In this document: positions 1 through 49,403 of the stretch, one piece after another
Position numbering within the stretch: the first letter of the stretch is position 1
How the letters are laid out: every line of letters begins with the position of its first letter
NCBI GenBank assembly: GCA_964016885.1
Contig: CAXHJY010001275.1
Location: 1 to 49,403 of the forward strand
Source of the DNA: Eledone cirrhosa
Lineage: Eukaryota
Reading direction: 5' to 3'
DNA: 49,403 nucleotides
The notes under the pieces: model-generated
Database searches by the model: none
The model's input: only the letters and a program-made list of their open reading frames with translations
Told to the model about the DNA's origin: nothing
Program-made: the position numbers and the translations under genes

Positions 1-1064
1 AGCTCGAAAGGAAATATTCCTGAGCCGTGTATAAAAGTAATATATATGAGTAATATATATGTTGAAACAGATACCAACATATCTGTATTTATATTGCAAA
101 AGAAAGTTAGCCAGACTGAAGAATATTAATTATTATACCACAGTTCGTCCACATCGATTTAAAATAATAATAATAATAAATCGACAAAAACTAGTTGTGC
201 TGCCAAATGGCAATGATGTTTATACATATTTAAATTTCAAAGTCAAACCTGTTCAGTAGATAAGTTTAAACCTCAAAATCCAAACATGTTTCGAGATGGA
301 TATAAGTGTAGGAATATCATGCCACTGCTCTCCTCAGTAAACATCCAGAGACAATTGATAAGCTTCACTTCTAAATAATTTAAAAGACTGTGTGACGCAC
401 ATGGGTTCACAGATTCAGGCTAGTCTCATAACCGTACTGCTAGAAATAACAGTCGTATATATGAGGCGAAATTTAGCTCGACGAAGAGCCGTTATATTAA
501 GTGTAAGGAATTCTTTTACAATGGAATTAGCTCGAAAGGAAATATTCCTGAGCCGTGTATAAAAGTAATATATATGAGTAATATATATGTTGAAACAGAT
601 ACCAACATATCTGTATTTATATTGCAAAAGAAAGTTAGCCAGACTGAAGAATATTAATTATTATACCACAGTTCGTCCACATCGATTTAAAATAATAATA
701 ATAATAAATCGACAAAAACTAGTTGTGCTGCCAAATGGCAATGATGTTTATACATATTTAAATTTCAAAGTCAAACCTGTTCAGTAGATAAGTTTAAACC
801 TCAAAATCCATGGATTTTGAGGTTTAAACTTATCTACTGAACAGGTTTGACTTTGAAATTTAAATATGTATAAACATCATTGCCATTTGGCAGCACAACT
901 AGTTTTTGTCGATTTATTATTATTATTATTTTAAATCGATGTGGACGAACTGTGGTATAATAATTAATATTCTTCAGTCTGGCTAACTTTCTTTTGCAAT
1001 ATAAATACAGATATGTTGGTATCTGTTTCAACATATATATTACTCATATATATTACTTTTATAC
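1..1064. mobile_element. Retrozyme-like / PLE-derived non-autonomous element: 528-bp partial tandem (1-282 = 529-810) plus a 254-bp inverted copy (811-1064 mirrors 557-810); runs off the left edge of the window
   Basis: Direct repeat with period 528 (identical 66-aa ORFs at 59 and 587); palindrome axis at ...aaaatcca|tggatttt... (810/811); ends with (ttttatac) slippage into (TA)n; HHR motif on the minus strand. Confidence 0.75.
274..346 (-). ncRNA. Type I hammerhead ribozyme candidate
   Basis: Minus strand: CUGAGGA (337-331), stem II GAG/CUC with a long insert, GAAA (292-289), palindromic stem III A-CAUG-U, GUU triplet with cleavage between 283 and 282; stem I is wobble-rich (GUUUA/UGGAU). 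Confidence 0.7.
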
Positions 1065-1071
1065 TTTTATA

Positions 1072-1121
<50 letters not shown>

Positions 1122-1128
<7 letters not shown>

Positions 1129-1210
1129 CAGATTACAGTTTAAGCAAAGAATCGCTGGTTTCACCCTTAACGGGATCTTCGAGCCCTCTTTGGAATTTAG
1201 TCTTCACATT
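1122..1210 (-). repeat. Dispersed short repeat family beside (TA)n (related pieces at 5838-5880, 38505-38596, 49001-49070)
   Basis: Shared 'cagatta(c/a)agtttaagcaaagaatcg..tttcac.cttaacgggatcttc' and 'cgagccctctttgga.tttagtct' blocks. Confidence 0.65.
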
Positions 1211-1223
1211 TATTATTATTACC

Positions 1224-1329
<106 letters not shown>

Positions 1330-1335
1330 TGTATG

Positions 1336-1368
<33 letters not shown>

Positions 1369-1647
1369 CTATGTGCATGTGTGGGTGTGAATTTGGGTAT
1401 AGTGTCAGTGGGTGGTTGGGTAAAATTATATTACTATAGATGGCGCCAGTTTAAGCAGTCAATTGTAGTTGAAACTGTATATTCATGTCTGCTGGCATCA
1501 GTGTGTCATTTCGTAATTCGCAGAGAATTTATATAAGTAAGAAAGAGCGAATCGGGGCGATTGTAATCGATTGTCTTCGAGCTTATTATTTGCGAAACAC
1601 GTGTAATTATGAATAAAATTCGTTATATTGAAACTTCGTTCTCATAT

Positions 1648-1733
<86 letters not shown>

Positions 1734-2378
1734 CAGCTGTGGGTTATTTGGGTGGTAAACTTAATCTGTCGCTCACTTTAACATCTCCTCTTAGACCATG
1801 TTTGCCTTTAGCGGAGTCCACTCTCTTGCAAATATTCTGATCAGGTCTCCAATTTGAGAAAACTTCTCAAATCTCTCTTACCAGTCTCAGAGGCATTGAA
1901 AAGTGTCATGGGGTCTGCTATTCCTTCCCTGAATGAACAGAATAAAAGCTGCTCCCTTTTTGACCCGAGGAAGGACAATTAATCATCTAGATAGAACACA
2001 CTTTAGTATTTAGATATAGATGAATAAATATAGAAAGAACGAAAGAAAGAATATGGTATTTCTTCTTTGTTTTCTCTTGGATAATTCCCATAATTTGGAT
2101 ACATTCTACGTTTTGGAAAATGTCCAAGATTAAAAGTTAGAAAAATCGAATGTAAACAGTGGAAATGTAGGAAATTCATGAACGATGGCGAAAAAAAAAA
2201 AGACTACTTTAATGAAACCTAACAATTGAAATTTCCTTCATATATTCAAAGTAAAGGAATTTCAATCAAAATGGCTGCCATGAATTAAATATAGTATAAG
2301 AAACTAAAGCGAGAAGAAAAGACAAAGAGATTAAAAGAACAATAGGAAAGAAAGCGAGAGGACACACACACACAGAGG

Positions 2379-2452
<74 letters not shown>

Positions 2453-2508
2453 AAGACGCACACGCAGAGAGGGAGGGAAAGAGAGAAGGGGTGTAAATAA
2501 TAAAATAA

Positions 2509-2667
2509 TTGTTTCTACTTTTGACAAACAGCCAGCAATTTGAAGGGAGGGGGAAAGTCGATTAAATCGACCTCAATGCAATACTGGTGCTTTATTTTTT
2601 CTACCCAGTAAGGATGAAAGTCAAATCAAACCTCGGAGGGAGGGATTTGAATTCAGAACGTAAAGGG
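2509..2667 (-). mobile_element. tRNA-derived SINE, diverged partial copy
   Basis: Reverse complement of the family core (ctttcatccttac..., ctggc...gtagaaacaatt) with a B-box-like 'gaattcaaatccc'. Confidence 0.75.
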
Positions 2668-3202
2668 ACACAAAATCATAATATAATAAAGAGAGGAGTG
2701 CGGGACTGAGTCCTGAATATATTTTTTGATCCCGTTTGTAAAATAAGTTGGATTACTTTGAGTAAATAATGAATGAATATTTCATAATCTATGTACTAAA
2801 TTTCGTAACTCTTGATTAAATATAAATAATTTTATTGCTTATTTCAAGATTCACATCTTTAAAATTTTCAAATGTCAACACTTCCGGTTAGCGCCCATTA
2901 TATTATAACATTTATTACATCGCTTATATAAACATTCATATATTTACATCGTTATATAAGGTTTATATTCCCATCGCTAATTTTCTCCTAATGCAGTTTA
3001 TATATAATATCGTCATTTTTAAATGTATCATGGATTACTTTACTGATTGCAGAAGAGAGTGTAACACAGTCTTTCTTCAATTTCTGTGCATATTCTCAAT
3101 TACGATTTTATTTGACGTATCATATCTAAATGCATGTATATTTGCATATAATATCAATATGCACACCACACATGCTAGCAGAAAACCACCCTTCGTAGAA
3201 AT

Positions 3203-3384
3203 AATTGTTTCTACCTTTTGGCACAAGGCCAGCAATTACCCAGTACATTACTGGTACTTTATTTTATCGACCCCGTAAGGATGAAAGGCAAAGTTAACCT
3301 CGGCGGGATTTGAACTCAGAATGGCAAGGGCCGTAACTCTATGCGTCAAAGCATGGCGTCCGACCCTCTACCGATACTGCCAAT
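3203..3384 (-). mobile_element. tRNA-derived SINE, near full length; a degenerate copy follows at ~3395-3505
   Basis: Minus strand A-box-like TGGCAGTATCGG, B-box GAGTTCAAATCCC, central gcctttcatccttacggggtcgataaaataaagtacc (resembles the Nin/Deu SINE domain); many copies in the window. Confidence 0.85.
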
Positions 3385-3748
3385 GTAGAAATAATGGTTT
3401 ATGATTTAGGCACAAGACCAACAACTTGTGCGTTACTGGTATTTTATGTTATCAGCCCCGGAAGAATGACTTCGACGGGATTTTAACTCAGAATGTAAAG
3501 GTCCACAAAATAGAAATAATGAAAGACTAACTATAAAAAGAAAGCAGAAAAAGTGGGAGAAAGAAAAAAGGAAAGAGATGGAGAAAGAACGAAGAAAAAA
3601 GTAAAAGAAAAGAAAAAAGAAGAAAGAAATAAAGACAGAAATAAAGAACGGAAGAAAAAAGAAAGAAGAGTAGAAAGAAAGGAAAAGAATGAAAAATAAA
3701 ATAATGAAATAAAGAAAAAAGAGTGAAGACAATACCAACGATATTTAC

Positions 3749-4423
3749 CTGAAAAATTAAATTGTCCAATGGGTGATGGGCTTCTAGTTTTTGAAGGGTT
3801 ACATAACCAGGGTCGGAATGCACTGAAAGTTGTTGCTGAAGACGTCGTTGTAGGCGTCGTGGTTGTGATATCAACTGGTGATGGGGAGAAACTGTCTCTT
3901 TTTGAGGATGCAGTTCTTCCAATTGTTGGTGTTGTTATTGATGGTGGTGGTGGTGGTGGAGTCGTACCAGCATCGTCGCTGAGTCGAGCATCGGCTGAAG
4001 ACGACACCCTGTCCATTTCCACCTCTTCTTCTTCTTCCTCCTCTTCCTCCACCTCTTCATCTTCCTCCTCTTCTTCTTCCTCTTCCTCTTCCTCTTCTTC
4101 TTCCTCTTCCGAAAGGTTAAGATGGCCGTTGCGATTATTCTCACTTCTGGTCAGGCTTCCGCTCTGAATTCCATTCCCACTCTCATTTCCATTTCCGTTT
4201 CCGTTGCCATGGCCGTTGCGTGTGCCGTTTCTCGTTAAGTTTCTAGTCCCGGTTCCGGTTCCTGTTCCTGCTCCGGATCCGGTTTCTGTTGAAACTACAT
4301 TGGGCATGTCGAAAGGGAAGCAAAGTGCTACAGCTGCTGCTGCTGTTGCTGCGGCTGCTGCTGCTGTTCCGGCTGCTGCAACTTGTTGTGCAGCAACTTC
4401 AAGACACGGCGTGATGTTAACAC
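3749..4423 (-). CDS. Internal coding exon (675 nt, phase 1/1) of a low-complexity protein with poly-Ala, GT/GN repeats, poly-Glu/Asp, poly-Pro and poly-Thr; probably a nuclear regulator
   Basis: Acceptor tctctcttgtgttttgcAG|gtgtt at 4424/4423 and donor tcag|GTaaat at 3749/3748; length divisible by 3; open frame with mixed codons in homopolymer runs; GC richer than flanks; unique segments such as FSAFRPWLCNPSK. Confidence 0.75.
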
Positions 4424-4602
4424 CTGCAAAACACAAGAGAGAGAATAAATAGAGGTTTTTTTTAAAAGGTAAAATAAGGGAGGTAAATCGAGAATGCGAA
4501 CGAGAGGGGATTGAGAGATAGACAGCCTGAAAATTAAGAAGGAAGATAGAGAATGAATAGAGACAGAGAATAAGGACGAATGATGGATAATGTGGCAGCG
4601 GT

Positions 4603-4677
<75 letters not shown>

Positions 4678-5122
4678 AGAGAAAGAAAAAGAGTGAGAGT
4701 GTGTGTGTGTGTCTGTGTGTGTGTGTGTGAAAATCTAGTTTATTGTCATAAATGGATAATATAGTAAATATATTGCAAATATCAGAAATATATGCACCAC
4801 AGTCAGTGTTGCAGCATATGTACAAACGTTATTGGCATAGGGTACAATCAAGATGGCGAGGCCCTAGTCTTCTTTTCGATATCTCGTCAGATATGCGACT
4901 GTATATGTGCAAAGACACACCAAAACTGTTGACAGAGGTCCAGGGTTTGCTTTTATGAACTTATTAGAGGGTGGGGGAGGGAGTAACAATAGGTTTATAT
5001 TTAAAGGGTGAAGGATAAAGAAGAAAGGATAAAAAATATAAGTAAAGAAAGTAAAAAAGTAAAAATACAAAAAGGTAAAAAGTAAAAAAATGCTAAGAAG
5101 GAGTGAAAAGATTAACAAAATT

Positions 5123-5330
5123 AATTGTTTCTATTTCTGGCACAAGGCCAGCAATTCCCCCCAGTGCATTATTGGTGCTTTATTTTATCGACTTTTTTTT
5201 ATTTATTTTATGGACCCGTAAGGATGAAAGACGAAGTTAACCTCGGCGGGATTTGAACTCAGATCATAAAGGGCCGTAACTCTATACTGCAAAGCGTGGC
5301 GTCCGACCCTCTACCGATACTGCCAATCCA
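5123..5330 (-). mobile_element. tRNA-derived SINE
   Basis: Same A box, B box and core as 3203-3384. Confidence 0.85.
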
Positions 5331-5634
5331 ATCTTTACAAAGATAATAAAATTATAAAAGGAAAAATGAAAAGTTTTCATTTCTCAATTTATAAACATTT
5401 ACACTAGCTCTTTTACTTGTATCCATCAAAGTTAACTGATTAGCTTAGAGCAACCAATTTATATTTCATAATTACTGTAATATATCTACCGGTATGCCAC
5501 TACCTGCCGTAATACTGTGCACATGGCCGATACCCGCTCGGTATCAATTTCTTTCTTGTATTTTGTAACAATGTTATATCTAAGTATAGGATGATACCTT
5601 GACCCACAAATGTTGACCTGTTATCCGTGAAATT

Positions 5635-5730
5635 CTAGCGTCGACTTTTATACAAAGTCTATGGAAAATTCCAGATTTTGTGGAAAAAAATAGGGGGTCG
5701 ACTTTTACATGAGATACTGTTACTGCAGTA
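5635..5730. mobile_element. Possible Tc1/mariner-pogo-type terminal remnant
   Basis: Repeated 'gtcgacttttaca/gtcgacttttata' subterminal-like motifs ending at TA; recognised from memory only. Confidence 0.3.
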
Positions 5731-5994
5731 TATATATTCATATATATATATTTGATATATATTTGATATATATTTGATATATATATTTGATATATATATT
5801 TGATATATATTTGATATATATATTTGATATATATTTATTCTTATCGAGCCCTCTTTGGATTTTAGTCTCCGCATTTATTATTATTACACACACATATATG
5901 TATATATATATATATATATATATGTGAAAAGATTCAGGACCCTGACGACTGAGCTCAAGCTGTTTTTTCGACATCTAGATCTACACCCTTCCTG

Positions 5995-6038
<44 letters not shown>

Positions 6039-6084
6039 GAGGGAGAGATGACTGGGGCAAATAAGACCACCAAAATGGGTAGGG

Positions 6085-6347
6085 CAAGTTTATGTATCAA
6101 ACAAGGAGTCCGAATACAGATCCTTCCTTGATGAAGTCACTGCAGTGTTAGATATAGTTAAGACTGGGTCATATATCCTGATGTGAGACTTCAATGCACA
6201 GGTTGGCACTGACCATCTGACATGGAAAGGAGTGGTTCGAAGGAATGGCGATCCTGATCAAAATACGAATGGAGAGAACTTATTAGACTTCTGTTCTTGA
6301 AATGGACTCTCTATTATGAACACATTCTTTCAGCATAGAGATATCCA
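6085..6347 (+). pseudogene. RTE-like LINE fragment, apurinic endonuclease domain (disrupted)
   Basis: Manual translation QVYVSNKESEYRSFLDEVTAVL ... [52 protein letters not shown] matches LINE APE motifs (GDFNAxVG, NGxxLLxFC, NTFF); contains a stop. Confidence 0.75.
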
Positions 6348-6495
6348 AATTAGATTTTAATTTATATTTCAAGTTGAGCTCTTTTTCCGTGTTGGTGTGA
6401 TGATAATTCTGGTGTTGGCGTTGGTGGTAGAAATAGTGGTTGTGGGGTTTATCTGCGGTCGGAGATATCTAAAGTTAGAACTGCAGCTGTTGGAG

Positions 6496-6526
<31 letters not shown>

Positions 6527-6599
6527 TGTATGTATGTATGTATGTATGTATGTATGTATGTATGTATGTATGCAGGTATGTATGTATGTAGAAATAATC

Positions 6600-6931
6600 G
6601 GGCTGGATACCCGATCGCGTGGTTAAAACATTGGGAGTGAAGGACCCCTAGCCTTTGTTAGGACATTCTTCAAGGAGAAGACAACTCAGCAAACTGGAAT
6701 AACTCCGACATAAAACTTGCAGCTCATTAGTTACCGATGATGTTGATATTTTTTTCTTTTCGAGTTATAGCTACTGTCGCTCAGAGAGTGGGATTGGCTC
6801 AGTGCACAGTCTTTCCTCACTTTGAAAAATATCTTTACGCACAGGCATTGCACGATAGAATTAATTAATAATTATTAATAATGGTATATCATGCAATGGC
6901 CATACTCGATAACGAGTGGGCAGACATCATG
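6600..6931 (+). mobile_element. Non-coding retroposon (RTE-associated SINE-like), diverged copy with a (TATG)n tail to ~7292
   Basis: Similar to the reverse complement of 8140-8560 (cccctagcctttgt...aggagaag..aactc; gagagtggga.tggct; 3' end ggcc.tactcga.aacgagt.ggcag.ca.cat). Confidence 0.65.
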
Positions 6932-7263
6932 CATGTATGTATGAATGTATGTATGTATTTATGTATGTATGTATGTATTTATGTATGAATGTATGTATGT
7001 ATGCATTTATGTATGTATGTATGTATGTATGTATGTATGTATGTATGTATGTATGTATGTATGTATGTATTTATGTATGAATGTATGTATTTATGTATGA
7101 ATGTATGTATTTATGTATGAATGTATGTATGTATGAATGTATGTATGTATTTATGTATGAATGTATGTATGTATGTATTTATGTATGAATGTATGTATGT
7201 ATGCATTAATGTATGTATGTATGTATGTATGTATGTATGTATGTATGTATGTATGTATGTATG

Positions 7264-7294
<31 letters not shown>

Positions 7295-7716
7295 TCAACG
7301 GTAACGGCAGAAACCAGCCAATGAAAAGCTGTCTACTTCTATCGTTCACTCTTTCTGCCTGTGTAACGTGCAGGGGCTCTGGTGGATGTTGCCTTTTTCT
7401 TTATACTGTGATATATACGAAGACATGAGATAACTTTAACAGCTTCCTACGTCCCGTAATATGAATATATCAGAGCATATTGCCAATATTCTCGCTTCAG
7501 ATAATATTGGCAACTTTCCACGAAGTTTGCACAACGTTTCTTTTATAAATCAACAGCTTTCCCGCGTTGGGAATTTCACCCAATCACAGCACAACGTTAT
7601 TTTCCGAATGAAAGCCCAACTTTGTGTGTTTATATAAATATATATAAATAGTAACTACAAAAGTAATATGTTTGTATTTATCTGCTAAATTTGTATGTGT
7701 GTATGTGTGTAGGTAA

Positions 7717-7812
<96 letters not shown>

Positions 7813-8069
7813 AAGAAGAAGAAGAAAAAGAAGAAGAAGAAGAGATATACACACATATCTATATATGACGAATTTATATTACATTTAACAGTAACAAGGT
7901 AACCGGGATTATATGAATGTGTATATTGTGCATTTAGCCAAAATTCATGTATTTTCTTGTAAAGCGAAAAAAAAATGATAATTATCTTGAATCAATTTTC
8001 GAGCCTTTTTGCCTTCTCATCTGATGATATGTATATCATCTAAACAACCATATATATATATATAATCAA

Positions 8070-8121
<52 letters not shown>

Positions 8122-8137
8122 TGGCTGCCAACTCGTT

Positions 8138-8730
8138 TTCGAGTACGGCCACTACTTTATATCCATGTAGGAGAACCCCTACCGATGCGCTGAACGAGTG
8201 TGACTTTTTAGTCCAGCCAGCGACTTGAAAACTCTGGTACAAACACTACACTTGTGACAATTACTGACACATAGTGCTGGGCCCATGGTACCATGTGACG
8301 ACAAGTGCAGAGAGATCTCCAGATATAAAGCAATGCCTGTGCCGTGAAGCTTTTATAGTGAGCAAAGGCACTGCACAAAGCCAGTCCCACTCTCTTAACC
8401 AAGATGATATTTACCAAAAAGAAGAACAAGTCAACATCATTGGATACCATCAGGGTTGCAGGTGTTATATCAGAGTTTTCCTTCTCCTAGAATTCTGCCT
8501 TGACAAAGGCTAAGGGGTCATCTCTCCCGGTGATTTTGGATGGCCATTGACTCTTAAGAGCTCCTTTGCCCTTTGACAGGTTTTGTTTTTAGTCCTGCAG
8601 GATGTCCAAAGTCACCCTCCTCACCAAGAAACCTTGGTGGGGTTGCCAGTTTAGTCGCCAACGACCCGACCATGGGACAGGTTGTACTGGAATACATGTT
8701 ACCAGTAGCACCAACTGGTGACCTGACCTG
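8138..8730 (-). mobile_element. Non-coding retroposon (RTE-associated SINE-like), longest copy, within (TA)n
   Basis: 8138-8450 is nearly identical to 32911-33244; 'ctaggagaaggaaaactctga' resembles RTE 5' regions; microsatellite tail. Confidence 0.65.
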
Positions 8731-8879
8731 ATATATATATATATATATATATACATATATATCAAGATATATATATATATATATATATACATACATACAC
8801 ATATATATATATAAATATATATATGTGTGTATGTTTGTGCGTGTGTACAGGCATGTATATACATATACATACATATATA

Positions 8880-8949
<70 letters not shown>

Positions 8950-9070
8950 TATGTATGTATATGTATATACATGCCTGTACACACGCACAAGCATACACAC
9001 ACAGACCGACTGACAAAGACAGAAAGACGGAGGGAAATAGGGAAAAAGACAGTGGGTGTGATAGGGAAAG

Positions 9071-9126
<56 letters not shown>

Positions 9127-9538
9127 GGGGGACTGAGTGATATGATAAAACAAAAACAACAAAAACTATAAAAACAATTACAAACGATGTTTATAAAAGA
9201 ATTAAAACTAAAATATCTTTCACACAGAAATAATTGCAATGATTAACAAAAGCAAAGACCCCCAATAAAAAGCAAAAGAAGAAGAACAATACTACTACTA
9301 CTACTAGAACAGCAACAGCCTGTGGTGGTCTCGGTGATAGTGTAGTGGCGGTGTCTGTGGTAGGGTGGTGATGGTGTTGGTGCTGGTGTCTGTAGTGGAG
9401 TCTGTAGTGGTGCAGTGGTGGTGTCGGGTGTGGTGAAGAAATAGTGTCGGTGGTGGAAGTGTCTTTGGTGTTGGTGGTGGTGTTGTCGGTGACGCTGTCT
9501 GTGGTGGTATGATGATAGTAGTGGTATTGGTAGTGGTG

Positions 9539-9601
<63 letters not shown>

Positions 9602-9804
9602 TATGGCATGATATAATAATCATGTTAGCTGTTCAACATGGCTGACTTGATGGTAATTCCCACAGTCACTCGTCACTTGTTTATCAACACCTTCTCATTT
9701 ATTTATAAAACTCGTGTTCCTTTTTGGTCCCTCTTCTAGTTACAACCCCTACTACCAACCCAACAAATCAACACTAATCACTCAAGGGAGCGTATATATG
9801 ATTA

Positions 9805-9950
9805 ATGGGTCTGCTAGACATAACAGCCAAATCTTCCTCAACGTACACCCCATCGCCTTAAAAAGCAACAACAACAGGAAGTATAATGTAGTCTTATATG
9901 TCTGGAGAGAAAGGTTGAGATGGTCATAGCAGGAATAACATTATTTCATA
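9805..9950 (+). repeat. Second dispersed SINE-like family (related pieces at 35560-35606 on - and 38410-38460 on +)
   Basis: Shared 'ctgctaga.atagca.ccaaatct.cctcaa..acac' motif. Confidence 0.5.
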
Positions 9951-9956
9951 GGATTG

Positions 9957-10070
9957 TGTTCAAATCCCGCCGAGGTTAACTTTGCCTTTCATCCTTACGG
10001 GGTCGATAAAATAAAGTACCAGTAATGTACTGGGTAATTGCTGGCCTTGTGCCAAAAGTAGAAACCATTA
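9957..10070 (+). mobile_element. tRNA-derived SINE, 5'-truncated at the B box
   Basis: gttcaaatcccgccgaggttaactttgcctttcatccttacggggtcg...agtagaaacc. Confidence 0.85.
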
Positions 10071-11207
10071 TTTCATAGGATTGACCAGTGACTAAACAGC
10101 AAAACCAAATTAACAACCAAACCAAATCAAACACCACAATCACCAACGGCAACAATCACTAAAGACCAACGAAACATCAACAACCACCACAGTTCCAACA
10201 ACGACCATCACAACATGACCATCTATCACTAACCATCAAGACCTTCCTCTAAACACCACAAGATATCCATATACCACTATTCATCAACAGACCCATCCAC
10301 CAACAACCAACAACAACTACTAACCACATAAAAACAAACTACCACCAACAACAACTACCATCACCACCACCACCACCACCACCACCACCACCACCACTAT
10401 CACCACCACCACCATCACGACCACCACAAATAACAACCACCAACAATCAACAATCATCGACAACACCAACAACTACTACCGACAACCACCGCCAACAATG
10501 GCCACCCACAACCACCACCAGCTACCACCATAAACAACAAACAACCCTCATAAACAACCAACAACCACCCAAAACCGCCACGAACACCACCAACTACCAT
10601 CACCACCAACCACCGTTTACTTTTTCCAGTCTTCCTGCTTGTTCCCACGTGATTGTTTTTGTATAAATACTTAACACTATTCTTTTCCTACTTTGCACTT
10701 CTTTCTTTCTTTCTTTCTTTTGTACTGTGTTTTGTAAAAATTTAATAAAGAATTTTAAAACGAAAACAATAAGTCGTTCTACCCCCATCAGCTCTTCCCA
10801 CTGCCCCTATTTCTTTCCGACGCCATTTTCTTAATTTCTACATAGGTTTTCTAAGTTTATTCCTTAGTTTCTTTTCCAAAGTATTCGTTCATTAAAAAAA
10901 TTTAATGACATTTGTTTTTGTTTTAAATATATATTTTTTTAAAGCTGGGAAGTTTTTTTCCCCATTCGTTTTATTTGTTGCTATGTTTGTTATTATATTA
11001 TTATTTTGTTGTTGTTTTTGTTGTTACTGTTGTTGATGAAATTGATGTTATTGTTATTTTGTAAACTATCGCCATTATTCGGTCTGACACACTACTGTTC
11101 CTGCTATATATCCCTAATCCCTTCCACCGCCGCTGCCATCAATAATACAAACACCACTACCACCATCACAACCAGTATCAAACAACCATACAAACAACAG
11201 TATTAAA

Positions 11208-12211
11208 CAACATTATCAAACAACCGTAACATCAGACATTATCAAACAACCGTAACATCAACCAACATTATCAAACAACCGTAACATCAACCAACATTAT
11301 CAAACAACCGTAACATCAACCAACATTATCAAACAACCGTAACATCAATCAACATTATCAAAGAACCGTAACATCAACCAACATTATCAAAGAACCGTAA
11401 CATCAACCAACATTATCAAACAACCGTAACATCAACCAACATTATCAAACAACCGTAACATCAACCAACATTATCAAAGAACCGTAACATCAACCAACAT
11501 TATCAAACAACCGTAACATCAACCGGCATTATCAAACAACCGTAACATCAACCAACATTATCAAACAACCGTAACGTCAACCAGCATTATCAAAAAATCG
11601 TAACATCAACCAACATTATCAAATAACCGTAACATCAAACATTATCAAACAACCGTAACATCAACCAACATTATCAAACAACCGTAACATCAACCAACAT
11701 TATCAAACAACCGTAACATGAACCAACATTATCAAACAACCGTAACATGAACCAACATTATCAAACATCCGTAACATCAGACATTATCAAACAACCGTAA
11801 CATCAACCAACATTATCAAACAACCGTAACATCAACCAACATTATCAAACAACCGTAACATCAACCAGCATTATCAAACAACCGTAACATCAACCAACAT
11901 TATCAAACAACCGTAACATCAAACATTATCAAAGAACCGTAACATCAACCAACATTATCAAACAACCGTAACATCAACCAACAATATCAAACTACCGTAA
12001 CATCAACCAACATTATCAAACAACCGTATTATCAAACAACCGTAACATCAACCAACATTATCAAACAACCGTAACATCAACCAGCATTATCAAACAACCG
12101 TAACATGAACCAACATTATCAAACAACCGTAACATCAAACATTATCAAACAACCGTAACATCAACCAACAATATCAAACAACCGTAACATCAACCAACAA
12201 TATCAAACAAC
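11208..12211. repeat. Minisatellite, 29-bp unit AACATTATCAAACAACCGTAACATCAACC with 26-bp variants, about 35 copies
   Basis: Head-to-tail repeats with no unique spacers. Confidence 0.95.
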
Positions 12212-12704
12212 ATAAACAACATCTAATAACAGTGTCAAATAATCATAACACTGTCATACATCGAACAATATTAACTGTAACATAGACACACATACACACA
12301 CACATACACACATACATACACATACATACATACACACATACACACATACACTCATGCATACATACACACATACACACACATACACATACACATACATACA
12401 CATACACACATAGGCACTCATACACAGACATACACACACAGAATAAAGGAAAACAATAACACCAAGAAACAACAACAACAACAATAACAACAATAACAGT
12501 AATAACAACAATAACAATAACAATAACAACAATAGCAATAATAACAACAACACTATATATAACAAATTTTAATAACAACATTAACAACATGGCAAATAAC
12601 AACACGGGACTTATAATCAAACCATGTACTTCACGATAATCAGCGCCATCTATCCCAAATGACTGCTTGTTAAACAACACACAGGTGTCGGTTGGAATGG
12701 TGGG

Positions 12705-13560
12705 AGGTTGTTGTGGTGAAGTGGGGTGGTGGTGTAGTGTAATGACGTGATGGTGGTGGTGTAGTGTAGTGTAATGATATGATGGTTGCGGTGGTGAGGG
12801 TGAGTTGTTATGATAGTGGAGGTGTGGTGGTGGCGCAGTGTAATGCCATGATGGTGGTGGTGGTGGTAGTGGCATAATCATAGGATGGTGATGGTGGTGA
12901 GTTGGTGTGATAGAGGTTTGGTAGTGGTGGTGTAGTGTAATGACATGATGGGGGGGGGTAGTTGTATAACGATATGATTGTGGTGGTGGTGGTGGTGATG
13001 GTGAGTTGGTTTGATAGAGATTTGGTGGTGGCGTAGTGTAATGACATGATGGTGGTGGTGGTGATGGTGAGTTGGTGTGATAGTGGTGGTGGTGGTGGTA
13101 GTGGCATAAAGATATGATGGTGGTGGTGATGGTGAGTTGGTGTGATAGTGGTGGTGGTGTTGGTGGTGATGGTGATAGTGGTGGTTGTGATGGTGATAGT
13201 GGTGGTATTGGAGGCAGTGGCATAAAGATATGATGGTGGTGGTGGTGAGGGTGAGTTGCTGTGATAGTGGTGGTGGTGGTGGTGGTGGTGGTAGTGGTAT
13301 AATGATATGTTGGTGGTGGTGGTGAGGGTGAGTTGGTGTGATAGTGGTGGTGGTGGTAGTGGAATAATGTTATGATGGTGGTGGTGGTGGTGAGGGTGAG
13401 TTGGTGTAATAGTGGTGGTGGTGTAGTGTACTGACATGATGGTGGTGGTAATGGGGTATTGTAATGACATGATGATGGTGGTGGTGGTGAGTTGGTGTGA
13501 TAGTGGTTTGGTGGTGACGTACTGACGCCGTGGTGATGGTAGTGGTGTTAGCGTGTAGTT
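12705..13560. repeat. Degenerate (GGT)n-based compound minisatellite
   Basis: Recurrent 'gtgagttggtgtgatagtggtgg' and 'gtagtgtaatgacatgatgg' modules between GGT runs. Confidence 0.8.
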
Positions 13561-13571
13561 GGTGTTATACC

Positions 13572-16500
13572 GTTGTGTTGTGGTGCTGGTATAGAGGTAA
13601 TGGTGTGTTGTGGTGCTGGTATAGAGGTAATGTTGTGTTGTGGTGCTGGTATAGAGGTAATGGTGTGTTGTGGTGCTGGTATAGAAGTAATGTTGTGTTG
13701 TGGTGCTGGTATAGAGGTAATGTTGTGTTGTGGTGCTGGTATAGAGGTAATGGTGTGTTGTGGTGCTGGTATAGAGGTAATGGTGTGTTGTGGTGCTGGT
13801 ATAGAGGTAATGTTGTGTTATGGTGCTGATATAGAGGTAATGTTGTGTAGGTGCTGGTATAGAGCTAATGTTGTGTTGTGGTGCTGGTATAGAGGTAATG
13901 GTATGTTGTGGTGCTGGTATAGAGGTAATGGTGTGTTGTGGTGCTGGTATAGAAGTAATGTTGTGTTGTGGTGCTGGTATAGAGGTAATGTTGTGTTGTG
14001 GTACTGGTATAGAGGTAATGGTGTGTTGTGGTGCTGGTATAGAGGTAATGGTGTGTTGTGGTGCTGGTATAGAAGTAATGTTGTGTTGTGGTGCTGGTAT
14101 AGAGGTAATGTTGTGTTGTGGTTCTGGTATAGAGATAATGTTGTGCTGTGGTGCTGGTATAGAAGTAATGGTGTGTTGTGGTGCTGGTATAGAGGTAATG
14201 TTGTGTTGTGGTGCTGGTATAGAGGTAATGTTGTGTTGTGGTGATGGTATAGAGGTAATGTTGTGTTGTGCTGCTAGTATAGAGGTAATGTTGTGTTGTG
14301 GTTCTGGTATAGAGATTATGGTGTGTTATGTCGCTGGTATAGAGGTAGTGTTGTGTTGTGGTGCTGGTATAGAGGTAATGTTGTGTTGTGGTGCTGGTAT
14401 AGAGGTAATGTTGTGTTGTGGAGGTAATGTTGTGTTGTGGTGCTGGTATAGAGGTAATGTTGTGTTGTAGTGCTGGTATAGAGGTAATGTTGTGTTGTGG
14501 AGGTAATGTTGTGTTGTGGTGCTGGTATAGAGGTAATGTTGTGTTGTGGTGCTGGTATAGGGGTAATGGTGTGTTGTGGTGCTGGTATAGAGGTAATGTT
14601 GTGTTGTAGTGCTGGTATAGAGGTAATGTTGTGTTGTGGAGGTAATGTTGTGTTGTGGTGCTGGTATAGAGGTAATGTTGTGTTGTGGTGCTGGTATAGG
14701 GGTAATGCTGTGTTGTGGTTCTGGTATAGAGATAATGGTGTGTTGTGGTGCTGGTATAGATATAATGGTGTGTTGTGCTGGTATAGAGGTAATGGTGTGT
14801 TGTGGTGCTGGTATAGAGGTAATGGTGTGTTGTGGTGCTGGTATAGAGGTAATGGTGTGTTGTGGAGGTAATGTTGTGTTGTGGTGCTGGTATAGAGGTA
14901 ATGTTGTGTTGTGGTGCTGGTATAGGGGTAATGGTGTGTTGTGGTGCTGGTATAGAGGTAATGGTGTGTTGTGGTGCTGGTATAGAGGTAATGTTGTGTT
15001 GTGGTTCTGGTATAGAGGTAGTGTTGTGTTGTGGTGCAGGTATAGAGGTAGCGTTGTGTTGTGGTGCAGGAATAGACGTAATGTTGTGTTGTGGTGCTGG
15101 TATAGAGTTAATGTTGTGTTGTGGTGCTGGTATAGAGGTAATGGTGTGTTGTGGTGCTGGTATAGAGGTAATGTTGTGTTGTGGTGCTGGTATAGAGGTA
15201 GTGTTGTGTTGTGGTGCTGGTATAGAGGTAATGTTGTGTTGTGGTTCTGGTATAGAGGTAGTGTTGTGTTGTGGTGCAGGAATAGACGTAATGTTGTGTT
15301 GTGGTGCTGGTATAGAGGTAATGTTGTGTTGTGGTGCAGGAATAGACGTAATGTTGTGTTGTGGTGCTGGTATAGAGGTAATGTTGTGTTGTGGTACTAG
15401 TATAGAGGTAGCGTTGTGTTGTGGTGCTGGTATAGAGGTAATGTTGTGTTGTGGTGCTGGTATAGAGATAATGGTGTGTTGTGTCGCTGGTATAGAGGTA
15501 GTGTTGTGTTGTGGTGCAGGAATAGACGTAATGTTGTGTTGTGGTGCTGGTATAGAGTTAATGTTGTGTTGTGGTGCTGGTATAGAGGTAATGTTGTGTT
15601 GTGGTGCTAGTATAGAGGTAGCGTTGTGTTGTGGTGCTGATATAGAGGTAATGGTGTGTTGTGGTGCTGGTATAGAGATAATGGTGTGTTGTGGTGTTGG
15701 TATAGAGGTAATGTTGTGTTGTGGTGCTGGTATAGAGGTAATGGTGTGTTGTGGTGCTGGTATAGCAGTAATGTTGTGTTGTGGTACTGGAATAGCAGTA
15801 ATGCTGTGTTGTGGTGCTTGTATAGAGCTAATGGTGTGTTGTGGTGCTGGTATAGAGGTAATGTTGTGTTGTGGTGCTGGTATAGAGGTAATGCTGTTTT
15901 GTGGTTCTGGTATAGAGGTAATGGTGTGTTGTGGTGCTGGTATATAGGTAATGGTGTGTTGTGGTGCTGGTATAGAGGTAATGGTGTGTTGTGGTGCTGG
16001 TATAGAGGTAATGCTGTGTTGTGGTGCTGGTTTAGAGGTAATGGTGTGTTGCGGAGGTAATGTTGTGTTGTGGTGCTGGTATAGAGTTCATGTTGTGCTG
16101 TGGTGCTGGTATAGAGGTAATGTTGTGTTGTGGTGCTGGTATAGAGGTAATGGTGTGTTGTGGTGCTGGTATAGAGGTAATGTTGTGTTGTGGTGCTGGT
16201 ATAGAGGTAATGCTGTGTTGTGGTGCTGGTATAGAGGTAATGTTGTGTTGTGGTGCTAGTATAGAGGTAGCGTTGTGTTGTGGTGCTGGTATAGAGATAA
16301 TGGTGTGTTGTGGTGCTGGTATAGAGGTAATGCTGTGTTGTGGTGCTGGTATAGAGGTAATGGTGTGTTGTGGTGCTTGTATAGAGGTAATGGTGTGTTG
16401 TGTCGCTGGTATATAGGTAATGGTGTGGTGTGGTGCTGGTATAGAGGTAATGGTGTGTTGTGGTGCTGGTATAGAGGTAATGCTGTGTTGTGGTGCTGGT

Positions 16501-17900
16501 ATAGAGGTAATGCTGTGTTGTGGTACTAGTATAGAGGTAGCGTTGTGTTGTGGTGCTGGTATAGAGGTAATGTTGTGTTGTGGTGCTGGTATAGAGATAA
16601 TGGTGTGTTGTGTCGCTGGTATAGAGGTAGTGTTGTGTTGTGGTGCAGGAATAGACGTAATGTTGTGTTGTGGTGCTGGTATAGAGTTAATGTTGTGTTG
16701 TGGTGCTGGTATAGAGGTAATGTTGTGTTGTGGTGCTAGTATAGAGGTAGCGTTGTGTTGTGGTGCTGATATAGAGGTAATGGTGTGTTGTGGTGCTGGT
16801 ATAGAGATAATGGTGTGTTGTGGTGTTGGTATAGAGGTAATGTTGTGTTGTGGTGCTGGTATAGAGGTAATGGTGTGTTGTGGTGCTGGTATAGCAGTAA
16901 TGTTGTGTTGTGGTACTGGAATAGCAGTAATGCTGTGTTGTGGTGCTTGTATAGAGCTAATGGTGTGTTGTGGTGCTGGTATAGAGGTAATGTTGTGTTG
17001 TGGTGCTGGCATAGAGGTAATGCTGTTTTGTGGTTCTGGTATAGAGGTAATGGTGTGTTGTGGTGCTGGTATATAGGTAATGGTGTGTTGTGGTGCTGGT
17101 ATAGAGGTAATGGTGTGTTGTGGTGCTGGTATAGAGGTAATGCTGTGTTGTGGTGCTGGTTTAGAGGTAATGGTGTGTTGCGGAGGTAATGTTGTGTTGT
17201 GGTGCTGGTATAGAGTTCATGTTGTGCTGTGGTGCTGGTATAGAGGTAATGTTATGTTGTGGTGCTGGTATATAGGTAATGGTGTGTTGTGGTGCTGGTA
17301 TAGAGGTAATGTTGTGTTGTGGTGCTGGTATAGAGGTAATGGTGTGTTGTGGTGCTGGTATAGAGGTAATGTTGTGTTGTGGTGCTGGTATAGAGGTAAT
17401 GTTGTGTTGTGGTGCTAGTATAGAGGTAGCGTTGTGTTGTGGTGCTGGTATAGAGATAATGGTGTGTTGTGGTGCTGGTATAAAGGTAATGCTGTGTTGT
17501 GGTGCTGGTATAGAGGTAATGGTGTGTTGTGGTGCTTGTATAGAGGTAATGGTGTGTTGTGTCGCTGGTATATAGGTAATGGTGTGGTGTGGTGCTGGTA
17601 TAGAGGTAATGGTGTGTTGTGGTGCTGGTATAGAGGTAATGCTGTGTTGTGGTGCTGGTATAGAGGTAATGCTGTGTTGTGGTGCTGGTTTAGAGGTAAT
17701 GGTGTGTTGCGGAGGTAATGTTGTGTTGTGGTGCTGGTATAGAGTTCATGTTGTGCTGTGGTGCTGGTATAGATGTAATTGTGTGTTGTGGAGGTAACGT
17801 TGTGTTGTCATGCTGGTATAGAGGTAATGGTGTGTTGTGGTGCTGGTATAGAGGTAATGTGTTGTGGTGCTGGTATAGAGGTAATGTTGTGTCGTGGTGC
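13572..17900. repeat. Minisatellite, 30-bp unit TGTTGTGTTGTGGTGCTGGTATAGAGGTAA, ~4.3 kb, with a 1129-bp higher-order duplication
   Basis: Tandem array; variant ORF pairs offset by 1129 bp (15416/16545, 15656/16785, 15951/17080). Confidence 0.95.
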
Positions 17901-18579
17901 TGGTGGTTTGGTGGTTTAGTACTGTAGTAGTGGTGGTGGTGGTCTGTTGTGGTGGCGTAGTTGTAGTGGTGGAGCTGTTATAATGTGGTGGTAGTTTGTT
18001 GGAGTAGTGGAGTATGGAAATGCATATTGTGAGTAGTATGTGTGTATGTGTTTATATGTGCATGTGTGTATGTGTGTGTGTGTTCATATGTGTTTGCGTG
18101 TATGTGTGCATGTGTTTATATGTGTTTGCGTGTATGTGTGTATGTGTGTGTTTCTCTTTACGCGTATACGTGTGTGAGTCTATATATGTATGCGTGTATT
18201 TGTGGAGTGTGCGTGTGTATGTGTATGTATGTGCATGTGTATTGTGTGTGTGCATGTGTATGTGATTGTTTGTTTGTGTGTATGTGTGTGTATGTATATG
18301 TGTGTGTGTATGTGATTGTTTGTGTGTGAGTGTGTATGTGCGTGTGTATGAGTGTGAGCATGTATGTGTAAGAGTACTGTGTGTGTGATTGGTTGTGTGT
18401 ATGTGTATGTGCGTGTGTGTATGTGTGTGTGTGTATGTGTATGTGTGTGTATGTGTGTATGTGTATGTATGTGTGTGTATGTGACGTGTGTGTGTGTTTA
18501 CACCTTTCTAAAACGATTCGTCTTTAATTAATAACCAAACTGGGAATTTTGATTTGAATATTATTGTTGACTGTTGGGG

Positions 18580-19250
18580 ATATGGTAGTAATAGTGACAG
18601 TAATAGTGGCGGTGGTGGTGGTGGTGGTGATAGCAGTAGTGGTGGTGGTGGTGGTGATAGTAGTGGTGGTGGTGGTGGTGGTGGTGGTGTCGGTGATGGT
18701 GGTAACAGTAGTGGTGGTGGTGGTGGTGGTGGTGGCGGCGGCGGTGGTGATGGTGATAGTAGTGGTGGTGTCGGTGATGGTGGTGGTGGTAATAGTAGTG
18801 GTGGTGGTGGTGGTGGTTGTGGTGGTTCGGCGGTGATGGTGATGGTGATAGTAGTGGTGGTGGTGGTGGTGGTGTCGGTGATGGTGGTAACAGTAGTGGT
18901 GGTGGTGGTGGTGGTGGTGGCGGCGGCGGTGGTGATGGTGATAGTAGTGGTGGTGTCGGTGATGGTGGTGGTGGTAATAGTAGTGGTGGTGGTGGTGGTG
19001 GTTGTGGTGGTGGCGGCGGTGGTGGTGGTGGTGATAGTAGTGGTGGTGGTGGCGGTGGTGGTGGTGGTGGTGATAGTAGTGGTGGTTTTGGTGGTGGTGG
19101 TGGTGTCGGTGATGGTGGTGGTGGTGATAGTAGTGGTGTTAGTGGAGGATATTGTTGGTGATAGTAGTGATAGTAGTGGTGGTGTTGGTGGTAGTAGTGG
19201 CGGTAGTGGGGTGGTGATATTAGTGGCGGTAGTGGTGGCGGGGATATAAC
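18580..19250. repeat. (GGT)n/(AGT)n compound trinucleotide repeat with internal block duplication
   Basis: Direct inspection; similar tracts at 9300-9600, 28040-28400 and 33470-33780. Confidence 0.85.
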
Positions 19251-19746
19251 ACAGACGGTGATGATGGCGGTGTAGCGGTGTTAGTGGTGTTGGTGACGGT
19301 GGTAGTGATATAATACATAGATGGTAGTAATGGTATAGATGTTGGTTGTTGTTCAGTAGTAGTGACAGTGATGACAACAGTAAAGTGGTTTAGGTGTTAA
19401 ACACTTGTGTTTGGTACTACAACAGCAGCAGTAGTAGCAGCAGTAGCCGACATATTTACAACTTGATTTCTCCCTTGATATTACCATTTACATGCTTCAA
19501 TTATTTATTTATTCATTTATTTATTTATTTATTTGTTTATTTATATATTTGTTTGTTTATTTATTTATTTGTTTATTCTACCAATCAGTCGATTTAACAA
19601 CACTTCCCCACACACCTACCCTTGCCACATATACTTCCAAGCTTACATATATATCACTCTCCACTATCTCTGCTTCTTTGCCTCCTATCTCTCACCCTCT
19701 CTCTGTCTCCCTTCTATTTTAAAAATGACCCCCCCCCCCACCTTAA

Positions 19747-19955
19747 CCCTTTAGCATTTACCTTACTTTAAATATACTATTGTATTTTTTGTGGTAAAGC
19801 CGTTATATCACATAATATCGAATCTACGAGAATTTGATATAATTTATTTTGAGAACAATACCTTAACATCAATATGAGCGGTCGGTTATAGCCGTTTTAA
19901 ACAGAAAGAGGTGAGAGAATTCTGGCCGGATATAGCTGGATTAAATGCTAAAGGG
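19747..19955. mobile_element. piggyBac-type MITE
   Basis: TTAA|CCCTTTAGCATTTA ... TAAATGCTAAAGGG|ATAA: 14-bp TIR with a TTAA-like TSD; second copy at 46496-46693. Confidence 0.8.
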
Positions 19956-20223
19956 ATAAAACGGTTTAACATACGAAACTATTAAACTATTACGTGCATG
20001 AAAAATAAACAAAAAATGGATTCCAGAACAAACGATAGTACTTGAAATACTGTTTTTACTATTTTACTTGGTTCAATCATTAGAATGCGGCCAAGCTGTA
20101 GCCTCACCTAGGTTTAGTCGATCATGTCGACTCCTGAACTTATTTTTTCACGTCTGGTACTTATTCATTCACTTTATTGTCGAACTATTAAATTACAGGA
20201 CGTAAACGTAAACACATACACAG

Positions 20224-20288
<65 letters not shown>

Positions 20289-20589
20289 AAGACAGAGACA
20301 GAGACAGAGACAGAGCATGTTGTTTACTCAGTAATCCAAATCTGAGTGCCCCGGAGAAGGGAATATTTTTGAATCCACACGACTGATGAGGTTGACAGTA
20401 GAGTTAGGTCTATCACATCGATATAGACCTTGAACCAATCATCTGTGAAACATATGTAACCTTCGATATGAAATAAAAACACTTCAAAGTGAAACTTCGT
20501 TATATTTTACATAATATATATAGATATATGACAGGCTTCTGCAATTTCCATCTACCAAATTCCAGCACTCACAGGGCATTGGTCAATTA

Positions 20590-20805
20590 ATGTTTCCACT
20601 TTAGGCACAAGGCCAGCAATTTTTGGGAAGGGGAAAGTCAATTAAATCGACCCCAGTGCTCCAGTGCATGACGGGTGCTTTATTTTATCGACCCTGAAAG
20701 GATGAAAAGCAAAGCTAATATCGGCGGGATTTGAACTCAGAACGTAAAGGACCGTAACTCTATGCCACGAACCATGGTGCCCGACGCTCTACCGATACTA
20801 CAATT
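20590..20805 (-). mobile_element. tRNA-derived SINE, longer subfamily with a ggggtcgatttaat segment
   Basis: Family core and B box. Confidence 0.8.
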
Positions 20806-20989
20806 CTCCGTCGGTTATAATAGAAGACGTGTTAGGTGCCGTGCAGCAGCGCTGAACTGAGATCATCACGTAGTTGTGAAGCGAACTCCTTAACCACGCA
20901 GCTATTGTCAAATTGATAAAATCTTAAAAACGCATTGGACAACAGTGAAAAAGAGGGAATAGCAAGTTTGACGATAGAATTGACAAATA

Positions 20990-21505
20990 TTGGTTTTTGA
21001 TTTAGGCACAAGGCCAACAATTTTGGGGGTGGGGAAAGTCGATTAACTCGGCCCCAGTGCGTTACTGGTTCTTTATTTTATCGACCCCGTAAGGATGAAA
21101 GGCAAAGCTAATCTCGGCAAGATTTGAGCTCAGATCGTATGGGGCCGTAACTCTATGCTATAAAGCAGGCATGGGCAACATTTTTCGAGAATCGGGCCGC
21201 ATGAGGCATGGCTCATCAGCAGACGGGCTGCAAGCACTAATTTACATTCGTGCCCACATTACAAAAAAGGGTGGTAACTCAGGTTGTTTTGATTTGTTTC
21301 TTCTGAATTCATACACGTTGTTTTCCTCGATCGAAAAAATGATAGAAAGATAAATTACGACTGAAAAGTTGGGGTAAAAAAATCAGAAAGATTTCACTTA
21401 GGTGACTTAGGCGAGCCATTCAGAAAGATTCGCGGACTGCAGGTTGCCCATGACTGCTATAAAGCATGTTGTCCGACGCGCTACTGATACTGTCAATCCA
21501 ACGCC
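20990..21505 (-). mobile_element. tRNA-derived SINE interrupted by a hAT MITE
   Basis: SINE sequence stops at 21165 and resumes at 21465 (catgttgtccgacgcgctactgatactgtcaatcca). Confidence 0.8.
21166..21456. mobile_element. hAT-type (Charlie-like) MITE, 291 bp
   Basis: TIRs CAGGCATGGGCAAC / GTTGCCCATGACTG (13/14 match); perfect 8-bp TSD CTATAAAG at 21158-21165 and 21457-21464. Confidence 0.9.
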
Positions 21506-21818
21506 CTAGAATTAACAAATATTAACGATCGGAACTGATAAGTGACATATGAGGTGAACAGTAAGAGATGACTTTACTTAATAGTGAGTAAGTAATGGCT
21601 GATTTGAATGATTGATTAATGCTGTAATAGTTACTAATTTTATCGATTTTGGAAAGAGGAAACGCGAAGTGGACCTAGACAGGGGTGGGATTTGACCGTA
21701 AATGCGTATAAACATCACAAATTATTTTGCTCCTCGCTCCACTGATTTGCTACCTACTATAATACGCATCATGTTTCTGTAACTATTTTTATTTATTTTC
21801 TGAACGTAACATTTACAG

Positions 21819-21949
<131 letters not shown>

Positions 21950-22268
21950 TCTTCCTCCTTATCTATCTATCTATCTATCTATTTATCTGTCTATCTATCT
22001 CTCTCGCTATTTCTTATATTTTCATCTCACCCTCTTTTTCAATCTTACGATTTTACTAATTCTCACTTCCTGTCCCTCATAGACGCCCCGTTATGTTGTT
22101 TATGGGGATTCCGGTTAGTAAAATATGATGTGCTAAATCAAAGCACTTGGCGTTATGCAAATCATCCATCGTAGATATGATATCCCGTGGCTAGTGCAGG
22201 AACGGGGTTAAATATTAATTAAAAACAACAGATGTCCGGACTGGAAACTTTCTTTAGAATTTTAATTT

Positions 22269-22680
22269 CGCGAAAACACTATACATATTTCAATGGCCCA
22301 GTTTCATAATCCGATCATGATGTAAGACTTAGGCGATTTCGTCAGGTGTTGATTGCAGAATTTGCCATTACAATAACACCGAATTGGCAAGCCATCACCG
22401 AACCAAATCTATCTTCTAATTTCTATTCTCCTTTTGTGTTCGGCGTAATCCTGTTATCTTATATAACTAATTCTGCAATCAACACCTGACGAAATCACCT
22501 AAGTCTTACATCATGATCGGATGATGAAACTGGACCATTGAAATATGTATAGTGTTTTCGCGGAACATATCATGTATCCCTATTTTATCTGATGAAAACG
22601 CAAATATCATCCCATGATGATATTTGTTTTTGAAATGCGCATAATAAAATACTTGGAACTCTTTTAACCATCTTTTGATC
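22269..22680 (+). mobile_element. Fold-back non-coding element with 94-bp inverted arms (22269-22362 / 22469-22562) and two HHR motifs, ending at (TA)n
   Basis: Arms nearly identical; CTGACGA...GAAA at 22486-22529 and a canonical HHR at 22581-22651. Confidence 0.65.
22581..22651 (+). ncRNA. Type I hammerhead ribozyme, canonical core
   Basis: Stem I UAUUUUAU/AUAAAAUA (8 bp perfect), CUGAUGA 22589-95, 16-bp stem II (one mismatch) with loop CCAU, GAAA 22632-35, palindromic stem III A-UGCGCA-U, AUA triplet with cleavage after 22643. Confidence 0.85.
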
Positions 22681-22756
22681 TTATATTATATATATATATA
22701 TATAAACGGAAAAAATGAAACGAAATTTCATTTCTCACTCTTAGTAAGGCTGTTAC

Positions 22757-23705
<949 letters not shown>

Positions 23706-23741
23706 ATATATATATGTGTATATATATGTATATATATGTAT

Positions 23742-23829
<88 letters not shown>

Positions 23830-23858
23830 ACATGTATACATATTTATATATACATACA

Positions 23859-23919
<61 letters not shown>

Positions 23920-23921
<2 letters not shown>

Positions 23922-24085
23922 TAGTCTGCAGTGCTGAGACCGGGGAGACAACTAATGATGGGAGTATTCAATGCATTGGGAGATGCAGAGTGCGTATAGA
24001 GATATGTAAAATCCCGACCGCAGCACCAAGCTGAACACACAAGACGAAACCGCTTGGCATCGCGGTCGGGATTTACAGATCTCTC
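23920..24085 (+). repeat. Dispersed repeat with a strong hairpin around a degenerate HHR-like core; related copy at 44017-44122 (-)
   Basis: aaatcccgaccgc/gcggtcgggattt and ccaag/cttgg stems enclose CTGAACA...GAAAC. Confidence 0.5.
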
Positions 24086-24117
24086 TCTCTCTCTATATAT
24101 ATATAATTAACTATCTA

Positions 24118-24200
<83 letters not shown>

Positions 24201-24215
24201 CTATCTACCTATATA

Positions 24216-24266
<51 letters not shown>

Positions 24267-24754
24267 CTTTCTTTCTTTCTGTTTACTTTTTCACTTCTCC
24301 CATTCCCTCACTATTGCCCTCAGCACCACCGCCACCCTCACCTCAGCCCACCCTCTCCTATCTTACTGATTCTTCCCACCACTCCCCGATGTAACCTTTA
24401 TGCTACTTCCCTTCTCTTATCTGAACAACCCCCTCTCTATCATTCCATCTATCACACTTGATGAGACTTGTTAACAATTCTTTCCTCCCACCGCCATTCT
24501 TGCCAACACCTACAATATCCTTGACACACTCCCATTATCTCACTACCCGCCTCATTCTGTGTGTGTGTGTGTGTGTGTGTGTGTCTGTGTGTGTCTGTGT
24601 GTGCGTGTGTGTCTGTGTGTGTAGAAAGTGTGAGAGAGAGAGATGAGAGAGAGAGAGATGAGAGAAAGAGAGACTGAAAGATAACATATTTGTATATATA
24701 CGTTATACATACTTATAATATATATATACATAAATACATAATACATATATATAC

Positions 24755-24801
<47 letters not shown>

Positions 24802-24921
24802 GTACATACATACATAATTGTATATATATATATATATATTAATATATATATATATATAGTATATATATATGTGTGTGTATTTCTGTATGTACATACGTAT
24901 ATATATATGTATGTTTGTGAA

Positions 24922-25005
<84 letters not shown>

Positions 25006-25056
25006 AATATATATTTATATATATAATTATATATATATATATAATATAGTAGTGAT

Positions 25057-25088
<32 letters not shown>

Positions 25089-25197
25089 CATATATATATA
25101 TTCATACATACATATATATTTATATATATAATTGTATATATATATAATATAGTAGTGATTATATATATATATATAATGTATATATATACATGCATAG

Positions 25198-25263
<66 letters not shown>

Positions 25264-25565
25264 CTGTCTATATCTCCTCCCGTTTATCTATCTCTCATTG
25301 TATTCTCTTCTCTCTTTTCTCCCCCACACACTTATCATCTACTACGATATTAATCCCGTTATTCTTATATTCACTCAATCTGCTATTCTCTTCCACCTTT
25401 ATTCTATCTAACATTTTAATCTAATCCACATTTACTTCATATTTACTTCGTCGGATTTGCTTCTGTTTATTTGCCTTAGTTATATTCTGTTTTGTCTTCT
25501 TTCCTTTTTATTTTATATTTTCTTATCTGTAACTCTCTTTTCCTATTTCACAGCCTGTACTCTCA

Positions 25566-25628
<63 letters not shown>

Positions 25629-25731
25629 TCTCTCTCTCTCTTTCTCAATCTTTTCCTGTCTTCCTATTATATATCGCTAACACATCTTATTCTCTCTCTA
25701 CCCATTTCTCTCTCTCATTATCTGTCTGTTT

Positions 25732-25800
<69 letters not shown>

Positions 25801-25957
25801 TCACACACGCGTGTACACACACACATACACACATACGTTACCATGTTTTTCTTCTCTCTATCTCACCATCTATTTCACTTATCCAACACACACACACACA
25901 CTCGCATACTGAAAGATACACACATACATAAACATACTAGAAACTCATCTCTCTCTT

Positions 25958-25989
<32 letters not shown>

Positions 25990-26445
25990 GCTTTCTCCAT
26001 CACACTCTTTCTCTAACCTATTTTCTACCAATTCTCTCTCACCCACACTCTCCCATATACTTTCTCAGTCTTTCACTCACCTTAATATCTCTCACCCTCT
26101 TTCGCCACTCATCTCTCCCCCCCTCTCTCTCTATCTCCCCCTATCTCTCTATCCCCCTTCTCACTCTCTCTCTGCCATCCAATCTCTTCCAATGTCTTTT
26201 TCCTCTTCATTGTGTTTTTCTCTCTTTCTCTTTCTCTTCCTCTTCCTTTCTCACCATTTCTGACATTCTTATCACTACAGCCCACCCAAGCCCACTTCTA
26301 AATAACCCTTCCCCCATCCATTTTTTATTGTTTTGCTGCCTTCTAACTTCACCCCCTTCTTTATCCTCACACCTTTCCCCGCACACTCTTTCTCAATCTC
26401 TCTCTCTTTCTATCTCATTATTTCTACATTTGTATATAGTTACGT

Positions 26446-26585
26446 ATAGAGTTACGGCCCTTGACATTCTGAGTTCAAATCCCGCCAAGGTTAACTTTGC
26501 CTTTCATCCTTACGGGGTCGATAAAATAAAGTACCAGTAATGCACTAGGTTATTGCTGGCCTTGTGCCTAACGTAGAAACAATTA
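26446..26585 (+). mobile_element. tRNA-derived SINE, 5'-truncated
   Basis: B box and core. Confidence 0.85.
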
Positions 26586-27020
26586 TTTCTACATTTGTAC
26601 CTGTCTCTCGTTCTTCTCTTCCTCTCCCCCTCTCTTATCATCCAAGTATGTACACTGTGCGCGGATCTCAGAAATCACAAAAGGTGTCATTACATTGACA
26701 TCACAGCATTCCTTCCGAAACCTATCTTTTCTCTCAGAACGCAATACCACCATGGAAAACAACCAGCAGCATCCCCAACACCACCACCACCGACACCATC
26801 ACCACCAGCACCAGTTTAATCGTAGGGCAGAGAATCCTTATAATAATATCTACACTCTACTTTTCTTATGTATAGAATACTAAGTTGCATAATGGTCTTA
26901 CTGGTATTACCTATAGTAACATCTCACATACATACATACATATATAGATGTAATCAGTCAGTCAAGGCGATCAGTCACACATGTTTACGTGGGAGACTAT
27001 TCATTAAATTTAAGATGAAT

Positions 27021-27210
27021 AATTGTTTCTACTTTTGGCACAAGGCCAGAAATTACCCAGTACATTACTGGTACTTTATTTTATCGAACCCGTAAGGATG
27101 AAAGCAAAGTTAACCTCGGCGGGATTTGAACTCAGAATGGCAAGGGCCGTAACTCTATGCGTCAAAGCATGGCGTCCGACCCTCTACCGATACTGCCAAT
27201 CCACCGCCCA
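27021..27210 (-). mobile_element. tRNA-derived SINE, full length
   Basis: Nearly identical to 3203-3384, with 5' end gggcggtggattggcag. Confidence 0.9.
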
Positions 27211-27476
27211 TTTAAGATGAATAATATCTCCAACAGTAATGCCACAACTACCAGTCATGTTGAATAACTGGATATTCTTCTAAACATATCCACTGAAGAC
27301 ACCTTTTATTCGAATTCGTAGAGATATCCGACTAAATACATAATTCTACAAACAGCATGGCCGGACACAATATATCAACAAAAACAGTTTATCGAACATA
27401 CATACATATATACATACACACATACATACACACATTCATACATACATAAATACATACATATATACATACATACATT

Positions 27477-28040
27477 AACAGACTAGATATAATGCTATGG
27501 GACAGGGAAAAGAAGGCATGCATAGTTGTGGAAGTTAGCTGCCCAGCAGATGCCAATATAATATCAAAGATTAGCGAAAAGGAGAATATATATATACAGA
27601 ACCAATGATAAATCTGCAGATACTCCATCCTGACTATACCTTCAGATTTATACCTGTGATTATTGGGGCACTGCAATATGTTAGTAACGGCCTCAATACA
27701 AATCTTGAGAAGCTAGGCTTCATAGAAACAGAAAGAACACGACTAGTTAGGAAATTACAAGTACAATCCATTAATGCAACAGTAAAAATATGTAAAATAT
27801 TCCAAAAATTCGGCATCTAATAACTACATACACACATGTGCAGCTACATGCACACATATAACTCAAAACATCCAAATCCACACTTACAATAACATCCATA
27901 TCTACACATGCATGCAGACATGCATACATAATCTACCTAGTTGATGTGTAAAATCCAATGAGAGAGTCTTGTATCTATGTTAGAAACCGACTCTCTCTCT
28001 ATAGGTAAAAATTTGTGAAATTATAAAACCAGAAGAACAT
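27477..28040 (+). mobile_element. 3' fragment of an R4/Dong-like non-LTR retrotransposon: restriction-like endonuclease domain plus 3' UTR, followed by an (ACT)n/(ACC)n tail
   Basis: NRLDIMLWDREKKACIVVEVSCPADANIISKISEKENIY, a frameshift in an AT run, then INLQILHPDYTFRFIPVIIGALQYV...; matches the RPD...(D/E)xxxP...KxxKY...PxxxGALG pattern of RLE domains. Confidence 0.75.
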
Positions 28041-28041
28041 G

Positions 28042-28090
<49 letters not shown>

Positions 28091-28168
28091 CACTACCACT
28101 ATTACTACTACCCCCACCCCCACCACCATCACTACTACTACCACCACCACCACCACCACTACCGCCAC

Positions 28169-28199
<31 letters not shown>

Positions 28200-28231
28200 A
28201 CCACCACCACCACCACCACCACCACCACTAT

Positions 28232-28271
<40 letters not shown>

Positions 28272-28366
28272 GCTACTACTACTACTACTACCACCACCAC
28301 CACCACCACCACCGCTATTACTAATACTACCACCACCACCACTACCACCACCACCACCACCACACC

Positions 28367-28398
<32 letters not shown>

Positions 28399-28484
28399 AA
28401 CTACCCCCATAGAAGTTAGTGTTCATTGAATGTCAAACATCAGGGCAAAATTGCTGTTTCTGAAATACACATTCGATACTGTTT

Positions 28485-28930
28485 CAGCAGAATCGGTAGA
28501 GCGTCAGACACCATGCTTTACAACTTAGAGTTATGGCCCTTTATGTTCTGAGTTTAAACTCCGCCAAGGTTAGCTTTGCCTTTCATCCTTACGGGGTCGA
28601 TAAAATAAAGCATATGTAATGTACTGGGGTCGATTTAATCGACTTTCCTCTCCCCTTCGAATTGCTGGTCTTTTGCCGAAAGTAGAAACCAATGTTATGA
28701 TTATTATTATTAAGGGTGGTGGATTGGCAGTTTCGGTAGAGTGTCGAACAACATGCTTTGTGGCATAGTGTTACGGCCCTTTACGTTCTGAGTTCAAATC
28801 CTGCCGAGGTTAGCTGTCTTTCATCCATACGGAGTCGATAAAATAAAATACCAGTAACGAACTGAGATCGATTGAAGCGACGTTCCCCTCCACCAAAATT
28901 GCTGGCCTTGTGCCTATTTAAGAAACCATT
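28485..28930 (+). mobile_element. Two tandem tRNA-derived SINEs (~28485-28690 and ~28715-28930)
   Basis: A box, B box and core in each copy. Confidence 0.85.
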
Positions 28931-29336
28931 ATTAGTGGAAGTAGTAGTAGTGTTCTGGGTTGCTGTTGTTCCTCTTGCAGTAGTAGTTGTTGTTGGTGTT
29001 TTTGCTGATGATGTTGTTGATGACGGAGTATTTTTGTTGGTGTCCTTTCATTTTATTCTCTTCCATCTTATTCCTTTAATAAAATCATGTGTCTACATAT
29101 GAGAATAAGCCGTAAAGGATGAAAATACGAAGTTTCATACATGTCTTAGTTAGATTGTTTTACAGTTGGAACAATCTATCAGAGCTGACGTCACTGTAAT
29201 TTCGTTAACAACTTATGCAAACACCGCCATGTTTGGCACTTTCACACGCCATGCGTGATAGCGAAGAAATTGCAGGTATGGATAAAGATTACACATATAA
29301 TAGATGTACACACACACACACACACGCGCGCGCGCG

Positions 29337-29407
<71 letters not shown>

Positions 29408-29411
29408 ACAC

Positions 29412-29461
<50 letters not shown>

Positions 29462-29529
29462 TCACAAATACAAGCATATATATGTATATGTGTGTATATA
29501 TATAATATATATATAATATATATATATAC

Positions 29530-29596
<67 letters not shown>

Positions 29597-30534
29597 TATA
29601 TATATATATATATGGAAGAAGCGAGAGAGAAAATATATAGACATGAGACAGATGAAATTACTCACTTAGCTGAGAGCAATAAAAAGGAGAGCATGGCTTG
29701 ATTATACTAATAGAAGCTATATATAATAATGAGATATATTATAAAAGCTATATATAGAAGCTATATATAATCACAAAATCTATATTTTTGTATCGACGAC
29801 ATAGCGAAATTGTAAATCCAAATCGACTCACTACATATGTAGATAGCAGTAAAAAATAAACAAAATGAAACAAATAAAATCATATACACATATACACGCA
29901 CACACACACATATATATGTATATATATATAATATATATAATATATGTAATATACATACATAAATAAATAACATCTTCACCAGATGTTCTTGGAAAACCAA
30001 GTTTATTTATTTATATTTCTTATTGATTCTATTTACCCAGTTTATTCATTTGTTTATTTATTTATCTTTCCATTATATTTATTATTATTTGCTTTCTTAT
30101 TTACTTATCAACGTTTTACCAGAGAATTTCCAGCGATCAACGGTTTCTTCACTTATTTCTCTATCTTTTTCACACCGAAGAGTGGTGAAGGAAAGGGAAG
30201 CAATCGCTAAAACACGCTTCTATCAAACTAATCAATCTGGTTTATCGTTTAATCAAGTTTTCTAACAGATTTCAATTCTCGGTGTTTTTCTGATAGAGGA
30301 TGCGACAGATTTAATAGTCAAGGAATTCCGACTCTTATCTGTGAACTTATATCTTTTGTTACTCTGATGGAAGCAATTTGCTATCACATACACACATACC
30401 CACTTATTCACAAAAACGCATACACACATACGTATAGAGTCATACATCTACTTACGTAGATACATACTTATGTACATGATTACATACAAATTTACGTACA
30501 TGAATACCTATATCAAATATGTACTTATATATAT

Positions 30535-30571
<37 letters not shown>

Positions 30572-30606
30572 ATTACAAATTAAATATAAATATATATATA
30601 TGTATA

Positions 30607-30694
<88 letters not shown>

Positions 30695-30742
30695 TGTATA
30701 TATATACATATATATAAATATATATATGTATATATATATACA

Positions 30743-30840
<98 letters not shown>

Positions 30841-31339
30841 TATACATACATATATATTTATATATATTTATATATATGTATATTTATATGTATATGTATA
30901 TGAGTATATATATATATGTGTGTGTGTGTGCGTGCGTACATGAATACATTTTCTTATTCGCATTTATGTGTATACACGTACACGTCACACACATGTATAT
31001 GTTTACATACTTCCATAAATACATAATACATACACACACAAACATACATACACACATACATGCATACATAAATACACACACATACCTACCTATATATATC
31101 AGAGAAAGAGGACAATAAATGAAGATACAAGAAGAGAACAAATAAGTAAAAACATACAAAATATAAAGAAATTTATAAATAAAAGAGAAGGAAAAAGAGA
31201 GAAATAAGGAAGGCAAAGGAGAGGTAAATTTTTTGTGAAATGTGTTAAAGATGGAAGTTGAATGTTCTGAATAAAGTTGTAGAGAAGCAGAAATGATGAG
31301 CTAATGATATAAAATACGAATTACATACATACATACAAA

Positions 31340-31429
<90 letters not shown>

Positions 31430-31690
31430 CATATATATAAATATATATATACATATATATGTATACATGCATACATACATATATACATACATACGCATGT
31501 GCATACATACATTCACACATACATGTAAACATTTATGCATACATACATATATATACAGGGATATGCACATAGTTATATACATACACACATACATACATAG
31601 ATGCTATATACAAACATACGTACACACATACACACATACATGCATATATACTTACATATATACATACATACTTACATACATAAATGCATG

Positions 31691-31760
<70 letters not shown>

Positions 31761-31851
31761 AACATACGTACATACTTATATATACATACATATATATACA
31801 TAAATACATCCATACATACATTCATACATGCATGCATATATGCATACATAC

Positions 31852-31892
<41 letters not shown>

Positions 31893-32465
31893 CATTCATA
31901 TGTAGATAGATACGGTCAAACATACATATAGATAGATACGGTCAAACATACATACATATATATGCACATATACATACTTATATATATACACACATATACA
32001 CACACGCGTACATACATAGAAGCATATGTACAAACATACATAAATACAAAAACACATGCATATATATAGACATATTCATACATATAAATACATACATATA
32101 TACATACATTCATACTTACATGTTTATATACATACATATACATACTTATATACATACACATATACATACTTATATACATACACATACGCACCTACATGCA
32201 TAGATGCATATATATAAACATACATATACACATACACACACATACATGCATATATACATACATACATTCATACACATAAATACATATATACACACATACA
32301 TACATGCATACATATATACTTACATACATATATACATTTATAGATTCACGCACATATTGAAACACACATACATACATGCATATATACATACATATATACA
32401 TACATGTATACATACATCCATACATAACATACATCCATCAATACATACATACGTACATACATACA

Positions 32466-32496
<31 letters not shown>

Positions 32497-32504
32497 TTAC
32501 ATAC

Positions 32505-32734
32505 GCAGCATCTAATAACTGCATATACACATGTACAGATACAAAGCATATTCACATGCACACATACAACTCAAAACATCCACATCCACACATACGATAA
32601 CATCCATATCTACACATGCATGCATACATATCTCCCGAGTTGATGTGTAAATTCCAATGAGAGAGTCTTGTGTCTATGTTAGAAACCGACTCTCTATTGG
32701 TAAAAATTTGTGAAATTATAAAACCAGAAGAACA

Positions 32735-32735
<1 letters not shown>
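32505..32735 (+). mobile_element. Second, shorter 3' end of the R4/Dong-like LINE with an (ACT)n tail
   Basis: Matches 27812-28040 (gcatctaataact...gttagaaaccgactctct...ataaaaccagaagaacat). Confidence 0.8.
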
Positions 32736-32794
<59 letters not shown>

Positions 32795-32835
32795 CACCAC
32801 CACCACCACCATCACTACTACTACCACCACCACCT

Positions 32836-32875
<40 letters not shown>

Positions 32876-32910
32876 ATACACACATACGTACATACATACA
32901 TACGTACACA

Positions 32911-33244
32911 CATGGTGGCTGCCAACTCGTTTTCGAGTACTGCCACTACTTTATATCCATGTAGGAGAACCCCTACCGATGCGCTGAACGAGTGTGACTT
33001 TTTAGTCCAGCCAGCGACTTGAAAACTCTGGTACAAACACTACACTTGTGACAATTATTGACACATAGTGCTGGACCCATGGTACCATGTGACGACAAAT
33101 GCAGAGAGATCTCCAGATATAAAGCAATGCCTGTGCCGTGAAGCTTTTATAGTGAGCAAAGGCACTGCACAAAGCCAGTCCCACTCTCTTAACTAGGATG
33201 ATATTTACCAAAAAGAAGAACAAGTTAACATCATTGGATACCAT
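32911..33244 (-). mobile_element. Non-coding retroposon copy, 3' part (same family as 8138-8730)
   Basis: Near identity to 8138-8450. Confidence 0.8.
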
Positions 33245-33736
33245 ACATACGTACACACACACATACATACATACAAACATACGTACGTACTCACATAATA
33301 CATATTTACATGCATTCATACATAGTAAGAATGAAGGAATAAGGAAATATATAGATAACGGAATAAATATTAACAAAGAAAAATTGAAAACTAGAATTAG
33401 AACACTTTATTGAAGTGGTAAATATTAAGGAAATGGCATTTTGGTGTAGCATCGTCTCATTACATCGTAGTGGTGGTTACAGTGGTGGGGGTGGTGGGGG
33501 TGGTGGTGGTGGTGGTGGTGGTGGTTATGGTGGTGGTGGTGGTGGTGGTGGTGGTTATGGTGTTGTTGGTGATGGTAGTGGTGGTGTTGGTGGTGGTGTT
33601 GGTGGTGGTAGTGGTGGTGGTGGTGGCACTTGTGGTGGTGGTGGTGGCAGTGGTGGTGGTTGTTACGGTGGTGGTGAAGGTGGTGGTGGGGTGATGGTGG
33701 TGTTGGTAGTGCTGGCGGTGTTGGTGGTAGTGGTGG

Positions 33737-33767
<31 letters not shown>

Positions 33768-34097
33768 GGTGATGGGGTGCTGATGATAATGATGATGAGG
33801 AGGAGCAGGAAGATGACGATGAGGAGAAGGATAATGAAGGATAATTCCTATTGTAAAATCTGCTTCGTAGAATCGAGACGTATCGGACGACCGCGCGATT
33901 TCAGAGTCAGGTATGATGACCATATCGATCGTGCCTCGAGCTGGTCACCCGACCGAGAAACATTTGTAATATGACCCAATAAATTCCATTCGTCGCAACA
34001 CTGATTCTCATTTTTCTGTGATATCATACTCTGCTCTACGAGGGCATTGAGTGCTCATACGGCCTACCGCATACAGGCGCTTTAAGCATCCAACACC

Positions 34098-34143
<46 letters not shown>

Positions 34144-34265
34144 GTCGGGATTAGGCAACACTTCATAGTAACTAGCGATTTCATCCCTGTAAGAAATCTT
34201 CAGACTGATACGGCATGAATAAAATGGCGATGTTAAAGAAGACCGTGCATTATTAAAGAAGACCA

Positions 34266-34370
34266 TAGAGTTACGGCCCTTTACGTTCTGAGTTCAAATC
34301 TGGGGTCGATTTAATCGATTTTCCTCTCCCCTTCAAATTGCTGGCCTTGTGCCTAAATTAGAAACAATTA
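34266..34370 (+). mobile_element. tRNA-derived SINE with an internal deletion
   Basis: gagttcaaat joined directly to ctggggtcgatttaatcg; central domain missing. Confidence 0.75.
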
Positions 34371-34669
34371 TTTTTAGTGTTAATTTCCTGTTTTTTTTTG
34401 TTTTTTTTTTAGGAGGGTGTGTGTGAAATATTTAAACCCTGTTAATACCAAACTATCTGAAACCGCCCTTGGTTCTGTTATACAAAACTATTTATTTTAA
34501 AGCGCTTATATTTATCGAAAAAATAACTTTTTCAATTTTATGTGAGTATCTTTATTAAGTTATGTTCCATATGCCATCTTAATAATAAGAAAGTTAGTTA
34601 TACTACTAAATCCCTTCAAATTCTTTTCAAAATTATTTAAAAATTATAATCACTGTCTTTCATTAGAAA

Positions 34670-35150
34670 TGCCTTTCATCCTTACGGGGTCGACAAAATA
34701 AAGTACCAGTCACGCACTGGGGTCGTTTTAATCGACTTTCCTTTCCTCCTAAATTACTGGCCTTGTGTCTATATAAGAAACCAGGTGGATTGGCAGTATC
34801 GGTAGAGGGTGGGACGCCATGCTTTCCAGCATAGTTACGTCCCTTTACGATCTGAGTTCAAATCCCGCCGAGGTTGACTTTGCCTTTCATCCTTACGGGG
34901 TCGATAAAAGAAAGTACCAGTAATGCACTGGGTATTTGCTGGCCTTGTGCCTAAATTAGAAACAATTATTATAGGGCGGTGGATTGGCAGTATCGGTAGA
35001 GGGTTGGACGCCATGGAGTTACGGCCCTTTACGGTCTGAGTTCAAATCCCGCCGAGGTTAACTTTGCCTTTCTTCCTTACGGGGACGATAGAATAAAGTA
35101 CCAGTAATGCACTGGGATAATTACTGGCCTTGTGCCTAAAGTGGAAACCG
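34670..35150 (+). mobile_element. Three head-to-tail tRNA-derived SINEs (~34670-34782, 34783-34968, 34973-35150)
   Basis: Repeated A box, B box and core. Confidence 0.85.
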
Positions 35151-35429
35151 TTATTATTAGTAGTAGTATTAGAGTGAAGAATCATTAAAACATCGGCCAA
35201 AATTCAGCACAGTGTTTTATCGATAGCTATTTAGAAACAATTATTGTTATTATTGTTGTTTTATTGTTCTTAATGTTGTTGTTGTTGTTGTTGCTGTTGT
35301 TTAATCCAGCACACCTACCATCGAATTAGTTCCATCCGTGACCATCCCGTTTTTTGTTTAAAGTAGAATGTATCTAACGGTGACAAACCGTATAACTTAT
35401 CGAAGCATAGTAAATATACATTAATGGTT

Positions 35430-35476
<47 letters not shown>

Positions 35477-36319
35477 AATGATAATGATGATGATGAAGAT
35501 GACGATGATGACTATATTATCCTGAATTCAAAGCACATTCACCATTGTTTTTTTCATTTCTGTGTGATTTGAGGGAGATTCAGCTACCATTTCTAGCAGG
35601 TCAACCGATTATGAAAGAACATTCTTTTGTTCCTTTAGAACCTTCTTGTTCTCGTTGCTTTGTTGTCATTGCAGTAATATTTTGTTGTTAGCCAATATCA
35701 AGATGGCGACGAAGTAGACAATTTCCGGCAATTTACAAGACTTCTTTCTTTTTATTCAAATGTGGTTTTTATACGATTAACTTAACCAATTGCCTGCAGT
35801 CAAAATGTCGTCCTTAAACAAATTTCCAGTTTAGTTTCTCATTTATATATCTAATTGTTTTAAACATATCTTTGTCTTACATGTGTGTGTATGTGCGCTT
35901 GTTTATGTGAGTTTGTATAGGGATATGTGTGTGTGGGAGAATGTGCATGCGTCTTTGAGTGAAACTGAGTGCTTATGTTGTAGTTAACAAAGGGGAGAAT
36001 TTATCTAATTAACTTCCGGTTCTATGGAAAGATGTCTTCCTATGATATTTTCTCTAAATATTTTTTGTTTTATTATTTCATGGTTTAAATTGTTCCTTTT
36101 AGATTCATCGCTTTTCGCTTTTTCATTTTATATGCACACACACAAACATACACACTCAAGTACATACATACATGTACACATACACATGTGCACACAAACA
36201 CACACACACAGACACACATATACATACGCACAGCCATTCAGAAACGTACTTGTAGGTATATAATCATATATACAATATATACAGATACAGGGTTTCACCC
36301 ATCTATCTTATTTCTCCTT

Positions 36320-36355
36320 TCTTCTGATGAAAGACTAGCGTCCGAAACGTTAAGA
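36320..36355 (+). ncRNA. Minimal type I HHR-like motif, partly degenerate
   Basis: UCUU-CUGAUGA-aa-GAC-uagc-GUC-c-GAAA-CG-UU-AAGA; stem II closing pair is mismatched. Confidence 0.55.
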
Positions 36356-36436
36356 CCCTCTTCCTACTATTTCAAGCATTAACCTAATATACTCCTTCCA
36401 TATACTCTACCGATTGTGTTGTTATTTCTGTTTACC

Positions 36437-36541
<105 letters not shown>

Positions 36542-36678
36542 TATATAAGGTAATGTTTTACCCAACGTCGCTTTAACGATATTTTGCTGTTTTAACAGCT
36601 TCCTTACGCCGAGTTTTTCCATTTTCCTATGAATTCTAATACACTCGCGTTTCAAAACTCGATATTCGAGTTAATTTT

Positions 36679-36812
<134 letters not shown>

Positions 36813-36967
36813 TGCGTGTATGTGTGTGTGTATGTGCGTGCATGTGTATGTATATCTATATATATATATCTATATATATATGAATATATATGTATATGAA
36901 AAATCTGGAACCCCGACGGCTGAGTTCCTGCCATTTCAACAGCTATAACCTAACTGCATCCATTCTG

Positions 36968-37007
<40 letters not shown>

Positions 37008-37449
37008 GTGTGAGTGTGTGATTGCTGTGAGGATGGTCATCGTGATCTGATAAAGGTCGTAGTGATAGTACTGGTGGTAGTGATGATGGTGATGGTGGTG
37101 GCGTTTGTGGTGTTATAATATGAAATAAAAGAAAGCAAATCAATAACTTCGTCGACAATAACAGTAGCACAGCTACTGCAACAAGGACAGCAACAGCAAT
37201 AACAAGATGCAGGAGTATGTTATTATTCTTGTTGTTTTTACTATTATTATCGGTACGTTTAATAGTAAATCAAATATGCTAGAATAGGTAAACTGCCAGA
37301 TTTTGACTCTCATTGAGCGAAGATTCTCTGGGGAGAGAACAGAGAGAAAGAGAAGGTGTGTGTGTGTGTGCGCGTGCGTGTGTGCGTGTGTGTGTGTGTG
37401 TGTGTGTGCGTGCGTGCGTGTGTGTGTGCGTGTGTGTGTGTGTGCGTGC

Positions 37450-37486
<37 letters not shown>

Positions 37487-37629
37487 TGTGTGTGAGAGAG
37501 AGAGAGAGATGAGTGAAACAAAGAAACAAACTACTAAATACCACATCATATAATAGACTCAATCATAAACTATTTTTTCTCTCTCTTTATACACATACAC
37601 ACACATATATATACACACTTGCCAACACT

Positions 37630-37684
<55 letters not shown>

Positions 37685-38089
37685 GAGAGTAAGTAAAAAC
37701 AAAAGTAAGAAAAAGAAAGAAAAACTGAGAGGGAAAAGAACGTTTAGATTGAATTATGAAATAGTCATGATATAAATTGGCCTGTTTTAGTTCAGATTCT
37801 TTAGCCTTAAGCGAATGAGAATTATATCTCCCCTTGGATACGGCACTAGTCTATCACAGAATATATTTCATCTGATGATCACCTGGCGGTAGTTAGTCCC
37901 ATGAGAGTGGAATCTTCGCCAGAATATGACACGAGTCCATCACGAGTCCATCACATCTGCAGATGATCTCGTGATACATCATACTCGCTAATAGGTAGGT
38001 AAACTAGCGTAACGTTTTAGGGACACCAGTACTTGGTTTGTTATTATTTTAACGACAACTGCCAATCAACTATCGCTTTGCAGCGTTTA

Positions 38090-38320
38090 GTTACGTTCTG
38101 AGTTCAAATCCCGCCGTGGTCAACGTTTCGTTTCATCTATTTGGAGTCGATAGTATCCTGTACCGATAACGTATTGAGGCTGATACAATCCATTTTATCT
38201 TCCGCCATAAAATGCTAAACTTGCGCCTAAAGTAGAAATCATTTTATCGACATCGAAAAACTTTCGAAGCGAAATTTGCCCCCACGGAATTAAACTCAGA
38301 ATTTCAAAGGAAGTAACTCA
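38090..38320. mobile_element. Old degenerate SINE remnants (+ then -)
   Basis: ttacgttctgagttcaaatcccgccg...tttcatc...gtcgata. Confidence 0.55.
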
Positions 38321-38474
38321 AATATCGCATTGCATTTAATCTGTTAGTTTACCACGCTTCTCACCAATTACTTTTCCATGATAAAATATCATTTATATGC
38401 GAAAATGAGAGGTTGATCTGCTAGAAATAGAACTCAAATTCTCTAAAATTACATTCGCAGGTTCCTCAGACACG

Positions 38475-38534
38475 TCTAGTGATTTCGGAGCAAATCCTCT
38501 TTCTTCAAAGAGGATTTGCTCCGAAATCACTAGA
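38475..38534. repeat. Perfect 28-bp hairpin (loop CTTC) upstream of the PLE
   Basis: tctagtgatttcggagcaaatcctcttt / aaagaggatttgctccgaaatcactaga. Confidence 0.9.
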
Positions 38535-38596
38535 TTTAAGGTTGAAAGCAGCGATTCTTTGCTTAAACTTTAATCTGTTATTTTAATAAATATATA

Positions 38597-39982
38597 TCTT
38601 TCGATGTAGTGAATCTCTACACAACGATCCCACACCAATACGGACTAGAAGCAATAGGATTCTGGCTAGAGAAATATCCCAATGAGATACCTGACAGAAT
38701 AGAAAAAAGCTTCATCACCGAGGGATTAAAATTCATCCTACAGAACAACTTTTTTGATTTCGATGGCAGTACTTACAGGCAAATATCGGGGACTGCGATG
38801 GGCACAAAAGCCGCTCCAACTTATGCCAACTTAGTCATGGCATACTTAGAAGTCCAGATATATGAACAGTCCAAATCAAAATACGGATTGAACTTCCACA
38901 AATATTTATCAGAGAATTGGAAACGCTACTTGGATGATTGCCTCATTCTTTGGTCCCACACACTCGACCAACTGAAGGATTTCAAAAACTTAATAAACGG
39001 CATCAATAACCACATCCAATTCACAATGGAATACAGCCAAGATCAACTCCCATTTCTGGACATCTTAATCACAAAAAAAGACACAAATATCGAAACTGAC
39101 ATACACTACAAACCAACAGATTCCAAACAATATCTGCTATTCACCTCCAACCATCCAAAGCACACGAAGACGAACATTCCTTTTAACCTAGCAAGAAGAA
39201 TTTGCACAATTGTCTCCAATTATGAAACGCGAAATAAAAGACTTCAAGAATTAAAGGAAATTCTACTTGAGAGAGAGTACCCACTATTACTAATAAATAA
39301 TGGAATAGAAAGGGCTAAAGCAATAGGCATTGATGAATTACGGAAACAGAAACAAATTCAAGGTACGTCCAATATTCTATCATATATCTCAACACACAAC
39401 CCAAGAAATGCGGAAGCTTACAACACTATTCACAATAACATCCCACTACTAAAACAAAACCCAAGAATGAAAAAAGCCCTTGAAACACACAAAATAATCA
39501 AAAGCAAAAGACAACCAAAATCACTGAAAACATTACTCACCAATGCCAAATTACCTACCACAAACCCACAACCAAGTATCAAAAAATGTGGTCGCTCTAA
39601 TTGTGGAACCTGCACTCACCTCATTGAAGGCAACACGTATACATTTAAATCAGGACAAAATTTTACTGTAAAAAATCACTTCACTTGCTCATCAAAAAAT
39701 CTAATTTATGCCATTAAATGTAAAGGATGCAATGAAGATTATATAGGACAAACTAAACTCACACTCAGAAACAGAATGACAGTTCATCGCCAACAATTAC
39801 GAGATCCAACCACGAGACAAATACCACTAAGTGCACATCTAGACATTTGCGCAAGTAATAAGACACCCAAATTCCAAGTCTTCCCATTTTACCTTTGCGC
39901 TAACAATACAACAGAACAAATGCGAATAAATAAGGAAAATATGTTTATTCAAAAATATAGACCAACATTAAATAAGGTTTAA
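38597..39982 (+). CDS. PLE reverse transcriptase (from motif A) + Cys-rich linker + GIY-YIG endonuclease; N-terminally truncated
   Basis: SFDVVNLYTTIPH, GTAMG..APTYANL, RYLDD, LPFLD, HYKPTD, CGRSNCGTC linker, NLIYAIKC..C...YIGQT...LRNRM..H; no stops over 461 codons. Confidence 0.92.
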   Translation, partial: SFDVVNLYTTIPHQYGLEAIGFWLEKYPNEIPDRIEKSFITEGLKFILQNNFFDFDGSTYRQISGTAMGTKAAPTYANLVMAYLEVQIYEQSKSKYGLNFHKYLSENWKRYLDDCLILWSHTLDQLKDFKNLINGINNHIQFTMEYSQDQLPFLDILITKKDTNIETDIHYKPTDSKQYLLFTSNHPKHTKTNIPFNLARRICTIVSNYETRNKRLQELKEILLEREYPLLLINNGIERAKAIGIDELRKQKQIQGTSNILSYISTHNPRNAEAYNTIHNNIPLLKQNPRMKKALETHKIIKSKRQPKSLKTLLTNAKLPTTNPQPSIKKCGRSNCGTCTHLIEGNTYTFKSGQNFTVKNHFTCSSKNLIYAIKCKGCNEDYIGQTKLTLRNRMTVHRQQLRDPTTRQIPLSAHLDICASNKTPKFQVFPFYLCANNTTEQMRINKENMFIQKYRPTLNKV

Positions 39983-40465
39983 TATACATTATGTCAACAC
40001 CACAATATGACATACACACACACACATAACACCTACTTTAGAAAATAAAAACCCGAACTAAATAAACCTTAAACATACGTTTGCACTGGCAATACAACAG
40101 CAAACACGAAAAAGTCAGGAAAATATGTTCATTCAAAAATATTCCTACTAAAGGAATCATTTTCCTACACACACACATACACACACACACTATATATATA
40201 TATATATATATATTCTCTTCATCTTAACATGCTAACCATACTCCCACACACATAACACCCATACACACACATAAAAACCCCCACACCTACAACACCCTCC
40301 CCATTTCTACTAATAGAACCACTTTCCTACACACATATATATATACACACACACAAAAAATATATATTCTCTCTATCTAACATACTCGCACACACACACA
40401 TAACACCCATATACACACACACACAACTCCCTCCCCCATCTCTACTAATAGAATCATCTTCCAAT

Positions 40466-40504
<39 letters not shown>

Positions 40505-41014
40505 AGCACACAAATAAACACATATCTTCAGTCTCAATAGAAAATCTGAACTCTGACACCTGAACTCTGACAGCTGGCCATATTCACTGAACCAGAACAT
40601 TTCTCCCAATCCCTTTTCCCTTGACCACTATCTCTCCATCGTCATAACATTCACTATAGACTACAGAATAGTTTTCCAAATAAGGGCGCAAAAATGTAAT
40701 GAAAACTTGTTCACGTGACAGCCAAATTTCATTTATAACCAACCAAAAAAAAGCCTTCGTGAGCCTCATTTTTTCAAGTAAAAAGAAATTCAAACACTCA
40801 TATATGAAAAAACAACCTGTGACAACCCCCCCCCTCTCTTATTTGAAGAACTATTGTAACGCGAACTGGCGCGAAATTTATTATAATTATTGACAAACCA
40901 ATCAAATTACTTCTCGAAAAACTTGGTTTTCGAGCCAGTTTTTCCATATAAAACAAGTAACATTTAGAGACCAACCAGATGTGAGAAAAACCACAGACCC
41001 TCCATCTCAACTCA

Positions 41015-41052
41015 CCTTTTGAAAAGCAGAAGAACTGCGAAACCGGTAAAGG
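41015..41052 (+). ncRNA. Minimal type I hammerhead ribozyme, U3-A8 variant, in the PLE 3' pLTR
   Basis: CCUU-UUGAAAA-GCAG-aagaa-CUGC-GAAA-CCGG-UA-AAGG: stems I and II perfect, palindromic stem III, GUA triplet with cleavage after 41048. Confidence 0.75.
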
Positions 41053-41183
41053 AACCAAATAAATATATATATTTTTAAAAAAATAAGACTTCAGTTGCAT
41101 TTTCGATTTCATCCCTTTTTCTTTATACTTCCACTCGTGTAGGACACCTCGGTTATTTTTCATTTTGTAAAAAAAAACCTCAC

Positions 41184-41226
<43 letters not shown>

Positions 41227-41230
41227 TACA

Positions 41231-41310
<80 letters not shown>

Positions 41311-41312
41311 CA

Positions 41313-41352
<40 letters not shown>

Positions 41353-41411
41353 TATATACATATATTATGAAATACTGTTGGCTTCACGCTCACAATAATT
41401 TCTATACTTTA

Positions 41412-41556
<145 letters not shown>

Positions 41557-41557
41557 T

Positions 41558-41931
<374 letters not shown>

Positions 41932-42186
41932 TTTCCGAAAGTCACTGATGTTATGTCAGCGAGTCCCGGCCATGACGCTCTCACTCAATAAGACAATAGA
42001 CTCAGAGTGCACACATAATAGTTATGTAGTAAGAAACACTGGCAGTGTTTCGGTAGACATATGTATAAATATATGCATTTATATACATATATATGCAAAT
42101 CAATCTGCACACATACATGCATACACACATGCATGCATACAAACATGCATGCATACGTACCTACGTATCTACAAACACATACACAC

Positions 42187-42221
<35 letters not shown>

Positions 42222-42477
42222 TGTATGTATGTATGTATGTATGTATGTATGTAGGGAGGTAGGTAGGTAAGTATGTGTATGTGTATGTATATAGATAGAT
42301 ATATTGATAGATATATTTACAAAACTAATTAGGAATATCAACACAATAGGAATCCCAAAGGTAAAGCAGCATTTACGCATTAATATAATGGTACCTGAAG
42401 ACCTCCGCCTGGGACACCTCTTATACATTTGTTTACATTTAAATCTAGGCACACACATGCATTCTCATGTTTATGTT

Positions 42478-42517
<40 letters not shown>

Positions 42518-42641
42518 TAAAAATTATTATTATTATCATACACATATATATACACTATATATAAATATGATATACATAAACACACACCGACACACACACA
42601 TATATATATATAATATTGAAACGAAGTCATATAATATATAA

Positions 42642-42707
<66 letters not shown>

Positions 42708-42984
42708 CGAGAGAGAGAGAGGGAGAGTAGAGAGAGAGAAAGAGATGGAGAGTAGAGAGAGTGAGGCGGAGAGAGAGAGAGAAAGAGAGAGAGATAATTA
42801 AGGATAGTTTTCCGAAGGGAACGGAAGGAAACCCCATTTTAATATGATATTCTATCTATACGTTATTAGAGAAGAAGCATATATGTTTTATATATATATG
42901 TTTAAATGGACTAGAGGTGTTTCATACAAATGGAAGAGCTCTAATCCCATAGAATGTATTTCCATCAATCTATCTATCATTCTC

Positions 42985-43044
<60 letters not shown>

Positions 43045-43228
43045 CAACGTATACCTTCAGCAACGTATACCTTCCTGCCAGATGATTGAACGTCTGAAAG
43101 TATATACTTTCCTTATGCATATTAACGGCTGAGTAGACCAATTTGCGTATACATACTTATATTTAAGTAACAGCCGTACTAAGAGTGGGAAATGAAATTT
43201 CGTTTCATTTTTTCCGTTTATTATATAT

Positions 43229-43413
43229 GCGGTGGATTGGCAGTATCGGTAGAGGGTCAGACACCATGCTTTCCAGCATAGTTACGTCCCTTTACGATCT
43301 GAGTTCAAATCCCGCCGAGGTTGACTTTGCCTTTCATCCTTACGAGGTCGATAAAATAAAGTACCAGTAATGCACTGGGATAATTGATGGCCTTGTGCCA
43401 AAAGTAGAAACAA
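43229..43413 (+). mobile_element. tRNA-derived SINE, full length
   Basis: A box, B box and core. Confidence 0.9.
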
Positions 43414-43414
43414 T

Positions 43415-43450
<36 letters not shown>

Positions 43451-43611
43451 ATATATATATATTAGTTATTATAAATACAAAGACCAAAATCCAATATTTG
43501 CTTGTCATTTTGTCGAAATATTCATATCTATGCTTAGTGATAATATATGTTTCAAATCCCGTGTAAGGGTGAAAGCAAGTGTTTGCTTAAACATTTAATC
43601 TTTGCTAATAT

Positions 43612-44000
43612 TAATGTTTTCTACTTTTGGCACAAGGCCAACAATAACGCCAGTACATTACTGGTGCTTTATTTTATCGACCCCGTAAGGATGAAAGGCA
43701 AAGTTAACCTCGGCGGGTTTTAAACTCAGAATGGCAAGGGCCGTAACTCTATGCGTCAAAGCATGGTGTCCGATCTTCTACCAGTACTGCCAATCCACCG
43801 CCAATCTTTGCTAATAATAATTGTTTCTACGTTAGGCACACGGTCACCAAATTACCCAGTACATTACTGGTACTTTATTTTATCGACGCGTTAAGGATGA
43901 AAGGCAAAGTTAACCTCGGCGGGATTTGAACTCAGGCCATAAAGGGCCGTAACTCTTTGCTACAATGCATGGCGTCCGACCCTCTACCGATACTGCCAAT
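43612..44000 (-). mobile_element. Two tandem tRNA-derived SINEs (~43612-43802 and ~43820-44000)
   Basis: Family consensus on the minus strand, twice. Confidence 0.88.
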
Positions 44001-44493
44001 AACGATAATGATAATGGCGCTTCGGTCAGGATTTCACATATCTCTATATCTCTATATCTCCCTATGTATTGAGTACTCCCATGATTAGTGGTCTACCTGG
44101 TTTCGGCAGCGGAGACTCTCTCTCTGAATATCTATATCTATATATTTATATATCTATATATCTATATGTATATGTATATGTGTGTGTGTGTCTGTGTTCA
44201 TGTGTGTGTGTGGAACAAACAATGAGATATGTGAGGTGTGGTGTTTACTTGACACCATATACGTACATAGCTGAATGAAATGTTCTGAATATCGGTCAAA
44301 CGTCCTACACACACTAACATGCACACACACTTACACACACTTACATGCACACACACTTACACACACTTACACACACTTACACAAACACTCACACTCAGAT
44401 TTACGTATTGACGTATATATATATTTATATAAATATTAATATATATATATATATATAATTATGTATATAGTTATGTATATATATATATTAAAA

Positions 44494-44537
<44 letters not shown>

Positions 44538-44633
44538 TGTATATAGTTATGTATATATATATATAAATATTAAAATATATATATATATATATATAATTAT
44601 GTATATAGTTATGTATATATATATATAAATATT

Positions 44634-44697
<64 letters not shown>

Positions 44698-44709
44698 TAT
44701 ATATATATA

Positions 44710-44755
<46 letters not shown>

Positions 44756-44767
44756 TATATATATATA

Positions 44768-44835
<68 letters not shown>

Positions 44836-45093
44836 TATATGTAATCGTACATATTAATGACAGAAACACAGACCATAATTATAGGAATCCTACAATTCAA
44901 TGTCTGGAAATTTCCCAAAATTTTGCTGTCGCTGTAGAACTAATCAAAAACTCCTGAAAATGAAAAACCTTTAATACCCCCAAAACTAATTAAAATATAA
45001 CACTTTACGTTAAATGTCTTTTTATTAAGGATATCATTCAGATTCTTACACCTCCTATATATATTACATACACACATCATACATACATTCATA

Positions 45094-45185
<92 letters not shown>

Positions 45186-45199
45186 TATACATATATATG

Positions 45200-45230
<31 letters not shown>

Positions 45231-45282
45231 ATATGTATGTATACATATATATATACACATACACATATATATATGTATATAA

Positions 45283-45347
<65 letters not shown>

Positions 45348-45382
45348 TATATACATATGTATGTATACATATATATATATAT

Positions 45383-45460
<78 letters not shown>

Positions 45461-45480
45461 ATATATATATGTATACATAC

Positions 45481-45558
<78 letters not shown>

Positions 45559-45586
45559 ATATATATATATGTATACATACATATGT

Positions 45587-45689
<103 letters not shown>

Positions 45690-45749
45690 TTAATATAGAT
45701 GACTGTGGTTACCTCCGATTCAACTCGGAATAACGTATATATATATATA

Positions 45750-46080
45750 TACAAAAGGTAAACGGAAACAACAAACCGAATAATATAGTGTAATGAAGAA
45801 ATATATTAGCTTAACGATTGATATAGTAAGAAAAGTGTCTTAACGTTTCGGACATCAGTTCTACTTCAGAAGACATATTGAGAAATAAAAGATGCTTAGT
45901 TCTACACCTCTTTATAGAAAGGAAAATACGCATCAAATGCTCACTCGGGTGAACCTACAGTAATTGCACGTTACACTCCCTATATATATATATATATTTC
46001 TAACGTGCAATTACTGTAGTTTCACCCGAGTGAGCATTTGATGCGTAGTTTCCTTTCTATAAAGAGGTGTAGAACTAAGC
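45750..46080 (-). mobile_element. Fold-back non-coding element with 80-bp inverted arms (45894-45973 / 46001-46080) and a degenerate minus-strand HHR (45836-45875)
   Basis: Minus strand UGUCUU-CUGAAGU-agaac-ugau-gucc-GAAA-CG-UU-AAGACA; same layout as the 36320 motif. Confidence 0.6.
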
Positions 46081-46102
46081 AGAATGTAAATATAATAATA
46101 TA

Positions 46103-46250
46103 AAGATGATTTGTTATGTCTTCATTGCGTTTATTGAGTAGTTACGCGTGTTTCGCTATCGATCAGCTCAAAGTTCGATTTGGAGCTGATCAATAGCGAA
46201 ACGCGCGTCACTACTCAATAAACGTAATGAAGACATAACAAATCGTTCTT
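46103..46250. repeat. ~68-bp inverted repeat containing the 3' half of an HHR
   Basis: Arms ~46103-46170 / ~46181-46250; GCU..AGC-GAAA-CGCGCG-UC at 46185-46209. Confidence 0.7.
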
Positions 46251-46256
46251 TTATGT

Positions 46257-46290
<34 letters not shown>

Positions 46291-46296
<6 letters not shown>

Positions 46297-46365
46297 TTGT
46301 CCTCCCAAAAGAAATGTATACACACTTCAACAGCATTCTAATAAATGCATGTTATCATTTTTTGG

Positions 46366-46370
<5 letters not shown>
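46291..46370. mobile_element. Possible Tc1/mariner terminal fragment within (TA)n
   Basis: TA-CAGTTGTCCTCCCAAAAGAAATGTATACACACT resembles mariner TIR starts; no partner TIR seen. Confidence 0.3.
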
Positions 46371-46427
<57 letters not shown>

Positions 46428-46495
46428 GTAGGAACATACTTATTATTTAGATTAAACTTTACTAGTTTTAATCTATAGATATTCCTGCCTTTTAA

Positions 46496-46693
46496 CCTTT
46501 TAAAATTTACATTGCTATTGTATCTTACATTATTATCTCACATAATATCGAATCTACGAGAATTTGATATATATTTTGTTATATATTTTGAGAACAATAC
46601 CTTAACGTTAGTATGAGCAGCCAGTTACAGTCAGTTTGAACAGAAGAGATTAGAGAAATCTGGCAGGATGTGGCCGGTTTAAATGCTAAAGGG
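46496..46693. mobile_element. piggyBac-type MITE, second copy
   Basis: TTAA|CC... TAAATGCTAAAGGG|TTAA; internal identity with 19747-19955 (cacataatatcgaatctacgagaatttgatat). Confidence 0.8.
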
Positions 46694-46859
46694 TTAATCA
46701 ATATCTAACTTGCGCACTCCATATATATTAATTATCAGCTTAACATTGTTATAACAGAATTTAACTAAAAACGGATGTTATATGTATTATGCTTTGTGTT
46801 AGTAATTGTTAATTAACTGTTTCTGATTAACGTAATATTTACTTATGCATATACCATTA

Positions 46860-48746
46860 TCTTTATATATATAAAAGCGAGGATGTGTGTGTGCCTGTGT
46901 ACAACTTTGGATACCTAAGGCTTTTACAATTACCAACCGAATTTGAAAAAGATTTCTGTGCACGTTGCACAGGTCGCTAAGATGGTCACATCACAAAAAA
47001 CTTTTCCAATAGACCCACGTTGAGCAATAAAAAATCGATATCAAAATTATCGTAAGCAAAATTGATGTAAGGGAGATAACCAACTTTATTGACAATCCTT
47101 ATAAAGAGAGACCTTCGTTTTCAATTTTAAAACAACAATCATCGTCGGACGAAATTTCAGAAATATAAACATCAGATTCATTTGAAGATAAATCACTAAT
47201 ATTATCGTTTGTTTCTTGTTTATTCTTTGTTGCACTTTCAAAGTTAAAAAAACACTTGTTGTCTTAACTTGTTTCACTATATTAAGTGTTAATTTTCGCG
47301 TTAAGGGCCTAATCTCGCAGCAGTCTCGAATTGACGAGATTTTGATGATGGTTTGTTTATTATTAGAACAATCGTTATGGGACTTTCCATTCAAACCATT
47401 GGGACCTACAACTTTTACATTTCTAAAACTTTCATAAGCCATGTTGATACAAAAAAGACAAATTTGTTGCACTTTCAAAGTTAAAAAAACAGTTGTTGTT
47501 TTAACTTGTTTCACTATATTAAGTGTTAATTTTCGCGGTAAGGGCCTAATCTCGCAACAGTCTCGAATTGACGAGATTTTGATGATGGCTTGTTTATTTT
47601 TAGAACAATCCTTATGGGACTTTCCATTCAAACCATTGGGACCTACAGCTTTTACATTTTTAAAGTAATTTCGTCTACATTTGAGGCAGGCATTATCTAT
47701 GCTTCCAGCTGTATTCGTACATTCAAACTTTTTTGACAATGAAGGAACATACTGAACAGGATTCTTCCTGGATGTCCACGGATATATAAATGTATGTGAT
47801 CCACAGGATACGGTCAACTATCGAGTTGAATTTCTAAATTCTTTAAATCCTCCTGGTTTACCTCCTAATACATTGGTTCTGAAAAATATCACTCCTCCAA
47901 AACTATGCAATGGTACACGCCTTGTGGTTAAAAAACTGTCTCCACTTAGTATTGACGCTACCATTCTATCCGGATGTGGAAAAGGCGAGGATGTGATAAT
48001 AACAAAAATTAGCCTGACTACATCAGGCGTGGATACTCCCTTCTCCTTTCGCCGAACCCAATTTCCCCTTCGTGTTGCCTTTGCGATGTCCATAAACAAG
48101 TCGCAAGGTCAAACTCTGTCCGTCACTGGAATTCACTTGGATGAACCTTGCTTTTCGCACGGACAATTCTACGTTCCCTGCTCACGAGTTGGCAGTCAAA
48201 ATAATCTCTTTGCGTTTGTTCCGAAAAGAAAAACAAAGAATATCGGCTATCCTGAAGTGCTTTAATGTTAACAAAAAAACTTATTACAGCTCTGCCTTGA
48301 CTTCACCTTACTCATTACAAAACATACCAATGAATATGTCATGCAGGATATTTTGGATTATAAGTTCAAAATTTAACCATACACAGCAAAGGATGCTCTC
48401 AAAGAATAGATTTTCTCCTATTCTACTCTCATTGTTTTTATGTTTGTATACAACTCTGCTTTCATTACAATTTTTTATACTTTAGCAAAACTGCCTGTTT
48501 TTTTACAGATTTGCAACGTGTATTGTCTTTAATCATTTGTATAACTACATCCTGTTCAGTGTTTTCCTTCATTATCAACATAGTTTTATGTGTACAAAGA
48601 TTGCACTAAATATTCGTTTGCATTAATTATTGAAGACTTCTGCTTATTTTGACAGGTTGGGGACAAATAATGTTCTTCTTTTACTTCCTAGCTGTATATT
48701 CTTAGCATAATTTCAAACCCCGAGCAACGCCGGGTAAATCTGCTAG
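46860..48746 (+). mobile_element. Non-autonomous Helitron, 1887 bp, termini intact
   Basis: A|TCTTTATATATATAAAAG 5' end; 3' GC hairpin CCCGAGCAACGCCGGG (48719-34) then CTAG|T; no TSD; PIF1 remnant inside. Confidence 0.9.
47745..48265 (+). pseudogene. Helitron PIF1-like helicase C-terminal remnant
   Basis: ILPG..RIYK, frameshift, then [18 protein letters not shown].., [45 protein letters not shown]; the usual ..IMLLRN segment is deleted. Confidence 0.88.
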
Positions 48747-48888
48747 TCACCTATATAGAAACGAACGTAGATATTAAAACATGGATTTAATTTGATAATA
48801 TGATATATATGAATATATATATATATTAATTATATATATATTAATATATATTAATTATCAATTTGATATATATGAATATATATATGCG

Positions 48889-48995
<107 letters not shown>

Positions 48996-49076
48996 GTTAT
49001 TTATTAAAATAACAGATTAAAGTTTAAGCAAAGAATCGTTGCTTTCACTCTTAACGGGATCTTCTGAAACTAACAA

Positions 49077-49133
<57 letters not shown>

Positions 49134-49403
49134 ACATATATACATATATATATATATATATATACATATATATACACACACATATATATATATATATATG
49201 TGTGTGTGTATATATATATATGTATATATATATATGTATGTTTGTGTGTGTGTGTAATACGCGTGCTTTCCTCCCGTAAAAAGCTTTTTTTTTCCCATTT
49301 CTTTCTCTTCTTTCTCTCGTCTATATTTCTTTTTCTATATATTATCTATACGCATATTCACATATTCACATCCAAGCATAACACTCATGTGTACTGAAGC
49401 ACA

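Follow-up and report, generated by a model that had tools for sequence, protein, structure and literature searches.

The closest described relatives of the repeat reported here are the metazoan non-LTR retrozymes, dispersed elements of low GC content that occur as monomers to multimers of a non-coding tandem unit, every unit bearing a type I hammerhead motif. They have been proposed to depend on Penelope-like elements (PMC7229834; Cervera and de la Pena, 2020), the mobilization by Penelope enzymes being put forward there as a proposal, without demonstration, and a more recent study bases its case for such mobilization on kinship between sequences and on their co-occurrence (Li, Clavereau and Pollet, 2026; 10.64898/2026.07.22.740005). 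The Neptune/Naiad Penelope-like elements form insertions composed of partial tandems and an inverted, 5'-truncated copy, with a tail at one end that derives from two internal reverse transcription start sites, and they use (TA)n targets (PMC8557442, Craig et al., 2021; PMC11167929, Frangieh et al., 2024). The general architecture of Penelope-like elements is described in PMC8557442, together with Chlamys elements such as MRC1, which are non-autonomous Penelope-like elements arranged in multiple head-to-tail copies. For a Penelope-like enzyme studied in vitro, two internal RT start sites were found, the gap between them equalling the tail, and both target strands were cut and extended; insertion did not need hammerhead cleavage and no RNA reads began at the hammerhead site (PMC11167929).

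The window analysed here is a whole unplaced contig of 49,403 bp from the genome of Eledone cirrhosa (assembly GCA_964016885.1, contig CAXHJY010001275.1), and a copy of such a repeat lies at its very start. Positions 1-282 and 529-810 form a direct repeat (spacing 528, identity 100%), while positions 557-810 and 811-1064 form an inverted repeat of 254 nt (100% identity, zero spacer) with its axis at 810/811, so the 528-bp partial tandem and the perfect fold-back noticed in the first-pass annotation were both recovered. Units are numbered here on the minus strand, with unit position 1 at window position 810. The left arm (1..810, minus strand) comprises a full unit and 282 nt of the next one; it is cut short because the contig starts there, and its outer end, expected at unit position 318, is lost. 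The 528-nt unit, delimited by two successive predicted cut sites, occupies 283..810 (minus strand). The right arm (811..1063, plus strand) carries unit positions 1-253 and stops at the short fixed site of the family, the inverted repeat being extended by one chance-matching base (1064). The last 8-mer of this arm (1056-1063) recurs twice (1064..1079, plus strand) before the (TA)n target tract (1080..1122), and these extra copies are likely to reflect repeated abortive initiation or slippage. At the blunt head-to-head joint (810..811) both arms start at unit position 1; bases from upstream of the cut site are retained in neither arm, and the letters at the joint match a predicted cleaved 5' end exactly, in line with the earlier claim that both arms begin at the predicted 3' cleavage product. 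A dispersed 100-nt repeat with many genome matches at 83-96% (1123-1222) adjoins the target tract, and neither an empty allele nor a duplicate of the flank was found among 40 candidates scored. The window copy is a very young insertion of a small non-coding repeat present at hundreds of sites in the genome.

At least 155 unit matches were obtained from 39 of 1166 candidates scored in the 3.0-Gb assembly, and exact motif counts gave 138 units of the young group and 599 older ones (more than 700 together). Full units measure 513-534 nt; the window unit has no ORF of 100 aa and a GC content of 33% (172/528). We mapped 62 loci (identity of at least 89%), picked from search listings as a non-exhaustive sample, and these contained 44 inverted joints, 42 without two duplicates, and 21 single arms. 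The earlier suggestion of a non-coding family that bears a hammerhead motif is supported, and the 42 distinct two-arm joints agree with its partial-tandem and inverted insertions of the Penelope type. Among the 41 two-arm insertions other than that of the window, an outer end lies at unit position 316-319 in 37 and at 253-256 in 33, with both present in 30 (hereafter the canonical insertions), and (TA)n-type tracts adjoin all 24 two-arm copies among those listed. The two fixed outer ends, 253 and 318, each lie immediately before a hairpin with a GCUC..GAGC stem: hairpin 1 (530..553, minus strand) follows the short start site (unit 253, window 558) by 4 nt, hairpin 2 (476..489, minus strand) follows the long one (unit 318, window 493) by 3 nt, and a 65-nt tail (493..557, minus strand) separates the two positions. 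Only two such stems occur per unit, 3-4 nt past both fixed sites, and they are kept across subfamilies with varying loops.

As a kind, the element is already known, namely from the non-LTR retrozymes and their proposed Penelope origin, and the family differs from each described system in particular features. Retrozyme units span 170-400 nt (PMC7229834) or 51-972 nt (10.64898/2026.07.22.740005) and carry canonical hammerheads with contacts between loops 1 and 2, whereas the 528-nt unit of the window has a minimal, weak hammerhead motif without an Rfam match; two-armed inverted insertions with two fixed ends and a hairpin at each start are not among the retrozyme features described in the consulted text of these papers. 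Unlike the Neptune/Naiad elements, the family has no RT/endonuclease ORF, its tail is 65 nt long (30-40 nt in those elements) and both of its arms can exceed one unit (5 of the 30 canonical insertions); the consulted text on Neptune/Naiad insertions does not mention joints that fall on the hammerhead site. Most Chlamys elements have no hammerhead, and they share their 3' sequence with a named partner (PMC8557442), whereas no partner was found for the window family. An LTR retrozyme (type III hammerhead in the LTRs, 4-bp target duplication) was rejected as a classification, given the type I order, the lack of an LTR pair and the (TA)n flanks. In the twin priming of L1 elements, two target strands prime two cDNAs and a 5' inversion results; in contrast, the priming sites of the present family are fixed and internal, and its arms overlap in sequence. 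The literature searched gave no description of the window family or of joints at a cut site (supplements, Repbase and Dfam lie outside this coverage), and the consulted part of a paper on Octopus vulgaris repeats reports active Penelope-like families with no mention of ribozymes or retrozymes (PMC13282606).

The minus strand of the unit contains a minimal type I hammerhead motif with predicted cleavage (278..342), composed of helix I (342-338 with 282-278), a CUGAGGA box (337-331), helix II (330-293), a GAAA box (292-289), a CAUG loop (288-285) and UU (284-283), followed by the predicted cut at 283/282. The annotation made at first pass had placed a CUGAGGA...GAAA-CAUG-UU motif on the same strand with the same cut, and this assignment was reproduced, CUGAGGA starting at 337 and GAAA-CAUG-UU at 292. 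Of five registers tried, only the cut at 283/282 gives a UH site plus helix I, which has 5 consecutive pairs (3 of them G-U) in this register only and for which no covariation was seen. The CUGANGA/GAAA/UH core stands in type I order, with the G10.1-C11.1 pair and a GAG/CUC base of helix II, and shuffling of the unit produced a comparable core in 14 cases out of 5000. The fold of the hammerhead has little stability (-1.9 kcal/mol vs. -17.5 for the local MFE), and local folding of the region is not better than that of shuffles (z 0.12). No Rfam model reached its gathering threshold in the window, and the motif is matched by none of the Rfam hammerhead models; with E relaxed to 10, noise and microRNA-like matches to the palindrome were all that appeared.

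The motif fits the minimal Penelope-type hammerheads, which share with it the core boxes, the G10.1-C11.1 pair, a helix I of 4-5 bp and a tiny helix III with a palindromic loop, and on these sequence features it is a putative ribozyme. Such minimal hammerheads cleave poorly in vitro, probably as dimers (PMC4209133, Cervera and de la Pena, 2014; for background on dimer cleavage, PMC6155905), and pairs of them on opposite strands, 100-700 bp apart, are on record (PMC4209133). They differ from the window motif in their long helix II (7-8 bp), which here consists of 3 firm pairs and a weak, bulged extension (-2.3 kcal/mol), and in that older subfamilies of the present family carry a non-palindromic loop. 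The palindromic loop 3 of the window's subfamily gives a dimer duplex of -9.0 kcal/mol, against +0.4 in older subfamilies, and the larger, older subfamilies have a CAUA loop (485 exact matches). In 79 rows from older subfamilies, in which overlapping loci are counted repeatedly, the first box reads CUGAGGA in 56, CUGAAGA in 7 and CUGAUGU in 6; position 7 of CUGANGA is G, A or U depending on the subfamily, and the U form also alters A9. CUGA is invariant in 7 representative units (mean identity 0.88), while the conservation of GAAA and UU is no evidence, since both served to cut the units.

The layout of the family is very probably the product of two-ended priming of the Penelope type. A Penelope-type RT-endonuclease would bind the GCUC/GAGC hairpins, whose role as a handle is conjectural, cut the (TA)n target and prime two cDNAs, at 253 and at 318, one per target strand; the assignment of two priming sites to two strands is drawn from the fixed ends and from the in vitro Penelope precedent. 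The usual template would be a circle or an uncut multimer with no end at the ribozyme site, on which cDNAs may stop anywhere, and the two cDNAs would usually be joined through microhomology. In the window, the template may instead have been a partly cleaved, linear multimer whose 5' end had been cut and whose site at 283/282 had not, so that both cDNAs ran off the cleaved 5' end (+1) and were joined bluntly. The left cDNA would have read through one intact site before stopping at +1, which is what such a template predicts. We judge the origin of the window joint from cleaved RNA 5' ends, the best of the readings considered, to be about evenly poised, the cleavage itself being a prediction. It is supported by the unique blunt joint, by an older copy that starts at position 1 (L159/L200) and by an excess of +1 ends in a Neptune-like element of the same genome; counting against it are the even distribution of inner ends, the weak fold, the non-palindromic loops of older subfamilies, the in vitro insertion by a Penelope-like enzyme that did not need hammerhead cleavage (PMC11167929), and the failure to find an autonomous partner with matching hairpins in the families compared.

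None of the 41 other two-arm insertions has its joint at the cut site. Their 82 inner ends are spread evenly over the unit (chi-square p 0.73), the nearest lying 5, 6 and 7 nt from position 1, and their joints show microhomology (32) or short inserts (9), which leaves the window joint as the sole blunt one among 42. Two of the 41 are symmetric, both at self-complementary spots (151/151 and 139/139), and a symmetric joint at exactly the cut-site base has a chance of 0.4-0.6% among 42, before allowing for the selection of coincidences. Genome-wide, a base other than T before position 1 is found in young units in the window's two arms only; among the 599 older units there are three, two of which are point changes and one a true +1 start. 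In this last copy, L159/L200, (TA)n gives way to the unit at position 1, with one base of ambiguity. About 730 units thus contain 3 ends exactly at +1, from 2 insertions, vs. about 0.7 expected by chance under rough assumptions. With no joint of 41 at the site, inner ends evenly spread and +1 ends rare, the cut site is therefore no hot spot of the family, and the check proposed in the first-pass annotation, whether other copies invert at the same base, gave a negative answer, no other match having been found genome-wide. That annotation had also held that random ends of other copies would speak against its reading; the inner ends are indeed variable, but the outer ends are fixed at 253/318. 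Perfect palindromes are unstable, and older 1/1 joints may for this reason have been erased. Four sequencing runs compared with positions 1-528 gave three joints among the matches listed, none of them 282/282; this speaks neither for nor against the joint, since contigs break at perfect hairpins, many rows lie beyond those listed and the read run among the four is a reduced-representation library from another sample. The L159/L200 insertion and that of L208 both lie in the (TA)n tail of one third repeat family, an instance of mutual tail nesting.

The explanation that survives best beside cleaved ends accepts the two-ended Penelope-type insertion but needs no cleavage: the joint would have come to lie at the cut site by chance, or through annealing of the 10-nt palindrome of helix III followed by loss of an 8-nt tip. 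The even spread of inner ends agrees with it, as do the two symmetric joints at local self-complementary spots, the use of the letters of the helix III palindrome at L096 (523) and L104-105 (524), and the fact that the coincidence was selected out of very many windows. It requires, however, a symmetric joint at one exact base, with the low chance given above, or an exactly symmetric loss of 8 nt; a 524/524 joint is absent among the 41, and the window joint is blunt whereas those 41 are not. We regard it as rather unlikely.

A fold-back is improbable. Here a single cDNA, on arriving at the cleaved 5' end, would have reversed direction and served as its own template for the right arm, as the first-pass annotation had proposed, and both the position of the joint at the predicted cut site and the nesting of the right arm, identical in sequence, within the left one would follow. 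The right arm nevertheless stops at the fixed site 253, where its terminal 8-mer is repeated, in agreement with priming at that position, and microhomology for turning back is absent. In 15 of the 30 canonical insertions the arm that ends at 253 exceeds the other in length, and in 8 of the 30 neither arm is contained in the other, so these arms cannot be mutual copies and folding back is not the mechanism of the family. Judged from the sequences of the arms, two separately primed cDNAs fit the family better. An assembly or library fold-back artefact is still more improbable: the element does lie at the very start of an unplaced contig of 49 kb, the assembly contains this joint only once and a second copy of the flank was missing from the 40 candidates scored, but a mirrored read would mirror the flank or pass 253, whereas here the right arm gives way to (TA)n at the fixed end, the left side runs on into more element, and an artefact has no reason to coincide with the predicted cut site.

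Several observations bear on the usual template, for which a circle and an uncut multimer fit alike. The arms of one insertion mostly share subfamily variants, and units inside young insertions are nearly identical and differ by private changes alone. Circular folding of the unit gave z -5.4 on the hammerhead strand and -3.4 on the opposite one (60 shuffles each). A search of sequencing runs for the unit returned no RNA run among the matches listed; one run of unspecified kind gave a single 536-letter contig that closes on itself, as a tandem array would also do. An RNA-editing signature was looked for and not found: of 76 private changes confined to single units, one is A>G and five are T>C. 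At locus L104-L105 (G000:C4:230480446-230492779) one arm holds about 23 units over 12.2 kb, and its recurring haplotypes indicate that it grew after insertion. This array is a satellite being born from a retroelement insertion, and arrays of this sort could supply multimer templates.

An autonomous partner with the same hairpins was not found, one Neptune-like family having been compared. RT/endonuclease matches adjoin no family copy in 117 loci scanned, the only two lying elsewhere in the flanks, and the family unit has no RT plus GIY-YIG ORF. A fragment of a different Penelope-type RT with an RYVDD motif (L122:2560-2900, minus strand) was rejected as the partner, because it lies about 1 kb off and is not joined to the unit. 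In the window itself, positions 38567-39982 encode an RT, a CxxxxCxxC linker and GIY-YIG, a layout described for Neptune/Nematis (PMC8557442), and by this domain order the element is probably Neptune-like. It forms part of a 5'-truncated copy (38567-41190, plus strand) of an abundant, very young element ending in (TA)n; a hammerhead motif of the U3-A8 type, a core variant described in PMC4209133, lies near 41015-41055, and a 25-bp hairpin stands ahead of the copy at about 38476-38534. All 150 matches scored are 99-100% identical, many of them in open frames of 775 aa, and on this similarity the element appears to be an active family in the genome. Full elements with an upstream ATG-initiated ORF occur at L195:3856-4925 and L194, and the 775-aa RT-endonuclease frame, lacking its own start codon, begins at an A-rich heptamer, a layout that suggests a frameshift between the two ORFs. 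The element shows the same two-end layout in (TA)n with a tail of 66 nt; the interior of this tail is not significantly similar to that of the unit tail (z 1.5; z 4.3 when end motifs are included), and GCUC..GAGC hairpins are absent from this one Neptune-like family, the only one compared. It is therefore an analogue and not a shown partner.

The pattern search for Neptune-like cut sites gave 891 matches, the first 100 of which were listed, all on C1; 60 regions were chosen by eye with most apparent point mutants left out, which undersamples positions -9 and -8. Among 50 events between -9 and +7, 8 of the 5' junctions fall at the element's own predicted +1 (3.0 expected, p 0.009; p 0.14 after correction for 16 positions). 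One of them is a 3/1 near-palindrome (L208), and five lie in A/T runs, two of these being direct duplications, so that microhomology or duplication could mimic the effect; as a trace of cleavage the excess is suggestive only. In small inverted Neptune-like insertions (L201-L260), a frequent starting point of the second arm lies 61-75 nt ahead of the predicted cut site on its upstream side, possibly at a transcription start or an RT stop.

Further ribozyme-like repeats accompany the family. An unrelated two-armed repeat in (TA)n (22911-23660; unit of about 525 nt, tail of about 110 nt) has hammerhead cores at 23041 (minus strand) and 23410 (plus strand). Hammerhead-like cores are also present at 22589 (plus strand), with a palindromic UGCGCA loop and within another inverted repeat (about 22300-22530) ending in (TA)n, and at 4890 (minus strand). 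A TA-then-GCUC..GAGCU hairpin recurs in unrelated flanking repeats at L044:5611 (plus strand), L088:1766 (plus strand) and L091:2713 (minus-strand count); the L044 repeat has two such hairpins, and those of L088 and L091 have hammerhead-like cores upstream.

A bolder reading, somewhat less likely than not, is that cleavage by Penelope hammerheads takes place in the germline and is recorded as a scar in the genome. Linear multimers that have been cleaved would serve as minor templates beside circles, and a dimeric RT, recruited by twin GCUC/GAGC hairpins common to several unrelated ribozyme repeats of this genome, would prime both strands; where both cDNAs run off the cut 5' end, a perfect palindrome would result. 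The joint is a single event, and it therefore hints at cleavage in vivo without proving it. The window family bears the footprint of the two Penelope start sites directly, and it offers a 528-nt template, with start sites defined at two positions and a hairpin as candidate for binding, which suit the existing in vitro system. The role of Penelope hammerheads is called unclear in the consulted part of PMC8557442. If the joint is a germline cleavage scar, it would be in vivo evidence on what these hammerheads do, and if the RT is recruited by the hairpins, the family would name the handle by which retrozymes borrow their enzyme.
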